Below, piece by piece: positions 1 through 64,000 of a DNA stretch of 64,000 bases. Origin of the DNA: a virus (lineage: Duplodnaviria > Caudoviricetes); the IMG/VR virus record IMGVR_UViG_2974679032_000001, positions 8,218 through 72,217 of that record. One strand, 5' to 3'. The notes beneath the pieces were generated by a model that was not told the DNA's origin, ran no database searches, and saw nothing but the letters and a program-made list of their open reading frames with translations. Position 1 is the first letter of the stretch. The number at the start of each line of letters is the position of its first letter. The position numbers and the translations under genes were made by a program.

Positions 1-1107
1 GTCCCAGTGGTCCAGGGCGTGCCCGCCGCCGACCAGCTCAACAACCTGCTCTACAACGTGGCCAAGGTGTCCATCGAGGACGAGGACAGCCAGGCCGCGT
101 TCATCCCGATCATGGCCACCGTGCCCGGCGAGCACCTCAAGAACGTCCAGCACATCCGGTTCGGCAATGACGTGACCGAGGTCGAGATCAAGACCCGCAA
201 CGACGCCATCGCACGGCTGGCGATGGGCCTGGATGTCTCGCCGGAGCGCCTGCTCGGGCTGGGCACCAACTCCAACCACTGGAGCGCCTGGCAGATCGGC
301 GACGAGGATGTCCAGCTCCACATCAGCCCGGTCATGGAGACCATCTGCGCGGCGATCAACCGCGAGGTGCTGCGCATCGTGCTCCAGCGCGAGAACATCG
401 ACCCGGCCAAGTACGTCCTCTGGTACGACGCCAGCCAGCTCACCGTGGACCCCGACAAGACCGACGAGGCCACCGCGGCGAAGGATCACGGCGCGATCAA
501 CAACGAGGCTTACCGCCGCTACCTGGGCCTGGGCGACGAGGACGGCTACGACTTCTCCAGCCTGGAGGGTTGGAAGGTGTGGGCGCAGGACGCGGTGGCG
601 ATGAACCCCGAGCTGATCACCACCCTGCTCCCGCTGCTCGACGCCGAGATTCAGGCGCTCGACTTCCCCCAGCCGGTCGCTCTGCCGCCTGGCCAGAACG
701 ATCCCAACGCCGAGCCGGACGCCGACGAGCCGAGCGGCGCGGACCAGCAGAGCGAGCCGACCACCGAGGACTCCGCCGCCGCCAATCTCCGGCCCGCAAT
801 GCCCGCTGAGATGATCCTGGCCGAGCGGATGTTGGTCACCAGGGCGCTGGAGCTGGCGGGCAAGCGCCGGGCCAATACCAACGCGCTCAAGAGCCGCCTG
901 GCGGGCCTCCCGGCCCATGACTACCACCGCGTGCTCGGGCCGGTGCCCGAGGCCGACATCGCACGGCTCACCTCGGGATGGGACACCGCCCTGGAGGACC
1001 ACGCGATCTCGATGCTGGGCCTGGACACCGAGGAGCTGCGCGCGCGTGCTCGCCAGATCATCCGGCGCGAGCTGACCGCGCCGGTCATCGACGCGGAGGT
1101 TTCCTGA
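1..1107 (+). CDS. portal protein (C-terminal part; start upstream of window)
   Basis: Open frame from window edge. Motifs 'RLAMGLDVSPERLLG' and 'NHWSAWQI' are typical of actinophage portals. Lies directly before MuF/protease and capsid genes. Confidence 0.85.
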   Translation, partial: VPVVQGVPAADQLNNLLYNVAKVSIEDEDSQAAFIPIMATVPGEHLKNVQHIRFGNDVTEVEIKTRNDAIARLAMGLDVSPERLLGLGTNSNHWSAWQIGDEDVQLHISPVMETICAAINREVLRIVLQRENIDPAKYVLWYDASQLTVDPDKTDEATAAKDHGAINNEAYRRYLGLGDEDGYDFSSLEGWKVWAQDAVAMNPELITTLLPLLDAEIQALDFPQPVALPPGQNDPNAEPDADEPSGADQQSEPTTEDSAAANLRPAMPAEMILAERMLVTRALELAGKRRANTNALKSRLAGLPAHDYHRVLGPVPEADIARLTSGWDTALEDHAISMLGLDTEELRARARQIIRRELTAPVIDAEVS

Positions 1108-3572
1108 TGTGGCCGGAGCGCGGCGAGGCGCTGAGCCGGACGATTGAGTTCGAGGCCGCGCTGGGCGATCTCTACCTGGAGGTGCTCAACGGATGGGTCT
1201 CAGGGGTTCGACCCCTGGTGCTGCCTTCGCTGACTGCCGCCTCGACGCTCCCGCCTGACCCGGCGGCTCTCGATCAAAACGCTGGGGCCTTGGATCAACC
1301 CTCTAGCGAGTTGATCCTAGCAATGCTTGCAACTCTATGGGCGTTATCGCTGGTAGAGAGTTCAGAGGGCCTCGAAATTAGTTTGCCAGAGCTGCCCGAT
1401 CTGATCCCCCAACTGGACCGTAGGCTCACCCATGCTGTTACCTCGACCAGCGATCTCTCGGCGCGCCGCGTTCGGGAGGCTGTGGCGGTGGTCGAGAGCG
1501 ACGACGATCTGCGCCAGGCGCGCGACGATTTCATCGCTCAACAGCGCGAACGGGTCGAGGCGGTGCCCGCCCTGGTGCGATCCAAGGTCGAGGCGGCGGT
1601 GGCCGAGGCCCGGCCAGCCGCGCCGGAGGGCGCGCCCTCCATCGAGGTGACCGTCGAGCAGATGACCACCGCTCAGCGCGAGGCGGCGAGCAGCGTGCTC
1701 ACCCCCGGCTCCGCCGAGCTGCGTGAGGTCGCGCGCTGGGAGGGATACCAGGCTGCCGGGGTCCAGAACGCGGCGGTGATCGCGGCGGCGGCGCGCTCGG
1801 AGGACCAGCTCGACAAGGTGTGGATCGCCACGATTGACGGCAAGACCCGGCCCACCCACTTCGCCGCCGACGGCCAGCGCGCACCCTTGGCCGGTAGTTT
1901 CAGCGTCGGGAACGAGCCGCTGCGATACCCCGGCGATCCGGCCGGGCCAGCCCGCGAGGTTCGCAACTGCCGGTGCCGCGTAGGCGTGCTGGCCCACGAC
2001 GAGGACATCCCCGATGAGATCGACCGCCACACCGAGCGGCTCAACGGCCGGGACTCCACGGCGCGCAATCGCCAGGGGAGCCAGGAGGACGAGATCGCGC
2101 GCCGGGCAGCTGACGGCACGATCCGCGCCAGGGATGACGACGACGGCATAGGACGAACCGCAGCGGGCGGATGGACCGCCCCGAGCGAACAGGAGTACGA
2201 GATGCCCAAGCCAGCAGCGCCGACCACCGGCCCGGCCACCACGATGGCTGCGGCCGATGAGGAGAGCGGCTCGGAGATGTTCCGCACCTTCACCGACCAG
2301 CCCATCGCCTTCGTCGGGATCGAGACCAGCGACGGCCGGATGCTCGCGGCCGACATCGACCTGAGCTTCCGCAGCTTCCCGCTGCCGGTGATGTGGGTCA
2401 AGCAGACCGGCTACGGCCATGAGGACGCTTTCACCGTGGGCGTCATCGAGGGCGCGCGGATCGACGGGGAGCGCGTGCTCGGCTCGGGCTACATGCTCAA
2501 CACCGCCGAGGCCGACGAGGCCAGCGAGCAGCTCGCGCACACCGCCACCCGGCCCTCGGTCGATCTGGCCAAGACCGAGTGGATGCTCACCGACGAGAAC
2601 GGCAAGGAGATCACCGAGGAGGAGTGGTGGGACTTGCCGATGGACGCCAAGGTCATCCAGACGATCACCGCCGCCGAGCTGATCGGCACGACGCTCGTCG
2701 CGACCCCCGCTTTCGGCGACACCATGATCCAGCTCAACGCCGAGCGCGAGAGCCGAGACGCCGCCCTGGTCGCAAGCGCGGCTGAGCAGTTCCGGCCGCG
2801 CACCTACCCGGCCCACATGTTCTCCGACCCCGGCCTGAGCGCGCCGACCCCGATCACGATGGACGCCGACGGCCGCATCTTCGGTCACCTGGCGTGCTTC
2901 GGGGCCTGCCACCGCTCGATTCAGAGCCAGTGCGTGATGGCCCCGCGCTCGCCCTCGGACTACTCGATGTTCCACACCAGCCCGGCGGTGCGCCTCGATG
3001 ACGGCACCTCGCTGCCGGTCGGGCGGCTCACGGTCGGCACCGGCCACGCACCGGACTCCTACGCGGGCGCTCCGGCCAAGGCCCACTACGACAACACCGG
3101 CACATGCTTCGCCCTGGTGCGCGCGGGCGAGGACGCCCACGGCATCTGGATCAGCGGGGTCGCGGCTCCCTGGGCCACGCCCGAGCAGATCGAGGAGGGG
3201 CTGGCCAGCCCGCTGTCGGGCGACTGGCGCAACTTCGGCAAGGGCCTGGACCTGATCGCCGCCCTGGCGGTCAACACCCCAGGCTTCGCTGTGCGGGGCC
3301 GCGATGGCTCCGAGGGCCAGCCGGTGGCGCTGGTGGCCAGCCTGGGCCTCGATCCTCGCCGGGAGACCGGCACTCCGGCGCTGACGGCCGACGCCATCGG
3401 CGACATCGTGGAGGCGGCGGTCTCGCGGGCCTACGCCAAGCGTGAGGCCGACGCGGAGCTGGCCGGGCTGATGGCTGCCGCGAGCGAGAAGGTCGGCCCG
3501 CCGCCTCCGCCCAAGACCGAGGCCGAGGAGCTGAGCGAGCTGCTGGCTCGCGCCGGTACGCTCAGCGCATGA
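1107..3572 (+). CDS. MuF-like minor capsid protein fused to capsid maturation protease
   Basis: ATG overlaps portal stop (TGATG). MuF motifs 'KVWIATIDGKTRPTH' and 'YPGDPAGPAREVRNCRC'. The C-terminal half has protease-like 'DGRML', 'RPSVD' and 'TLVATPAF'. Confidence 0.85.
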   Translation: MWPERGEALSRTIEFEAALGDLYLEVLNGWVSGVRPLVLPSLTAASTLPPDPAALDQNAGALDQPSSELILAMLATLWALSLVESSEGLEISLPELPDLIPQLDRRLTHAVTSTSDLSARRVREAVAVVESDDDLRQARDDFIAQQRERVEAVPALVRSKVEAAVAEARPAAPEGAPSIEVTVEQMTTAQREAASSVLTPGSAELREVARWEGYQAAGVQNAAVIAAAARSEDQLDKVWIATIDGKTRPTHFAADGQRAPLAGSFSVGNEPLRYPGDPAGPAREVRNCRCRVGVLAHDEDIPDEIDRHTERLNGRDSTARNRQGSQEDEIARRAADGTIRARDDDDGIGRTAAGGWTAPSEQEYEMPKPAAPTTGPATTMAAADEESGSEMFRTFTDQPIAFVGIETSDGRMLAADIDLSFRSFPLPVMWVKQTGYGHEDAFTVGVIEGARIDGERVLGSGYMLNTAEADEASEQLAHTATRPSVDLAKTEWMLTDENGKEITEEEWWDLPMDAKVIQTITAAELIGTTLVATPAFGDTMIQLNAERESRDAALVASAAEQFRPRTYPAHMFSDPGLSAPTPITMDADGRIFGHLACFGACHRSIQSQCVMAPRSPSDYSMFHTSPAVRLDDGTSLPVGRLTVGTGHAPDSYAGAPAKAHYDNTGTCFALVRAGEDAHGIWISGVAAPWATPEQIEEGLASPLSGDWRNFGKGLDLIAALAVNTPGFAVRGRDGSEGQPVALVASLGLDPRRETGTPALTADAIGDIVEAAVSRAYAKREADAELAGLMAAASEKVGPPPPPKTEAEELSELLARAGTLSA

Positions 3573-3703
3573 TCATCCTGGGCATCATCCTCGTCATCAT
3601 CGGCGTGTTCGTGCTGCGTCACATCCTGTGGCCCATCGGCGCGGTGCTGCTGATCGTGGGCGCGGTGCTGGCCATCGCCAACCACGGTTTCGTCTACTAC
3701 TGA
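3569..3703 (+). CDS. small membrane protein (44 aa)
   Basis: ATGA overlap. MIILGIILVIIGVFVLRHILWPIGAVLLIVGAVLAIANHGFVYY has two hydrophobic segments and GC3-rich codons. Confidence 0.7.
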   Translation: MIILGIILVIIGVFVLRHILWPIGAVLLIVGAVLAIANHGFVYY

Positions 3704-3721
3704 CCCTGGAGGGCCTCGGAC

Positions 3722-3952
3722 ATGGGTTGCAATTGCGGCGGTCGAACGGCTGCCAACTCCAGCGACACGCTGGGCTATTACGTTGTGCTGCCGGATAAGT
3801 CGGTGCTCCCGGCCGGGTTCAATCCCGACGATCCCGAGGCTGGCGCGCCGCCGTACTTCGGCTATTACGAGGCGCGCAACCAGATCGTGCTCAACGGCGG
3901 CGGCACCGTCCGGCGCGCCCGGCGCAAGCCAGCCGAGGCCACCGCGAGCTGA
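3722..3952 (+). CDS. hypothetical protein with MGCNCGG N-terminus
   Basis: GGAGGG RBS upstream. 76-aa ORF in head operon. Confidence 0.75.
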   Translation: MGCNCGGRTAANSSDTLGYYVVLPDKSVLPAGFNPDDPEAGAPPYFGYYEARNQIVLNGGGTVRRARRKPAEATAS

Positions 3953-4063
3953 TCTCTGCACGGTGCTCATCTAGCGTTCATCGCCAGAGGGAACCTGCTC
4001 CGAGCTATGTGCCGAGGATCGCTCGCCGAGACAACGTGTTCGATTCCGATTGAGGAGTTCGCA

Positions 4064-5914
4064 GTGACTTTCCACAAGCCGCTCGCGCCGCGTCTGATCC
4101 GCCTCTACGGCGTCGGTCAGTTCACCACGGCGACCCGGTTCCAACTGCCGGAGACCCTGCCCGAGACCGTGGCCGAGCTGGACGCTCTGCTGGAGGCCGC
4201 TCGCGCCGAGGTCCATGTCTACGAGGCCCAGCACGCCGCTGGTCGCCAGCTGAGCGGCGAGGACATCTCCGCCCTGCGCGATCTCGTCGGCGAGAACGGT
4301 GCCATCGACCAGCTCCAGGCCGCGCGTGACACCGCTGCCGCTGCCGAGGCCGATCACACCGAGGAGCTGAATGGCCTGCTCCAGCGCGCCAGCGCCAGCC
4401 GCCAGGCTCCCGAGGGCACCGCGCCCGAGGGCGAGCCGGAGGGTGACGAGGGTGACGAGGGCGACGGCCAGGAGGGCACCGAGGGCGGCGAGGGCCAGCC
4501 CGACGGTGGCACCCAGGCCGAGCCGACCCAGGAGGGCCAGCCAGCGGCAGTAGCCGCGTCGGCGAGCAATGGCGCTCAGCGGCCGGTCACCTTCGCCGGG
4601 GCGCAGCAGGGCAATCCGCCCGCCAACCCCACCCCCATCGAGCCGGGCTGGAACATGCACCCCGGTGCGCCGGGCTACACGGCTGGCCAGGGGCGGGTCG
4701 GTTTCCGCGACCTGGCTCTGAGCCTGGACCGCATCCGGCCGGGCAGCCGGGCCTCGATCCGGCCCAACCGCCCGAACAAGACGATGGACGGGATGGAGTT
4801 CGCCCGCCAGGTCGTGGCCAGCCTGGACCGCCAGGTCGATGTCGTGGACGACGCTCACGCGCTCGTCGCGGCCATCAACGCGGCCACCAGCTCGCGCCAG
4901 CTCTCCGAGCCGACCTACGACGAGCGCGGCTCGTTGACGGCGGCTGGCGGCTGGTGCGCGCCGTCGGAGCAGCTCTACGACTTCTGCGACGTGCCCGACG
5001 CGACCGATCTGGTCTCCATGCCGGAGATCACGATCAACCGCGGCGGCATCCGCTGGCCTCGGGAGCCTGATCTGTCCGGCATCTTCGAGGACTTCGAGTG
5101 GTTCTTCACCGAGGCCGAGCTGGAGGCCACCGACGTTGACGGCAACCCGACCGCCGTCAAGACGTGCGTCGAGATTCCCTGCCCCGACCAGTTCGATGAG
5201 ATTCGTCTCAACGCGGTGGGCTGGTGCGTGGAGTCCGGCATCCTCCAGGAGCAGGGCTGGCCGGAGCTGTCCGAGTGGTTCATGCGCAACCTCACCCAGG
5301 AGCACCTCCGCGCGCTGAGCCGCCGGACGATCCTGGATGTGGTCAGCGGCTCGGGCGCGCCGATCGTCATCCCGCCGACCTCGGTCCTGGGTTCGGTGCC
5401 GTCGGTGCTCAACAGCCTCGCGCTGGTGGCCACCAACATCCGGCTCAAGAGGGGCCTGGCCCGCACGGCGACCATCGAGGGCATCGCCCCGAGCTGGTTC
5501 CATGAGGTGCTGCGCGCCGACCTCGCCATGCGCGAGGGCACCGACGTGTTCGCCATCACCGACGCGGCCATCAACGGCTGGCTGAGCGCGCGCAACATCG
5601 CGCTCCAGTTCGTCGGCGATTGGCAGACCCGCGCCGCTGGCCTGCCGGGTAACCTCGGCACGCTGGTCTGGCCGGAGACGGTGGACATCGCGCTCTACCC
5701 GGCGGGCACCTGGTTCCGCTCGATGAGCAACGTGATCGAGCTGGGTGTCATGTACCCCAAGGAGCAGCTCCAGGTGAACCGCTTCACGCGGATGTTCACC
5801 GAGGACGCCATCGCGGTGGGCAAGCGGTGCGGCGAGTCCGTCATCGTGCGCGTGCCGCTCAACGTGTCCGGCGCTGTTGGCGAGCGCGCCCTGGCGACCA
5901 ACGTCACCCCGTAA
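4064..5914 (+). CDS. major capsid protein (hexamer type) with N-terminal scaffold-like domain
   Basis: GAGGAG RBS then GTG at 4064. Acidic coiled N-terminus followed by 'LTAAGGWCAPSEQLYDFC'. Position and codon bias fit. Confidence 0.85.
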   Translation: MTFHKPLAPRLIRLYGVGQFTTATRFQLPETLPETVAELDALLEAARAEVHVYEAQHAAGRQLSGEDISALRDLVGENGAIDQLQAARDTAAAAEADHTEELNGLLQRASASRQAPEGTAPEGEPEGDEGDEGDGQEGTEGGEGQPDGGTQAEPTQEGQPAAVAASASNGAQRPVTFAGAQQGNPPANPTPIEPGWNMHPGAPGYTAGQGRVGFRDLALSLDRIRPGSRASIRPNRPNKTMDGMEFARQVVASLDRQVDVVDDAHALVAAINAATSSRQLSEPTYDERGSLTAAGGWCAPSEQLYDFCDVPDATDLVSMPEITINRGGIRWPREPDLSGIFEDFEWFFTEAELEATDVDGNPTAVKTCVEIPCPDQFDEIRLNAVGWCVESGILQEQGWPELSEWFMRNLTQEHLRALSRRTILDVVSGSGAPIVIPPTSVLGSVPSVLNSLALVATNIRLKRGLARTATIEGIAPSWFHEVLRADLAMREGTDVFAITDAAINGWLSARNIALQFVGDWQTRAAGLPGNLGTLVWPETVDIALYPAGTWFRSMSNVIELGVMYPKEQLQVNRFTRMFTEDAIAVGKRCGESVIVRVPLNVSGAVGERALATNVTP

Positions 5915-5933
5915 GGGCTGGCTGAGTCAGACT

Positions 5934-5990
5934 GGAGGCGGTGAACGTGAGCAACCCGAGGCCGCTCACGTTCGCCGCCTCCTTCTCGTT
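5934..5990 (+). terminator. 19-bp stem-loop between the two capsid genes
   Basis: GGAGGCGGTGAACGTGAGC (5934-5952) pairs with GCTCACGTTCGCCGCCTCC (5964-5982), followed by TTCTCGTTT. Confidence 0.7.
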
Positions 5991-6005
5991 TCCCAGGAGG
6001 ACTAG

Positions 6006-6803
6006 ATGACCCAGGCACTTCCCACCCTGGTCGAGCCGCTCAACGTGCTCGGCCCGATGACCTATGACCCTCCGCTGGTCAACCCCACCGCCTACGGCCT
6101 CTACGCCGTCACCGACTGGCAGCCCGAGGGCGAGAGCCGCTGGCTCAACGGGGTCGAGTTCCGGCCGACCGGGAACTACTCCGACCAGCTGGCCTCCGGC
6201 CTGTGGGGCGGGGCCTGGTGCGGCGAGCCGGAGGCCGGGATGCTCAAGACCGGCGAGCGGCCGGACATCCCCGAGGTGTTCCAGGCGATGACCATCTGGG
6301 CCTACGACGAGTGCGATCTCACCGCGCAGAGCCGCGCCGAGGTCCAGGCTCGCGCCGCCCAGATTCTTCGCATGGAGGAGCAATACCTGGTCGAGCGCGA
6401 GTTCGCCGAGCGGCTCAAGCTCGACGCCGCCGACCTCGGCGCGCCCCAGACCGCCGCCTCGCTCAAGCAGGCCGTCGGGTATCTGGAGGGCGCTGCGGCC
6501 ATCGCCGGGACGCTGCTCTACTTCCACGTCGGCGCTCAGTGGGCCAGCCAGGAGTTCGGGCTGTTCACCAAGCAGGGCAGCAAGTTCGTCAGCCCGCTCG
6601 GCAATATCTGGGTGGTCGGCGGCGGTTACGTCGAGGGCCTGGACGACATGATCGTGGCCACCAGCCAGCCGGTCGGCTGGCGGGATGCGCCCACGACACG
6701 CACGGCGATTGACGAGAAGCACAACATCTTCGCTGCCGTGGCGGAGCGTAGCGTCAACATCGGCTACGAGGCGGCTGTGGCTGCCGTGACCATCACACCG
6801 TAA
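6006..6803 (+). CDS. second capsid protein (pentamer/minor capsid type)
   Basis: AGGAGG RBS. Follows the major capsid gene as in cluster-B-like phages. Confidence 0.65.
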   Translation: MTQALPTLVEPLNVLGPMTYDPPLVNPTAYGLYAVTDWQPEGESRWLNGVEFRPTGNYSDQLASGLWGGAWCGEPEAGMLKTGERPDIPEVFQAMTIWAYDECDLTAQSRAEVQARAAQILRMEEQYLVEREFAERLKLDAADLGAPQTAASLKQAVGYLEGAAAIAGTLLYFHVGAQWASQEFGLFTKQGSKFVSPLGNIWVVGGGYVEGLDDMIVATSQPVGWRDAPTTRTAIDEKHNIFAAVAERSVNIGYEAAVAAVTITP

Positions 6804-6816
6804 GGAGATCGGGACC

Positions 6817-7821
6817 ATGCCAGAGGGCATCCTCGCGACCGTCGATGACGGGTTCGCCACCATCGACTTCGTGGACCCCAGCCTGCGCGGTCCTGCCCTG
6901 GCGCAGCTCGTAGAGCTGGGCGGCGCGGAGTCCATCGAGACCATCACGCGCAGCGGGCCTCGCCGCCAGTACCGAGTGCCCGAGGGCAATGCTCGGGAGG
7001 TCGGCCTGCTCGATGACTCCGAGGCTCATCCTCGGGGCGCGGTCGATCACTCGGCCGAGGAGGCGGCGCTGACCTCCGAGGGCGGCGTGCGCGGCGCGTT
7101 CACCCCCGGCAACGCGGGCGTGGATACCGGCGCGGCGGCGGCGCTCAAGGCGGCGAACCCCAACGTCAACGCCGGGGCCGACGCTGCCGACTGGCATACG
7201 CCCACCGCGGAGTACACCTCGGCGAACAAGTTCGTCGGCGACACCACGGTGACCGAGGCGCGGGCGGCTGCCGCTCCGGCCTTCACCGGGGCGGGCACCT
7301 CCCACGGCGGCGGCAATGCCACCGAGGTGCCGACCCACCGCGATCTCATCGACCGGGTTAAGGCGTTCGAGAAGGCCAACCCCAAGGGCGAGCCGCGCGG
7401 CGAGGCCCAGCCTCACGCGCCGGTCCAGGCGCTCAACACCGGCCTCAAGTCCCAGGACTCGGCGCTGGCCGACGATCCCGGCGCTCGGCCGGACGAGGGC
7501 GGGCAGGCGCGCAGCGTCTACTCCTCGCCCCAGGCGGTGCGCAGCGGCAAGGCTCCAGAGGGCGCGGAGAGCGGCCAGGAGGCCCCAGGCGAGGCTGAGA
7601 GCACCGCTGGCACCTCCGAGGCTCCGGCGGCTCCCAGCGAGCCGCAGAGCGGCGCTCAGGAGGTCAAGGAGATTCCCGGCGATCAGTACCCCGAGGGCGA
7701 GCCGACCGAGGACTGGCGTCGGCCGGAGCTTGACTCCTACGCGCTGGACAAGAAGGGCCTCGACACCACCGAGCTGCCCAACAAGAAGGCCGTGCTCAAG
7801 GCGATCTCGGAGGCCAAGTGA
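6817..7821 (+). CDS. putative virion protein, Ala/Glu-rich with a short C-terminal helical (HeH/LEM-like) motif
   Basis: AAGGAG RBS. C-terminus 'WRRPELDSYALDKKGLDTTELPNKKAVLKAI'. Confidence 0.7.
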   Translation: MPEGILATVDDGFATIDFVDPSLRGPALAQLVELGGAESIETITRSGPRRQYRVPEGNAREVGLLDDSEAHPRGAVDHSAEEAALTSEGGVRGAFTPGNAGVDTGAAAALKAANPNVNAGADAADWHTPTAEYTSANKFVGDTTVTEARAAAAPAFTGAGTSHGGGNATEVPTHRDLIDRVKAFEKANPKGEPRGEAQPHAPVQALNTGLKSQDSALADDPGARPDEGGQARSVYSSPQAVRSGKAPEGAESGQEAPGEAESTAGTSEAPAAPSEPQSGAQEVKEIPGDQYPEGEPTEDWRRPELDSYALDKKGLDTTELPNKKAVLKAISEAK

Positions 7822-8330
7822 TGACCAGTCATCAGAGTGCTCGGGCCTGGCTCCAGGCCCACATCCCACCGGCCGACCGCGAGATTCTCTACCGCGTGGT
7901 CGCGGGCGCGCTGACGTTCCTGAGCGGCTGGGGCATCCTCGACAACGAGCGCGCCGTGCTCTGGAGCCAGCTGGGCATCGGCACGGTCACCGCGCTGTTC
8001 GCCCTGCTCTACGCGACCAGCTCGGTGCGCGTGGTGCTCTACACGCTGGTCGGCCCGCTGGGCGCGGTGCTGCTGGCCTACGGGATCATCCAGGACGAGA
8101 AGTGGGCGGTCATCACCGCCAGCCTTGCTCAGGTGTTCGGCATCGCCACCGCCGCCGCCAAGACCGTCGAGATGCTCCCGCCTGAGCGCCTGTCCGGCGT
8201 GGTAGTCGCGCCAGCTGCAACCAAGGTCAAGACGGCGGTCGCGGTTCGGACTCCCAAGGAGGCTCGCGCCGTGCGGCGTGCCCGGCCCAAGGCCAGGAGC
8301 ACGCGGCGGTCTCGAACCCCAACCGGCTGA
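7821..8330 (+). CDS. holin-like membrane protein
   Basis: About 4 hydrophobic segments with two similar halves (GILDNE..W / GIIQDEKW) and a very basic C-terminal tail. Confidence 0.6.
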   Translation: MTSHQSARAWLQAHIPPADREILYRVVAGALTFLSGWGILDNERAVLWSQLGIGTVTALFALLYATSSVRVVLYTLVGPLGAVLLAYGIIQDEKWAVITASLAQVFGIATAAAKTVEMLPPERLSGVVVAPAATKVKTAVAVRTPKEARAVRRARPKARSTRRSRTPTG

Positions 8331-8335
8331 TCACG

Positions 8336-8791
8336 ATGGACCGCGAGGAGCGGCTGGAGATCGCTGACCGCCTGGCCAGGCGGATGGAGCGGCTGGAGGA
8401 GTTCGTCCAGACCGCCACGGTGCTCCTTGCGCTCATCCCGACTGCATACGGAGTGCTCACATGGGTTTATGGGGCGGAGCTGTGGAACGACAGCCCGGTT
8501 TACGCGACGGCTCTCCAGACGCCGGGCGCGCCGGAGAGCTGGGGAACGGTATTCATCGGGGCGGGCGTCGTCGGGATCATCTCCGGCTGGCGTGGTCATC
8601 GCCGCTGCGTGATGGTGACGTGCGGGCTGATCGCCCTGCTGATGGCGATGTTCATGGCGATGTTCGTCACCGAGTTCGTCCAGCACGTCGATCAAGAGGG
8701 CGCACTCGCGCCTGCCATGATCTACGCCGTTATCTCGATGCTGTTTCTCGCCCGAGCGCGATTGGCCTGGGCCTCACTAAGGGACTACTGA
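8336..8791 (+). CDS. membrane protein (about 4 TM)
   Basis: Multiple hydrophobic segments; part of the operon. Confidence 0.75.
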   Translation: MDREERLEIADRLARRMERLEEFVQTATVLLALIPTAYGVLTWVYGAELWNDSPVYATALQTPGAPESWGTVFIGAGVVGIISGWRGHRRCVMVTCGLIALLMAMFMAMFVTEFVQHVDQEGALAPAMIYAVISMLFLARARLAWASLRDY

Positions 8792-9297
8792 TGGCGATGC
8801 GTGTTCGGGTGGGGGCCTGGCTGGCACACACCCGGTTCGTGCCGACCCCGCTCTACCGCCTGATCCTGGTGGCGGCGTGCATCAGCTCGCTGCTCCAGCT
8901 GATCTATGGCGCTCCGGCGTCGGTGAGCAGCGTGAGCCGCTCGGAGGCGTTCGATTGGGCGTTCGTGGCGCTCCAGCTGGCGGCGGCGATCACCGCGCTG
9001 GTCGGCCTCTACCTGGTCGAGGGCGAGTCTCCGCCGCCCTGGACGACCTCCGGCCCGGCGATCTATGCCGCCGACCGACCCGAGATCGACCCCGAGAAGC
9101 TCCACCGCTCGCTCACCGTCGAGCTGCTCGGGCTGATCGGCCTCCAGACGGTGATGGCGGTCCAGCTCGCGGCCAGCGCGTTCGACGTGGGAAGGATGCC
9201 CAGCGCGCTGTCCACCTGGATGATGACCGTGTTCTGGGTCTGGTCCTTCTTCCGTGACCGCGACATCCTGCGAGCACTAGGGAAGCTGACAAAGTGA
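8791..9297 (+). CDS. membrane protein (about 4 TM)
   Basis: TGATG overlap; hydrophobic segments. Confidence 0.75.
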   Translation: MAMRVRVGAWLAHTRFVPTPLYRLILVAACISSLLQLIYGAPASVSSVSRSEAFDWAFVALQLAAAITALVGLYLVEGESPPPWTTSGPAIYAADRPEIDPEKLHRSLTVELLGLIGLQTVMAVQLAASAFDVGRMPSALSTWMMTVFWVWSFFRDRDILRALGKLTK

Positions 9298-9626
9298 CCG
9301 CCGCCCTCGTCCTCCAGATGATCGGCGGGGCCGGGTTCCTGGCGGGCGTGGTGGCGGTCCTTCACTTCTTCAACACACGCAAGAGCACCAGGTCAAAGGG
9401 CAGCGCCGAGGCGTACCAGGCGTACCGGACGTTCGTCGCCGGAGCGTTCGAGGACGCCGCCGGAGTGACCGCTCGGGTGACCGCCGACCGCGACAAGCTC
9501 GGCGCGATCCGCATCGCTCTGATCGACCTCTGCCAGGCGGCGCTGAGCCTGGCCCGGCGCAAGGGCGCGACCCAGGATGAGCTGGAGCCGCTCTACGACC
9601 AGCTCGATGAGGTCCGCTCCCGGTGA
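9294..9626 (+). CDS. single-TM protein with C-terminal helical domain
   Basis: GTGA overlap; N-terminal TM 'ALVLQMIGGAGFLAGVVAVLHFF'. Confidence 0.75.
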   Translation: MTAALVLQMIGGAGFLAGVVAVLHFFNTRKSTRSKGSAEAYQAYRTFVAGAFEDAAGVTARVTADRDKLGAIRIALIDLCQAALSLARRKGATQDELEPLYDQLDEVRSR

Positions 9627-9710
9627 GCTTGCACGGTCCTGGCCTAATGTCAGAGCCAACCTCGGAATGACCGCTGGCGCGCCGCGCCTGACCCAGGAGG
9701 ACTACCAGAC

Positions 9711-10511
9711 ATGGGTGCCACCTTCCCCCTCGTCAAGGGCAAGACGCTGCGCCTGACCAAGATCAACGGCTGCGGGATGCCCATCGCGGGCGCTCGCAAT
9801 CGCCTGGTGACCAACGGCTACGTCAGCCTTGGCCTCACCGCGGTCATGCGCGATGCCGACGACCTGACCCAGACCAACGCCGAGGGCAAGGAGTGCGTGG
9901 CTGATCGCACCGAGCCGGAGCGCCGCTGGTACACCCCGGCCCTGGAGCTGTGCAACGTGGACCCCGATGTGGTCACGATGCTCACCGGCTGGGAGACCGT
10001 GCTCGACGCGGCTGGCGAGGTGGTCGGGTTCCGCGACGACAAGAAGATCGAGAGCGACTACGGCGTGGCGTTCGAGCTGTGGACCTCGGGCAAGTCCGAG
10101 GACGACTGCCCCGACATCCCGACCTCGGACGCGATCCTGACCGACCTCTCGGCGGGCCGCAAGTACGGCTACTTCCTGTTCGGCGGGACCGAGTGGGTGC
10201 CGGGTGACATCACCATCGGCAGCTCCATCGCCACGCTCACGCTGACCGGCCGGACCATCGCGCTGCCGCACTGGGGCCGGGGTCCGTACAACGTCACCGT
10301 GGACGACGAGGGCAACCCGGTTCGCCTCCTGGAGCCGACCAGCAAGAAGGAGCACCTGACCGTGTTCCGCACGCCGCTGGCTCCGCCGGACGCGACCGAC
10401 GGCGCGGTGGCCCTGGCCACCAGCACGATCTTCACCGGCACGAACTACTACTACGGCGGTCCGGCCTCCGAGCCTGCGATTGACGAGGCTCCGGCTCAGG
10501 TGGCTGCCTAA
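9711..10511 (+). CDS. major tail protein
   Basis: AGGAGG RBS. 'VKGKTLRLTKINGCG' and 'LELCNVDP' resemble cluster-B-like tail tube proteins. Followed by a terminator. Confidence 0.8.
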   Translation: MGATFPLVKGKTLRLTKINGCGMPIAGARNRLVTNGYVSLGLTAVMRDADDLTQTNAEGKECVADRTEPERRWYTPALELCNVDPDVVTMLTGWETVLDAAGEVVGFRDDKKIESDYGVAFELWTSGKSEDDCPDIPTSDAILTDLSAGRKYGYFLFGGTEWVPGDITIGSSIATLTLTGRTIALPHWGRGPYNVTVDDEGNPVRLLEPTSKKEHLTVFRTPLAPPDATDGAVALATSTIFTGTNYYYGGPASEPAIDEAPAQVAA

Positions 10512-10529
10512 GCCGCTACCGAACGGCGA

Positions 10530-10567
10530 ACCGGCCCCGAGGGATTCCCTCGGGGCCGGTCTCGTTT
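10530..10567. terminator. probable bidirectional terminator
   Basis: 14-bp perfect stem ACCGGCCCCGAGGG / CCCTCGGGGCCGGT between convergent genes. Confidence 0.8.
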
Positions 10568-10572
10568 GGCGC

Positions 10573-11076
10573 TCAGCTGGCCAGCGGGGCGATCTTCCCG
10601 GCTGTGCGAACCAGCGAGGAGGCGGTGCCGCGCTGGTAGCCGATGCCCGGCGATGCCTCGAACACGTCCATCAGCTCGATCCAAGGGTCGCAATCGTCGC
10701 CCTCCTCGTTGATGAAGGTGACGGCCTCCCAGAGCGGGCGGAAGTACGCGCCGGGGAGCATGGCCTCGATGGAGCGCGGGGCCAGGGCCACCAGCTGATC
10801 CACCAGCTCGTCGCGGCCGACGCAACCGGCCTGGCCCATCTTGGTGTCATACGGCGAGAGCACCGCGTCCAGCTCGACCAGGCCGTGCTCGGCCGAGAGG
10901 ATCATCACCTTGGTGGACTGACTCATCACGCGCTCGTTGTCGATGGCCTCGGTCTGAGCGGCGGCGAGCATGTGGCGGAAGTTCGCGCTGTCGTAGAGCT
11001 TGGCGGCGGGAGCCGGGCGGTCCAGCTTGGCGGCGGCGCAAGGGATGATGACCAGCGTCTCGGCGTAGGTGCTCAT
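10573..11076 (-). CDS. DUF6884/YaaA-like domain protein
   Basis: Motifs 'IIPCAAAK', 'AAKLYDS..F' and 'ILSAEHGLV....LSPYD'. Has its own promoter and leader. Confidence 0.7.
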   Translation of the reverse strand: MSTYAETLVIIPCAAAKLDRPAPAAKLYDSANFRHMLAAAQTEAIDNERVMSQSTKVMILSAEHGLVELDAVLSPYDTKMGQAGCVGRDELVDQLVALAPRSIEAMLPGAYFRPLWEAVTFINEEGDDCDPWIELMDVFEASPGIGYQRGTASSLVRTAGKIAPLAS

Positions 11077-11092
11077 CGTGTCGATCTCCGAT

Positions 11093-11152
11093 CTCCGGCG
11101 GGGCGATCCCGCCTACCCCTCTGAATATACCGACTTGGGAGGGCAAGCACAC
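11093..11152 (-). promoter_or_regulatory. leftward promoter plus conserved hairpin leader (copy 1)
   Basis: Minus strand reads GTGTGC-17nt-TATATT then GTAGGCGGGATCGCCCCGCCGGAG. Confidence 0.75.
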
Positions 11153-11195
11153 GTCGGTTCCGAGATCGGCCACCGCGCCGCGATACGCTGGCCGG

Positions 11196-11966
11196 GTGCC
11201 CACCTTCGACTGGCCCATCGACCGGACCCCGCTGCCCGATCTCCCGGCCGTCGGCGACGATCCCCAGAACCCGACGCCGGAGTACAAGACGGCGCTGATC
11301 GAGCGCAACGCCGCCGAGAGCCTGGCCGTCCAGGTGATGTTCGCGCTCTCCGGCCGACAGTTCGGCCTCTACTCGAACACCGTGCGGCCATGCCGCCAGC
11401 CGCTCCACCAGGACTGGCGCGGGTTCGCCCCAGGCGGGGTGACCTCCTACCTGCTCAGCTGGGAGGGCGACCGCTGGATCAACTGGAGCTGCGGCTGCAT
11501 CGGCTCCTGCAAGGAGACCGGCCCCAACGTAGTCCATCTCCCCGGCCCGGTCTATGACGTGACCAGCGTGAAGATCGCGGGCGCTGAGCTGCCAGCCGAT
11601 CAGTGGGCGCTGGAGGAGAACAAGCTCTACCGCCGCACCGCGCCCTGGCCACCCCAGGACTTGAACCGGCCAGCCGGTGACGCCAACACCTGGAGCGTGA
11701 CCTACCGGCGCGGCATCCCGGTCCCGGCGGGCGGCGCGGAGCTGACCGGCATCCTGGCGAAGGAGTTCCTGGCCGCGATCAACTCCGGCGAGGGCAAGTG
11801 CCGCCTGCCGCGCACGGTCACCGCGGTCTCGCGCCAGGGCGTGAGTTACCGGGCCTACGATCCGGCCGTGATCTATGCCAACGGCAAGACCGGCCTGCCC
11901 GAGGTCGATCTCTGGCTGGCCTCGATCAACCCCAACCACCTCCTCGCCGCGCCGACGGTGATCTGA
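11196..11966 (+). CDS. head-to-tail adaptor
   Basis: 'ALSGRQFG', 'CRLPRTVTAVSRQGVS' and 'GKTGLPEVDLWL..INP'; position fits. Confidence 0.75.
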   Translation: MPTFDWPIDRTPLPDLPAVGDDPQNPTPEYKTALIERNAAESLAVQVMFALSGRQFGLYSNTVRPCRQPLHQDWRGFAPGGVTSYLLSWEGDRWINWSCGCIGSCKETGPNVVHLPGPVYDVTSVKIAGAELPADQWALEENKLYRRTAPWPPQDLNRPAGDANTWSVTYRRGIPVPAGGAELTGILAKEFLAAINSGEGKCRLPRTVTAVSRQGVSYRAYDPAVIYANGKTGLPEVDLWLASINPNHLLAAPTVI

Positions 11967-12490
11967 TGGTGGACTGCCGCACCGACCCCGCCCTGGTCGT
12001 GGTCGAGGCCGTCGAGACCGCGCTGCTCGACTGGTTCGGCGCTGGCCAGTGCCCGCCCAAGGTCGGCGTCACCGAGAACGTCCGGCGCTTCGCCGGGGAT
12101 GGCGCTCCGCTGGCCGCGTGGGACTCCCACGCCAGCCAGGGCTGCGAGGAGCCGTTCGTCTGGGTCCGCACGATGCGCCGCTACCGCTCCCAGAGCTTCC
12201 CGGCCCCGGCCATCAACGCCTCGCCGTGCGGGCTGACTCGGGTGGTCGCCGTCGAGCTGGGCGTGGGCTGGTGCGCGGTGGTCGATCAGGAGCCGAGCTG
12301 GAGCGAGTACCGCACCGAGGCCGACATCAGCCAGGACGTGAGCTGGCGGCTGGAGGAGGCCCTCTGCATGGCTGCCAAGCTCATCAGCACCGAGGACGGC
12401 GGGCGTGCAGTGGGCACAGATACGATCGCTCCGTATGGCCCCGAGGGTGGCGTGATCGCCTGGACGGCCGTCCTGTACGCGAGCTTCTGA
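11966..12490 (+). CDS. putative tail terminator / head-tail protein
   Basis: TGATG overlap; C-terminal 'GPEGG' motif; synteny. Confidence 0.55.
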   Translation: MVDCRTDPALVVVEAVETALLDWFGAGQCPPKVGVTENVRRFAGDGAPLAAWDSHASQGCEEPFVWVRTMRRYRSQSFPAPAINASPCGLTRVVAVELGVGWCAVVDQEPSWSEYRTEADISQDVSWRLEEALCMAAKLISTEDGGRAVGTDTIAPYGPEGGVIAWTAVLYASF

Positions 12491-12501
12491 GAGGGATAGA
12501 C

Positions 12502-12831
12502 ATGGCCAAGATCGTCATCGAGGGATCAATCACCCCGGCTGCTGGCCTGGCGCGCGGCGAGCGCCGCGAGGTCCAGGACTCCAAGGAGGTGCGGGCCTAC
12601 GTCGCCAAGGGGTTCGCCAACGTGGTGGACGAGGAGAGCGGCGAGGTCGAGGCGGCTCCGCTGCCCGACCCGATCAAGCCTCCGGCCAAGAACGCCAGCA
12701 CCGAGAAGTGGGCCGAGTTCGTCGGCGAGCATACCGACATCGAGGTGGCGGGCAAGGACCGCGAGGAGCTGCAAGCCGCCTACGACGACTTCGTGGCCCG
12801 CTCCGGCGCTCCCGCCGCTGACGAGTCCTGA
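12502..12831 (+). CDS. hypothetical structural-region protein
   Basis: GAGGGA RBS; strong codon bias. Confidence 0.75.
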   Translation: MAKIVIEGSITPAAGLARGERREVQDSKEVRAYVAKGFANVVDEESGEVEAAPLPDPIKPPAKNASTEKWAEFVGEHTDIEVAGKDREELQAAYDDFVARSGAPAADES

Positions 12832-13265
12832 TGGCGGCGCGGGCCACCGCGCGCATCCACATTGACGAGGCGCGCCTGGAGCGCCAGACCGGCGTGATGC
12901 TCCGGCGCAAGCACCGGAGCCTGACCCGGCGCATCGCCAACCAGGCGCGAGCGGCGGTGCCAGTGCGCACCGGGAACCTCGGCCGGACCATCGGCGAGAT
13001 GCCCCAGCACTACACCCCGTTCCATGTGAGCGGCGGCGTGGAGGCCACGGCCAACTACGCCGCGCCTGTCCATGAGGGCAGCCGCCCGCATCTCATCCGC
13101 GCCCGCCATGCTCAGTACCTCCACTTCTTCTGGCACGGCCGGGAGGTGTTCCGCAAGAGCGTCTGGCATCCCGGCACGCGCGCCCGGCCGTTCCTGCGCA
13201 CCTCGGCGACTAGGGTGGCGGCTCAAGACCCCGACATCCGCCTTGAGTACGTCGAGCTGGATTGA
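12831..13265 (+). CDS. HK97 gp10-like head-tail/tail completion protein
   Basis: 'PVRTGNLGRTI', 'YAAPVHEG' and 'HPGTRARPFL' motifs. Confidence 0.75.
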   Translation: MAARATARIHIDEARLERQTGVMLRRKHRSLTRRIANQARAAVPVRTGNLGRTIGEMPQHYTPFHVSGGVEATANYAAPVHEGSRPHLIRARHAQYLHFFWHGREVFRKSVWHPGTRARPFLRTSATRVAAQDPDIRLEYVELD

Positions 13266-13272
13266 GAACCTG

Positions 13273-13713
13273 ATGCGCCTCGGATTGATCGCTGCGATGC
13301 TCGCCGCACTGGTGAGCTTCGCCGCCCCGGCCCACGCCGACAGCCCGTTCCATTGCCCTTACCCGGCGGTCTCGATGGGCGCTGATGTGCTCGGCGGCGA
13401 GGGCGAGTTCTGCGACTACCCGACCGAGGCCAACGGCGCGCACATGCACTGTGAGGCGGGCGGGTTCCACGCGGGCGGCATCGGCCTGGCGGGCGGCGAC
13501 ATCTTCAACTTCGGCCTGCTCTCCAACGCTGGCGCGGGCGGCTACAGCTGCACCTGGCGCTGCCCCGACAACTCGCTGGCGCTCGCGCCCAACCCGCCTG
13601 GCCAGTGGCGCGAGAAGATCGTGCTCACCGCCGAGACCAACGACTGCCGCGATCACATGGCCCCGGCCGGGAGCTGGAGCGCGCCGCCGCCGGGCGCGGT
13701 GCCGAACGACTGA
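13273..13713 (+). CDS. secreted cysteine-rich protein
   Basis: Signal peptide MRLGLIAAMLAALVSFAAPAHA|D; 6 Cys. Confidence 0.7.
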   Translation: MRLGLIAAMLAALVSFAAPAHADSPFHCPYPAVSMGADVLGGEGEFCDYPTEANGAHMHCEAGGFHAGGIGLAGGDIFNFGLLSNAGAGGYSCTWRCPDNSLALAPNPPGQWREKIVLTAETNDCRDHMAPAGSWSAPPPGAVPND

Positions 13714-13779
13714 GTTCCCCGCCCTTCTCGGGCATGGTGGTATGGTCGCGTCGATGGCCTCGGACAGAAGGATCACTCT

Positions 13780-14460
13780 ATGACCACGTTCAACGCTGAC
13801 GGCTCCACCGGCCCCGCCGACGCCCAGCTGGCTCCGCCGCCCGATCTCACCGACCACGCCCAGGAGGATCGCCCGGCCATGACCGACGCCGAGCGCGCCG
13901 AGCTGGCCGCGAGGGTGAAGGGCACCGCGACCCCGCGCACTCCCGAGGAGCGCGCCGCGCTGCTCACCGAGGACGAGCGCCGGGCCGACTACGCCGCCGC
14001 CAAGAGCCGCCAGCTGGCGGGCCTCGATCCCCAGCCCGGCGATGACGAGAAGCTCGCCGACGATCCCGACGCCGACCCCACCGTGGTCGAGGCCGAGGGG
14101 CCGGGCACCACCATCGCCCTCGCGCCGACCGTCGATGTCTCCAAGCTCGGCGAGGACTGGCCCTACGACTGGCTGGAGTTCAAGGGCGACAAGCTGGGCA
14201 TCCGGCTGCCGACCCGCCAGGCGCTCGCCGCCTTCTCGCTGGCCAGCTCCAAGTACGTCAGCCTGGGCGTCAAGAACGACCTCACCGGCCTGTTCATCGC
14301 CCGCCACCTCTCGCCGGAGAGCTACGGCCGGGTGTTCTCCCGGCTGATGGACCCCGACGAGAACGACTACGACGTGGACACGGTGGGCGAGCTGTTCAAC
14401 GCCATCGTGATGGCTGCCGTCAACGCTGATAAGCCAGCGACCCCCGACGCTGCCAAGTAA
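13780..14460 (+). CDS. tail assembly chaperone (G-type)
   Basis: Immediately upstream of the tape measure; acidic and helical; GAAGGA RBS. Confidence 0.7.
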   Translation: MTTFNADGSTGPADAQLAPPPDLTDHAQEDRPAMTDAERAELAARVKGTATPRTPEERAALLTEDERRADYAAAKSRQLAGLDPQPGDDEKLADDPDADPTVVEAEGPGTTIALAPTVDVSKLGEDWPYDWLEFKGDKLGIRLPTRQALAAFSLASSKYVSLGVKNDLTGLFIARHLSPESYGRVFSRLMDPDENDYDVDTVGELFNAIVMAAVNADKPATPDAAK

Positions 14461-14488
14461 TCCCACGTCACTGCGATAGCCTGACCGG

Positions 14489-17400
14489 GTGACCGATGTC
14501 GGCAAGATCAGCCTGGGCGTTGAGCTTGACGCCAGCGATCTGTCGGCGAAGCTGGGCGAGGCGGTGCGCCGGGCCATCGCCCCGGCCCTGGCGGAGATTC
14601 AGCGCGAGCTAAACGCCGTCCAGCGCGAGTACGAGCAGACCAGCCGCTCGGCGGAGAAGTCCGGCTCGGCTCAGGCAGCTGCGGCCAAGATCGCCGCCGA
14701 TGCCGTCCACAACGTGGGCGAGGAGACCGACAAGGTAGCCGCCAAGACGCGGGTGGCCTCGGGCGTGAGCGCCCGCTCGATCAACGCCGTTACGCGGGCC
14801 TGGGAGAAGCAGACAGCCGCCATCGCGGCCAACACTGCCGCCAGGGCGGCAAACGCCGCTACGCCCACAGGAGGCGGTCCTGGGGGCGGTTCTGGTGGCG
14901 GCTCGGGAGGCGGCGGGCCTCCACGGCGCGGCGGTCCCGGTGACATCCACCGGGGCGGGTTCCTCCAGGGCGGGCGTGGCCGGTTCGGGTTCCTGACCTC
15001 CGGCCCCGGCCTCAACCTGATGGCGCTGGGCATCGGCTCGTTCCCAGCTGCGGCCACCGCCGTCACCAACCTCACCGCGTCCATCGAGCAGCTGGCGGGC
15101 GCGGGCCTCGCGCTGCCCGGCATCTATGGCGCGGCGGCGGCGTCGATTGGCACCGCGGTGCTCGGGTTCCACGGCATGGGCGATGCCGTCAAGGCGCTCA
15201 CCGAGGCGATGAAGTCCGGCGATCCCAAGGACTTCGAGAAGGCCACCGAGGCGATGAAGGACATGGACCCAGCCGCTCAGGCTGTGGCCAAGACCGTCGC
15301 CGGGCTGGTGCGTGGCCCGCTCCTCGATCTCCAGAAGATGGTGGCCGGGCGGATGTTCGCCGGGTTCGACACCGATCTCCAGCAGACCGCCGACAAGGTG
15401 ATCCCCCGGCTCTCGGGGCGGCTCGGCGAGCTGGGCACCGCCTGGAACGGCACGCTCAAGGCGATCACCAGCTCGATGCGGGACAACCGCAACCTCAACC
15501 TGCTCGACGGCATCCTCGGCGATACCGCCACGGCTCAGACCAAGATCAACCAGAAGGTCATCGCGCCGCTCACCCACGCGCTGCTCGTCCTGACCAAGGG
15601 CGGGACCGGCGTGCTGCCGCGCCTGGCCGACGGCCTCGCGGCCGGGGCCGAGCGGTTCGACCGCTTCATCACCCACGCCGCCGAGACCGGCCAGCTGGCC
15701 AAGTGGATCAACGACGGCGTGACCGGGATGCACCAGCTCGCCGAGAGCGCGCTCAACATCCTCAAGGTCATCCACAACCTCGACCAGGCCGCGACCGGCG
15801 GTGGGTTCCTGCCCTGGCTCCAGAAGGCCACCGGCCAGCTGGCCGCGCTCACCGGCTCGGCCTCTGGCCAGTCGGCGCTCACGCAGTTCTTCAAGGACGG
15901 CCGCGAGCAGATGGAGCAGTGGGGTCCGATCTTGCTCGACCTGGGCAAGGTGCTGCTGGACATCTATAAGGCCAGCCACATGTGGGCGGAGATTCTCCTC
16001 CCGTTCCTACACACCGCGCTCGATCTACTGACCAAGTTCCCCGGCCTGATCACCGCCGCCGGGGTGGCGCTGCTGGCCTGGAAAACCTCCACGATCTTCA
16101 AGCCGCTCATCGCGGGCCTGGACTCGGCTATCGGCAGGTTCGGCCAGCTGGAGGCGGCGGCGGTCAACGCGGGCACCGCCGTGGCTGGCGGGGCCGGTGG
16201 GTCACGACGCCAGCGGATCGCAGGCGGTGCCCGCGCCGGGCTGGGCGCGCTCGGCTCGACCAAGGGCCTCCTCGGGCTGGGGTTCATGGCGGGCGGCACG
16301 ATGGAGCAGCTCAACGCCGACTCGACCGGCGACAAGGTGATCGGCGCGCTCTCCACGGTGGGCGGCTCGGCGCTGACCGGCGCGGCCATCGGCTCGGTGA
16401 TCCCCGGCGTCGGCACCGCCATCGGTGCGGCCGGTGGCGCGGCGGTGGGCGCGGCGCTGGCGGGCGTCAACTTCTTGCTGGGCGAGAACGCCCAGAAGTC
16501 GCGCGAGGCCGCAGCTGCCCAGGCGGAGTACCAGGCCAGCCTCCAGCAGAGCGCGGCGGCGCTCGCGGGCCTCCAGCAAGCCCAGAAGGACGTGAACGAC
16601 TCGCTCCTGACCTCCAAGGGCGATCTCACCGACGCGGGCGTCCAGGGCGCAATCGCCCAGAACCTCGGCGCGCTGCCGGACTCGATCAAGAGCCACTACG
16701 GCGAGCAGACGGCGAAGGGGTTCTCGGAGTCCCTCGGGCGGCTCGGGCTGTCCAACGCCGAGCTGGCCCAGCAGATCACCGGGGCGCAGCCACAGTTCGA
16801 CGCCCTGGAGACCAACCTGCGGATGATGGGGCCGGACGGCGCGTTCGCCGCCCAGCAGCTCCAGCAGATGCGCGACCAGATTCTCGGGATGCAGGGCGCG
16901 GCTCAGACCGCCGCTCCGGCGATGGATCAGCTCGCCCAGGCCCTCCACCTCCCCGGCGCGGCCGACGCGGTGGCGGCGGTCAAGACCGCGGTGGAGTCGA
17001 TCCCCAAGGATGTCCCGATCACGATGGACATGCCCAACGCTCCGGCGGTGGTGGACATCCTGCGCGGGATGGGCGAGCAGATCGACATCGTGGATGGCAA
17101 GCCCATCGTGCTCAACCCCGACGACGCCAAGGTGAAGGAGGCCGACGCCGCCCTGGAGGCGCTCGGCGTCAAGATCACCCACCTCCCCGACGGCTCGATC
17201 AAGGTGAGCATCGACCCGCTGGCGCTCCAGCGCGCTCAGATGGACATGAACTCCTTCTTTGCGCAGTACACGAACATGATTCTCCACCCCGAGATTCAGC
17301 CGCACATGGACACCAGCCAGCCGCCGCCGGGGCCGATTCCCGGCGGGCCTCCGCTGCCTCCGGCGCTGGGCGGCTGGGATACCGGCGGGCACGCCAGCGG

Positions 17401-20400
17401 TGGCGTGTTCCCCGGCTACGCGCCTGGCCGGGACTCGCTGTGGGCGCGCGTCTCGCCGGGCGAGGGCGTGCTGATCCCCGAGGCCGTGCGCGGTCTGGGC
17501 GGCTCGGCGGGCGTCTACGCGATCAACTCGATGTTCCGCTCGAACCTGAGCCGCCGGGGATACGCCAACGGCGGCATCGTCGGGTTCGATGACGGCGGCG
17601 TCCAGACCCACCTCGACCCCAACTTCTTGGGGCCGGGGCCGGGCAATGCCTCGGAGCCGAACTACGCCAAGGGCATTTACGACATCCTCTCCGGCCGTGA
17701 GCTGGCCCCGATGGGTCCGCTGACCAAGCTCACCAGCGACCAGATGAAGTACATGGCCGATCAGCGCGTGGCCAAGCTGCCCGGCATGAGCGGCGGCGGC
17801 ATCGGCCCGTTCGGCACTCCGATCAAGCCCAAGAACCGGGCCTACGACGCGATGGCCGGGGCGCTCCAGGCCCTCGGGTTCAAGCCGGAGGAGATCATCG
17901 GGGAGAACCCGGTGGACTACTTCGAGAAGGCGTTCACCGACCAGATGCAGGCCCAGCAGCAGGCGATGACCAGCGCGGGCCAGGGCGGCGCGCTGGGCGC
18001 TGGCGGGATGAGTCCGGCCAACGCGGGCCAGATCGCCGCCGCGCTGGTGGCCTTCTCGCACTCGGGCAATCTGGCCGACGTATCGAGCATCGGCCTTAAC
18101 GCCAACTCGCCGGTCATCACCGCGATCACGTCGGCTCGGAACAAGAAGGGCGGGCTGGCCGACGACCAGATCGCCGAGCTTATCCAGCAGATCATCGGCG
18201 GGCCGGGCTACCAGGGCGTGCTCGACACCCAGAACTCCTCCATCGTCAAGAGCCTCCAGAGCTTCCACGACCAGATGGTCAAGAAGGGCGGGGTGCCCGG
18301 CGCGGCTCCCGGCATGGGCGGGCTGCCCGGCGCGGCTGGCGCGGGCGGGCTGAACTTCGACGCGCTGATGAAGCTGGAGGCGGGCAGCAGCGGCGGCTGG
18401 CAGGCCAACACCGGCAATGGGTACTTCGGCGGTCTCCAGTTCGATCAGGGCACCTGGGACCAGTACAAGCTCCCAGGGTTCCCGGCGCGCGCCGACCAGG
18501 CCACCCGCGAGCAGCAGATTCAGGCGGCGATGAACGCGCTGGGCCAGGGCCGCACGCCGCAGAGCCTCTGGCCCGCCAACTACTCCGCGCTCCAGCAGCC
18601 CGGCGCGACCAACGTGACCGGCGGGCTGCCCGGCGCTGGCCAGACCCCGTTCCCGGCGGTGGCCGGTGGCGTGCCCAGCGGGATGACCGCCGACGCGATG
18701 GGCCTGATTACCTTCGCCCAGCGCGCCAGCGGCGGGGCCTACAAGTGGGGCGCGAGCGACCTGGCGGCTGGCCTGAGCGACTGCTCGGGCGCGGTCTCCG
18801 ATCTGGTCGAGCTGATCACCAAGGGCCAGGCCACCCCCGAGCGGCTGTTCGACACCCACTCCGCTGGCGGCGTGCTCGCCGGGCTGGGCGCGGTCCAGGG
18901 CGCGGTGCCCGGCATGTTGCAGATCGGCTGGTCCGACGAGCACATGCGCGCCACGCTGCCCAACGGCGTCAACTTCGAGAGCGGCGGCGCGACTGGCCAG
19001 GGCGCGACCTACGGCGGCAATGCCAAGGGCGCGGCCGGTATGCCCAACATCATGTCGCTGCCGGTGACCGGCGGCGCGGCCGGGATGTACGGCGCTGGCG
19101 GGATGGGTGGCCTCGGCGGCGCTGGCGGCGTCGTGCCGGTCTACGTCACCAACTTCGGCCAGGGCGCGAACATGGCCCCGCTGTTCAAGCCGCTCGCCGA
19201 CGGCCTCGCGGCCGGTGGCCAGGAGGCGGCGGGCAATGTCATCGGCGACCTCGGCGCGGGCATCAGCTCGGCGATCCAGACCCCGGCCGACCAGCGCAAG
19301 CCCAACGCGCAGCTGGCCGACCTGGTGGCCGAGCACAACCCGATGGCGCTGGCGGCGGCGCTCGGGATCAACGTCCAAGACTTCACCCGCCAGGGCGGGG
19401 CCGGGCCGGACGCGGTGACCCAGGCGGGCGGCTACGACGCCAGCGGGCGGCTGTTCTCCGACACCGCCGGGCTGATCGACCGCACGTTCACCTCGCTCAA
19501 CGCCCAGCTCGACGCGATGAAGCAGCAGCTCACCGACGCCGTGCAACAGGTCGCGGCCAAGCTCAACGACGAGGCCGTCACCCCGATCATCAAGGCGGGC
19601 GTCCAGGAGGCCCTCGGCGATCTCAAGGACTCGGTGCTCAACGGCCTGGGCACCTCCATCGGCCAGGCCGCAGCTCCGCCGATTGCCGATGCCGTCAAGA
19701 GCGCGGTGGCCAGCCTGCCGGTCAACTCCTCGGGCGCGGCCAGCACTGGCGGCACCATCGGCTCCCAGGCGGCGGCTCCGTTCAACACCGCCCTGGGCGG
19801 GCTGTTCGCAGGCGGCGGCGCGGTCTGGGGCGGCATCCCCGGCAAGGACTCGGTGCCCATCCTGGCCCAGCAAGGCGAGTTCGTCCTGGATCGCGGCGAT
19901 GTCGCGCGGATGGGCGGGGTCCACGGCGTCGAGGCGTTCCGCCGGGCGATGGAGAAGCGCGGCGGCATCCGGCACTTCGCCACTGGTGGCGGGGTCAACG
20001 TCAACGATGTGGTCGGCGCGGAGTTCTTCGGGGTCTCCGAGGTGCCCATCATCGGCACCATCGTCAACCTCCTGGTCCGCGTGCTGCTCAAGATGATCGG
20101 CGTGGACATCGAGGCCCGCGACACGATGATGGAGATGAGCGACGACTTCCGCACATTCCGCGGTGATGCGTTCAAGGCGTTCGACGCCCAGGGCCGTCTG
20201 CTCAACGACACCTCGGGCCTGATCGAGCGGTCGAGCACCAGCACCGAGACGGCGGCGGCTGAGCGCATCCGCATCCTCAAGATCGTCATCCAGGCGATCA
20301 TCAAGTACCTCATCGAGAAGGTCATCGTGCCCATCGCCAAGGCGGTGGCCAACTCGGTCATTCAGGCGGGCGCGAGCGCGGCCGGGGCGGCGGTCTCCGG

Positions 20401-20971
20401 CGCGGGCGGCGGGCCAGCTGGCGGCATCGTGTCCTCGGTGATCTCCTCGGCTGGCCAGGCTGGCGTGGACATCGCCGCCGAGGTGGGCACCGACTTCGCC
20501 CTGGCCATGAGCCAGACGATCATCGACATGGTGGCCGAGGGCCTGATGTCACAGTTCGGCGACCAGATGACCGGCCTGTTCGGCGGCGCTGGCCTGGCCG
20601 CGCTGTTCGATCCGGCGGGCGGGCTGCTGGCCACGCTCCTGGGCGGCGTGCTCGGTATCTTCTCCGGCCTGCTCGGCGGCACCCTGGGCGGCGCGAGCAC
20701 CATGATCCCCGGCGACACGCTGTTCGGCGCGCTCCCGTTCGACAACGGCGGCATGGCCGAGGGCATCGGCTATCTGCCCAAGGCGACCAACGAGCCGGAG
20801 CTGGTGCTCTCACCCGTCGAGACCAACCTGTTCTCGCGGTTCGTCTCGGCGCTGGAGCGCGGTGGGTTCGGGAGCGGCGGCAACCGGACGGTCAACGCGC
20901 CCATTACAGTGATCGGCGGGAGGGAAACTCCCGAGAAGGTCCAGAACCGGCTGCTCAGCTTGATGCCGTAG
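14489..20971 (+). CDS. tape measure protein with Rpf-like transglycosylase and NlpC/P60-like domains
   Basis: Longest ORF (2160 aa), Ala/Gly-rich and helical. Contains 'ANTGNGYFGGLQFDQGTW...ADQATREQQI' and 'YKWG...DCSG...H'. Confidence 0.93.
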   Translation: MTDVGKISLGVELDASDLSAKLGEAVRRAIAPALAEIQRELNAVQREYEQTSRSAEKSGSAQAAAAKIAADAVHNVGEETDKVAAKTRVASGVSARSINAVTRAWEKQTAAIAANTAARAANAATPTGGGPGGGSGGGSGGGGPPRRGGPGDIHRGGFLQGGRGRFGFLTSGPGLNLMALGIGSFPAAATAVTNLTASIEQLAGAGLALPGIYGAAAASIGTAVLGFHGMGDAVKALTEAMKSGDPKDFEKATEAMKDMDPAAQAVAKTVAGLVRGPLLDLQKMVAGRMFAGFDTDLQQTADKVIPRLSGRLGELGTAWNGTLKAITSSMRDNRNLNLLDGILGDTATAQTKINQKVIAPLTHALLVLTKGGTGVLPRLADGLAAGAERFDRFITHAAETGQLAKWINDGVTGMHQLAESALNILKVIHNLDQAATGGGFLPWLQKATGQLAALTGSASGQSALTQFFKDGREQMEQWGPILLDLGKVLLDIYKASHMWAEILLPFLHTALDLLTKFPGLITAAGVALLAWKTSTIFKPLIAGLDSAIGRFGQLEAAAVNAGTAVAGGAGGSRRQRIAGGARAGLGALGSTKGLLGLGFMAGGTMEQLNADSTGDKVIGALSTVGGSALTGAAIGSVIPGVGTAIGAAGGAAVGAALAGVNFLLGENAQKSREAAAAQAEYQASLQQSAAALAGLQQAQKDVNDSLLTSKGDLTDAGVQGAIAQNLGALPDSIKSHYGEQTAKGFSESLGRLGLSNAELAQQITGAQPQFDALETNLRMMGPDGAFAAQQLQQMRDQILGMQGAAQTAAPAMDQLAQALHLPGAADAVAAVKTAVESIPKDVPITMDMPNAPAVVDILRGMGEQIDIVDGKPIVLNPDDAKVKEADAALEALGVKITHLPDGSIKVSIDPLALQRAQMDMNSFFAQYTNMILHPEIQPHMDTSQPPPGPIPGGPPLPPALGGWDTGGHASGGVFPGYAPGRDSLWARVSPGEGVLIPEAVRGLGGSAGVYAINSMFRSNLSRRGYANGGIVGFDDGGVQTHLDPNFLGPGPGNASEPNYAKGIYDILSGRELAPMGPLTKLTSDQMKYMADQRVAKLPGMSGGGIGPFGTPIKPKNRAYDAMAGALQALGFKPEEIIGENPVDYFEKAFTDQMQAQQQAMTSAGQGGALGAGGMSPANAGQIAAALVAFSHSGNLADVSSIGLNANSPVITAITSARNKKGGLADDQIAELIQQIIGGPGYQGVLDTQNSSIVKSLQSFHDQMVKKGGVPGAAPGMGGLPGAAGAGGLNFDALMKLEAGSSGGWQANTGNGYFGGLQFDQGTWDQYKLPGFPARADQATREQQIQAAMNALGQGRTPQSLWPANYSALQQPGATNVTGGLPGAGQTPFPAVAGGVPSGMTADAMGLITFAQRASGGAYKWGASDLAAGLSDCSGAVSDLVELITKGQATPERLFDTHSAGGVLAGLGAVQGAVPGMLQIGWSDEHMRATLPNGVNFESGGATGQGATYGGNAKGAAGMPNIMSLPVTGGAAGMYGAGGMGGLGGAGGVVPVYVTNFGQGANMAPLFKPLADGLAAGGQEAAGNVIGDLGAGISSAIQTPADQRKPNAQLADLVAEHNPMALAAALGINVQDFTRQGGAGPDAVTQAGGYDASGRLFSDTAGLIDRTFTSLNAQLDAMKQQLTDAVQQVAAKLNDEAVTPIIKAGVQEALGDLKDSVLNGLGTSIGQAAAPPIADAVKSAVASLPVNSSGAASTGGTIGSQAAAPFNTALGGLFAGGGAVWGGIPGKDSVPILAQQGEFVLDRGDVARMGGVHGVEAFRRAMEKRGGIRHFATGGGVNVNDVVGAEFFGVSEVPIIGTIVNLLVRVLLKMIGVDIEARDTMMEMSDDFRTFRGDAFKAFDAQGRLLNDTSGLIERSSTSTETAAAERIRILKIVIQAIIKYLIEKVIVPIAKAVANSVIQAGASAAGAAVSGAGGGPAGGIVSSVISSAGQAGVDIAAEVGTDFALAMSQTIIDMVAEGLMSQFGDQMTGLFGGAGLAALFDPAGGLLATLLGGVLGIFSGLLGGTLGGASTMIPGDTLFGALPFDNGGMAEGIGYLPKATNEPELVLSPVETNLFSRFVSALERGGFGSGGNRTVNAPITVIGGRETPEKVQNRLLSLMP

Positions 20972-20982
20972 AAGGAGGGCGC

Positions 20983-22419
20983 GTGGCGTTCCGCGGTTAC
21001 TTCGCCCTCAACGGGACGGAGATCGCCAACTCCTCCCGCGTGGTGGCCCATATCGGGGCGGAGGTGCCAACGCGGGACATCGGCCTGCTCACTCCGGCCG
21101 AGGACTGCGCCATCGCTCCCATCGCCCCAGGGCGGCTCCTGGGCACCGTTCCGGCCTCCTCGGTGCCCATCGCGCCGGGGCGGCTCCTGGGCACCGTGCC
21201 GGACGGCTCACGGCTCTACGGGCCGGGCCTGGCCATCGTCGGCGACTGCTGGACTCCTGAGCCGCTCTGCTTCGACTGCCGGGATCGCATCGGCTACGAC
21301 GACTCCTGGCCGGGCCTGCCCACCATGCTGGGCGACACGATCTATCGCCCCGAGCTGGCTCCCTGGTACACCAGCCGGGTGCCCGAGAGCGCGGAGTTCA
21401 ACGGCGTCTGGGTGATGGACGTGAAGGGCCTGGACTCCACCCCGGTCGGCGTCGAGGTCCAGGAGATGGCTGGCGATGGCGGCGCGCCGGGGCCGGTGCG
21501 CACGCCCAGCCGCAAGGTCACGTTCGAGGCGATGCTGATGGCGTGCTCCAACGCCGGGCTGACCTACGGCCTCCAGTGGCTCAACTGCCAGCTGCGTGAG
21601 GCCAACCAGCGCAGCGACTCGGTGCTGCGCTACCTCGCCGCTCACCCCGGCGATTCCGCCGCTGATCCGGCCACCCTGGTGCGCGAGGTCCACGGCGTCA
21701 TGCTGACCCAAGAGGTCCAGATCAGCGACTCGATCAACGCCAGCCGCCGTCCCAACAACCAGGCCACGATGTACCGGGTGACCTGGGAGCTGACGGTGAC
21801 CCGGCCGCACTCCTACAGCCCGCCGATGACCACGCCCATCGCCTGGGACGAGGTGGTCACCGAGCCGATCAAGTGGGTCCACGCCGCCGATTGCGATGAG
21901 CCAGCGAGCTGCTCGACCGACATGCCGGTGCTCTACGCGGCCAGCTGCCAGCCCGAGAAGATCGACGTGGTGACCACGCCGCCTCCGACCTGCGGCGGCT
22001 GCCTCCCGGTCTGCGCGGTGGTCACCCATGTGGCCGAGGTGCCGACGTTCGACTATCCGCTGCGCTGCCATGAGACCGTGGCCAGCCTGATCATCCGCAA
22101 TACCGGCGCGCACGACCTCACCCTCCAGGGGAGCTGGCGGCGCTGCTCGGCGTTGCTGGGCTGCGATGCCGGCCAGTTTCCGTTCCAGGTCAACGAGCTG
22201 CCGCCGACCGCCGAGCTGTACCTGGACGGGATCACCGGGCGCTATTGGGTCTACTACCACGGCCGCAAGATGCGCCCGGTCAACATCATCGGCACCCCGA
22301 CCGGCGCGCCCTGGCGTCCGGCGCTCATCGACCGCTCGCTGTGCTGGGAGCTGGTGGCGGTGACCGACGGCGACGCACAGTTCGAGATCGAGCTGAGCCT
22401 GGCTGACCGGGAGGCGTAG
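20983..22419 (+). CDS. minor tail protein (distal tail-like)
   Basis: AGGAGG RBS; first gene after the tape measure. Confidence 0.8.
   Translation: MAFRGYFALNGTEIANSSRVVAHIGAEVPTRDIGLLTPAEDCAIAPIAPGRLLGTVPASSVPIAPGRLLGTVPDGSRLYGPGLAIVGDCWTPEPLCFDCRDRIGYDDSWPGLPTMLGDTIYRPELAPWYTSRVPESAEFNGVWVMDVKGLDSTPVGVEVQEMAGDGGAPGPVRTPSRKVTFEAMLMACSNAGLTYGLQWLNCQLREANQRSDSVLRYLAAHPGDSAADPATLVREVHGVMLTQEVQISDSINASRRPNNQATMYRVTWELTVTRPHSYSPPMTTPIAWDEVVTEPIKWVHAADCDEPASCSTDMPVLYAASCQPEKIDVVTTPPPTCGGCLPVCAVVTHVAEVPTFDYPLRCHETVASLIIRNTGAHDLTLQGSWRRCSALLGCDAGQFPFQVNELPPTAELYLDGITGRYWVYYHGRKMRPVNIIGTPTGAPWRPALIDRSLCWELVAVTDGDAQFEIELSLADREA
21118..21201 (+). repeat. intragenic duplication (48-nt period) encoding PIAPGRLLGTVP twice
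   Basis: Near-identical 36-mers at 21118-21153 and 21166-21201. Confidence 0.85.
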
Positions 22420-23516
22420 TGGCCGTCATCACCGACGAGCAGCTGATCAGCCTCCACACCGCTGATGGCATCACGCTCTGGGAGTTCGCGCCCGAGCACT
22501 ACGCCGACTCGACCTGGGGCCGACGCCAGCGGGACGCCAGCTCGGCCTCGATAACCCTGCCGCCCCAGCCGGGCCTGGAGCGCCTCCCCAAGATGGTGCC
22601 CTGGCTGCACTGGGTCTCGATCTATGACGGGCCGCGCGACGTGCTCCTGTGGACCGGGCCTATCCAGAAGGCCACCGCCAGCCGCGCCGGGCTGGGCCTG
22701 GAGTGCAAGGACCACGCCGCCTACCTGGCGCGCACCCGCAACCCGATGACCAAGCGGTGGGATGGGATCGACCCGGCCTACCCGGCGGGCGAGGTGTGGG
22801 CCGAGATGCTGGAGGTCCAGGGCATCAAGAGCCGCGCGATCGTTCGGCCCGACCCCGAGGGCCAGCGGTACGACTTCCAGGTGGTCACCGATCAGCAGAT
22901 GATGGATCAGACCCTCAAGGACTTGGTGAACCTCGGGCTGCGCTGGGCGGTGGTCTCGGGCACCCCGATCATCGGGCCGGTCGGCCATGAGCCGGTGGCC
23001 GTGCTCGGCGAGGACGACTTCATCGGCGACGGGATCAACTTCGTGCGCGATGGCACCGCCGTATTCAACGACGTGCTGGTGCGCGGGCCGGACAACCTCG
23101 GCCGGGCGCGGCGCGACTTCTACGGCCAGAACCTCCAGACCATCGCCAACCTGGACGATATGTTCGGTGTCGGCAATGTGCGGCGCGCGGCCGAGGAGTA
23201 CGTCCGCAACGCCTCGATGGTGCGCACGCGCCTGGAGCTGCCCAGCGGCACCGAGCTGCACCCCGACGCGCCGACCCACATTGACGAGCTGATGCCCAGC
23301 GCCCGGTTCGTCCTGGAGGCTGACGGCGTGCGCGAGATGATGGAGCTGACGGTGGTCGAGTGCGAGCGGCGCAGCGGTGTGGCCTCGGTCAAGGTCACGA
23401 TGGACTCGCTGCCGGATCGCGACTCCGAGGGCAACTTCATCGAGCTAGAGACCGCGCAGAATAAGAACGTGCCCAAGACAACCCTCGGCGGCACCTCCCT
23501 GGGGAGGGCCGGATGA
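22419..23516 (+). CDS. minor tail protein (baseplate hub-like)
   Basis: Overlapping stop/start; synteny. Confidence 0.78.
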   Translation: MAVITDEQLISLHTADGITLWEFAPEHYADSTWGRRQRDASSASITLPPQPGLERLPKMVPWLHWVSIYDGPRDVLLWTGPIQKATASRAGLGLECKDHAAYLARTRNPMTKRWDGIDPAYPAGEVWAEMLEVQGIKSRAIVRPDPEGQRYDFQVVTDQQMMDQTLKDLVNLGLRWAVVSGTPIIGPVGHEPVAVLGEDDFIGDGINFVRDGTAVFNDVLVRGPDNLGRARRDFYGQNLQTIANLDDMFGVGNVRRAAEEYVRNASMVRTRLELPSGTELHPDAPTHIDELMPSARFVLEADGVREMMELTVVECERRSGVASVKVTMDSLPDRDSEGNFIELETAQNKNVPKTTLGGTSLGRAG

Positions 23517-26008
23517 GCACCACCGCGCTCACGCCGGGCCGCAACCCGACCACCGACCCCGAGCTGATCCGCTCGTTCCACGACCGGCTCACCCGCCTGG
23601 AGAGCGCGCGCACCATGCGCGTGGGCGACTGGGTGCTCTCCACCGAGCAGGCCACCGGGAACCTCATCGCCACCAGGCCCGGCCAGACGGTGCTCATCGA
23701 CGGCCAGGGCGCGACCGAGGTGGCCAGCCAGGCGGTGAACCTCTCGGGCCTGGCCAAGAAGTTCGTCACCCCCGAGCAGCTCCAGCTCGCCCTCGATGGC
23801 CTGCCCGATAGCGGCGGTCCCATCGGCGATGTCATCGGGATGATCGAGTCCAAGTTCGCCGATCTCTACCAGCTGCTCACCGGCTCCGGCGTCGATCCGC
23901 TGGCGGCGCTCTCCAAGCTCTCCGACTTCTTCAAGATCGAGCTGGGCGGGCCGGTGGACATCGGGCGGCTGCCGCTGCTCCCGCTGGCCCATATCCGCGA
24001 CATCATCGCCGAGCTGCTCGATGACCCCGACTTCTCCAACCCCGACACGCTGGCCGGGTTCACCGACTGGCTCTGGGACAACACCGATGGCGTCGATACC
24101 CCAGGCGTGGCCAAGCTCATCGCCGACGGCCTCACGCACACGATCTTCTCCAACGCGATCCCGGTCTCCGAGGGCGACACCCTCGATGTGATGGGCAAGG
24201 CCAAGTGGGAGGGCCTGCTCACCTCGGGAGCCAACCCCATCCGCGTCCTGGTGAGCTTCTACAACGCCGCCGGGGCGATGATCGGAGCGCCCGTTCTAGC
24301 CGCCCAGGGAGGCGCTGCGGGCACCAGCGGCGGGGTCGGCGGCTGGCAGGCCCTCACCGGCTCCCTGCCCGTCCCAGCGGGCGCTGTGAGCGCGATCCAA
24401 GAGCTGACGGTCACCCCGGCCGCGACCGGCGGCGTGGTGAAGTTCGGCCAGGCGTCGGTGAGCAAGTCCGGCCTCCTGCCGCAGGGCTATGTCTCGGGCC
24501 TCCTCGACGCGATCAGCGGGCTGTGGAGCGGCATCCAGGCGCGGATAGACGACTTCTTGGACCTGCTCGATGTGTTCGGCGGGTTCCCCGTCGGCTCCGG
24601 CTCCGGCCAGCTCACCGATGTCGCCACCAGGATCAGCAAGCTCAATCCGCTGACCGGCGCGTTCGACTCGGCCTACCTGTCGAACCTCGCCGCCATCGTG
24701 CTGCCCAACGGCCTGAGCCAGGTGCCCGCCCTGGGCGGGCTGGTGGACAAGGCGACCGGCGCGCTGAGCGGCGCGACCCAGGCCGGGGAGACCATCGTCG
24801 GCGCGCTGGTCGATGACGCCGAGCACGTCATGTCGAACCTGTTCGACATGCTCACCGCCAACACCCGCAAGGTCCAAGAGCTGGAGTCCCAAGCGACCAG
24901 CTCCAGCGTCGGCGGGCGGCGGTTCGGGATCAACTTCGCCGACTACCCCGACGGCGCGTTCCCCTCGGGCCTGTTCAATCTGACCTACTCGGGGCCAGGC
25001 ACCTCGGTGCTCTCGATCAGCGGCGGGCAGGCGGTCTGGTCCACGGCGGGCAACGGCTATCGCCGGGCCACGATGCAGTACCCGACCCCGACGCTGACCT
25101 CGTTCCAGGTGGTGCGCGGCACGATGGCCAGCCCGCCCCAGCAGGGCACCAACGTGCGCATCTGGAGCGTCGGGCGGGCCAACGCCGCCATGACCGACTT
25201 CGTGTTCGCGCGCGGTTACTGCACCGGGTTCCTGAGCTATAAGGGCGACATCGGCTCCTACATCGGCGGCGTCGAGCACGCCTGGGCCTCGAACATCAGC
25301 CTGACCTGGAGCCTCGATCTGCGCGTGGTGATGGGCGTGGGCACCAACGCCCGCCGCCATCAGGTTCTCTCCGGCGACACCATCGTCTGGGATGGGATCG
25401 AGCCAGCGGCGTTCCAGTCCACGCTCGACGCCGCCCACATGTACTGGGGCGCGATCTCGGAGACCGACGGCTCGAACACGCCCGGATCGGTGGCCGGGGC
25501 CAGCGTGGTCGATAACGCGCCGCCCGCGGTGATCGGCTCGACCTTCCGCGCCAGCCGCCGCGTCGGCGCGGATACTACGGTGCCCTCGGGCGCGCAGAAG
25601 ATGCCCGCCAACTTCTACGAGACCATCGACTACATCTCGCCGGACCTGACCTATACGCCGGGCACGAACTGCCGCCTGACGGTGAGCAAGCAGGGCACCT
25701 ACCTGGTGCAATATCGCATCCTCCACGGCCAGTACGCCTCCGGCTCGTTCGGCCACGGCTTGCTGTGGAAGAACGGTGCGATCTATGAGCGGTGCGGCTG
25801 GGGCGGCAACCAGCTCAACCTCGGGTTCTCGGTGAACACCACCCTGGAGGACGCCACCTACGCGAGCTTCATCGTGCCGCTCAACCCCGGCGATTACATC
25901 GAGCCGGGCATGAACTTCACCGCCAACATGAGCAATACCGGCGATGCCGCCACGATGGCCGACGGCTCTCAGTCGTGGTTCGCCGTGACGCGCGTCGGGA
26001 TTGCCTGA
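23513..26008 (+). CDS. minor tail protein
   Basis: 831 aa, beta-rich with a carbohydrate-binding-like central part; synteny. Confidence 0.8.
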   Translation: MSTTALTPGRNPTTDPELIRSFHDRLTRLESARTMRVGDWVLSTEQATGNLIATRPGQTVLIDGQGATEVASQAVNLSGLAKKFVTPEQLQLALDGLPDSGGPIGDVIGMIESKFADLYQLLTGSGVDPLAALSKLSDFFKIELGGPVDIGRLPLLPLAHIRDIIAELLDDPDFSNPDTLAGFTDWLWDNTDGVDTPGVAKLIADGLTHTIFSNAIPVSEGDTLDVMGKAKWEGLLTSGANPIRVLVSFYNAAGAMIGAPVLAAQGGAAGTSGGVGGWQALTGSLPVPAGAVSAIQELTVTPAATGGVVKFGQASVSKSGLLPQGYVSGLLDAISGLWSGIQARIDDFLDLLDVFGGFPVGSGSGQLTDVATRISKLNPLTGAFDSAYLSNLAAIVLPNGLSQVPALGGLVDKATGALSGATQAGETIVGALVDDAEHVMSNLFDMLTANTRKVQELESQATSSSVGGRRFGINFADYPDGAFPSGLFNLTYSGPGTSVLSISGGQAVWSTAGNGYRRATMQYPTPTLTSFQVVRGTMASPPQQGTNVRIWSVGRANAAMTDFVFARGYCTGFLSYKGDIGSYIGGVEHAWASNISLTWSLDLRVVMGVGTNARRHQVLSGDTIVWDGIEPAAFQSTLDAAHMYWGAISETDGSNTPGSVAGASVVDNAPPAVIGSTFRASRRVGADTTVPSGAQKMPANFYETIDYISPDLTYTPGTNCRLTVSKQGTYLVQYRILHGQYASGSFGHGLLWKNGAIYERCGWGGNQLNLGFSVNTTLEDATYASFIVPLNPGDYIEPGMNFTANMSNTGDAATMADGSQSWFAVTRVGIA

Positions 26009-27216
26009 TGCCCTGGTATCCCGAGCGCCCCTCGCCGGGCCAGCTGATCCTGCCGCCGCCTGGCTGGCACCCTGAGCCAGCGCCGGAGGAGTTCCACGTC
26101 AAGCCTCCGCCGGGCTGGTGGGCGGTCATCGCCCTGGACACCGCGCTCACGGTCCACTGGATCGAGGAGATGGAGCTGGAGTTCATCAAGGCCGTCGGCC
26201 TGGAGGTGCTCTACCTGACCACCGACCGCCAGCTGGCGCTGACCAAGCTCGGGATGCTCAGCCTGGAGCGCAACATCGAGGCGACCACCGCGCTGGAGAT
26301 GCACGGCGTCTATGCCCTGGGGATCGCCCTGTCGATCACCCTCCAGAAGTCCCTGGCCATGCTCAAGATCGCCCCGGTGACGCTCAGCCAGGCGTTCAAC
26401 CTCACCCCCAACCTGGTACTCGGGAACATCAAGACCATCGACGTGTCGCGCGCCCTCGCGGTGACCCCGGCGCTGGCCATGACGCCGATTCAGATGATGA
26501 GCCTGCCCAAGGCCCTCACGGTGACGCCCTCGCTCGGCCTGGGCGCGTTCCTGAGCGAGGCGTTCTCCCAGACCATCGCGGCCACGCGCGGGCTGGCGTT
26601 CGGGTTCCCTCCGACCGCCGAGGTCACCGACACCTATGGCACGACCGGCACGACCGGCGGGCAGAACTTCACCCATACCGTCCGGCGCTGGTCGAACTTC
26701 AACGATCTCGTCCTGATGGGCGGCGGCGGTGGCGGGCAAGGCTCGGGCTGCTGCGGGTTCAACGGCGACGGCGCTGGCGCTGGCGCGTGGGCCACCATCA
26801 CCATCGTGCGCGGGCCGGTCACCGACGCCAGCGGGAACCTGGCCTGGAGCGTGATCAACTGGCCGGTGGCCATCGGAGGCGGCGGCGATGGCGGCGCGCT
26901 CGGCCTGGGCGCGATCCCTGGCTCTCCAGGAGCCTCTGGCGGGGCGAGCACCATGACCATCGCCGGGATGGGCACCCTGAGCGCCGCTGGCGGCTCTGCG
27001 GGGTTCCTGGCGGGCAATATGCAGGGCGGCACCGCCACGCCGAACCCGCTGGTGCTCAACGGCCAGAACTACGCCGCCGGGGTCGGCGGCGCGGGCAGCT
27101 CGGCGGCGGGCGGCTGGCCGGGAGGCGGCGGCGCAGGAGCCAAGGGCGGGCTGTTCTCGGGGAACAAGGCCGGGCCTGGTGGGCGCGGTCGCGGCTGGGT
27201 GCGCAGCTATCAGTAG
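26008..27216 (+). CDS. glycine-rich minor tail protein
   Basis: TGATG overlap; C-terminal GGGGG-rich domain. Confidence 0.8.
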   Translation: MPWYPERPSPGQLILPPPGWHPEPAPEEFHVKPPPGWWAVIALDTALTVHWIEEMELEFIKAVGLEVLYLTTDRQLALTKLGMLSLERNIEATTALEMHGVYALGIALSITLQKSLAMLKIAPVTLSQAFNLTPNLVLGNIKTIDVSRALAVTPALAMTPIQMMSLPKALTVTPSLGLGAFLSEAFSQTIAATRGLAFGFPPTAEVTDTYGTTGTTGGQNFTHTVRRWSNFNDLVLMGGGGGGQGSGCCGFNGDGAGAGAWATITIVRGPVTDASGNLAWSVINWPVAIGGGGDGGALGLGAIPGSPGASGGASTMTIAGMGTLSAAGGSAGFLAGNMQGGTATPNPLVLNGQNYAAGVGGAGSSAAGGWPGGGGAGAKGGLFSGNKAGPGGRGRGWVRSYQ

Positions 27217-27229
27217 TAGCCTCGGCGGA

Positions 27230-27691
27230 ATGACCTCCCCGGCGGGCGCGATGCCCTACACCTACGGCCTCCAGTTCGAGCAGCTCCAAGACCCGAGCGA
27301 CCCCGACAGCTGGGCCACGGTGACCGCGCCGATGCCCGACGAGGCGACGGCTGAGTCCCAGATCGCCTACTACGCCAACTACTTCGGCGAGAGCGCGCGC
27401 AACTTCACCGTCGTGCGTGCTCCCTCGCCGGACTGGTTCGACTGGAACGAGGGCGACCCCACCGACGACGCGGTGTTCTCCTTCGGCTGGAGCTATACCG
27501 CCCCGGTCTACCCCTACACGGTGCCGCCCACCTACGAGACCCAGATCGCCCCAGCTATCAGCTACGAGCAGATGCAGGGCGGCTGGGCCGAGAATCAGGC
27601 CCGCCCCGAGGAGGAGCGGATGACCGACCTCAAGCGCATCTACGCCGCCAAGGTCGAGTGGCAGCCGGTTCCCACCACGCCCAGCCAGTAA
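27230..27691 (+). CDS. hypothetical protein
   Basis: Codon bias; TAGCCT 7 nt before ATG. Confidence 0.7.
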   Translation: MTSPAGAMPYTYGLQFEQLQDPSDPDSWATVTAPMPDEATAESQIAYYANYFGESARNFTVVRAPSPDWFDWNEGDPTDDAVFSFGWSYTAPVYPYTVPPTYETQIAPAISYEQMQGGWAENQARPEEERMTDLKRIYAAKVEWQPVPTTPSQ

Positions 27692-27701
27692 GCTCTGAGC
27701 C

Positions 27702-28085
27702 GTGGCCGAGGGCATCAGCACCTATCTAGCGAACAAGCTGCTGGATCACGTCTGCCGTGGCGTGGCCTACACGCCGCCGACGACGGTCTACTTCCAGGCC
27801 CATGTCGGCGCGCCCGGCGCGGCGATGACGGCCAACATCGCCACCAACACCGCTCGGGTGGCTGTGCCGTTCGGCGCGGCGTCCGGCGGCGGGATCAACC
27901 TCTCCGGCGCTCCCGAGCACACCCTGGGCGGCGCGAACACGATCACCCACGGCTCGTTCTGGGACGCCGCCAGCGGCGGCAATCCGCTCTGGTCGGCAGC
28001 TGCCTCGGTCGCCAAGGGCGGCGTGGCGGGCGACATCATCCGCGTGAGCACCGCAGCTCTCAGCCTCGGCCCGCTGGCCAGTTAG
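27702..28085 (+). CDS. small tail-associated structural protein
   Basis: 'LANKLLDH' and 'ITHGSFWDAASGGN' motifs of small phage tail proteins. Confidence 0.7.
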   Translation: MAEGISTYLANKLLDHVCRGVAYTPPTTVYFQAHVGAPGAAMTANIATNTARVAVPFGAASGGGINLSGAPEHTLGGANTITHGSFWDAASGGNPLWSAAASVAKGGVAGDIIRVSTAALSLGPLAS

Positions 28086-28095
28086 GATCGCGCTC

Positions 28096-28455
28096 ATGGC
28101 CTCCTACGACTACGCCCTCGGTTTCGACGCCTGGACCGGCCCCGCCGAGAAGCTCCCGGCTCAGCCGATGGAGCCGCTCCCGCCCGGCCCCGATGCGACC
28201 ACCGACGCCCAGGACCGCCACGTTCGCGCGCTGGCCGATCACACCGACGCCAAGCGCAAGTACGAGGCCGAGCTGCGCGCCCTGACCAAGGACGACGGCA
28301 ACTGGAGCGAGCAGCGCACGCCGCTGGGGCGCAACAAGGACGAGGCCCTGGAGAAGGTCAAGGAGTTCGACGCGCTCCACGCGACCAACCCGCTGGTGCG
28401 CAACGTGGGCCTCTACCGGACCCCCGTCGTGAAGTGGGAGCAGGTTCCCTACTAG
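28096..28455 (+). CDS. hypothetical protein
   Basis: Codon bias; ORF track. Confidence 0.7.
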   Translation: MASYDYALGFDAWTGPAEKLPAQPMEPLPPGPDATTDAQDRHVRALADHTDAKRKYEAELRALTKDDGNWSEQRTPLGRNKDEALEKVKEFDALHATNPLVRNVGLYRTPVVKWEQVPY

Positions 28456-28730
28456 AACTTGGGGAGCCAGGGCCGCAAGAAGTCCGGCACCAGCGCGGTG
28501 ATCGTCGCCTGAGCTGCATCCTTGATCTCGGTCACGTCAGGCTTGCCATCGCGGTCCAGATCGGTGATCCGGTCAAACGTCTTGTCGATGGCGGTGGCAA
28601 TCGCCGGGGCGATCAGCGGGGTGACGTACTTGGTCATCACCTGGCCCACCAGCTTCTCGGCCACCGCCTGGGTGCGCTCGTCCTCGATGACCTGGATGAC
28701 GACGCCCGCGACAAAGCTCTGGAGACCCAT
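28452..28730 (-). CDS. hypothetical protein with DxDxDG loop
   Basis: MGLQSFVAGVV...DLDRDGKPD; fills the gap between + strand genes; GC3-rich on the minus strand. Confidence 0.7.
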   Translation of the reverse strand: MGLQSFVAGVVIQVIEDERTQAVAEKLVGQVMTKYVTPLIAPAIATAIDKTFDRITDLDRDGKPDVTEIKDAAQATITALVPDFLRPWLPKF

Positions 28731-28760
28731 CTCCCCACCGTAGCGCGATACCCTGAGCGC

Positions 28761-29408
28761 GTGACCTCCCCGAGCGTATGCGTCTCCGAGAACTGCGTGA
28801 TCGGAGCCGACGGCAAGCTGCGGATGGCTCCCTGGTCCCGGCCTCGCAACGTGGTGGATGTCCTGGCCAGCTCCAGCGCCGACACCACCAAGCTCCTCAA
28901 GACCGACACGCTGCCCGGCCTGCTGATGATCGACCGCAAGGCCAGCTGGACGAATGACTCGCCGGTCGATCACCAGATGCGCATCCTGGTCACCCGGCGC
29001 TGGCGGCGCTGGATCACCAGCAATCCCAACGCCGTCCAGTTCCGAGATCGCTGGAGCTGGGCGATCACGCCCAAGGGCGACGACCTCATCGAGGCAGCGG
29101 AGCCGGTGGTCTCGGGCATCTTCAACTCCCAGACCGGCAGCGCGGGCGACATCGGGACCAACTCGGTGGCCGAGCCGAACCCCGGCAAGTATTGGCACTG
29201 GTGGGGAACGAATACCTCCGAGGAGTGGGTGGGCGAGGTGCTCGCGCCCGGCGACAAGCTGAGCGTCTGGTATCGCACCTACGTCTGGACCCCGCCGCCC
29301 TTCTCCGACAACGCGAACAAGAACGCGCCCGCCCATGAGGCCGAGGCTGGCTGGGCGCGGCTCCAGCTCCAGGCGTTCCCCCGCCAGGGCAGGACGGTGA
29401 CCGGATGA
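28761..29408 (+). CDS. putative minor tail protein, paralogue 1 of 3
   Basis: 'WTNDSP..Q' and C-terminal 'RLQLQAFP' shared with the next two genes. Confidence 0.7.
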   Translation: MTSPSVCVSENCVIGADGKLRMAPWSRPRNVVDVLASSSADTTKLLKTDTLPGLLMIDRKASWTNDSPVDHQMRILVTRRWRRWITSNPNAVQFRDRWSWAITPKGDDLIEAAEPVVSGIFNSQTGSAGDIGTNSVAEPNPGKYWHWWGTNTSEEWVGEVLAPGDKLSVWYRTYVWTPPPFSDNANKNAPAHEAEAGWARLQLQAFPRQGRTVTG

Positions 29409-30013
29409 GCCTCAAGCTCTGCACTGGCGAGTACATGATCAGCGACACCGCCGGGCTGGGGCCAGCTCGGACCTGGCTCCCGCGCGTGGTCGCGGAGCAA
29501 TTTCTCGAGTCCACCAAGGACGGGGAGATCAAGCTCTCGCCGGACCCGGTGACGATGATCGACGGCGACCTGACCTGGTTCAACAACTCCAAGGATCGCC
29601 AGCGCGTGCATGTCCTGGTCCACCGCGCGCCGCGCTCGATCATCGCGCAATCGCCGGGCACCGTGGTCATCCACGACGCCTGGAGCCACCAGATCGGAGC
29701 CTCGCCCGAGGCCGACTTCCCCTCGGTCATCGCCGACACGTTCGGCGGGCGGCTCCAGATCGACCGGGCCAGCGTGGCGGCGGATGACATCCAGTTCGGG
29801 CGGCTGTTCCTGGACGGCGACGACTCCCAGGTGTGGGTCGATCTGGGCGTGGTGCCGCCTCGGCAGAGCTTCCACTTCCGCTACCTCGCCGCGGTGCAGA
29901 CCCCAGGCATCTGGATCGTGCCCGGCTCCAACTCGGATGTGACCCCGCGCAACGAGGCATACGCGCGCTGGACGCGCCTGAGCGCACTGGCCAGCCCGGT
30001 AGGCTCCCTCTGA
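29405..30013 (+). CDS. putative minor tail protein, paralogue 2 of 3
   Basis: 'WFNNS...Q' and 'RLSALASP'. Confidence 0.7.
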   Translation: MSLKLCTGEYMISDTAGLGPARTWLPRVVAEQFLESTKDGEIKLSPDPVTMIDGDLTWFNNSKDRQRVHVLVHRAPRSIIAQSPGTVVIHDAWSHQIGASPEADFPSVIADTFGGRLQIDRASVAADDIQFGRLFLDGDDSQVWVDLGVVPPRQSFHFRYLAAVQTPGIWIVPGSNSDVTPRNEAYARWTRLSALASPVGSL

Positions 30014-30780
30014 TGAGCGCCCCTCTTGCCGACTGCGTGGACCCCGATCACTTCGAGGTGCTCCCCGACGGCTCCATCCAGCCTCAACCCTGGATGCAGT
30101 GGCGGCAGGTCCGCTCGACCGAGGTGGCCTCCAAGAGCGGCCAGTATCCGGTCACGCTGACCAGCGCCGGGCTGGGCACCGGCCTGGACATCTTCGGCAC
30201 GCTCGGCTCCCTGTTCGGCTCGCTGTTCTCCTTCATCCCCGGCATGTTCGGCTCGACCTCGATCCTGGCCGGGCTGGGCCAGGCGGCGAGCGCGGCGGGC
30301 AATAAGAACGACCTGCTGCACTCGCTCCAGCTGGCCTGGACGAACAACTCGCCCATCGCCCAGGATGTCTACGGCCTGATCTCGCGCGGCGGCTGCCGGG
30401 TGACGCTCCAGGCCAGGAGCCGGGGCGCGCTGGTGCTCAGCTCGGGCTACAAGCTCAACGCGCCCGGCGATGCTGGCGCGCTGGTGCCCTGCTCGATGGT
30501 GGGCTGCGGCGCGGACATGGCCCGCTCGGGCACCCTGGCCACCGGCACCAGCTTCGGCATCATCGAGGAGCGGATGAACTCGGTGACCATCCCGCTCGCG
30601 CCGGAGCGGTGCGGCTGGGCCAGGCTCCAGCCAGGCGAGACGATCACCGCCCGCGCCGAGCTGCGCTTCATCAGCGAGTTCTGGGAGAACGGCTCCATCG
30701 ACGGCGGCAGCTCAGGCGCGGAGTCGAGCTACGAGACCGGCGGCACGCGCCTCGATCTGTTCGCGGTGCCGGTACTCTAA
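30013..30780 (+). CDS. putative minor tail protein, paralogue 3 of 3
   Basis: 'WTNNSP..Q' and 'RLDLFAVP'. Confidence 0.7.
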   Translation: MSAPLADCVDPDHFEVLPDGSIQPQPWMQWRQVRSTEVASKSGQYPVTLTSAGLGTGLDIFGTLGSLFGSLFSFIPGMFGSTSILAGLGQAASAAGNKNDLLHSLQLAWTNNSPIAQDVYGLISRGGCRVTLQARSRGALVLSSGYKLNAPGDAGALVPCSMVGCGADMARSGTLATGTSFGIIEERMNSVTIPLAPERCGWARLQPGETITARAELRFISEFWENGSIDGGSSGAESSYETGGTRLDLFAVPVL

Positions 30781-30806
30781 GGTCATTCCCGACCTCGGAG
30801 GGCAAC

Positions 30807-31175
30807 TTGTACGATCCGCCAGCTGGGTATGTCGATTGCGAGTCCGACGCCCAAGATGCGCCAACCCCGCCCGGCGCGCCGTTCCATGAGATCGAGGTGG
30901 ATGGCGTAGGCATCATCCACGCCCGCAAGCCTCTGCCCAACGCGATCCCGGCCCTGGCTGGCGCGGCCAACTCCAAGGTGAGCGGCCAGAGCCGGATCGA
31001 CTACCTCGACATCTTCGTCCAGAACCACCTCGCCGAGGGCGAGTTCGAGAACCTGCTCAGCCGGATGATGGACCCCGACCACGATATGCCGCCCGACGCC
31101 ATGCTGCGCGTCTCGCGGGCAATCGCGACGGCGGGCAGTGCCCGCCCTACTCGGCGGTCATCAACCTCGCGTTGA
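30807..31175 (+). CDS. tail assembly chaperone paralogue (frameshift donor ORF)
   Basis: GGAGGG RBS then TTG at 30807. Aligns by eye with 13780-14460 (HL......SR.MDPD). Ends ...ARPT. Confidence 0.65.
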   Translation: MYDPPAGYVDCESDAQDAPTPPGAPFHEIEVDGVGIIHARKPLPNAIPALAGAANSKVSGQSRIDYLDIFVQNHLAEGEFENLLSRMMDPDHDMPPDAMLRVSRAIATAGSARPTRRSSTSR

Positions 31176-31489
31176 TGGCCGCGCACAACTGGAGGGCCAT
31201 CCGGCTGCGGTTCGCTGATCGCGGCGTGGCCAGCGTCATGCGCGAGGTGCCGACTATGCACATCGTCTTGGACGCCATCGAGCAGCTCGGGGCGGAGAGC
31301 GCGACCCACGGTGCCAAGACCGAGACCGAGGCCCGCGCGAAGCTGAGCAGCTATTACGACAAGCTCTACAAGCCGGACGCCACCACCATCGCCATCGACG
31401 GCGAGGGCTATATGCCGCCTCCGCCGGGGTTCTCCGACGAGGAGGTCGAGGCCAGCTTCGACGCCTTCTTGAACGCGGCTGGCCGGTAG
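31145..31489 (+). CDS. GT-like extension reached by a putative -1 frameshift (alternative start ATG 31175)
   Basis: The -1 frame is open with GC3-rich codons from CCC at 31145. Confidence 0.6.
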   Translation, partial: PYSAVINLALMAAHNWRAIRLRFADRGVASVMREVPTMHIVLDAIEQLGAESATHGAKTETEARAKLSSYYDKLYKPDATTIAIDGEGYMPPPPGFSDEEVEASFDAFLNAAGR

Positions 31490-31517
31490 TTGCCCTCCGA
31501 CCCGTTACCCTGACCTC

Positions 31518-31925
31518 ATGGCCACGACCACCGTATTCTTCGACACCGCCGCTCCGGCCGGTGAGAAGTTCGATCCCGAGGTCGCCGCCGAGATCGAGGA
31601 GCTGGCTCCTGGCCTGGCACCTGGCGAGGTTGGCGAGGCCGAGCTGGCGGATCACGCCGTCAGCAAGGACAAGATCAAGGCCGGGGCGGTCGGCTCGACC
31701 GAGCTGGCCGAGGGCGGCGTAGAGGCCGTCAATATGGCCGCTGACAGCGTTCCCACCGCCGCGCTCCAGGATGACTCGGTGACCGCCGAGAAGGCGGGCC
31801 TGGGCGTCTCAACGGCCTATGACGCGGCGGGCAATCCCATCGAGGACAAGCGGGTCTACCTGACCGCCGCCGCCTACAACCTCATCACGGCAAAAGACCC
31901 CAACACGACCTACTACATCAGCTGA
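31518..31925 (+). CDS. minor tail/fibre-associated protein with short repeats
   Basis: About 10-aa repeats (AVSKDKI / AVGSTEL / SVPTAAL / SVTAEKA); ends 'KDPNTTYYI'. Confidence 0.65.
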   Translation: MATTTVFFDTAAPAGEKFDPEVAAEIEELAPGLAPGEVGEAELADHAVSKDKIKAGAVGSTELAEGGVEAVNMAADSVPTAALQDDSVTAEKAGLGVSTAYDAAGNPIEDKRVYLTAAAYNLITAKDPNTTYYIS

Positions 31926-31928
31926 GCC

Positions 31929-33077
31929 GTGCCCGAGATTCGCAGAGGGTCCGCGCCCAACTTCACCGCCATCCGGCGCGGCAACACCATCATCAAGGAG
32001 ATCAGGCGCGGCGAGACGCTGCTCTGGTCCGGCGCGACGATCAGCGATCAGTTCGACTGGCTCGGCGCGCTGGAGGGCTGGATTGACGAGCTGTGCTCCG
32101 GCGAGGACTTGGGCACGCTGATCTCCGACGGGTTCGGGATCATCCGCGACGGCCTGGACAACGAGGTCGGCCGGGTGGTCCAGTACGTCGAGGGCGGCGT
32201 CAACGATCTCGGCCTCCTGGTGGGCGGGACCGGCGACCAGCTCGCCGACGCCTACTGCGGGATGTGGGGCGGCTCGGCTCCGCCCGATGGCCTCCTGGGT
32301 CTCATCAACGGCATCCCGCTGTTCGGCTCCGAGCTGGCCAACCTGCTCAAGGACTGGTTCGGCGGCACGCTGGAGATCGACAGCCTGCTCGGCAAGATTC
32401 CGGTGGTCGGCCAGCTGGCCACCGCCATCGGCCTGATCCCCGACCAGGTGACAGGCGCGATCCTCCCGCCGATCAACTACGTCGTGGATACCGCTGGCCA
32501 GGTGGTAGGCACGCTGACCTGTGGCCAGTTCAAGAACATCGGCAGCTCGCTGCTGGAGCCAGTCTGCTACATCATCGGCGTGGTCGGCGGCGCGGCCAAG
32601 ATGGTCATCCCCGACGGCCTGATGAGCCTCGATCCCATCGACTCGCGCTACCGCCACCCCACGCTGCTGCCCAACCCCGACGGGTTCGTGGAGGTCCAGC
32701 TGGCCCAGGCGGGCGACCCTGGGTTCGCCACCCAGGTGTTCCGGCGCTACTCCAACGACGGCACCGGCCACAACGGCGTCGGGATCGACGTGCGCTCGGG
32801 CCTGGCCGGGATCGTCCGGCGCGTCGGCGGCGTCGAGGACTTGGTGGCTCCGGCGCTGGGCGGGGTCGGCCCGGCCAACCGGCTGCGGCTGGTGCAGACC
32901 GGGAACCTCCACGAACTGTTCCGCGATGGGACCAAGATCGGCGAGTGGCCGGACCTGACCGGCACCGCCGCCACCGGGGCCGGGAACCAGAGCGTGGCGA
33001 TGGTGATGAACGCCGCCAAGGAGTTCGGCGGCACGCGCCTATTCAGCCCGGCGCTGTCCTACCTGGAGGCGGGCTAA
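31929..33077 (+). CDS. minor tail protein
   Basis: N-terminus 'IKEIRRGETLLWS'; beta-rich C-terminus. Confidence 0.65.
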   Translation: MPEIRRGSAPNFTAIRRGNTIIKEIRRGETLLWSGATISDQFDWLGALEGWIDELCSGEDLGTLISDGFGIIRDGLDNEVGRVVQYVEGGVNDLGLLVGGTGDQLADAYCGMWGGSAPPDGLLGLINGIPLFGSELANLLKDWFGGTLEIDSLLGKIPVVGQLATAIGLIPDQVTGAILPPINYVVDTAGQVVGTLTCGQFKNIGSSLLEPVCYIIGVVGGAAKMVIPDGLMSLDPIDSRYRHPTLLPNPDGFVEVQLAQAGDPGFATQVFRRYSNDGTGHNGVGIDVRSGLAGIVRRVGGVEDLVAPALGGVGPANRLRLVQTGNLHELFRDGTKIGEWPDLTGTAATGAGNQSVAMVMNAAKEFGGTRLFSPALSYLEAG

Positions 33078-33307
33078 TCTCCCTGGAATGGCCAGTAACG
33101 ATCGCTGGCGGGCCGATGCGCGCCGGAGGCGGCGTTCGGCTCTCCTGGGGCGATCTGGGGCCGTTCTAGGCGGGCGAGGAGCGGCGGCAGGATCGCCGCC
33201 ACCACCATCGCCAGCCCGAACGCCCAGACCACCCAGGCCACCGGATCGTCGGAGTTGATCCCGGCCAGGAACACCAGCGCCCCGGCCAGGAATAGCCGCG
33301 TGTTCAT
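33074..33307 (-). CDS. small membrane protein
   Basis: Two hydrophobic segments. Confidence 0.65.
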   Translation of the reverse strand: MNTRLFLAGALVFLAGINSDDPVAWVVWAFGLAMVVAAILPPLLARLERPQIAPGEPNAASGAHRPASDRYWPFQGD

Positions 33308-33510
33308 CGGGAGCCGTGCCAGCCGCGCCCTGGGCGCATCGCGTGCCAGGCGTCGATGGTCTCGGGCAGCCAGCCGGGGTGGACGCCCACGGTGACATCG
33401 TGGGGCGGCAGCTCGATGCCCGAGAGGCTGCGCACCGACTTCATGCCGAGGCGCTCGGCGACCTCCTGGCGGCTCAGGTAGTGGGTCACCGCGGTCTCCG
33501 TGCTGGTCAT
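33304..33510 (-). CDS. helix-turn-helix (AlpA/excisionase-like) DNA-binding protein
   Basis: 'YLSRQEVAERLG' and 'GWLPETIDAW'. Confidence 0.75.
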   Translation of the reverse strand: MTSTETAVTHYLSRQEVAERLGMKSVRSLSGIELPPHDVTVGVHPGWLPETIDAWHAMRPGRGWHGSR

Positions 33511-33923
33511 CAGGCGCTCCTCTCGGCCTTATCAGCCACGATCGTAAGGGTGATGGGTGCCGCCTCGGTGGTCTCGACGGCGGCGCGCCCGGCGACGTTG
33601 CGCTCCCACTCGTCGTGCTGGGTGCCGTTGATGGTGATGGCCAGGTCCAGCGGGCCAGAGCCAGGCTCCTCAGCGCGGCGCTCGGCCTCGTCCAGGACGC
33701 GCTCGACCTGGTAGGCGAACGCCTCGCTGAGCGTCTCGATCTGGCTCAGGAGGCCGGGAGGGCACTTGTCCTGCCCGTTCTCGATTCGCTGGTAGTCGCG
33801 CCGGTCCTTGCCGACGCGGCTGGCCAGGTCGCGCTGGCTCAGGCCCATAAACAGCCGGTGGGCGCGGATGATCTCGCCCAGGCCCCAGCTGTGGACGGCT
33901 GGGCGGCGCTCGGTCTCGGTCAT
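33510..33923 (-). CDS. XRE-family HTH protein
   Basis: 'IRAHRLFMGLSQRDLASRVG...YQRIENG'. Confidence 0.8.
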   Translation of the reverse strand: MTETERRPAVHSWGLGEIIRAHRLFMGLSQRDLASRVGKDRRDYQRIENGQDKCPPGLLSQIETLSEAFAYQVERVLDEAERRAEEPGSGPLDLAITINGTQHDEWERNVAGRAAVETTEAAPITLTIVADKAERSA

Positions 33924-33994
33924 GTCGTTCGTACTCCTTCGTGGTGGAGGCCCGGCCTCCGCTGGGGAGGCCGGGCCGGTGGCGGTGCTGGTGA

Positions 33995-34720
33995 TCACCA
34001 GCTGTTCTTGGCCGCGCAGATCGGGCCGATGCCGCGCTCGCGGCTCTCGTCGTTGGTCAGGGTCCGGCCGCACACGCCGCACTCGCCGATCTCATGGCCG
34101 TAGCGCGCGCTGGCCTCGGCTGCGCCCACCTCGGCGATCTTGGCCAGGATGGACTTGCTCGCCGCCCAGCTCATCCGCTGCTCCTCATCGGAGACCATGA
34201 GCTTGACGAACACCCGGCCCGCCCAGCGGCCCTCGGTGGGGCGATCCACCTTGTAGAAGGCCAGGCCATTGGTGGCCCCGTCCTCGGTCTCGATGGCGTA
34301 GCGCCCGGCCGGGACGACCTCGGCGCTCGGGACATCGCCGGAGGCGGCGGGCTGGGCCTTGCGCTCGCCCTGGTCGCGGTCCATCAGCCAGTCGATCAGC
34401 TTGGACGCGCCCGCCTTGCTCAGCGGTGCCCACACGAACTCCTGGCCAGCGATGGCGCTCGGGGCCATGTGCGCCAGGAGGAGGTTGAGCTGCTCGCCCC
34501 AGCTGGTCGCGCCCGCCATCAGCTCGATCACCTTGTCGGTGGGGTCGGCGATGAAGCTCAGCGTGGTCTTGAGCGCGGCGGCGCGCCGGACGTGCTTCTC
34601 GGGGCCGTTCTGCCAGACCCGCTCGGCGAGCAGGGTGGTGATGAACCGGAGCTGCCCATCGGTGGCCGGGATGACCAGGCTGGCCGGGGCGGTGCTGGTG
34701 GTGGCGAAGGGGGTTCCCAT
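33995..34720 (-). CDS. DUF6011-like zinc-binding domain protein
   Basis: C-terminal 'CGVCGRTLTNDESRERGIGPIC'. Confidence 0.75.
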   Translation of the reverse strand: MGTPFATTSTAPASLVIPATDGQLRFITTLLAERVWQNGPEKHVRRAAALKTTLSFIADPTDKVIELMAGATSWGEQLNLLLAHMAPSAIAGQEFVWAPLSKAGASKLIDWLMDRDQGERKAQPAASGDVPSAEVVPAGRYAIETEDGATNGLAFYKVDRPTEGRWAGRVFVKLMVSDEEQRMSWAASKSILAKIAEVGAAEASARYGHEIGECGVCGRTLTNDESRERGIGPICAAKNSW

Positions 34721-34736
34721 GATCTCGATCTCCTAT

Positions 34737-34798
34737 CTCCGGCGGGCCAATCCCGCCTACCCCTCCGAATATACCGACTAAGGCGGGTTTCTGCACAC
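34737..34798 (-). promoter_or_regulatory. leftward promoter plus hairpin leader (variant), divergent from lysin A
   Basis: Minus strand reads ...GTCGG-TATATT...GTAGGCGGGATTGGCCCGCCGGAG. Confidence 0.7.
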
Positions 34799-34822
34799 CC
34801 TCTGCTGATACCGTGGCCTGAC

Positions 34823-36355
34823 ATGAGCTTCGTGTGGAAACGTCCCGAGGGTCCGCTGCTCTCCGAGGAGGAGATCGCCCGGCGTGTCCACGCCGTGAGC
34901 CTCAAGCGTGACCTGGACGAGCTGGCCACGGTGCTGGCGCTGATGTGCATCCGCCAGGAGAGCGCGTTCTGGTGCCCTTGGAACGCCAACGATCCGGCCA
35001 GCAAGAACTACCCGTTTGACTCCCAGAGCGACGACGGCCGCTCGGTGGCCTACTTCCAGCAGCAGAACGGCGCGCCGGGCGAGATCGCCCCGGCTGGCCA
35101 GGACTGGTGGGGTCCGATGAGCTGCCGGATGAACCTGGAGTGCTCGGCCAACACGTTCCTGGAGCGCCTCGCCGACGACTACACCTCGGCCAAGGATGGC
35201 GCGAGCGCGGGCCGGTTCGTCCAGCGGGTCCAGGGCAGCGCCTTCCCCGACGCCTACGCCAAGCACTGGGACTACTGCTGGGCGCTGCTCCATCGGGCGC
35301 TGGCCCAGGGCGTCCAGAACCCGCCGACCCCTCCGCCGGTCAAGCCGGTCGATCAGACCACCCCGCCGGTCCCGGCGGCGGCGACGATCAAGCCGAACCC
35401 GGCCTGGCGCGGCGATCCGCTCTACCTGCCCGAGCTGCTCCGCGCGTTCGGCCTCGACGTGAGCACCTACACCGACGCCGACGGGATCAACTGGGACGAG
35501 CGCGGGCACGGCGACTTCGGCGTCATCGACTTCGTGCTCTGGCACCACACCGGGAGCGTCGGCGAGACCGACGAGGGCATCGCTCATCACCCGAGCCTGG
35601 GCCTCGCGGCCAACATGCTCATCCACCCCAACGGCCACGTCACGCTGACCGGCTCGGGGATCAGCTGGAACGCGGGCGACGGCATCTGGCCCGGCGTGGC
35701 GCGCGGCGAGATGAATCAGCGGTGCATCGGCATCGAGTGCGCCTACGGGCCTGATCCCCAGGGGAACTACACCATCCGCTGGCCCGACGCCCAGATCATT
35801 GCGATGGTCGCCGTCGGCGCGGCGATCTCCTGGTTCCTGGGCGGCACGCTGCCGGTGGACCACCAGATCGCTCACAAGGAGTGGGCCGGGGCGGAGAACC
35901 CGCTCGGCATCAACGCCCAGGGCAAGCCTGACCCAGGGAACCTCGACATGCGTTGGTTCCGCGGTGAGATCAGCAAGCGCCTGGCAGAAGGCCCCACCGG
36001 GGTCGCCGCCATAGGAGGGACCAAGCCAGTGCCTACACCCACCCCGCCGCCTCCGCCGCCGGTCGTGCCGCCGTCGATCCCCATCGGTGACGCCGCGCTC
36101 AAGGTGATCATGGAGCAGCAGCTCGGCCCCTGGGACGCCAAGGCGGGCCGGTTCACCGGCTGGCCCCAGCTGTCCGGCGATCCCGAGGCGCTCAAGGTGC
36201 TCCAGGCCAAGGTGGACGCGGGCACCCCGCTGACCCTGGTGGACGGCCTGGCGGCGTTCGCGTTCAACATCCAGCCGACCCCGGCGAAGAAGGCTCCCGC
36301 CAAGAAGGCGGCGAAGAAGGCCCCAGCGAAGAAGGCCACAACCACCAAGGAGTGA
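34823..36355 (+). CDS. lysA: lysin A (N-terminal domain plus N-acetylmuramoyl-L-alanine amidase)
   Basis: Amidase motifs 'WHHT', 'IGIEC', 'IAHKEWA' and 'KPDPG'; Pro-rich linkers. Confidence 0.88.
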   Translation: MSFVWKRPEGPLLSEEEIARRVHAVSLKRDLDELATVLALMCIRQESAFWCPWNANDPASKNYPFDSQSDDGRSVAYFQQQNGAPGEIAPAGQDWWGPMSCRMNLECSANTFLERLADDYTSAKDGASAGRFVQRVQGSAFPDAYAKHWDYCWALLHRALAQGVQNPPTPPPVKPVDQTTPPVPAAATIKPNPAWRGDPLYLPELLRAFGLDVSTYTDADGINWDERGHGDFGVIDFVLWHHTGSVGETDEGIAHHPSLGLAANMLIHPNGHVTLTGSGISWNAGDGIWPGVARGEMNQRCIGIECAYGPDPQGNYTIRWPDAQIIAMVAVGAAISWFLGGTLPVDHQIAHKEWAGAENPLGINAQGKPDPGNLDMRWFRGEISKRLAEGPTGVAAIGGTKPVPTPTPPPPPPVVPPSIPIGDAALKVIMEQQLGPWDAKAGRFTGWPQLSGDPEALKVLQAKVDAGTPLTLVDGLAAFAFNIQPTPAKKAPAKKAAKKAPAKKATTTKE

Positions 36356-36359
36356 CACC

Positions 36360-37763
36360 ATGAGCACGGAGACGATCCGCGTCCAGGGTGTTGAGGTCGA
36401 GGTGCCACGCGGCGCGTGGCATCCGCCCAACACCGTGGGCGACATCGACCCCAACATCGTCAAGGCCAAGCAATACCTGCGGCGATTCTCATACGGCAAG
36501 CCAGCCAACGACGGCACGCCGATCTATACCGAGGCGTTCGGCGCGGCGCTGGAGGAGTTCCAGCGGCGGCGCAACGAGGAGGTCACGCGCGGCCTCCAGC
36601 CCGGCCCGCTGATTGACCTCCCGGCGCGCTCGGGCTGGCTGGACTACAACACCAAGGTCCAGCTGGAGATCGAGCCTCGGCCAGGCGGCGCGAACCCGCC
36701 CGCCCCGCACATCGTCACCGACAGCCACTTCTTGAGCGCGCCCGGCTCGGGCGTGGACTGGTGGGTCGGCCCGCCGTTCAATACCGGCGAGTGGCTCAAG
36801 GACAACGCCGGGGTCCATCACTGGCCGGTCGGCTATCCCAAGGGCGGCTACCTGGGCCTGATGGGCGGCGACTCGGCCCAGAGCTATGTGGACACCATCC
36901 GCCTGGAGGACTTGGAGCTGGAGCGGCGGCTGCGCGAGGACATCCTGCCCGGCTATGGCGTCCACCTCTCGCCCGGCCAGCCGCTCAGCGTCGAGGACGA
37001 GGCCCGGCTCCCGGCCAGCTTCAAGATCGTGCTCTGTGGCTACAGCCAGAGCGCCGACGGGATCATCCGCGCCGCCGCCCGGCTGTTCGGCGACGGCGGC
37101 ATCTTCGCCGTGCTCCGCCATCGGCTGCGCGCGATCCTCTGCTTCGGCAATCCGGCGCGCCAGGGCGGGCCGACGCGCTACGGCCGCAATCCCAAGGGCA
37201 AGGGCATCTCGGGCTGGGTGGCTCCGGCCTGGCTGGCTCCGCTCATCATCGACATCGTGACGGAGACCCCGACGGCTCCAGACTTCTACGCCTGCAACAC
37301 CTCCCAGATCGCCCACATTGCCTACCAGGTGGTGATCAACGCCGAGACCGAGCTGCCGTTCCTGGTCTACCTGGCCAAGCTGGTCGTCCCGGCGCTGCTC
37401 TCGCTGCTGACCGGCGGCATGTTCGGCGGCGGCGGCGGTGGCCTGCTCGGCGGGCTGGGCGGGCTGCTCGGCTCGGCCGGGGCGATCCCGCTCCTGTCGA
37501 GCGTCACCGGGATGGGCGGCGGCGCGCTGACCCCGATCATGTCGGCGGCTCAGGTCAACGACGACTCGGCCGAGGCAGTGAGCCAGGAGATCGCCAAGAT
37601 TCTCACCCCGATGGGCCTGCTCACCTCGATCCCCGAGCTGATCGGTCTGCTGATGGCGCTGCCGGGCATCCAGACCCACGGCCTCTACGAGCAGCCACAG
37701 CCGGAGTTCGGCAACATCACAGGCGTCCAGGTGGCTCTCAATCTGGTCCGGCCGCTGCTCTAG
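36360..37763 (+). CDS. lysB: lysin B (cutinase-like esterase with N-terminal PG-binding domain)
   Basis: 'GYSQ' nucleophile motif, 'FGNP' and 'DFYA'; follows lysA. Confidence 0.85.
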   Translation: MSTETIRVQGVEVEVPRGAWHPPNTVGDIDPNIVKAKQYLRRFSYGKPANDGTPIYTEAFGAALEEFQRRRNEEVTRGLQPGPLIDLPARSGWLDYNTKVQLEIEPRPGGANPPAPHIVTDSHFLSAPGSGVDWWVGPPFNTGEWLKDNAGVHHWPVGYPKGGYLGLMGGDSAQSYVDTIRLEDLELERRLREDILPGYGVHLSPGQPLSVEDEARLPASFKIVLCGYSQSADGIIRAAARLFGDGGIFAVLRHRLRAILCFGNPARQGGPTRYGRNPKGKGISGWVAPAWLAPLIIDIVTETPTAPDFYACNTSQIAHIAYQVVINAETELPFLVYLAKLVVPALLSLLTGGMFGGGGGGLLGGLGGLLGSAGAIPLLSSVTGMGGGALTPIMSAAQVNDDSAEAVSQEIAKILTPMGLLTSIPELIGLLMALPGIQTHGLYEQPQPEFGNITGVQVALNLVRPLL

Positions 37764-37803
37764 GCGCTATCCTGGCCCCAGCCTTCGTGGTTGTGGGCAC
37801 AGA

Positions 37804-37839
37804 GCAAGGCCCCGGCGGGTTCTCCCACCGGGGCCTTGC
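37804..37839. terminator. hairpin between convergent lysis and replication operons
   Basis: 12-bp stem GCAAGGCCCCGG / CCGGGGCCTTGC. Confidence 0.7.
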
Positions 37840-37855
37840 CGTTACCCGAGGCCGA

Positions 37856-38497
37856 TCAGCCAGCCTGGGCCTTGCGCCACTCCTGGAACAGAGCCTGGTC
37901 CTCCTCGTCGGCGGCGACGATGATCACCGGCGGCGACTGACCCTGCTTCTTCTGGCCCAGCTCGATGCGCCCGAGCACCCAGGCGGTGCCGTTGTCGAGC
38001 GCCTTCTTGCCCTCGCGGACCAGCGGCTTGTTGAAGATCAGCACGTCATCGACGCGCTCGCCCACCTCGTAGGCGTCGAACGTCTCGACATCGCCGTCCT
38101 TGTTGAGCACGGCGACGTTGCCGTCCTCGTCCAGCACGGCCGGGTTCCGCGTGAGGTTACCGGCCTGCGGCACCGTCAGCGGGATGATGTCGAACCGGAC
38201 GTACTCGCTCTGCGGGTTCTCCGGCGTGTTCGAGCTGGTCTTCATCCAGCCGGTCTCGGTCGCGTGCATCAGGACCAGCTGGCCCATGAACGCGATGGGC
38301 TTGTAGCCGCTGACCCCGGTGGGGTTGGCGACGTTGCCGAACGGGTCGCCCTTGGCCTTGACCGTGGCGGCGGGAGCGCCGTCCTCGGAGCCAGCGTTGG
38401 TGACCTCATCCGGCGGGGCGCTGCGACCCTTGGCGGGCGCGGTGGCGGTGGCGGTGGCGGTGCCGCCACCCTTCTTGTCGAACGGTGAACCGGCCAT
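37856..38497 (-). CDS. hypothetical replication-module protein (possibly ssDNA-binding)
   Basis: Strong RBS (GAAGGAGG) and codon bias. Function inferred from position only. Confidence 0.7.
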   Translation of the reverse strand: MAGSPFDKKGGGTATATATAPAKGRSAPPDEVTNAGSEDGAPAATVKAKGDPFGNVANPTGVSGYKPIAFMGQLVLMHATETGWMKTSSNTPENPQSEYVRFDIIPLTVPQAGNLTRNPAVLDEDGNVAVLNKDGDVETFDAYEVGERVDDVLIFNKPLVREGKKALDNGTAWVLGRIELGQKKQGQSPPVIIVAADEEDQALFQEWRKAQAG

Positions 38498-38600
38498 GTG
38501 GCTGGCCCTCCTTCTTGGTTGTGCGCGTGCGTGTTTGCGTGCGCGTTTTCATGTGACCGGGCGTGATGCCGCGCTCCGATGGAGCCGCCAGCCCGAGGGA

Positions 38601-39959
38601 CTACTGATCGAGCAGCGCCGCCAATCGCTCGGCGTGCTCCCCCAGGGCGTCGTCCCAAACGTCCTGGTAGCTCTCATAAACGGCCTGGCCCTGCTCCAGG
38701 CTCTCGATGGCGCTCAGCTCGGCGAACGCGGTGGCGTAGCGGATCGTGTCCTCGCTGGGCACCGGGATCGCGTGCTTGGGCACCTCGGTCTTGGCCTCCT
38801 TGCGGCGGCGGCGGGTCTCCAGGCTGGCCACCATCGTCTCCGCGCCCCAGAGCATGTCGATGGTGATAGCGGCGGCGCGCTCGGGCTGATCGCTGGGGAG
38901 GTGGAGGAGCACCGCGAAGTCGCGCCGGACCTCGGGGAAGTCCTCCCAGCTCTTGCCGTCGTTGGCCAGAATCTTGGTGGCCCAGCCGTAGACCCCGCCG
39001 ACCTGGACGCCATAGCTGAGCCAGCTGTACTGGAGATCCTTGTTCGTTTTCACGTCGAGGAGCACCAGCTCGCCGGTCTCGACCAGCCGACCAATGCCGT
39101 CGATCTTCCCGGCTACGGTCTCCTCGCCCTGGTCGTTGAGGATCGTGCGCTCGGTGTACTCGGGCAGCACCACGATGCCGCGGTGAGCCAGCACGCGCAT
39201 CCCGGCCTCGACGTGGGGCCGGACCACCTCGGGCACATCGCGCAGGAGCACCGCCCCGGCATGGATCGCGCCCAGCCAGGCGTGCGCGCACTCGCCCAGC
39301 TCGCGGCTGTAGGCCCCGCCCATGAGGTTGTCGATGACATCGAGGGTGTTGTCCAGCTCGGTGACCTTGGGAGCCGCCAGCGCCTTCTCCAGCGCCGCCA
39401 TCGCCTCGCCCGCCGTGGTGCCGGTCGGCTGATGGATCACCTGGTCGGGGTCGATCCTGGCCAGCTCCAGCACGCGCTTGGCGGTCTCGCGGCGCTTCCA
39501 TCGGCTTAGCCCATATGTCTCATCGAGGGTGTCGGCGATGGTGGTGGCCCGAGGGAACCCGGTGGTCATCCCGGTGGTCGGAGCCGGGAGCTGATACCAC
39601 CCCCAGCCGTTGAACTTGGAGGTCGGGCGCTCCGGCTCGGGCGGCAGCGGGAGGCGCTCCCATTGCGTGGCGCGCGGCGCTGGCTCGAAGTCATCGGTCA
39701 AGGCGGTCATATTGCTCTCCTGCGGTTGTGGGTTGGCCTCCGGCGGCGCTGATACCGCCGGAGGGGAGATCGGCGCTCCTGGAGGCGCTGAGCCTGCCGG
39801 GAGCGGTGCTGGCGCGCCGGGCGCGCGATAGCTCGGGTCGGCCTGCTCGATGTTGGGACTCCAGCCGTCCTGAGCGCCCTTGCCGGAGCGATACCAGACC
39901 GTCCCGTCGGGCTGGCGGCGGGCCGGATACATCTCGGCGACGGTGAGGCTGCGGCTCAT
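38601..39959 (-). CDS. PD-(D/E)XK (Cas4/RecB-like) exonuclease; alternative internal start at 39710
   Basis: 'AGKIDG...LLDVKT...Q..VY' nuclease motifs. Confidence 0.75.
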   Translation of the reverse strand: MSRSLTVAEMYPARRQPDGTVWYRSGKGAQDGWSPNIEQADPSYRAPGAPAPLPAGSAPPGAPISPPAVSAPPEANPQPQESNMTALTDDFEPAPRATQWERLPLPPEPERPTSKFNGWGWYQLPAPTTGMTTGFPRATTIADTLDETYGLSRWKRRETAKRVLELARIDPDQVIHQPTGTTAGEAMAALEKALAAPKVTELDNTLDVIDNLMGGAYSRELGECAHAWLGAIHAGAVLLRDVPEVVRPHVEAGMRVLAHRGIVVLPEYTERTILNDQGEETVAGKIDGIGRLVETGELVLLDVKTNKDLQYSWLSYGVQVGGVYGWATKILANDGKSWEDFPEVRRDFAVLLHLPSDQPERAAAITIDMLWGAETMVASLETRRRRKEAKTEVPKHAIPVPSEDTIRYATAFAELSAIESLEQGQAVYESYQDVWDDALGEHAERLAALLDQ

Positions 39960-40441
39960 CGGCTCATCAGCGCCCGGTAGTCGAACCGATCTCCGAGGGC
40001 CTCGATGATCGAGACCGGCTCGCCGACGTGATCGAGGAGGTGGTTGTCGAAGATGCGCGAGTACTTGGGCACCTTGACCTCGCCGCGCACGAACGCCTGG
40101 CCGTGCTCGGTGATCCGCCAATACCCGGCGCGCCCGCCGTCCTCGCGCGGGATGGTGTTCTCCTCGATCAGGCCCCAGCGCCGGAGCATCGCCCAGGAGC
40201 CGCCCAGCTGGGCGGTGTCGGCGAAGGTCGGCGCGTGGAACCATTCGCCGCCGTGCTCGCGCTCGGCCAGGATCAGCGCGCGGGCCTCGCTGGCGTGGAT
40301 CGAGCGCGAGTACACCTTCACGCGCTGGGTGCAGCAAGGGCACTCGCCGCCCTCGGGGTCATACATGACCGTCTCTAGCCAGTCCCGCCCGGCCTGGATC
40401 GTGGCGTCCAGGCCCGGCGGCGGCGTGCGCTCCTCGGACAT
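39956..40441 (-). CDS. hypothetical protein with CPCC motif and winged-helix-like region
   Basis: 'ECPCC' and 'LRRWGLIE...GYWRITEHG'. Confidence 0.7.
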   Translation of the reverse strand: MSEERTPPPGLDATIQAGRDWLETVMYDPEGGECPCCTQRVKVYSRSIHASEARALILAEREHGGEWFHAPTFADTAQLGGSWAMLRRWGLIEENTIPREDGGRAGYWRITEHGQAFVRGEVKVPKYSRIFDNHLLDHVGEPVSIIEALGDRFDYRALMSR

Positions 40442-42144
40442 CAGTTCTCGATCCCCCGGTCGAGCACCCGGCTGGCCAGCTTGATGCTGATCTCATCGCT
40501 CAGGCGCGCCTTGGTCATGCCGTCGAACCCGACGATCTTGAGGTTCTTGGCGAACCGCTTCTGCGCCTCGCTGGGCGGCTGGTTGCGCCGCCAGCTGGCC
40601 GTGCGCGCCGGGAGCTGTTGGTCGCTCTCCACGATCCAGATTTCAGCCGCCTCCAGCGCCGCCGGGAGGTCGGTGTAGTCGGGGCCGTCCTCGCTGACGT
40701 AGCGCCCCGAGGCGGTGACCCAGCCGCCCTTGCCCGAGCGGGTGTTGATCTGACCGACCGCCCAGGTGGTCTCGTCAGGAGCGCCCTCGCGGCCGGGGCG
40801 GAGGCCATCCTTGGGCCAGACGAACACGACCTCGCCGTTCTCCATGAGGTTGATGAAGGGCACGCCCTTGGGCGTCTCCAGCCAGAGGGTGTCGTCGTTG
40901 GCCAGCAGGTCGATGGTGACCATATCGACCGGCCCCTGGCGCACCAGCTTGATGTCCGGCTCGCCGGAGTCCTCCAGCGCGTGCTCCGGCTCCATCTCCA
41001 GCTCATTGCCCAGCTCGTCAACGTCCTTGGTGTCCGCGCCGGGGAGGAGCTGGGTCAGGGTGACCAGCTTCATCTGGCGGGCCGAGCCAGCCAGGTCGAG
41101 CACCAGCGCGTCGGTCTTGCCGGGGTAGAGGCGCAGCGCCCGGCCGACCATCTGGCTGTAGAGATTGCGCGAGCGCGTCGGCCGCGCCAGCACCACGGTG
41201 TCGCACATGGGGAAGTCAGCGCCCTCGGTGAGCACCTGGACGGTGACCAGGGCGCGGGCCTCGCCGGAGCGGAAGGCGGCGTAGACCGGCTGGCGGGCCT
41301 CGTAGCTCATCGCGCCGGTCACCGCGACGGCCGGGTAGTCGGCCTCGGTGAGCGCCTCGGCGATGTGATGGGCGGCGTCCACGCTGGCGGCGAAGATGAT
41401 CGGCTGGCGGTCGGCGGCGTGGAGCTTGATCGCGTCCACGACGTACTCGGTCGCGGCCTCCATCACCTCGGCCAGCTCGCCCTGGTGGAAGTCTCCGGCG
41501 ACATTGCGCACGTCATCGAGGGCGTTGAGGCCCTTGATCCGAACGGTCAGTCCGCGCGGCTCGACCAGGAACCCCTTGCGGATCGCCCACTTGATGTCCT
41601 TCTCGTAGGCGATGGACTCGATGACATCGCCCAGGCCGATCACGCCGCGCTGGTCGCGGTACATGGTGGCGGTGAACCCGGCCATCAGCGCGTGGTCATA
41701 GCCGCCCAGCTCGGAGAACGTGGTGTGGAACCCCTCGGCTCCGGCGTGGTGGACCTCATCCCAGTAGATGCGCGTGCGCCTCCCCAGGGCCTCGCGGCGA
41801 TGAGCGGTGGCGAGGGTCTGGAGGGTGGCGAACACGATCGGGCAGTGGTGGTCATCCTCCTCGGCGCGCACGATGCCGATGTCGGTCAGCGGGATGGTGG
41901 GGTCCACCGCGAGCAGGTCGCGCTTCATCTGGTCGAGCAGCTCGCCGCGGTGGGCCAGGGCCACGACCGGCTCGCCAGCGCGGTAGTCGCGGCGGATGCG
42001 CTCGCCGATCACGGTGGACTTGCCGGAGCCGGTGGGGAGCACGACGCCAGTGCGGCGCTTGCCCTTGGCCCACTCACGCTCGATGGCGTCGGCGGCAGCC
42101 GCCTGGTAATCGCGCAGCTCGCGTGGGGCGATAGAGGTGGTCAT
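40441..42144 (-). CDS. superfamily 2 (DEAH-type) DNA helicase
   Basis: 'LRDYQ', 'PTGSGKS', 'DEVHH', 'TAT', 'LTEGAD' and 'QMVGRALR'. Confidence 0.93.
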   Translation of the reverse strand: MTTSIAPRELRDYQAAAADAIEREWAKGKRRTGVVLPTGSGKSTVIGERIRRDYRAGEPVVALAHRGELLDQMKRDLLAVDPTIPLTDIGIVRAEEDDHHCPIVFATLQTLATAHRREALGRRTRIYWDEVHHAGAEGFHTTFSELGGYDHALMAGFTATMYRDQRGVIGLGDVIESIAYEKDIKWAIRKGFLVEPRGLTVRIKGLNALDDVRNVAGDFHQGELAEVMEAATEYVVDAIKLHAADRQPIIFAASVDAAHHIAEALTEADYPAVAVTGAMSYEARQPVYAAFRSGEARALVTVQVLTEGADFPMCDTVVLARPTRSRNLYSQMVGRALRLYPGKTDALVLDLAGSARQMKLVTLTQLLPGADTKDVDELGNELEMEPEHALEDSGEPDIKLVRQGPVDMVTIDLLANDDTLWLETPKGVPFINLMENGEVVFVWPKDGLRPGREGAPDETTWAVGQINTRSGKGGWVTASGRYVSEDGPDYTDLPAALEAAEIWIVESDQQLPARTASWRRNQPPSEAQKRFAKNLKIVGFDGMTKARLSDEISIKLASRVLDRGIEN

Positions 42145-42265
42145 CGTGTTCCTGTTCGTGCTGGTCAGAGTGCGTGTGTATGTGTGGAGGCCCAGCCGGG
42201 CGGGATCGCCTCCCGGCCGGACTTCCATCAGCCTATCAACACTTGCCCGAATTGGGAGGGTTATC

Positions 42266-45016
42266 TCAATCCGAGTCGGTGATCTCTTGCGCCGCCCTGG
42301 TCCGCGCCTGGTCAGGCGTGGTGGTGTCAGGGATGTAGCGCGAGCCGGACGGGGTGCCGGTGAGGGTCTGGATCAGCCCGTAGCGCAGACCCCGGTCAAC
42401 CGCCTCGGAGATGCGCTGCTTCCAGTACGCCTCGGTGTCCGAGCGCGAGAGCGCGTAGGCCGAGGGCCGCACCGCCCTGGCGATCTCGGCGCGGGTAGCG
42501 CCCTGCTGGGGCAGGTTGTCCACCATCTGCCGGACGCGGATCGCGGTCTCGACCACCGGCTCGGGCAGCGGCCTGGCCAGAACGACCTCGCCCTGCATCG
42601 GATCGACATCGCCGTTGGGGCCGGTGATGAGCGGCGCGCTGATCTGGTCGCCGAGCGGGTGGTTGATCATCAGCAGCGGCAGCGGGTTCTCCAGCTGCTC
42701 GGCGTTCTTCTGCTTGGAGGTGATCAGCTCGATGGCCTTGCCGGGCAGCCGCCCGTCGGAGTCAGCGATCTGGGAGATGTCCCAGGTGGCCAGCCGGATG
42801 AGCAGCTCGGAGTCCAGCGCACCGTTGAGCGCCGAGGAGCCGCGCGCGACATCGGGCGCGCCCTTGGCCGTGTGGTGAACCACGCACACCCCGGCGTTGG
42901 TCAGCTCCTTGAGCTTGTCGAACCGGCGCACCGCCTTGCCGACATCGGTGGCCGAGTTCTCCTCCAGGCCCGCGCTCATCCGAGCGAAGGTGTCGAAGAT
43001 GACCAGGCCGATGCCCTGGCGGGCGATGTAGGCGGCGATCTCGCCCCATGCCTCGTTGGAGGCGTTGACCAGGATGATGCCGTTCCCGAGGAGGAGATCG
43101 TCGGCGAGATCGACGCCGTGGGCGTCCTCCCAGGCGCGGATGCGCTGGACCGCGCCCGAGAGGCCCTCGCCGGGGAGGTAGAGCACCTTGGTCTTGAGCG
43201 TGCGCCGCCCCTGCCACCGCTTGCCGGTGGCGATGTGGCAGGCCATGTCGAGGCCGACCGTGCTCTTGCCGACGCCCGGCGAGCCGATGATGCAGCTCAG
43301 CCCGCCGTGCTCGATCAAGCCGTCGATGATGTACTCCGGCGGCGGCATATCCCGCCAGTGCGAGAACGGCGCGATCCGAGGCACCCCGTTGTGCGGGCTG
43401 TCGAACACGTCGGGGTCGGGATCGTCCACCTGGTCGGGGTAGGGCGAGTCGGCCTTCTCCTTCTTGCCGAAGTCGGCCGGGAGATCGGCCGGGTCCATCG
43501 AGACCGGCGCGGCGGCTGGCTCGGAGCGCGGCGGCTCCGCGTCGGCCAGGTGCCCGCCGGTCTCGGCGGCGTCGTCCTCGTCGGCGGCGTGCCAGACCAC
43601 CCCGTCGTCGTCGGCGACGAACAGGCCCAGGTCGGTCTGGCAGGAGCGGCAGAAGTTCACGCCCAGCTGGCGCGCCTCCTCGGCTGGCTCCGGCTCCGGC
43701 GCGGCCGGGAGCGAGAAGTCGCCGTCGGAGTCCTTGCCCTCCAGATCGGCATCGACGCCCTTGGGATCGAGGCCCGGCTCCACGCTGATGTCGGGCGTGA
43801 GGCCCAGCTCGTCCATCGCCTTGCCGACATTGCCGCCGAACGAGATCAGGCTGACGGCCTGGAGCTTGGAGAACGTCGGGGTCCAGCCCGGCTCGTCCAT
43901 CCCATCGGTGAAGGGCGGCGCGTCGTGGTCGGTCCACAGATGCAGCGGCGCGTTGACGCTGGTGTAGCGCCCGGCCGAGCAGCCCGCGTCGTGAGCGGTG
44001 GCGCTCTTGGGGCTGGCGTGCAGCCCAGGAGCCGTCCAGACCGCGCATCCGCAGGAGTCGGCCCGAGGAGCCGGGGTCCAGCCGAGCGGCTCCAGGATCG
44101 CGCTCCAGGGCACCTGCTCGGCCCAGCGATCCACCTCGTCGGCCAGGCCCTCGTTGTCGGTGGTCCGGCCCTTCTCGTCGGCCAGGGCGGCGCGCTCGAT
44201 GCGGTGCTGGCCCGCCTTGATGATCTCCTCGCCCAGCCAGGGCGGGAGGTCGTAGACGTGGCCGAGCTGCTCGTAGCGCCCCTCGGGCCTGGTGCTCGGC
44301 GGGATCAGGACATACCGGCGATCCCAGAGCACGGCGAACCCATGATCGCCGCCCCAGGTCATCGCGCCGATGTGGCGCGGGAGCACCGGCATCAGCTCGT
44401 CGGGCACGGTGAAGTAGAAGTGCCCGCCGTCGGAGTGCGCCCAGGTGCCGTCGGCGCTCTGCTGGCCAGGAGTCAGGATCGTCGGAGCCGGGGCCTGGTC
44501 GGGGTCGATCTCGGCCACCTCGTACCAGCGGTCCAGCTGGGCCTTGGTGTCGCAGTCGATGACCACCACGCCGGAGCCGCCCACCTCGATGGCCAGGTTG
44601 ACCGCCGCTGGCTCGTCCATGTAAATCTCGTCGGCGTCGGCAGCCTTCTTGGAGTACTCGACCACCGCGTTCTCGCCGTCATCGACCTTGCGCCAGGTGG
44701 AGAACAGCTCGACGTACCTCTTGAGGTAGCGGTCGAGGGTGGCCTTGTCCGAGGTGGCCAGCGCCAGCCCGGCCGGACTCTTGACCGATGCCCAGTCCTT
44801 GCGCCCGGCGTCGGCGGCGGCAGCTTGCGCGGCCTTGTCGTCGGCGCGGCGCTTGGCCGGGGTCCGCAGATCGGCGGGCACCTTGGAGTTCGGATAGATG
44901 AACAGGATGCTCAGCCCGAGATCGGCGGCGGAGCGGATGAAGGCCCGCACCGCGTCGTGATCGCGGTTGTCGATCCCGGTGCCGAGGACGGCCTCCAGTG
45001 GTTGTGAGCCGAGCAT
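42266..45016 (-). CDS. bifunctional primase-polymerase / AAA (RepA-like) helicase
   Basis: N-terminal 'VIDCD...GGHFYF'; C-terminal Walker A 'GSPGVGKS', 'IFDT', 'VHHT' and 'RGSSAL'. Confidence 0.9.
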   Translation of the reverse strand: MLGSQPLEAVLGTGIDNRDHDAVRAFIRSAADLGLSILFIYPNSKVPADLRTPAKRRADDKAAQAAAADAGRKDWASVKSPAGLALATSDKATLDRYLKRYVELFSTWRKVDDGENAVVEYSKKAADADEIYMDEPAAVNLAIEVGGSGVVVIDCDTKAQLDRWYEVAEIDPDQAPAPTILTPGQQSADGTWAHSDGGHFYFTVPDELMPVLPRHIGAMTWGGDHGFAVLWDRRYVLIPPSTRPEGRYEQLGHVYDLPPWLGEEIIKAGQHRIERAALADEKGRTTDNEGLADEVDRWAEQVPWSAILEPLGWTPAPRADSCGCAVWTAPGLHASPKSATAHDAGCSAGRYTSVNAPLHLWTDHDAPPFTDGMDEPGWTPTFSKLQAVSLISFGGNVGKAMDELGLTPDISVEPGLDPKGVDADLEGKDSDGDFSLPAAPEPEPAEEARQLGVNFCRSCQTDLGLFVADDDGVVWHAADEDDAAETGGHLADAEPPRSEPAAAPVSMDPADLPADFGKKEKADSPYPDQVDDPDPDVFDSPHNGVPRIAPFSHWRDMPPPEYIIDGLIEHGGLSCIIGSPGVGKSTVGLDMACHIATGKRWQGRRTLKTKVLYLPGEGLSGAVQRIRAWEDAHGVDLADDLLLGNGIILVNASNEAWGEIAAYIARQGIGLVIFDTFARMSAGLEENSATDVGKAVRRFDKLKELTNAGVCVVHHTAKGAPDVARGSSALNGALDSELLIRLATWDISQIADSDGRLPGKAIELITSKQKNAEQLENPLPLLMINHPLGDQISAPLITGPNGDVDPMQGEVVLARPLPEPVVETAIRVRQMVDNLPQQGATRAEIARAVRPSAYALSRSDTEAYWKQRISEAVDRGLRYGLIQTLTGTPSGSRYIPDTTTPDQARTRAAQEITDSD

Positions 45017-45501
45017 CAGAGATACCGCCCTTCGGTCGCCGCGACCTCGGCCCCAAGAGCCGCGTAGCCTACGGCGTCATCCCAGGAGTCGGTGTGGTTG
45101 GGCGTCTCGGCCAGCCGCCCGAGCTTGACCGCGATCATGCAGAGCGCGTACTGCTCCGCGGTGACCTCCTCCAGGCCCAGGATCGCCGCCCACATCTTGC
45201 CGATGCGGGTGAAGCTCGGCTCGGGCGAGCCATAGCTGCGCTGGCGCTCGCCGGAGATCGCCTCGCTGGCCCGGCGCAGCACCCGGTCGCGCTCGGTCTG
45301 GACGCGGGTGACCGGCTCGATGGGCGGCGGGTCCGCGTAGAGCTGCGGGCCGGGGCCGGTCCATCCCTCGGCGGCGCGCAGAGCGTCCTCCAGCGGATGG
45401 TCAGAGCCACAGCAGCCTTGCTCGGGGAGGTGCTCCCCGGTGGCGCGGCGCTGGCCGTCGGCGGCGCGCTTGACCACCTCGATGTCATCGGATTGAGACA
45501 T
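45016..45501 (-). CDS. DUF6378-like protein
   Basis: 'RQRSYGSP..F.RI..MW', 'MIAVKLGR' and 'DSWDDAVGYAA'. Confidence 0.75.
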   Translation of the reverse strand: MSQSDDIEVVKRAADGQRRATGEHLPEQGCCGSDHPLEDALRAAEGWTGPGPQLYADPPPIEPVTRVQTERDRVLRRASEAISGERQRSYGSPEPSFTRIGKMWAAILGLEEVTAEQYALCMIAVKLGRLAETPNHTDSWDDAVGYAALGAEVAATEGRYL

Positions 45502-45615
45502 GATTCTCCTTCGTGGTTGTGAGGCAAGGCCAGCCAGCCTATGCCCTGGTCGGCCGGTCTCCCACCGGCCGGAATATCTAGGGCGCGTTGCGATCACGCA
45601 CCCCCAGATCGTGGG

Positions 45616-47445
45616 TCATACCTTCGCCCAGTGGCTCCCCATATCCGCCCGGTCGGTGCGCAGCACCGGCTCGCGCTCAGCCCAGGCCACCAGGAACGGC
45701 GGCGGGGTCAGCATGATCTTCTGGACCTGCTCGGCGACCTCGGTATCGACCACCACCTCGTCGTGCATCGCCAGCTGGAGATGGTCGCCGAGGCCCTGCT
45801 CCTCCATCGTCACGATCGTGTGCGCGAGCACGTCATAGGCGCTGCCCTGGACGGTGTAGTTGACCGCCTTGAACACCCCGCCGGGATCGACGGGCAGGAT
45901 GCGCCCGCCCACGGTGATCGTCCGGCCGCTGGCCTCGGCCACGTCCTGGACGCGGAACATCCACCGCTCGCACTTCTTCATCGCCTCGAACATCTGCCGC
46001 CTGATCTGAGCGGCGCTCTCCTCGGTGTGGCCGATGGTCGCGGCCAGCTTGGCGATCCCCGAGCCGTACATGGTCGAGAGGAGCACCACCTTGGCGGTGT
46101 CGCGGTCACAGCCGCAGCTGCGCTCGATGGGTCCGTAGAGGTCCAGGCCCTCCTCGTAGGCGCGGAGAAACTCATGGTCCTTGGCCATGTTCGCCATCGT
46201 CACCGGCTCGATCTGGCTCCAGTCGATGGAGGTGAGGCCCTGGCCGTCGTCGCAGATGATCGCGCGGGCCTCCTTGGGGAACTGCTGGAGTTCGGGCGAG
46301 CCGTAGCTCATCCGGCCGGTGGCGCTGGCCCCGAGCACGGCCACCTGGGGATGGCAGCGGCCGGTCACGCTGGCCTGGCGATCCACCTTCTCCAGATAGC
46401 CCATCACCTTCTCGATCTGGGCCAGCTTGCGCTGAGCGCCCGCGAGCGGGTTGATCTCGGCCAGCGCCTCCATGTCGGCCTTGGTGGCGCGCAGCTTGCC
46501 GCCGGGCGTGCGCGGCCAGGGCCGGGGCAGCTCGCCGCGCTCATCGAGATACTCGACCAGCTTGGCTCCCTTGCCGGTGCCGCCCTCCAGGCCATGCGCA
46601 GCCAGCTCGGCGATGGCCAGGTTGCGCTCGATGTCCACCTCCTCGGCGTAGCGGTCCAGGTAGGCCCGGTCCACGTTGAGGCCCACCGCAGAGCGCCGCA
46701 TCATCACCTGGTGGACGATCTCCTGGGTGCGGATCAGCGACTCGGCCTCGGCCGGGGTCTGGGCGGCGGAGTAGGTGTTGACGAACGGGTGGTCCAGGCT
46801 CCAGTCGATGGCCATCTGGCGCATCACCGGCTCCAGCTCCAGGGTGGCCACGGTGTCGGCCATCGCCCCGAACCGATAGATCGGACTCGAGATGTCCATG
46901 CCCTCGAACCCGGCCTGGATGGTGCGGTAGCCGCTGGCCTTGAACGCGCGCTCCATCCCGCCCTTGCTCTCGGTCCAGCCCAGGAACTTGGTGACCAGCT
47001 GCTCCAGCTTCTTGCCCTGGCCATAGGGCGGCGGCTCGGGCAGGGCGAAGCGGGCCAGCAGCACGGTGTCGGCAATCTTGTCGATCATCGCCTTGCTCAG
47101 CAGCCCGGCGTGATAGAGCGGCGGCACGTCGAACGCGGCGTTGTGCAGGATCAGCTTCCCGGCCTTGGCGTTGATCTCCTCGACCAGCTCGCCGTGCCCA
47201 GCTGTGCGGCGCGGATCGAGCAGCACCGCCTTCACGCCGGAGCCGTCATCCCAGGCGGCGGTGACGCAGTTGATCTCGAAGTTGCGGTCCAGGCCAGGAG
47301 TCTCGATGTCGATGGCCACCGCGAGGTTGGCGGGCATCGCTCCCACGGCGCGCTCGGCCTCGGCCCCGGTGCTGAGCGTTGCGCCCAGCACCGGGTCGAA
47401 CCAGCGCCGCGAGGGCACCCGAGGGATCGCCTCAGTCGTTGTCAC
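45616..47445 (-). CDS. polA: DNA polymerase I family (3'-5' exonuclease + polymerase, no 5'-3' exonuclease)
   Basis: 'DIET', 'HNAAFD', 'ATGRMS', 'DWSQIE', 'AKVVLLSTMYG', 'VQGSA' and 'HDE'. Confidence 0.93.
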   Translation of the reverse strand: MTTTEAIPRVPSRRWFDPVLGATLSTGAEAERAVGAMPANLAVAIDIETPGLDRNFEINCVTAAWDDGSGVKAVLLDPRRTAGHGELVEEINAKAGKLILHNAAFDVPPLYHAGLLSKAMIDKIADTVLLARFALPEPPPYGQGKKLEQLVTKFLGWTESKGGMERAFKASGYRTIQAGFEGMDISSPIYRFGAMADTVATLELEPVMRQMAIDWSLDHPFVNTYSAAQTPAEAESLIRTQEIVHQVMMRRSAVGLNVDRAYLDRYAEEVDIERNLAIAELAAHGLEGGTGKGAKLVEYLDERGELPRPWPRTPGGKLRATKADMEALAEINPLAGAQRKLAQIEKVMGYLEKVDRQASVTGRCHPQVAVLGASATGRMSYGSPELQQFPKEARAIICDDGQGLTSIDWSQIEPVTMANMAKDHEFLRAYEEGLDLYGPIERSCGCDRDTAKVVLLSTMYGSGIAKLAATIGHTEESAAQIRRQMFEAMKKCERWMFRVQDVAEASGRTITVGGRILPVDPGGVFKAVNYTVQGSAYDVLAHTIVTMEEQGLGDHLQLAMHDEVVVDTEVAEQVQKIMLTPPPFLVAWAEREPVLRTDRADMGSHWAKV

Positions 47446-48001
47446 GATCCGCCTCGTCTGCCACCGCGTCGAACGGGCTGGGGATCGAGGCGATGATCTG
47501 GTCCAGCTCGGGGTCGGCCTCCTCGCGGTCGAGCCAGTTCTCGAAGTTCTCGGCCGCGCGCAGCACGCACTGGCGCAGCCACTTGTCGAACTCGCGCTCG
47601 CTCACGTCCACCTTGACCTTGCCGCCCCGGTCGAACGGGACCGGCGCGGTCCCGGCGAACAGGCGAGCGGCGCACTCCAGCGCCTTCTCCCGGCCCCAGG
47701 TGCCGCCGGACACCTCGGCCAGCGCCTCGCCCAGGATGGGCAGCTCGGCGGGCAGGTAGTGATCGGGGTTGAACGTGCCCAGCCTCACCACCTGGGCCGG
47801 GAACGTCACCCCGGCCTCCTCGATGGTGTGCGGCGACCAGCCGCCAGGAGATACCCAGACCACCGCGTGGCCGTCCTCGATCTCGCGCCGGATGAACGCG
47901 ACGGCCTCGCTGGTCGGATCGCCCGCGATGCGCTGCCAGCTGATGATGGTGCCGTCGGGCAGGGTCTCCAGGTGCCGCGCATCGCGGATCAGCCCGTTCA
48001 C
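47432..48001 (-). CDS. hypothetical protein
   Basis: GTG overlapping upstream stop; codon bias. Confidence 0.7.
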   Translation of the reverse strand: MNGLIRDARHLETLPDGTIISWQRIAGDPTSEAVAFIRREIEDGHAVVWVSPGGWSPHTIEEAGVTFPAQVVRLGTFNPDHYLPAELPILGEALAEVSGGTWGREKALECAARLFAGTAPVPFDRGGKVKVDVSEREFDKWLRQCVLRAAENFENWLDREEADPELDQIIASIPSPFDAVADEADRDND

Positions 48002-48402
48002 TTGGCCCCGCCATTGGCGTAGACCGCGACCCGGTTCTCGTAGTAGGTGATCGCCTGCTGGATCGCCTCGGGCAGATCGGTGCGCTCGAACTTGCCGCCC
48101 CACCGGCCCCAGTTGTGGTGGCGGGTGACCTTCTCGGATGTCTTGCCGTCCTTGAGGCGCTGCGGGCCGGAGACGAACACGCGGGTCAGCTTGCCGTTCT
48201 CCCAGTGGACCTCGCACCAGTTCGGCTCGAACGTGGCCCGGCCATGATCGGCCGAGAGGTCATCGAGCGCGCCGTCGCGCACCGCGAAGCGGGCCAGGTG
48301 ATGGACATCGGTGGAGCTGTCGCCGTCGGCCTCGCGGTCAACGACGGTCTTGGTCGTGCTGCGCAGGAACGTGATCCCGCGCGGCTCGGTGGGCTGGGTC
48401 AT
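47998..48402 (-). CDS. hypothetical protein
   Basis: CACGAAGGAG RBS motif upstream. Confidence 0.75.
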   Translation of the reverse strand: MTQPTEPRGITFLRSTTKTVVDREADGDSSTDVHHLARFAVRDGALDDLSADHGRATFEPNWCEVHWENGKLTRVFVSGPQRLKDGKTSEKVTRHHNWGRWGGKFERTDLPEAIQQAITYYENRVAVYANGGAK

Positions 48403-48502
48403 GGTCGTGCTCCTTCGTGGTTGGGTTGGTGCTTGGAGCCGGGAGGCTGGCTGCTCAACCTCCCGGCTCCCCAACTCGGCGCGGCAGCGCCGGGCTGGTT
48501 GA

Positions 48503-48772
48503 TCAGAGGGCCTCGGGATGGCCCGGCGGCGGGCCGGGCGGCTCCTCGGTGGCCGGATGGACATCGACCGGGTGGGCGGTGCCGATGCGCACGCCCGCGA
48601 TCTGGACCTGGCCGATGATCTCGCCGGTATCCAGGGCGATCTGGAGCACGATGGGCGGGAGCTGATCGCGCCGCCCAAGCTCCCGGCCCTGGGCGCGGCC
48701 GATGCCCTTGGCCAGGCTCCAGGTCAGCCCGATGCCGACCATGATCCAGAACGTGGCCAGTGCGCCGCTCAT
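48503..48772 (-). CDS. small membrane-anchored protein
   Basis: N-terminal TM; ATGA overlap. Confidence 0.6.
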   Translation of the reverse strand: MSGALATFWIMVGIGLTWSLAKGIGRAQGRELGRRDQLPPIVLQIALDTGEIIGQVQIAGVRIGTAHPVDVHPATEEPPGPPPGHPEAL

Positions 48773-49170
48773 CGCGGGCCGGGAGCCGCGCCGGAGCCAG
48801 CGTGGGGCGCGCACGGCCAGGGCGCGATCAACACCCCGCCGAGGTCGTAGCACCCGGCTGGCTTGCCCTCGGGGTTGTTCGGGCCGCAGACCCGGTTGCC
48901 GTCATCCACGCACGACCAGCCCGGCTCGTCCTCCTCGCTCGGCCCGAGCATGAGGTCGCTCAGGCTCTTGGGCTGCCAGCTCGGGGCCGGGTGGGTGAGC
49001 GCGCTGGCCAGCACCAGCGGATCGACCGAGGTGCCCTGGCTGGGCGCGCTGGCGGCGGGGATGGCCGGGGGCAGCTTGTCCGGCGTGATCATCGCGCCGA
49101 CGGGGATGCCGACGGCGAGGCCGATGAACAGGCCGGTGGCTCCGGCGATATGGCGGGCGTCGATTCTCAT
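48769..49170 (-). CDS. membrane-anchored/exported Cys-containing protein
   Basis: N-terminal TM; 'WSCVDDGNRVCGP'; CAGGAGG RBS. Confidence 0.7.
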   Translation of the reverse strand: MRIDARHIAGATGLFIGLAVGIPVGAMITPDKLPPAIPAASAPSQGTSVDPLVLASALTHPAPSWQPKSLSDLMLGPSEEDEPGWSCVDDGNRVCGPNNPEGKPAGCYDLGGVLIAPWPCAPHAGSGAAPGPR

Positions 49171-49250
49171 GGATTCCTCCTGGTAGTCCCGGCGGGGCTA
49201 TCCCGTCGCGGGTTAGTTCGGTTATATCAGCCGAGCCTAGCGCAGCGCAC

Positions 49251-49571
49251 TCAATTCCCCGAGTTCGTCTGGGAAGTGCCGCACCGCATCGTCTGGCGCT
49301 CGCCACGGCTGGCCATCCGCTGGCCCCGGTCGGCGCGGTACATGGCCTCCACAGCCGCCGCGATCCTGGGCGGGAGGCTGGCGCGCAGCGGTGCGTAGGC
49401 CCCGCGCTGGGTCAGCTCGTCGGCGATGGCCGAGATGCCGCCGTAATGCCGGTGGGCCTGGGCGGGGTTAGCCACCACGAACCCGAGGGTGAAGATCAGG
49501 GTGGCGGTGGGCACGTCGGCGATGGGGGTATTGCCGGGGTCCGCCTGGGCGGCGGGGAGGTTGTGGGTCAT
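49251..49571 (-). CDS. hypothetical protein
   Basis: ORF track; TAGGCT 8 nt before ATG. Confidence 0.6.
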   Translation of the reverse strand: MTHNLPAAQADPGNTPIADVPTATLIFTLGFVVANPAQAHRHYGGISAIADELTQRGAYAPLRASLPPRIAAAVEAMYRADRGQRMASRGERQTMRCGTSQTNSGN

Positions 49572-49624
49572 GCGCGGAGAGCCTACTCCTGCCCGACTTG
49601 GGAGGGCACCGGCTCGCGCGCGCG

Positions 49625-49647
49625 CGCGATTTTAGCAGACTCGCCCC
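49625..49647 (+). repeat. 23-bp element A, copy 1 (CGCGATTTTAGCAGACTCGCCCC)
   Basis: Exact second copy at 50953-50975. Confidence 0.9.
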
Positions 49648-49781
49648 GAGATGGTCAATATGATCTTCATCATGTTTGTGGATTAGGTTGATAGGTATAG
49701 GCTCGCCGTGCTTCGCCAGTTAGCGAGGCGAGCGACTCCCTAAATCTTCCCCTTGCTTGGCGCTATCGCTGGCGCTATCCT

Positions 49782-49801
49782 CGCGCGCGCGCGCGCGCGC
49801 G
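49782..49801. repeat. (CG)10 tract; second (CG)7 tract at 49615-49628
   Basis: Read directly. Confidence 0.95.
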
Positions 49802-49871
49802 GGCGAGGCCATGAGCACGTCGAGCGCCAGGGCCTCGATAGCGGGACAGTGCTCGCCCCTTCCAGGCTCGC

Positions 49872-49889
49872 CCTCCCGGCATCAGTGCC
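49872..49889 (+). repeat. 18-bp element B, copy 1 (CCTCCCGGCATCAGTGCC)
   Basis: Exact second copy at 51130-51147. Confidence 0.9.
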
Positions 49890-49919
49890 AGCGCGGGTTA
49901 GCTAGGTTAGGATCGCCGG

Positions 49920-50672
49920 ATGACCACAACCAAGGGCCGCAAGGCCACCCGCAAGGCTCCAGAAGATGCCCGCGACGAGACGCTGGCTCAGTTCGCCAAG
50001 ATGGTCGATGACCACCACGGCTCGGCGGTCGGGTTCGACCGGCTCGTCAAGGAGCTGGCCCGCGCCCGCGCCCAGATCGCTCAGGTCAAGGCTGCGCGCG
50101 ACGAGGTGTTCAGCGTCGTCAAGGCCAGGTTCGAGGAGGGCCACCGGATCGCTGGCCCTGGCGTGGAGCTGCGGCTCACTGCCGCTGGCGAGGCCAAGAT
50201 CGAGCGCGCCGTAGAGAGCGCGGCGGTGAAGAAGCACAACCCGGCGGCGTGGCGGCGGGCGCAAGCCGATGTCCCATACGTCCAGGTGAAGGCCCCGGCG
50301 GCGGCGAAGCTGGCCATCGAGCTGATCCCGACGCCGACGGTCAACGAGGACTGGCCGGTGGAGAAGGCGGTGGAGGTGTATCAGCACGATCCCGCCTGGG
50401 TCCGGCTCAAGGAGCTGCGCGAGATCGAGGAGGAGACCCTCGCCAAGCTCGACAAGCTCGCCGCCGACTTCGGCTGGGACGGCCACCCCATCACGTTCTC
50501 CGATGGCTGGTCAATTGGCTTGCGCCGCAAGCAATTCAGCGCGGCTAAGCTCGCCGAGCTGGAGCCGGAGGTGTTCGAGGCGCTGGCTGTGAGCAAGGTG
50601 AGGCAGGCGACACCCCGCGTGTATGTGGCCTCTACCAGCGCCGATGGTGCCACCGACGCCATCGCTGACTAA
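49920..50672 (+). CDS. coiled-coil hypothetical protein, paralogue A1
   Basis: Shares 'MTTTK', 'DETLA.F', 'PYVQVK' and 'GWDG.P.TF.DGW..GLRRK' with 51179-51955. Confidence 0.8.
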   Translation: MTTTKGRKATRKAPEDARDETLAQFAKMVDDHHGSAVGFDRLVKELARARAQIAQVKAARDEVFSVVKARFEEGHRIAGPGVELRLTAAGEAKIERAVESAAVKKHNPAAWRRAQADVPYVQVKAPAAAKLAIELIPTPTVNEDWPVEKAVEVYQHDPAWVRLKELREIEEETLAKLDKLAADFGWDGHPITFSDGWSIGLRRKQFSAAKLAELEPEVFEALAVSKVRQATPRVYVASTSADGATDAIAD

Positions 50673-50693
50673 CCCAGGGTTAGGATGCTAACC

Positions 50694-50936
50694 ATGAGCC
50701 TCCCCCGCGTCATCCGCCCGAGCGGCGCTCATGCGCCCGAGCCGCCCATCCTGGTGCCCATCAAGATGCGCCCTGACCTGCGGCGACGGTTCCGCGTGCG
50801 CGCCGTCCAGGCCGACATGACCTACGCCCAGCTCATCGAGCACTGGCTCGACGCCGAGGACCGGCGCGAGGCCAGGGCGGCGGCGCGCCAGGCCCATCCG
50901 CTCCATCGCCCAGCGCCCGAGGCGGCGACATCGTGA
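50694..50936 (+). CDS. ribbon-helix-helix DNA-binding protein, paralogue B1
   Basis: 'LVPIKMRPDLRRRFRVRAVQADMTYAQLIEHWLD'. Confidence 0.75.
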   Translation: MSLPRVIRPSGAHAPEPPILVPIKMRPDLRRRFRVRAVQADMTYAQLIEHWLDAEDRREARAAARQAHPLHRPAPEAATS

Positions 50937-50952
50937 ACCCGATGCACCCGCC

Positions 50953-50975
50953 CGCGATTTTAGCAGACTCGCCCC
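50953..50975 (+). repeat. 23-bp element A, copy 2
   Basis: Identical to 49625-49647. Confidence 0.9.
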
Positions 50976-51129
50976 TGACAAGTCAAATGTTGATTTCCTT
51001 GACGGGGAGGTTAGGATCGGCCTCATCCAGGCCGACCTAATCCGGCTCCGCCTGCCTCCCACGATGAGATGGTCGAGGACATCACCAACGGCGAAGATAA
51101 TGGGATCAGGCGCGCCCGAAACTCGCGCG

Positions 51130-51147
51130 CCTCCCGGCATCAGTGCC
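51130..51147 (+). repeat. 18-bp element B, copy 2
   Basis: Identical to 49872-49889. Confidence 0.9.
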
Positions 51148-51178
51148 TCCGGTAGGGTTAGCGAGCTATCCTGGCCGG

Positions 51179-51955
51179 ATGACCACGACCAAGCGCAAGG
51201 GCGTAGGCCCTACCAAGAAGGCTCGCCGAGCCACCGAGACCGTCTACGACGAGACGCTGGCTGAGTTCAGCCGCGCGCTCGATTCCCACCTCCATCGCCC
51301 CGCCGGGTTCGCCGAGGCGGTGCTGGAGCTGCACCGGATCAGGCGCACCAGAGCGATCCTGCGGGAGCGGCGGAGCGAGATATTCAGCAGGCTGCGAGAG
51401 CACGCCGAGCGCGGCAACACGTTCGTCAGGATCAGCGACACCGAGGCGTATGAGCTGCGGCGCACCACCCCGGCTGCGCAGACGGTGACCAAGACGGTGA
51501 CGAGCGCGGCGGCGGTGAAGGCGGGCGCTGGCCTCTGGGAGGCGGCGAGGGTGATCACCCCATACGTCCAGGTCAAGTCGCCGGTTGGGGCCGTGCCTGA
51601 TCTCCCGCTCCCGGCGATGCCAGAGGTGCCGCCCTCGGGCGTGAGCCTGGCCGGGGCGGTGGCGGCGTATCGCTCGGTGCCCAAGGACGCGGAGCTGCGG
51701 AACCAGGAGGAGGAGATCATCACCGCCCTGGAGAAGATCGCCGCCGACGCCGGGTGGGATGGCGAGCCGGTCACGTTCGGCGATGGCTGGGTGGTCGGCC
51801 TGCGGCGCAAGGAGTACAGCTCCGACCAGCTCAAGGCCAACGATCCGGCCGCGTGGGATGCGCTGGCCACCCCGGTGATCAAGGGCGGGCACTCTCGGCT
51901 CTACCTGGCCAAGGTCAACGCGGCCGGGGAGGCGTCCGAGGAGTGGGCTGACTGA
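51179..51955 (+). CDS. coiled-coil hypothetical protein, paralogue A2
   Basis: Paralogue of 49920-50672. Confidence 0.8.
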   Translation: MTTTKRKGVGPTKKARRATETVYDETLAEFSRALDSHLHRPAGFAEAVLELHRIRRTRAILRERRSEIFSRLREHAERGNTFVRISDTEAYELRRTTPAAQTVTKTVTSAAAVKAGAGLWEAARVITPYVQVKSPVGAVPDLPLPAMPEVPPSGVSLAGAVAAYRSVPKDAELRNQEEEIITALEKIAADAGWDGEPVTFGDGWVVGLRRKEYSSDQLKANDPAAWDALATPVIKGGHSRLYLAKVNAAGEASEEWAD

Positions 51956-51971
51956 GGTTATATTTGTAATC

Positions 51972-52205
51972 ATGGCTAACCCATCCCGCCCCGCGCGCGG
52001 CACCGTGGTGATCGGCTCGACGGCCACACCGACGGTGCTGCTCCCCGTCAAAGTGCCGCCTGACCTGCGGCAACGCTTCAAGGTCGCAGCTGCCGAGGAG
52101 GGCACCACCTACGCGGGCCTGATCGAGCTGTGGCTGGATGAGCGTGACCGCAAGCGCCAGCGAGCGGCGGCGCGCCAGGCCCATCCACTCCACCAGCCCG
52201 CGTGA
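51972..52205 (+). CDS. ribbon-helix-helix DNA-binding protein, paralogue B2
   Basis: 'LLPVKVPPDLRQRFKVAAAEEGTTYAGLIELWLD'; both copies carry 'AARQAHPLH' near the C-terminus. Confidence 0.75.
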   Translation: MANPSRPARGTVVIGSTATPTVLLPVKVPPDLRQRFKVAAAEEGTTYAGLIELWLDERDRKRQRAAARQAHPLHQPA

Positions 52206-52380
52206 ACGCGCCCGCTCGCTTCACATGGAAGGGCCTGCCCGTCGAGTGCGGTCAAGGCTGTGGCGCTCATGGCGTGCCGGTGGCCACCGAGGACGGCTGG
52301 CGGCTGCCGGTCCACTCGATGCAGCTGCCGACCGGCGAGCGCGTCCACTGCCCTGGATCGCTGCGGGCGGTCGAGCCGTG

Positions 52381-52593
52381 ATGGGTATCCAGGAGATGCA
52401 CGACGACGAGGTGCGCGCCCGGCTGGGCCTTGCTCCGGTGGATCGCCCGGCCACCATCGAGGAGCGCATCGAGGCCAACATGGTGCGGGCGATGCCCGAG
52501 CCTTACGACGTGGAGGACCATCCGAGATGCACATGTCGCGACTCCGACGTGGGCTGGATGGATTGCCCGGTCCACCCCGAGCCGTGCCGATAG
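52381..52593 (+). CDS. hypothetical protein with CxC...C motif
   Basis: MGIQEMHDD...CTCRD...CPVH. Confidence 0.55.
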   Translation: MGIQEMHDDEVRARLGLAPVDRPATIEERIEANMVRAMPEPYDVEDHPRCTCRDSDVGWMDCPVHPEPCR

Positions 52594-52600
52594 GAGGCCG

Positions 52601-52744
52601 ATGGACATCCCCGAGGGCCTGAGCGCCCCAGCCGAGCGGCTCCACCGCGCGCTGCTCGCCGCTGAGCGGTGCTCGACTGAGTACCAGCAATACGCCGACG
52701 CCGCCGCGGTGCGCGCAGCTCAAGAGCTTCTGGAGGCCCAGTGA
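52601..52744 (+). CDS. hypothetical protein
   Basis: AGGAGG RBS; stop overlaps next start. Confidence 0.55.
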   Translation: MDIPEGLSAPAERLHRALLAAERCSTEYQQYADAAAVRAAQELLEAQ

Positions 52745-53451
52745 CCGCCGCGATGGCCGAGCCGCCCGACGACATGGACGGCCAGCTCTCCGAGATGCTC
52801 AAGAGCGAGCTGATCGAGCGCCGAGCCAAGGTGATGTTTCTGCGCAACGCCGGGGCCACCTGGCAGGCCATCGCCAAGGAGTGCGGGGTCAGCGAGGCGA
52901 CGTGCCGCAAGGACTACCAGGTGGTCTGCCGCGACATCAACAACGAGCAGCCCGCCAACATCGTGGCGCGGCACCGCGCGGTCATCTTCGACATCCAGCG
53001 CGCCAACTACGCGGCGATGATGAAGGGCAACGTCAAGGCGGCGACGGTGATCCTGCGCGCGCTGGATCGAGAGTCCCGCCTGCTCGGCCTCGATGCGCCC
53101 ACGCGCATCCTGGCCGGGGTATCCGACGTGGAGTTCGCCAACGAGGCGGCTCGCCTGATCGAACGCATCCAGTCCCTCGACCCCACAACCCTCAAGGAGC
53201 TAGAACGTGGCCACTCCATCATCGACGCCGAGGCCGATTTCGTCCGTGACGAGCCAAACCAGTCACCTGACCGCGAGCCTGCGCCTGGCGCTGGACAAGC
53301 TCAGTCGGATGGGCCTACGCCCGAGCCGGGGCCGGGGCCTGATGCCGCCGACAGCTCCCGAGCCGACGCGGCCGGGCACGCCGGAGAGCCTCAAGCGCGC
53401 GCTGGCGACCCCGAGCCAGACGACGACGACGATGACTGGTCCAACATCTGA
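52741..53451 (+). CDS. HTH DNA-binding protein, terminase small subunit-like
   Basis: 'LRNAGATWQAIAKECGVS' HTH and 'RLLGLDAP' motif; acidic tail. Confidence 0.6.
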   Translation: MTAAMAEPPDDMDGQLSEMLKSELIERRAKVMFLRNAGATWQAIAKECGVSEATCRKDYQVVCRDINNEQPANIVARHRAVIFDIQRANYAAMMKGNVKAATVILRALDRESRLLGLDAPTRILAGVSDVEFANEAARLIERIQSLDPTTLKELERGHSIIDAEADFVRDEPNQSPDREPAPGAGQAQSDGPTPEPGPGPDAADSSRADAAGHAGEPQARAGDPEPDDDDDDWSNI

Positions 53452-53947
53452 GCCGACCCACACCTGTGACCTGGTGGAGCGCCATCGGGTGACGTTCCCG
53501 GTGGGCGCTCACCCCGACAACGTGGCCGAGGCGCGCAAGGTCGCCGAGGCGTGGGCCGAGCGCGAGGGCATGGAGATCGGGGCCGGGAGCTTCTCGGTGA
53601 TCGCCTCGACCAATGGCCTACCGCTGGCCGGGCAGGGCGGCTGGCTGGGCGTGGCGTTCGAGGTCACCGTGGGCAAGGGCGACATCGACCTGGCCGACCC
53701 CGAGGCCGACTCCTGGACCTGGAGCGCGCGGATGCACCACTGGCGTCGGTTCCTGAGCGGCACCGCTCGCTCCGGCCGCAAGATCGCCGCCCGCGAGGAC
53801 GGCAAGGCCAGCGTCACCCGCATCCACGCCAGAGACGGCGGCTCCGGCCGCTCAGGGGTGGCCACCGGCCTGGAGCCGGGCTGCACATGCCACCTCGGCG
53901 GGCCATTCGTGGACATCTGCCCCATCCACTTCGAGGCCGACCGATGA
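53432..53947 (+). CDS. hypothetical protein
   Basis: Codon bias; C-terminal CxC..C. Confidence 0.65.
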   Translation: MTGPTSEPTHTCDLVERHRVTFPVGAHPDNVAEARKVAEAWAEREGMEIGAGSFSVIASTNGLPLAGQGGWLGVAFEVTVGKGDIDLADPEADSWTWSARMHHWRRFLSGTARSGRKIAAREDGKASVTRIHARDGGSGRSGVATGLEPGCTCHLGGPFVDICPIHFEADR

Positions 53948-54141
53948 GCGGCCAGGAGATCGAGCGCGCCAGCCTGACCGGCGAGGTGCTCCCGCCAGCT
54001 GCCGCGCCCGAGCCAGCGCCGGAGGGCACCGAGGTGCGCCTGAGCATCCGCCGCCATCGGTGCGGCGAGTGCTACCGGCTGATCACGACACCGGGCGATC
54101 ACCGCGATGGGTGCAGCCACATCCCTCCGGCCGTCAGCTAG
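53944..54141 (+). CDS. small zinc-finger-like protein
   Basis: 'CGEC...H...C'. Confidence 0.6.
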   Translation: MSGQEIERASLTGEVLPPAAAPEPAPEGTEVRLSIRRHRCGECYRLITTPGDHRDGCSHIPPAVS

Positions 54142-54150
54142 CCTGGCGTC

Positions 54151-54426
54151 GTGGTGCCCACCGATCTCGCCCGCCTGGCCAGCGCCCGGCTGCCCGACTC
54201 CGACGCCGCGCTGATGAGCGTGGCCCAGGAGGGCGTTCGCCTGGCCGACATGCTGCCCGGCCAGAAGGCGGCGGTGGCCACCTGGCTGCGCAACGAGGCG
54301 GGCAAGCTCTACTGGCGCGCCCAGGGCGATCTGAGCCATGATCCCGAGCGCGCTGAGCGGGCGCTGGGGATGCGCAACCAGATGATCGCCAAGGCCGTCG
54401 AGATCGAGGAGGGCCTGGCCCGATGA
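54151..54426 (+). CDS. hypothetical protein
   Basis: ORF track; TAGCCT 6 nt upstream. Confidence 0.65.
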   Translation: MVPTDLARLASARLPDSDAALMSVAQEGVRLADMLPGQKAAVATWLRNEAGKLYWRAQGDLSHDPERAERALGMRNQMIAKAVEIEEGLAR

Positions 54427-54524
54427 CCCCCGAGCTGCGCGCGGTCCTGGTCACCCTGGCCATCCTCGCCGGGCTGGCGCTCATCGCGTTCGGCACCTAC
54501 ACCAGCCTGGGAGGGTTCCAGTGA
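54423..54524 (+). CDS. 33-aa single-TM peptide
   Basis: MTPELRAVLVTLAILAGLALIAFGTYTSLGGFQ; 4-nt overlaps at both ends. Confidence 0.6.
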   Translation: MTPELRAVLVTLAILAGLALIAFGTYTSLGGFQ

Positions 54525-55252
54525 CCAAGGCCACCGGGCGGCTGCTCCACCACGATCCGGCCAGCCGCGCCTACGCCGCCCCGCGCCGGACGCTCAAGCG
54601 CGCCAGCTGGCGGCACGACATGGGTCCGGTGCTCGACCAGGCCGACATCAACGGCTGCACCGGCTGGTCCGGCGCGGACTGGATGAACAGCGCCAAGGGC
54701 ATCGAGGGCCGCAAGCGATGGAACTTCCACCACGGCAAGAGCCGCCTGATCGAGATGCGCCGCTACGTCGGCGACGACGCCGGGCTGGAACTCTACAAGC
54801 TCGCCACCCGCAACGATCCGTTCGACTTCACCTACCCGCCCACCGACGGCGGCTCCTCGGGCCTGGGTGTGGCCAAGGCGCTCAAGAGCCTCGGGGTGAT
54901 CGACGCCTACCTGTGGACGTTCGACTTCGAGCAGATGCTCGCCCACGGCCAGGCCCAGCCGGTGCTGCTGGGCACGCTGTGGACCGACGCCATGAGCGAC
55001 CCCGACTCCAAGGGCCTGATCCGCATCGGCTCAGCGCGCCAGATCAAGGCGGCGGAGGACTCGGGCATGGGCCACGAGTACACGCTGCGCGGGGTCAACT
55101 GGCCGCGCAAGCTCGCGCGCATCCGCAATCACTGGACCTCGGCCTGGGGCGATGACGGCGAGGCCGACATCCCGCTGGACGACCTGGAGACCCTGATCAT
55201 CGCCAAGCAAGGCGACGTGATGGTGCCCGAGGTGAGCGCGGTGGCGGCATGA
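54521..55252 (+). CDS. papain-like (C1-family) cysteine peptidase
   Basis: 'LDQ..INGCTG' (Q/C), 'GHEY' (H) and 'RNHW...WG..G' (N). Confidence 0.72.
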   Translation: MTKATGRLLHHDPASRAYAAPRRTLKRASWRHDMGPVLDQADINGCTGWSGADWMNSAKGIEGRKRWNFHHGKSRLIEMRRYVGDDAGLELYKLATRNDPFDFTYPPTDGGSSGLGVAKALKSLGVIDAYLWTFDFEQMLAHGQAQPVLLGTLWTDAMSDPDSKGLIRIGSARQIKAAEDSGMGHEYTLRGVNWPRKLARIRNHWTSAWGDDGEADIPLDDLETLIIAKQGDVMVPEVSAVAA

Positions 55253-55356
55253 GCATCGGGCGCTGGGTCGCTGTGGCCGGGTCGGCGATGATCGTCACCG
55301 TGTCCGGCGCGCTCTGGCTGGCCGACAAGCTCGACGTGTGGATGCTCCTGTCGTGA
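55249..55356 (+). CDS. 35-aa single-TM peptide
   Basis: MSIGRWVAVAGSAMIVTVSGALWLADKLDVWMLLS; overlaps both neighbours. Confidence 0.55.
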   Translation: MSIGRWVAVAGSAMIVTVSGALWLADKLDVWMLLS

Positions 55357-55904
55357 GCGTCGAGCTGGGCGAGGACGACTACCGGCCAGACGAGCTGCTG
55401 GTCCCGGCGCTGCTGGCCGGCTCGCCGACCACGATGGCCGATCTGTGCCCGGCCGACCGCGCCTGGGCGGTGGCCTCGATGAAGCTGGAGGGGCTGACCG
55501 CCGAGGAGATCAGAGAGCGCCTGGAGTGCTCGCTGCGCCTGGTGCGATCCATCGCCGCCGACCCTGGGGCGATCTTCGCCCGGCTCTACCTCATCGAGCG
55601 CGAGGCGTTCGCCGACACCCTGCGGATGCTCCAGGCCGAGGTGGCTCGCCTGGACCGCGAGCGTGCCGAGGAGGCCAGCGCCGCCGCGCGCTACAAGCGC
55701 CAGCTCGACGGGATGATCGACCGGATGATGACCGGCGAGGCCGGGCCAGCCTTCCCCAAGTGCGGCCACCCCAAGACCCGGTACAACACCTACGTCGCGC
55801 CCAAGACCGGCAAGGAGAGTTGCCGGATGTGCCACGCCGACGCTCAGCGCCGCTACGAGGAGCGCAAGGCGGCGCGCGCTGGCCAGGAGTCGAGCGCAGC
55901 CTAA
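55353..55904 (+). CDS. HTH + coiled coil + C-terminal zinc finger protein
   Basis: 'GLTAEEIRERLECSLRLVRSI' and 'CGH....NTY...CRMC'. Confidence 0.7.
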   Translation: MSVELGEDDYRPDELLVPALLAGSPTTMADLCPADRAWAVASMKLEGLTAEEIRERLECSLRLVRSIAADPGAIFARLYLIEREAFADTLRMLQAEVARLDRERAEEASAAARYKRQLDGMIDRMMTGEAGPAFPKCGHPKTRYNTYVAPKTGKESCRMCHADAQRRYEERKAARAGQESSAA

Positions 55905-55921
55905 GCGGGTAGCCTCCAGGT

Positions 55922-56242
55922 ATGGCACGCAGAGGCCCAGCCAGCGCCCGTCGGGGATCGCGCCGCTCGATGGCTCGCTCGGCTCCCAAGATCGCACGTC
56001 GGCGCGGCACCGCGGTGGCGATGTCCAACCAGACCGGCGGCATCGGGCAGTTCAGCCGCCGGGGCGGGCACGGCACCTACCACGGTTTCAAGTCCAAGAA
56101 GCAGTGGCGCTGGGCGTTCGCCTCCAAACAGCCCTGGGCGCATGAGAAGGCTCACCGCACCAAGGGCGGTCCCAAGGTGCGCTACCGGCGGCTCCCGGCC
56201 TCCAAGCACTCCGGCCACAAGGGCAGCCGGGTTCCGAGCTAG
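55922..56242 (+). CDS. highly basic small protein
   Basis: Arg/Lys-rich; 'FKSKKQWRWAFA'; TAGCCT 6 nt upstream. Confidence 0.65.
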   Translation: MARRGPASARRGSRRSMARSAPKIARRRGTAVAMSNQTGGIGQFSRRGGHGTYHGFKSKKQWRWAFASKQPWAHEKAHRTKGGPKVRYRRLPASKHSGHKGSRVPS

Positions 56243-56403
56243 CTCTCGTCGCGCTCCAGCCATCCGCTCCATCGCTGGCCCTGGAGCCAGATCGATGCAC
56301 GTCGGCGACCATCGCTGGTGACCTGGCCCAGGTGGACCTCGTACTCGGGATTGACCTCATGGTCAGCCAGCGCCGCCCTGGGCGTCGGTTCGTCGTTCCA
56401 CAT
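56239..56403 (-). CDS. hypothetical protein (54 aa)
   Basis: MWNDEPTPRAALADHEVNPEYEVH... translated by hand. Confidence 0.5.
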   Translation of the reverse strand: MWNDEPTPRAALADHEVNPEYEVHLGQVTSDGRRRASIWLQGQRWSGWLERDES

Positions 56404-56405
56404 AC

Positions 56406-56600
56406 TTAGACCGCCTTGGTTATCAGGCGGTCATCAGAGTTGCCCGCCTTGGTCGGGAGACACTCGCGGCACCTGTAGAGATCGAGGAGCCAGCGCATGT
56501 CGTGCCGGTATCGGAGCTTGCCGCAGCCCAGGCACAGATCGGCCTGACCAGCAGCGGCGGCGTCGGTGCCCGCCTCCAGGACGTAATCATGCCCAGCCAT
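56406..56600 (-). CDS. small CxxC..CxxC protein
   Basis: 'CLGC...CREC'. Confidence 0.55.
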   Translation of the reverse strand: MAGHDYVLEAGTDAAAAGQADLCLGCGKLRYRHDMRWLLDLYRCRECLPTKAGNSDDRLITKAV

Positions 56601-56979
56601 CGAGGGCCTCCGCCGCCCCGGTCGGGCACTCGCCGATGTGCCCGGCGCGCCGGGATGCCCAGAACTCCACCCCACAGCTCTTGCACATGCCCTCGGCGTC
56701 GTAGGGGTCAGCCAGCGCGGCCAGCTCGGCGCGCACCCGAGCGCCCTCTCGATGCGAGCACGTCGGGCAATGGGGCCGGATGTTGGAGCGGATGTAGCGC
56801 CCGCCCTGGTGGGCCGGGATGATCCGGTCAACGTGGAGGGTCCGGTCGTTGACCATCGCCCCGCACTCCCAGCACGGCACCTTCTCGCCATCCCCACCCC
56901 AGCCCGAGATGGGCGAGAGCAGCCAGGCCCGGCGCGCCCGCCGGTCATAGCTGGAACCGCGCTGGTTCCCGTTGGGCAT
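56587..56979 (-). CDS. HNH endonuclease
   Basis: 'CWECG...LHVDRIIP...GGRY...NIRPHCPTC'. Confidence 0.8.
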   Translation of the reverse strand: MPNGNQRGSSYDRRARRAWLLSPISGWGGDGEKVPCWECGAMVNDRTLHVDRIIPAHQGGRYIRSNIRPHCPTCSHREGARVRAELAALADPYDAEGMCKSCGVEFWASRRAGHIGECPTGAAEALDGWA

Positions 56980-57179
56980 CAGCCCAGCCTGCCGCACGCC
57001 AGGTCGAGATCGCAGCGACCCGCCGTGGAGCACGGCACGCACCAGCCGTCGGCTGCGATCGTGCGCATGGTCCCGCGCACTGGCCGCACCATCCGCACCT
57101 GACGGCCGTCGATGATCCGCCAGTATCCGAGCGGGCCTCTGGGCGGGCGATGACGGCCGCGCCGGAGCCAGCCGCGCAT
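56979..57179 (-). CDS. hypothetical protein
   Basis: Stop/start overlaps on both sides. Confidence 0.5.
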   Translation of the reverse strand: MRGWLRRGRHRPPRGPLGYWRIIDGRQVRMVRPVRGTMRTIAADGWCVPCSTAGRCDLDLACGRLG

Positions 57180-57409
57180 CAGCCCAGCCTCGCCATCGGA
57201 TCATCGTCAGCGGCCAGCTGGGCGCGCAGCTCGATGGCCTGGCGCAGCAGCTCGCTCGCGCCCTCCAGGCCGTGCTCGCCGATGAGCGCGGCCACCGCGG
57301 CGTTGGCGGCGTCCTCGGTGCCCATCTCAACGCGGGCCATCGTGGACTTGAACTCGGCCAGATCAGCGCCGATGTTGTCGAGGCCCTTGGGTAGTCCTGG
57401 TAGTCCCAT
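57179..57409 (-). CDS. hypothetical protein
   Basis: TGATG overlaps. Confidence 0.6.
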   Translation of the reverse strand: MGLPGLPKGLDNIGADLAEFKSTMARVEMGTEDAANAAVAALIGEHGLEGASELLRQAIELRAQLAADDDPMARLG

Positions 57410-57696
57410 CAGCCGTGATACCTCCCCTTGCTGTCGATTTTCAGCCCGGCTCGTCTGAGCCGCGCGATGTCGTTGGCCATCGCCCGCCGGTCGGAGGGCG
57501 TGCCAGCGATGCCGCCGATGTAGACCCCATCGACGTACACCTTGAAGTGGCCCGGCCGTCCCTGGTGGGGCCGGACCTCGCCGCCTGCGGCCTCGATGTG
57601 GGCGAGCAGCTCGCGCGTTTCCTTGCGGGCGGCTCGCTTCTTGCACCCTGAGCCGGGCACCGGAGTGCCCGGCCTGGGTTCATCGAGGAGGCTCAC
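57409..57696 (-). CDS. HicA-like (dsRBD-fold) protein
   Basis: 'ELLAHIEAAGG...GHFKV...TPSDRRAMAN..ARLRRAG'. Confidence 0.6.
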   Translation of the reverse strand: MSLLDEPRPGTPVPGSGCKKRAARKETRELLAHIEAAGGEVRPHQGRPGHFKVYVDGVYIGGIAGTPSDRRAMANDIARLRRAGLKIDSKGRYHG

Positions 57697-57698
57697 GA

Positions 57699-58013
57699 TC
57701 AGGCCCAGAACCGTCCCTCGGAGCGGACGATGGTCACCGTCTCGCCATCGGGCAGGTAGTCGAGCAGGCCGACGACATCGCGCCGGGCCTGCTCCTCCAG
57801 CTTGCTCACGAACACATCGCGTCGGAGGTTGATCTCCGCGCGCAGCCCGGTGCGCAGGTTCGACGCCTCGATCACCGAGTACGTCTCCAGGTAGGTCACC
57901 TGGCGGATCGCGGCGACCCGATAGGCATCGCCGCTCGGCTCCTGGGCCAGGCCCCGCACGTTGCGGTAGACATCGCCAACCGCCAGATCGCTGGCGTGGA
58001 TCAATTCGGCCAT
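57699..58013 (-). CDS. hypothetical protein
   Basis: GAAGGAGG RBS after a variant hairpin leader. Confidence 0.7.
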   Translation of the reverse strand: MAELIHASDLAVGDVYRNVRGLAQEPSGDAYRVAAIRQVTYLETYSVIEASNLRTGLRAEINLRRDVFVSKLEEQARRDVVGLLDYLPDGETVTIVRSEGRFWA

Positions 58014-58057
58014 GATTGGCCTCCTTCCCGGCGGGGCCATCCCGCCTGTTGATGGGG

Positions 58058-58309
58058 TTACAGCTCGCCTCGGGCCTTCATGTCCGAGAGCGCAAACAGG
58101 TAGTTCTGGAGCCATCCGGCCAGCTCGGCGGGATCGTCGGCCTCGACGTACACCTGGCCCTGGCTGTCGGCCAGGTGCCACTTCTCCCCGGCGAACACGA
58201 TGCTCATCACGTTGGCGCACTCGTCGCTGATCAGCGCCTGCGGGATGGTGGGGAGGGCGATGCCCGGTCCTCCGTTGGCGGCGTAGTCGGCCTGGTAGTG
58301 CTCGATCAT
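58058..58309 (-). CDS. hypothetical protein
   Basis: Directly downstream of the conserved promoter/leader. Confidence 0.7.
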   Translation of the reverse strand: MIEHYQADYAANGGPGIALPTIPQALISDECANVMSIVFAGEKWHLADSQGQVYVEADDPAELAGWLQNYLFALSDMKARGEL

Positions 58310-58318
58310 CTTGGTCCT

Positions 58319-58378
58319 CTCCGGCGGGGCGATCCCGCCTACTCCTCCCTTTATACCCGACAGGGGAGGGGAACACAC
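58319..58378 (-). promoter_or_regulatory. leftward promoter plus conserved hairpin leader
   Basis: GTGTGT-17nt-TATAAA; exact 24-nt leader. Confidence 0.75.
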
Positions 58379-58387
58379 TCCCATTGC

Positions 58388-58609
58388 TCACTTTTGGGTC
58401 ACCACCTTGAGCCGCACGCGCTGGCCCTGGGGCATCTCATGGACTCGGACCCGGCCATCGGCCCGGTGGGCGAACCGCTTGCCGCAGGCCGGGCACGTCG
58501 CGCGGTCGTCTGCGGCTCTCAGCCCGCCCAGGGCGGTGCGCCAGGTCCGAGGAGGCGCTGGCACCCGGCCGGAGCCAGGGCAGCGCCTCCTCGGGGCCTG
58601 GGCGCTCAT
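58388..58609 (-). CDS. small zinc-binding protein
   Basis: 'CPGSG...CPACG...H'. Confidence 0.6.
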   Translation of the reverse strand: MSAQAPRRRCPGSGRVPAPPRTWRTALGGLRAADDRATCPACGKRFAHRADGRVRVHEMPQGQRVRLKVVTQK

Positions 58610-58857
58610 TCCGCGCCGACCTCCGCGCCGCTGATGGGACCGGCTGGCCCGGCCACCGCCTCGGCCAGGCGGCAATCCGAGGCCATGCACGTCGAGAGGT
58701 GCCAGGCGCTCGGGAGCATCCCGCCAGTGGTGAGCCAGCCGTCGAGGCCGTCGAACAGCTCGCCAGCGCGCTCGACATCGGCCTGGCTCAGGCGATGCTC
58801 GGCCCGCACGCGGCTGGCCAGGGCGCGCAGCTCGCTCAGGGCGGCGTCGGGGTCCAT
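58606..58857 (-). CDS. hypothetical protein
   Basis: 'MDPDAAL...LDGWL..GG.LP..W', a common actinophage small-gene pattern. Confidence 0.7.
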   Translation of the reverse strand: MDPDAALSELRALASRVRAEHRLSQADVERAGELFDGLDGWLTTGGMLPSAWHLSTCMASDCRLAEAVAGPAGPISGAEVGAE

Positions 58858-59078
58858 CAGCTCACCTCCACCCAGCGGCAGGCGGTGGCGATCACGTTGT
58901 CGTAGTCGCCGCTCATGGCCTCGGAGGTGAACTCGGCGATCTCCTCGGAGCCGACGCCAGCGCGCCGGAGCGCGGCGCTCACGCGGCCGATGATCGACAG
59001 GGCGTTGCCGTCCTGGCCGACCAGCTCGACCTCGACGTGCGGGTATTTAGGCTCGGTCTGAGCCGGGGTCTCTGACAT
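58857..59078 (-). CDS. conserved hypothetical protein
   Basis: 'LVGQDGNA..IIGRV..AL' and 'SGDYD'. Confidence 0.75.
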   Translation of the reverse strand: MSETPAQTEPKYPHVEVELVGQDGNALSIIGRVSAALRRAGVGSEEIAEFTSEAMSGDYDNVIATACRWVEVS

Positions 59079-59194
59079 GATTCTTGTGCTCCTTCGTGGA
59101 GAGGTTGTGGTGGTGGTGATGGGTGTGGAGGCCCGGCCAGCAGATGGGTCTGACACTGCCCGCTGGCCGGGCCTCTCAGGGTGAGGCTACCCAG

Positions 59195-59650
59195 CTAGCT
59201 GCCGTCGTAGCCGCCAGGCGCGAACGGCGTGGAGGAGCCGAGCACGCGCCCGAACCGGCCCATCTCCTCGGCCACCGGAGGCTCGACGCCCTCGGGGAGA
59301 AGGCGCTCGCCCTCGACCAGCCGGACCAGGCTCGACCAGTTGGCCTCGCCGATGAAGGCGAGCAGGCCGGGCCAGTTGAACCGGCGCGTCTCCTCGCCGG
59401 TCACCATCCAGCGCACGCTCCGGCCGGTGCGCCAGCCGATGGCGGCGTAGCGGTACTCGCGCCCGCTCTGGTAGCGGGTGAACCCGACCATCGCCGAGTC
59501 GCCCTCCCCGATCAGCACCGGGCACTTGGGCCTGGACGCCTCCAGCTCGGCCCGCGTGGCGGCGCTGGCGTCTCTGGCCAGCTGCTCGGCGATCTCGCGC
59601 GCCTGAGCCGCCTGGCGGCGCAATTCCGCCGCCGTGATCACATTGCCCAT
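59195..59650 (-). CDS. hypothetical protein
   Basis: CACAACCACAGGAGG RBS motif. Confidence 0.7.
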   Translation of the reverse strand: MGNVITAAELRRQAAQAREIAEQLARDASAATRAELEASRPKCPVLIGEGDSAMVGFTRYQSGREYRYAAIGWRTGRSVRWMVTGEETRRFNWPGLLAFIGEANWSSLVRLVEGERLLPEGVEPPVAEEMGRFGRVLGSSTPFAPGGYDGS

Positions 59651-59712
59651 CTCATCCTCCTGTGGTTGTGGGCTGGCCCGGCCCCGGCGGGATTGCCGGG
59701 GCCGGGGTGGTG

Positions 59713-60753
59713 CTAGTTGACCCCGAGCAGCTGGCTCGCGGTCATCGGCAGCGCCTCCTTGAGCGCCACCGCGGTGCGGCCCTTGAGCGTGGCCACCTCG
59801 GGCGACAGGATCGAGCGCATGGCGCGCTTGGTGTCCTGGCCGCTCTTGCCGAGCACCGGCATGAAGTGGTCGGCGTACTCGGTCACCGCGTTGTAGGCGG
59901 CGTAGGCGGTGCCCTCGAACGGCTTGATCGAGGGCGAGACCCTCATCAGCTCCATCACCTTGGACACCGTGGCGGTGCGGCTGACCTTGGCCCGGTCGCT
60001 CTCGGCCTTGCTCACGTCGAACACGTCGTTGAGCACCGCGCGCACCCACGCCTCGTCGCGCTCGGCCTTGACCAGTGCCTCCATCTCGGTGGCGTAGGTG
60101 TCGATGTAGGAGAAGGTGATCCCCAGCAGCCGCCGGACCTCCTGCATCTTCACGTCCATCTCGCCGGTATGGCGCAGGCCGACGGTGGAGACCGCCTGCT
60201 GCTCGGCGAGGCGCTGGGTGTTGGCGCACACGATGCGTACCGGGCTGATCATGGCGCGGAGCTTGCCCTGGCCGTCGTGGTTGTTGAGCACCGCCAGATA
60301 CATCTCGGTCTTGTCGGTGAACCCGCCCGCCCCGGTGAACTCCACATGGGTCGGCATCAGCATCGTCACGAACGTCTCCCGGCCACCGCGCAGCGCGCCG
60401 ATGGTCTGGATGTGCGCCCCGCTCTGGTCGGTGATGTCGTAGAGGAGCTTGGTGGACGCCTCGTTCTGGGTCGGCGAGAAGAACCGGCCGACCACGCCGA
60501 GCGGCTCAGGCTTGCCGCTCCAGGGGTTGTCGCGGATGACCACGAACTTCTCTGGCACCTCCATCAGCGAGCCGTCGGGCATCGCGGCGTGGAGCGGCTC
60601 CTTGCGCACGTTCCAGCCCAGCATGTGAGCCTCGCGCAGCGCCTCCTCCGGCTCCATCGCGTGGCCGACCTGCTGGCCCAGCTGGTGCCAGGCGTCGGTG
60701 CGGCTGTCGGCGAACGCGAACTGCGTTCCGTTGTTGTCGATCAAGTGGCCCAT
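59713..60753 (-). CDS. DUF932-family protein
   Basis: 'AWHQLG', 'GALRGGR.TF', 'NNHDG', 'PVRIVCANT', 'RHT' and 'AYNAVTEYADH'. Confidence 0.85.
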   Translation of the reverse strand: MGHLIDNNGTQFAFADSRTDAWHQLGQQVGHAMEPEEALREAHMLGWNVRKEPLHAAMPDGSLMEVPEKFVVIRDNPWSGKPEPLGVVGRFFSPTQNEASTKLLYDITDQSGAHIQTIGALRGGRETFVTMLMPTHVEFTGAGGFTDKTEMYLAVLNNHDGQGKLRAMISPVRIVCANTQRLAEQQAVSTVGLRHTGEMDVKMQEVRRLLGITFSYIDTYATEMEALVKAERDEAWVRAVLNDVFDVSKAESDRAKVSRTATVSKVMELMRVSPSIKPFEGTAYAAYNAVTEYADHFMPVLGKSGQDTKRAMRSILSPEVATLKGRTAVALKEALPMTASQLLGVN

Positions 60754-60817
60754 CTCGGGCCTCCCTTCTGGTTGTGAGTGGTGGCCGGGGCGGAAGTCCC
60801 GCCCCGGCCGGGGTGGA

Positions 60818-61087
60818 TCAGGCGACGAACTCGGTGATCCAGTCGGTGAGCGCGTCCTCCTCGGCCATCGAGATGTCAGCGCGGTGGATGGCAAAACGCT
60901 CGCCGGAGGCGATGGCGTGGCCCTTGACGATGGTCGGGGTGATCTCGTCCCAGGCGATGGAGCCGAGGCCCTGGCGAGCGGCGAACCGCTGGCACTCGAT
61001 CATCCCGTTGAGCAGGCCCGCCTCGGCCTCGGCCTCGGGGGTGGCCCAGAAGGCTCCGTCTTTGTGGGCGATGTTGATGGCGATCAT
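60818..61087 (-). CDS. hypothetical protein
   Basis: Downstream of the conserved promoter/leader; AAGGAG RBS. Confidence 0.7.
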   Translation of the reverse strand: MIAINIAHKDGAFWATPEAEAEAGLLNGMIECQRFAARQGLGSIAWDEITPTIVKGHAIASGERFAIHRADISMAEEDALTDWITEFVA

Positions 61088-61103
61088 GTCGTTCTGGCTC
61101 CTT

Positions 61104-61163
61104 CTCCGGCGGGGCGATCCCGCCTACTCCTCTCAAGCTACCCGATGAAGGAGGGAAACACAC
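61104..61163 (-). promoter_or_regulatory. leftward promoter plus conserved hairpin leader
   Basis: GTGTGT-17nt-TAGCTT; exact 24-nt leader. Confidence 0.75.
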
Positions 61164-61165
61164 TC

Positions 61166-61318
61166 CTAGCCAGGAAGATTCTCGAACGCCCAGGCCAGCG
61201 GCATGATCAGCGCGCCGCTCAGGAGCAGGATCGCGCCCCGGCGCTCCCAGCTGGAGCCGACGCGCGCTCCAGCCAGGACCACCAGGCCGACCAGGAACAT
61301 CACCGCGCCCAGGATCAC
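61166..61318 (-). CDS. small 2-TM membrane protein
   Basis: VILGAVMFLVGLVVLAG...AILLLSGALIMPLAW. Confidence 0.6.
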   Translation of the reverse strand: MILGAVMFLVGLVVLAGARVGSSWERRGAILLLSGALIMPLAWAFENLPG

Positions 61319-61728
61319 GGCACGATCCCCAGGGTGCGCGAGCTGATCTCCAGGTGGCGGCGGATCAGCTCCTCCTGCCAGGGCGCGAGGATCACGCCGT
61401 TGGCTCTCACCTCGTCCAGGAGCGCCATCGTGACGGCGCGCTGGCGTTTCCCCCACAGGAGGCGAAGATCGCCCGCCAGGCGCTCGTTGAGCGCCGCTCT
61501 GGCCGGGTCTAGCCTCGGGGCCATCAGCGCGGCCAGCTCGCCGGGCTGCCAGCCGCTCCAGCGGGCCACGCGCCGGGCGCGGAGCTTGTGCCGCCAGGCC
61601 CAGCGGCGCTCGCTGGGCAGCCAGAGCATCCGAGGGTGGGTTGAGCACTTCCAGATGCCCGCGTCGCAGAGCGCCTGGCGCGGATGGAGCACCGGGAAGC
61701 TCGCGCGGGTGAGCCAGAGCGGCGTCAT
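61315..61728 (-). CDS. hypothetical protein
   Basis: 4-nt overlaps with neighbours. Confidence 0.55.
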   Translation of the reverse strand: MTPLWLTRASFPVLHPRQALCDAGIWKCSTHPRMLWLPSERRWAWRHKLRARRVARWSGWQPGELAALMAPRLDPARAALNERLAGDLRLLWGKRQRAVTMALLDEVRANGVILAPWQEELIRRHLEISSRTLGIVP

Positions 61729-62102
61729 GGCAGCACCACCTCGAACTCGCGCCGGAACAAGCACTCGCGCCCGCCGCCGGAGTTGAACCGCAGGCAGTAG
61801 AGCGGCTCGCCGTCGGGCTGGCTGTTGGGAATCTTGGACGTGACGCGCGCCATCGGATTGCTCCGGCGGCTGGAGAGCGGCACGGCCAGATCGCCGACCA
61901 CCGGCTCCACGGTGAGGCCCTCGCCCTCGATGCGCAGCAGAGCGGCGTCCTCGCACTCGGCCTGCGCGTCGGCCTTGGTCTCATGGCGGGTGACCCCGCC
62001 CTCGATCCCAGGACCGCGAGCGACCCACCACTTCCCGGCCTCGCCCCTGGCCACGCGCCAGGGGCCTGCCTCGTATCCGCCGTCCTTGCCGTGCCACTTC
62101 AT
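61725..62102 (-). CDS. hypothetical protein
   Basis: ATGA overlap. Confidence 0.65.
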   Translation of the reverse strand: MKWHGKDGGYEAGPWRVARGEAGKWWVARGPGIEGGVTRHETKADAQAECEDAALLRIEGEGLTVEPVVGDLAVPLSSRRSNPMARVTSKIPNSQPDGEPLYCLRFNSGGGRECLFRREFEVVLP

Positions 62103-62485
62103 CGCAGCGCCCCGATCTCCAGCTCCAGCGCGCGCACCATGAGGTCGGCGTGGACATTGCCGGGATGGCTGGCCAGCACGCCGCGATGGCGCTCCAGGAG
62201 GCCCTCCAGGCGATTGATCTCCGGCGGCGTGCAGATCGTGCAGAGCCGGACCTGGTGGACCCGGCACCGGCCGGTCAGCCGGTTGATGGGCGGCGGCACA
62301 TACCCGGCCAGGGCGGCGCGGGCGTCCTGCTCCTCGGACTCGGAGAGCTGGCTGGCCGGGAGCGCCTCCAGGGCGACCTGCTCGGCGTGCTCGGCGCAAT
62401 CCTCGGGGCGGTCGTTCGCGCAAGGGCACTCCTCGGCGAAGAACCAGTCGGGGTGAGGCACCCCGTTGATGTTGATCCATCCCAT
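62099..62485 (-). CDS. hypothetical Cys-rich protein
   Basis: CACAACCACGAAGGG motif upstream. Confidence 0.7.
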   Translation of the reverse strand: MGWININGVPHPDWFFAEECPCANDRPEDCAEHAEQVALEALPASQLSESEEQDARAALAGYVPPPINRLTGRCRVHQVRLCTICTPPEINRLEGLLERHRGVLASHPGNVHADLMVRALELEIGALR

Positions 62486-62518
62486 GATCTCGATCCCTTC
62501 GTGGTTGTGGGTGGGCGA

Positions 62519-62794
62519 TCAGGCGGCGACGGGCGTCTCGTTGACGATCGCCACCAGGCTGCGCAGCTCGGAGCCGGGCAGGGTGTACCAGACGGCGACC
62601 TCGATCTTGCCGTCGATGTCGAGCGAGGCCGGGGCCTCGTCCATCGCCGAGCCGACCTGGGTGCCTTCCATCGCGGCGGCGAGATCGGTGACGGCGATCA
62701 TCGCGCCCTCCAGGCTGGCCTCGCGGACGTACTCGACGTGATCGAACTGGCCCTCGTCCTGGATGACGACGATGTAGGGGTGGGCGGCGCTCAT
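62519..62794 (-). CDS. hypothetical acidic protein
   Basis: Downstream of the conserved promoter/leader. Confidence 0.7.
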   Translation of the reverse strand: MSAAHPYIVVIQDEGQFDHVEYVREASLEGAMIAVTDLAAAMEGTQVGSAMDEAPASLDIDGKIEVAVWYTLPGSELRSLVAIVNETPVAA

Positions 62795-62807
62795 GGTTCT
62801 CGATCCT

Positions 62808-62867
62808 CTCCGGCGGGGCGATCCCGCCTACTCCTCTGAGAATACCGACAAGGGCGGGCTATTGCAC
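62808..62867 (-). promoter_or_regulatory. leftward promoter plus conserved hairpin leader
   Basis: GTGCAA-17nt-TATTCT; exact 24-nt leader. Confidence 0.75.
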
Positions 62868-62922
62868 GCCAGCCAGGCGAGAAGGCCCGACCGGATCGCT
62901 CCGGCCGGGCCTCCCCGAGGTG

Positions 62923-63774
62923 CTAGGCGCTGGCCTTCTCGTCGGCCTTGGCCTGCTCCCAGGCCACCCGACGCTCCTCGACCTTGACCTCCAGGGCCTC
63001 GGCCTTGGCGATGTCGCCAGCCTCGCGCGCCGCCTTGGCCTGGAGCCGGACCTCGCGCATCCGGCGGTAGGCGTTGTAGGCCGGGCCGGAGCCGCGCCAC
63101 ACCTTCTTGCCGTCGGCGGTGATCGCCTTGACGCCCTTGGGCTTGGCCGGGGCCTCGACGCGCGGGGCGCGCTGGCGGGCCTCCTTGGCGGCGCGCAGCT
63201 GGTCGAACTCCGCCTCGCCGGGGTAGACGGCCGGGGCCTCGGTGACCTTCTCCACGAACTCGGGCGTGGGGTCGACCAGCGCGACGGTCTGGCCGTTCTC
63301 GCGGGCCTTCTTGGCGGCGCGCTGGCGGCGGCGGTCGGCCGCAGCCTTGGCGCGCTTGGCCGCTTGCTCGTCCATCTCGGCCTGGATCGTGTCCTCGATC
63401 TCGTCCTGGCTCGGGACCGGGGCGGTCTCGACGCGGGCGTCCAGAGCCGCCTGGCTGGGCGAGCCGGAGAGCTTGGCCTGGTAGACCGCCAGCAGGCGCT
63501 CCTTCTCGATGTCGCCCCAGCCGTGCTCGGCGATCTCGGCGACATCCTCGGCGGTGACCTTGCCGTTGACGGCGGTGGGGTAGGCCGGGATGACCTCGGC
63601 GGGCTTGCCGGTGCTCCACGTCTGGGTGCGGCTCACCGCGGCCTTGTGGGCGGCGGCGAAGCTCTTGTGCCACTGGACCTGCGATCCGACGGTGATGGCG
63701 ACGTAGGGCATCGTGCCCGAGGTGCGCGTGTAGGTTTCGCCGTCGTGGATCGCGGTGAAGGTGATGGTGGCCAT
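62923..63774 (-). CDS. hypothetical Ala/Lys/Glu-rich protein
   Basis: GAGGAG RBS; strong codon bias. Confidence 0.8.
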   Translation of the reverse strand: MATITFTAIHDGETYTRTSGTMPYVAITVGSQVQWHKSFAAAHKAAVSRTQTWSTGKPAEVIPAYPTAVNGKVTAEDVAEIAEHGWGDIEKERLLAVYQAKLSGSPSQAALDARVETAPVPSQDEIEDTIQAEMDEQAAKRAKAAADRRRQRAAKKARENGQTVALVDPTPEFVEKVTEAPAVYPGEAEFDQLRAAKEARQRAPRVEAPAKPKGVKAITADGKKVWRGSGPAYNAYRRMREVRLQAKAAREAGDIAKAEALEVKVEERRVAWEQAKADEKASA

Positions 63775-63794
63775 GTCGTTCTCCTCTGGTGATC

Positions 63795-63957
63795 GGCGGG
63801 CCGTTCCCGCCTGACCTGATTCAAATTACCCGAGTCGGGAGGGAAACACACGTCGAGCCAGAAATTAATTTTCGGCCCCGTCAAAAGGGGTCGCCTCGGT
63901 TGGTCCCCGGTGTCCGGCTCCGAGGCCCAGAATACCGACTTGGGAGGGGAATAGCAC
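63795..63957 (-). promoter_or_regulatory. two tandem leftward promoters plus variant hairpin leader
   Basis: GTGTGT-17nt-TAATTT (about 63823-63851) and GTGCTA-17nt-TATTCT (about 63929-63957); GGCGGG/CCCGCC hairpin at 63795-63811. Confidence 0.7.
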
Positions 63958-64000
63958 CGTGTCGCGCCGCCCCGCCGGGCCAGTGAGTTACCCTCCCTCT

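What the first reader, a model, noticed from the sequence alone, without database searches (positions are those of the whole stretch)
30807..31489. Displaced second tail-assembly chaperone with a candidate -1 frameshift: a split G / GT system
Seen: (1) The product aligns by eye with the chaperone next to the tape measure: 'IRLPTRQALAAFSLASSKYVSLGVKNDLTGLFIARHLSPESYGRVFSRLMDPDEND' (13780-14460) versus 'ARKPLPNAIPALAGAANSKVSGQSRIDYLDIFVQNHLAEGEFENLLSRMMDPDHD'. (2) After GCC CGC CCT (31140-31148), frame 0 turns to atypical codons (ACT CGG CGG TCA TCA ... TGA). The -1 frame reads CCC TAC TCG GCG GTC ATC AAC CTC GCG TTG ATG into 31175-31489, which has no evident SD. (3) The chaperone beside the tape measure has no downstream T ORF. 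Established: long-tailed phages usually make G and GT from one locus by frameshifting just upstream of the tape measure. Inference: here G is encoded at the usual locus, while G'/G'T comes from a paralogue 16 kb away via a non-canonical Pro-tRNA slip (CCT to CCC). This would explain why this phage type appears to lack the chaperone frameshift.
Basis: partly seen in the sequence, partly recalled or inferred. Interest (0 to 1): 0.85.

Follow-up and report, generated by a model that had tools for sequence, protein, structure and literature searches.

The report
Displaced frameshifted tail chaperone gene
This mycobacteriophage, of a group reported to lack the usual tail-chaperone frameshift, very probably makes its long chaperone form from a second chaperone gene far from the tape measure gene, by a ribosome slipping back one base at a conserved C-CCT site in front of a conserved RNA hairpin.

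Summary

- **The genes.** The window is a cluster B (Bclasvirinae) mycobacteriophage. ORF 30807-31175 (G') and the gene beside the tape measure (13780-14460) both belong to Pfam Phage_TAC_16. ORF 31175-31489 (T') is DUF7240.
- **The junction.** In all 65 split loci of 94 examined, G' homology ends at CGC CCT. T' homology starts in the -1 frame at the T of CCT, nine codons before the window's ATG.
- **Fused forms.** 29 loci, including phage Mask, encode one in-frame protein with the predicted ARP-Y junction.
- **Start codons.** Five lineages have no start codon near the start of T'.
- **The hairpin.** A 12-bp hairpin lies 5 nt downstream of the slip site and covaries at synonymous sites.
- **The slip motif.** C_CCU is a frameshift tetramer that has been tested experimentally in E. 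coli.
- **Evolution.** Split and fused forms have interconverted several times.

What is shown is comparative and structural evidence. What is inferred is the frameshift itself, its efficiency and the role in tail assembly. No paper found describes this, and two cluster B1 genome announcements report no frameshift. I rate it a new variant of a known kind.

The parts
30797..30802 (+). Shine-Dalgarno-like GGAGGG, 4 nt before the TTG start of G'
   Evidence: Read directly. The same start is annotated for the homologue in PenguinLover67.
30807..31175 (+). G' ORF, frame 0, 122 aa: the second tail-assembly-chaperone paralogue. Residues 1-114 are conserved; the last 8 are an unconserved tail.
   Evidence: Pfam PF23781 E 1.5e-43; phrog_915 E 1.6e-56. 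In all 94 loci homology ends at residue 114.
31145..31148 (+). Proposed -1 slip site, the tetramer C_CCT. tRNA-Pro re-pairs from CCU to CCC, and the T is read again as the first base of TAC.
   Evidence: CGC CCT is present in 41 of 41 distinct split junctions, with zero column entropy at columns 4-9. CCT makes up 3.5% of Pro codons. C_CC.U is active in E. coli.
31149..31153 (+). 5-nt spacer between the slip site and the hairpin
31154..31182 (+). Stimulatory hairpin: 12-bp stem (31154-31165 pairs with 31171-31182) and a 5-nt loop. It contains the G' stop and the T' ATG.
   Evidence: The 61-nt window 31140-31200 folds to -31 kcal/mol, z -3.9; the hairpin stretch alone folds to -20.9 kcal/mol. 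92.8% of cells are paired against 79.5% in shuffles, and 8 of 12 pairs change on both sides.
31148..31489 (+). T' reading frame (-1) from the Tyr codon to the stop: 113 aa. Together with G' residues 1-114 it gives a predicted 227-aa G'T'.
   Evidence: T' homology starts at 31148 in all 65 split loci. Pfam PF23888 DUF7240 E 4.5e-45.
31175..31489 (+). T' as an independent ORF from its ATG (104 aa), the way relatives are annotated
13780..14460 (+). Canonical tail assembly chaperone next to the tape measure. The TAC_16 domain is at residues 103-216. There is no T extension.
   Evidence: Pfam PF23781 E 1e-40; phrog_1118 'tail assembly chaperone' E 8.6e-69. ORF list.
14489..20971 (+). Tape measure protein gene (2160 aa), given as context
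   Evidence: ORF. The homologue is annotated as tape measure protein in PenguinLover67.
9711..10511 (+). Major tail protein gene, given as context. It is the presumed client of the T' part.
   Evidence: phrog_792 E 2e-122; source names.

Best explanation
The two ORFs at 30807-31489 are one recoded gene.

Most ribosomes read G' to the TGA at 31173-31175 and make a 122-aa product. A fraction shift back one base at the tetramer C_CCT (31145-31148): tRNA-Pro re-pairs from CCU to CCC. Those ribosomes read TAC next and continue to 31489, giving a 227-aa G'T' protein with the junction ..S-A-R-P-Y-S-A-V-I... The 12-bp hairpin starting 5 nt downstream (31154-31182) is the stimulator.

G'T' is the long, GT-like form of a tail assembly chaperone. 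Its N-terminal half is a paralogue of the chaperone encoded next to the tape measure gene, which has no T extension. The phage therefore supplies the short chaperone at the usual locus and the long form from a second locus at the far end of the tail module.

Shown here: the paralogy, the conserved junction, the fused homologues, the hairpin covariation and the single compact fold. Inferred: that the shift happens, how often it happens, and the role in tail assembly.
For: (a) Junction. In 94 loci (the window plus L001-L094 without L051, with some redundancy), 65 are split and 29 are in-frame. In all 65 split loci the G' alignment ends at CCT, and the T' alignment begins in the -1 frame at the T of that codon.

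(b) Codons at the junction. All 41 distinct split junctions use Arg CGC and Pro CCT. The 21 distinct fused junctions use CGC, AGG, CGG or CGA for Arg, and CCC, CCG or CCA for Pro, with CCT once.

(c) Fused proteins. P0001-P0003 and Mask gene 34 (232 aa) carry ..GTARP-Y.AVI... Of the 150 best cluster representatives, 64 span the junction in one ORF. Of the 47 G-only hits, 45 end at query residues 114-117.

(d) Which frame is conserved. Between the slip site and the G' stop, the -1 frame peptide Y.AVI.LA is conserved. The frame-0 tail is 1 to 23 codons long and varies.

(e) Start codons. There is no ATG, GTG or TTG from the Tyr codon through the next 16 codons in ReqiPine5, Evaa, TPA2, Jeon and SPI1; TPA2 has one GTG 6 codons upstream of it. 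In these phages the annotated T' ORFs are truncated.

(f) Hairpin covariation, on 36 distinct sequences. 92.8% of cells are paired against 79.5 +/- 1.2% in shuffles (0 of 500 shuffles reach this). Partners slid by 1-3 columns give 23-59%. Pair 17-41 is C-G in 18 sequences and G-C in 17, at synonymous Ala positions.

(g) Hairpin strength in split versus fused forms. Mean MFE is -20.8 kcal/mol in split forms and -13.3 in fused forms, with 11.2 against 8.6 of 12 pairs in register. Mann-Whitney p is about 1e-8, not corrected for relatedness.

(h) Slip motif. C_CC.U is one of six tetramers at least 4 times above background (the six range from 0.26 to 5.6%) in E. coli with a downstream pseudoknot and a 5-nt spacer (passages of PMC4066793).

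(i) Fold. AlphaFold2 folds the fused P0001 as one unit, pLDDT 91.7 and pTM 0.83. The junction lies in the loop before helix 115-127.

(j) Chaperone identity. Pfam PF23781. BFVD matches to annotated tail assembly chaperones of phages SilentRX and Lilbeanie cover 207-209 columns, E 1e-4 to 2e-4. Among the top four rows of the wide PDB search are 3klu and 2ob9 (HK97 tail assembly chaperone), at a low Z of 3.3-3.6.

(k) Repeated interconversion. Split and fused forms are intermingled on the T' tree. Starred branches force at least 3 changes, and the AU test rejects a single split (p 2.2e-5).
Against: - There is no protein, ribosome-profiling or reporter evidence, so neither the shift nor its efficiency has been observed.
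- The window and most cluster B phages do have an ATG at the TGATG overlap. T' could therefore also, or only, be made by coupled re-initiation there.
- In E. coli, C_CC.U was among the weaker of the six active tetramers, whose frequencies ranged from 0.26 to 5.6%. Nothing is known about mycobacteria.
- Fused forms keep 8.6 of 12 in-register pairs, so part of the complementarity follows from the conserved peptide.
- Structural matches to solved chaperones are weak (Z 3.3-5.0, below the tool's own caution line). Foldseek found nothing in the PDB at E <= 0.001.
- The gene is not at the defining position upstream of the tape measure.
- The locus sets are redundant. One scan used a pattern that can only find fused forms.
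Confidence: 0.78

Rival explanations
1. There is no recoding. G' and T' are two separate proteins, and T' is made from its own ATG (31175) by termination-reinitiation at the TGATG overlap.
For: The ATG overlaps the stop in the window and in most cluster B relatives, and every listed GenBank record annotates two ORFs. Overlaps of the ATGA and TGATG kind automatically place the downstream gene in the -1 frame.
Against: - Five lineages have no start codon in the first 16 codons of the conserved T' region.
- The -1 frame peptide is conserved for 9 codons upstream of the ATG, while the frame-0 tail is not.
- CGC CCT is invariant at positions that are synonymous in frame 0.
- The most conserved motif of the fused family spans the junction.
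- The ATG is buried in the hairpin.
Confidence: 0.08
2. The frameshift is real, but the protein is not the tube and tape measure chaperone. It serves another step instead, for example folding or attachment of the tail tip or fibre proteins encoded next to it.
For: The gene lies 9.8 kb past the end of the tape measure gene, directly before a gene with a Phage_tail_C tip domain (31518-31925) and a DUF7257 gene. The T' part is a DUF with no tested function. The feature search of the protein atlas gave only leads under 0.9.
Against: The N-terminal half is in the same Pfam family as the positional chaperone. The whole-length BFVD matches are to annotated tail assembly chaperones. No other T-like ORF exists at the tape measure locus.
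Confidence: 0.15
3. The long form arises from transcriptional slippage, or from DNA length variation at the C run, not from ribosomal slippage.
For: Fused relatives differ by one extra base at or next to the C run. Lineages have switched state at least 3 times.
Against: The run is only 3 C long, far shorter than known transcriptional slippage tracts (background knowledge). A conserved, covarying hairpin 5 nt downstream fits ribosomal frameshifting. Some fused forms carry a non-C insertion (CCG TAC, AGG CCC).
Confidence: 0.03

Closest known systems
Lambda gpG/gpGT-type tail assembly chaperones made by programmed -1 frameshifting (the conserved arrangement of long-tailed phages; recalled background, also summarised in passages of PMC10885494)
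   Same: There is a short and a long product from overlapping ORFs, with the extension in the -1 frame and a conserved slip site near the end of G. The G part belongs to a tail-assembly-chaperone family. The gene lies in the tail module.
   Different: The recoded gene is not between the major tail and tape measure genes; it is at the distal end of the tail module. A separate paralogue without an extension holds the usual place. The slip site is a tetramer plus a hairpin, not an X_XXY_YYZ heptamer. Close relatives carry the long form as one plain ORF.
Z_ZZN tetramer -1 frameshift signals of IS3/IS1-type elements (Sharma et al. 2014, PMC4066793; passages read)
   Same: C_CCU allows cognate re-pairing of tRNA-Pro to CCC. 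There is a 5-nt spacer and then a stable downstream structure.
   Different: The setting is a phage structural-module gene, not a transposase. The stimulator is a simple 12-bp hairpin rather than the IS3 pseudoknot. No upstream Shine-Dalgarno-like stimulator was seen. Activity has not been measured in actinobacteria.
Pfam PF23781 (Phage_TAC_16) plus PF23888 (DUF7240) single-ORF proteins, e.g. Mycobacterium phage Mask gene 34 and prophage genes of Mycobacterium aquaticum, M. yunnanensis and Mycolicibacterium litorale
   Same: They have the same two domains in the same order, the same ARP-Y junction and, where the flanks were looked at (Mask), the same genomic position.
   Different: They are in frame, so no recoding is needed. 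Codons at the junction vary freely and the hairpin is weaker.

Membership tests
G/GT tail assembly chaperone pair with programmed -1 frameshift | Two overlapping ORFs, the second in the -1 frame and dependent on the first for its N-terminal part | tested here: met
   T' homology starts 9 codons upstream of the ATG in the -1 frame in 65 of 65 split loci. Five lineages lack a nearby start codon. The window itself has an ATG, so dependence is not absolute here.
G/GT tail assembly chaperone pair with programmed -1 frameshift | Conserved slippery sequence in the overlap | tested here: met
   C_CCT within CGCCCT in 41 of 41 distinct split junctions. It is a tetramer, not a heptamer.
G/GT tail assembly chaperone pair with programmed -1 frameshift | Position between the major tail protein gene and the tape measure gene | tested here: not met
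   The pair lies at 30807-31489, 9.8 kb after the tape measure stop (20971). The usual position is held by 13780-14460.
G/GT tail assembly chaperone pair with programmed -1 frameshift | G part homologous to, or folded like, known tail assembly chaperones | tested here: met
   PF23781 at 147.7 bits against a cut-off of 27. The structural matches to 3klu and 2ob9 are only Z 3.3-3.6 and inconclusive on their own. The BFVD matches to annotated chaperones have E about 1e-4.
G/GT tail assembly chaperone pair with programmed -1 frameshift | Long product made at a low ratio, needed for tail assembly, and with its T part binding the major tail protein | not testable with these tools
Z_ZZN tetramer -1 frameshift signal | [quoted passage not shown] | tested here: met
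   CCU to CCC, read. The rule and the C_CC.U activity come from passages of PMC4066793.
Z_ZZN tetramer -1 frameshift signal | Stimulatory structure a few nucleotides downstream | tested here: met
   12-bp hairpin after a 5-nt spacer, with covariation.
Z_ZZN tetramer -1 frameshift signal | Measured frameshifting | not testable with these tools
   This needs a reporter assay or mass spectrometry.
Pfam PF23888 (DUF7240) | HMM score above the gathering threshold | tested here: met
   152.7 bits against 27, covering profile positions 1-103 of 104.

The most novel reading that the evidence does not exclude
Cluster B mycobacteriophages and their Gordonia, Rhodococcus, Tsukamurella and Skermania relatives use a two-locus tail chaperone system. 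A plain G sits beside the tape measure gene, and a paralogous GT sits at the far end of the tail module. Evolution has toggled the GT gene repeatedly (at least 3 times) between a plain ORF and a C_CCU-plus-hairpin frameshift cassette by gain or loss of a single base. On this reading the frameshift acts as an adjustable dosage valve for the long form, not as a way to make two products from one locus.
Probability: 0.5. Interest if true: 0.72.

Novelty: new variant of a known kind. Interest (0 to 1): 0.66.

Why it matters
Two cluster B1 genome announcements state that these phages have no tail-assembly-chaperone frameshift (passages of PMC12352053 and PMC10793310). Every listed GenBank record calls the two ORFs hypothetical proteins. 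T' homologues were found in 520 phage records.

If the reading is right:
- a supposed exception to a nearly universal rule of long-tailed phages disappears;
- hundreds of annotations can be corrected;
- DUF7240 gains a function;
- the group offers a natural series of split and fused versions of one gene. That series makes it possible to test why phages keep the G:GT frameshift at all, and how a tetramer-plus-hairpin signal works in mycobacteria.

Tried and rejected
**Searches that found nothing or only weak leads**
- Foldseek of the fused model against the PDB: no match at E <= 0.001.
- Profile of alignment A3 against PDB sequences: 0 hits at E <= 10.
- NCBIfam: no family for G', T', the canonical chaperone or P0001.
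- Rfam on 31050-31300: no match at E <= 1.
- Protein atlas for T': best named hits scored 0.83-0.89 (Phage_Gp15, DUF5361). That is under the tool's 0.9 line, so they are leads only.
- Sequencing runs: no RNA holder is listed, and only small shares (0.14 or less) appear in soil metagenomes.

**Ideas considered and dropped**
- A canonical X_XXY_YYZ heptamer in the overlap: none seen by eye in the sequences.
- An upstream inverted repeat that ends in the slip site, seen in the window: dropped because it is not kept in Rosebush and others (by eye).
- The extra outer pairs in the window's MFE fold and the 6-53 and 7-52 pairs of the consensus fold: these never vary, so they say nothing.
- The second gene labelled 'tail assembly chaperone' in PenguinLover67 (gene 27, matching window 12831-13265): it matches phrog_5, tail completion/Neck1 (E 1.1e-15), and not a chaperone family.

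**Prior description in print**
Searches found no paper describing this gene pair as a frameshift. The PRFect supplements in particular (PMC10885494) might list a prediction here.

**Limits of the locus sets**
- searched with T' motifs.
- searched with motifs that end before the junction.
- searched with a motif spanning the junction, so it could only return fused forms; its 14 loci were all fused.
- Rows L067, L078 and L093 (partial matches) were left out of the tree, as were identical T' sequences.

Full report
**What the window is.** A 1.3-kb query around the finding matches 343 mycobacteriophage records. The best is PenguinLover67 (Bclasvirinae, Quesadillavirus) at 90% identity; others include B1 phages such as PDRPv. 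The window carries a rightward tail module:
- major tail protein, 9711-10511 (phrog_792, E 2e-122);
- a tail completion/Neck1 gene, 12831-13265 (phrog_5);
- a tail assembly chaperone, 13780-14460;
- the tape measure gene, 14489-20971 (2160 aa);
- minor tail genes up to about 30780;
- the pair in question, 30807-31489;
- a gene with a tail-tip domain, 31518-31925, and a DUF7257 gene.

**Checking the observation.** All three observations hold.
- Paralogy. The product of 30807-31172 and the chaperone beside the tape measure align at 31% identity over 68 residues (E 9e-09). Both are Pfam PF23781 Phage_TAC_16 (E 1.5e-43 and 1e-40).
- Frames. The downstream ORF is Pfam PF23888, DUF7240 (E 4.5e-45). 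It lies in the -1 frame and its ATG overlaps the TGA of the first ORF. After CCT (31146-31148), frame 0 uses ACT, TCA twice and CGT. These make up 3.2%, 1.3% and 2.9% of their codon families in 9 window genes, whereas the -1 frame uses common codons.
- No T ORF. Only 28 nt separate the canonical chaperone from the tape measure start, and no -1 frame ORF of 50 aa or more crosses its stop.

**The junction in relatives.** I collected the window plus 93 loci: GenBank phages, IMG/VR contigs, bacterial genomes and metagenome contigs. Each was aligned to the window's G' (up to ..ARP) and to its -1 frame from the Tyr codon onward.
- 65 loci are split and 29 are in frame.
- In every split locus the G' alignment ends exactly at CCT, and the T' alignment starts in the -1 frame at the T of that codon. 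In the window this is nine codons before the ATG.
- The split loci come from phages of Mycobacterium (several cluster B genera, Jeon, prophiT46-2), Gordonia (Sourvirus, Evaa), Rhodococcus (ReqiPine5), Tsukamurella (TPA2) and Skermania (SPI1).
- All 41 distinct split junctions read Arg CGC and Pro CCT, although CCT is only 3.5% of Pro codons in this phage. This is what a C_CCT slip site requires. The Arg codon must end in C, which only CGC does. The third base of the Pro codon must be T to begin the conserved Tyr or Phe codon of the new frame.
- The 21 distinct in-frame junctions use four Arg codons and all four Pro codons, CCT only once.

**Which frame is conserved after the junction.** The frame-0 tail is 1 to 23 codons long and is not conserved. 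The -1 frame reads Y.AVI.LA throughout.

**Start codons.** Five lineages have no ATG, GTG or TTG from the Tyr codon through the next 16 codons: ReqiPine5, Evaa, TPA2, Jeon and SPI1. TPA2 has one GTG 6 codons upstream of the Tyr codon. Their GenBank annotations start T' far inside the conserved region.

**Natural fused forms.**
- A search for longer relatives of T' returned three proteins of 222-226 aa carrying both Pfam domains, with the junction ..GTARP-Y.AVI...
- Mycobacterium phage Mask encodes the same fusion as gene 34 (232 aa), at the same place in its tail module. It also has a single, extension-less chaperone beside its tape measure gene.
- An exhaustive profile-free search with P0001 listed 150 cluster representatives. 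Of these, 64 span the junction in one ORF (42 nearly full length). Another 47 cover only the G part, and 45 of those stop at residues 114-117. The remaining 39 cover only the T part.
- In the alignment of 45 fused proteins, the stretch around the junction is the best conserved part of the protein.
- AlphaFold2 folds P0001 as one compact unit (pLDDT 91.7, pTM 0.83). The junction lies in a loop before helix 115-127.

**The signal.** A 12-bp stem with a 5-nt loop (31154-31182) begins five nucleotides after the tetramer. The hairpin stretch alone folds to -20.9 kcal/mol. The 61-nt window around it folds to -31 kcal/mol, z -3.9 against shuffles.

On 36 distinct, gap-free aligned sequences:
- 92.8% of cells are paired against 79.5 +/- 1.2% in shuffles (0 of 500 shuffles reach this);
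- partners slid by 1-3 columns give 23-59%;
- 8 of 12 pairs show changes on both sides;
- one pair is C-G in 18 sequences and G-C in 17, at the wobble positions of two Ala codons, so the peptide cannot explain it.

Split forms have stronger hairpins than fused forms. Mean MFE is -20.8 against -13.3 kcal/mol, with 11.2 against 8.6 of 12 pairs in register. Mann-Whitney p is about 1e-8, not corrected for relatedness.

Sharma et al. 2014 (PMC4066793, passages read) tested all 16 Z_ZZN tetramers in E. coli. [quoted passage not shown] The six ranged from 0.26 to 5.6%. [quoted passage not shown] The site is therefore a member of a known class of signals, not an oddity.

**Function.** The chaperone assignment rests on four points.
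- Pfam and PHROG families.
- The absence of any T extension at the tape measure locus.
- BFVD matches of the whole fused model to annotated tail assembly chaperones of phages SilentRX and Lilbeanie: 207-209 columns, E 1e-4 to 2e-4, TM 0.54-0.61.
- Weak matches in the wide PDB search. Among the top four rows are 3klu and 2ob9 (HK97 tail assembly chaperone), at Z 3.3-3.6. This is below the level the tool considers safe.

The role is therefore inferred.

**Evolution.** On a tree of the T' part (71 distinct rows, hairpin codons left out), split and fused forms are intermingled.
- A fused metagenomic form (L007) sits among close relatives of the window.
- The Mask-like fused forms sit in a starred clade with prophiT46-2-like split forms.
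- Starred branches force at least 3 changes. The AU test rejects a tree that separates the two states (p 2.2e-5).
- The tree has only 103 columns and many open forks, so the number of switches is uncertain.

**Novelty.** Two cluster B1 genome announcements state that no chaperone frameshift is present (passages). All listed GenBank rows call the two ORFs hypothetical. Six literature searches found no description of this pair as a frameshift. Subscription journals and supplements were not searchable. I therefore rate it a new variant of a known kind.

**Verdict.** The recoding is very likely (about 0.85). The tail-chaperone role is likely (about 0.65-0.7).

Noticed in passing
window 13279-13713: An extra ORF of about 144 aa lies between the tail completion gene and the canonical chaperone. 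It has a hydrophobic, signal-like N-terminus and many Cys residues. PenguinLover67 has only a 52-nt gap there. There is no Pfam hit, and the only PHROG hit is weak (phrog_17375, E 7.5e-05).
   Followed up: partly
window 12831-13265 (= PenguinLover67 gene 27): The homologue is annotated 'tail assembly chaperone' in PenguinLover67, but it matches phrog_5, tail completion/Neck1 (E 1.1e-15), and no chaperone family. The label was probably given by position.
   Followed up: yes
window 14348-14488: The tape measure reading frame is already open for 141 nt upstream of its GTG, and it overlaps the 3' end of the canonical chaperone in the +1 frame. This may be only a GC-rich open frame. It was not examined.
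   Followed up: no
protein P0004 (187 aa, from a 3.6-kb ENA contig): The last ~56 residues match the C-terminal end of T' (P0001 residues 167-220), but the N-terminal 125 residues are unrelated. It may be an assembly chimera or a real domain swap.
   Followed up: no
window 10573-11076, minus strand: A leftward ORF (167 aa) lies inside the rightward tail operon, matching PenguinLover67 gene 23 (hypothetical). An earlier scan note (e1-6206058) also flags it.
   Followed up: no
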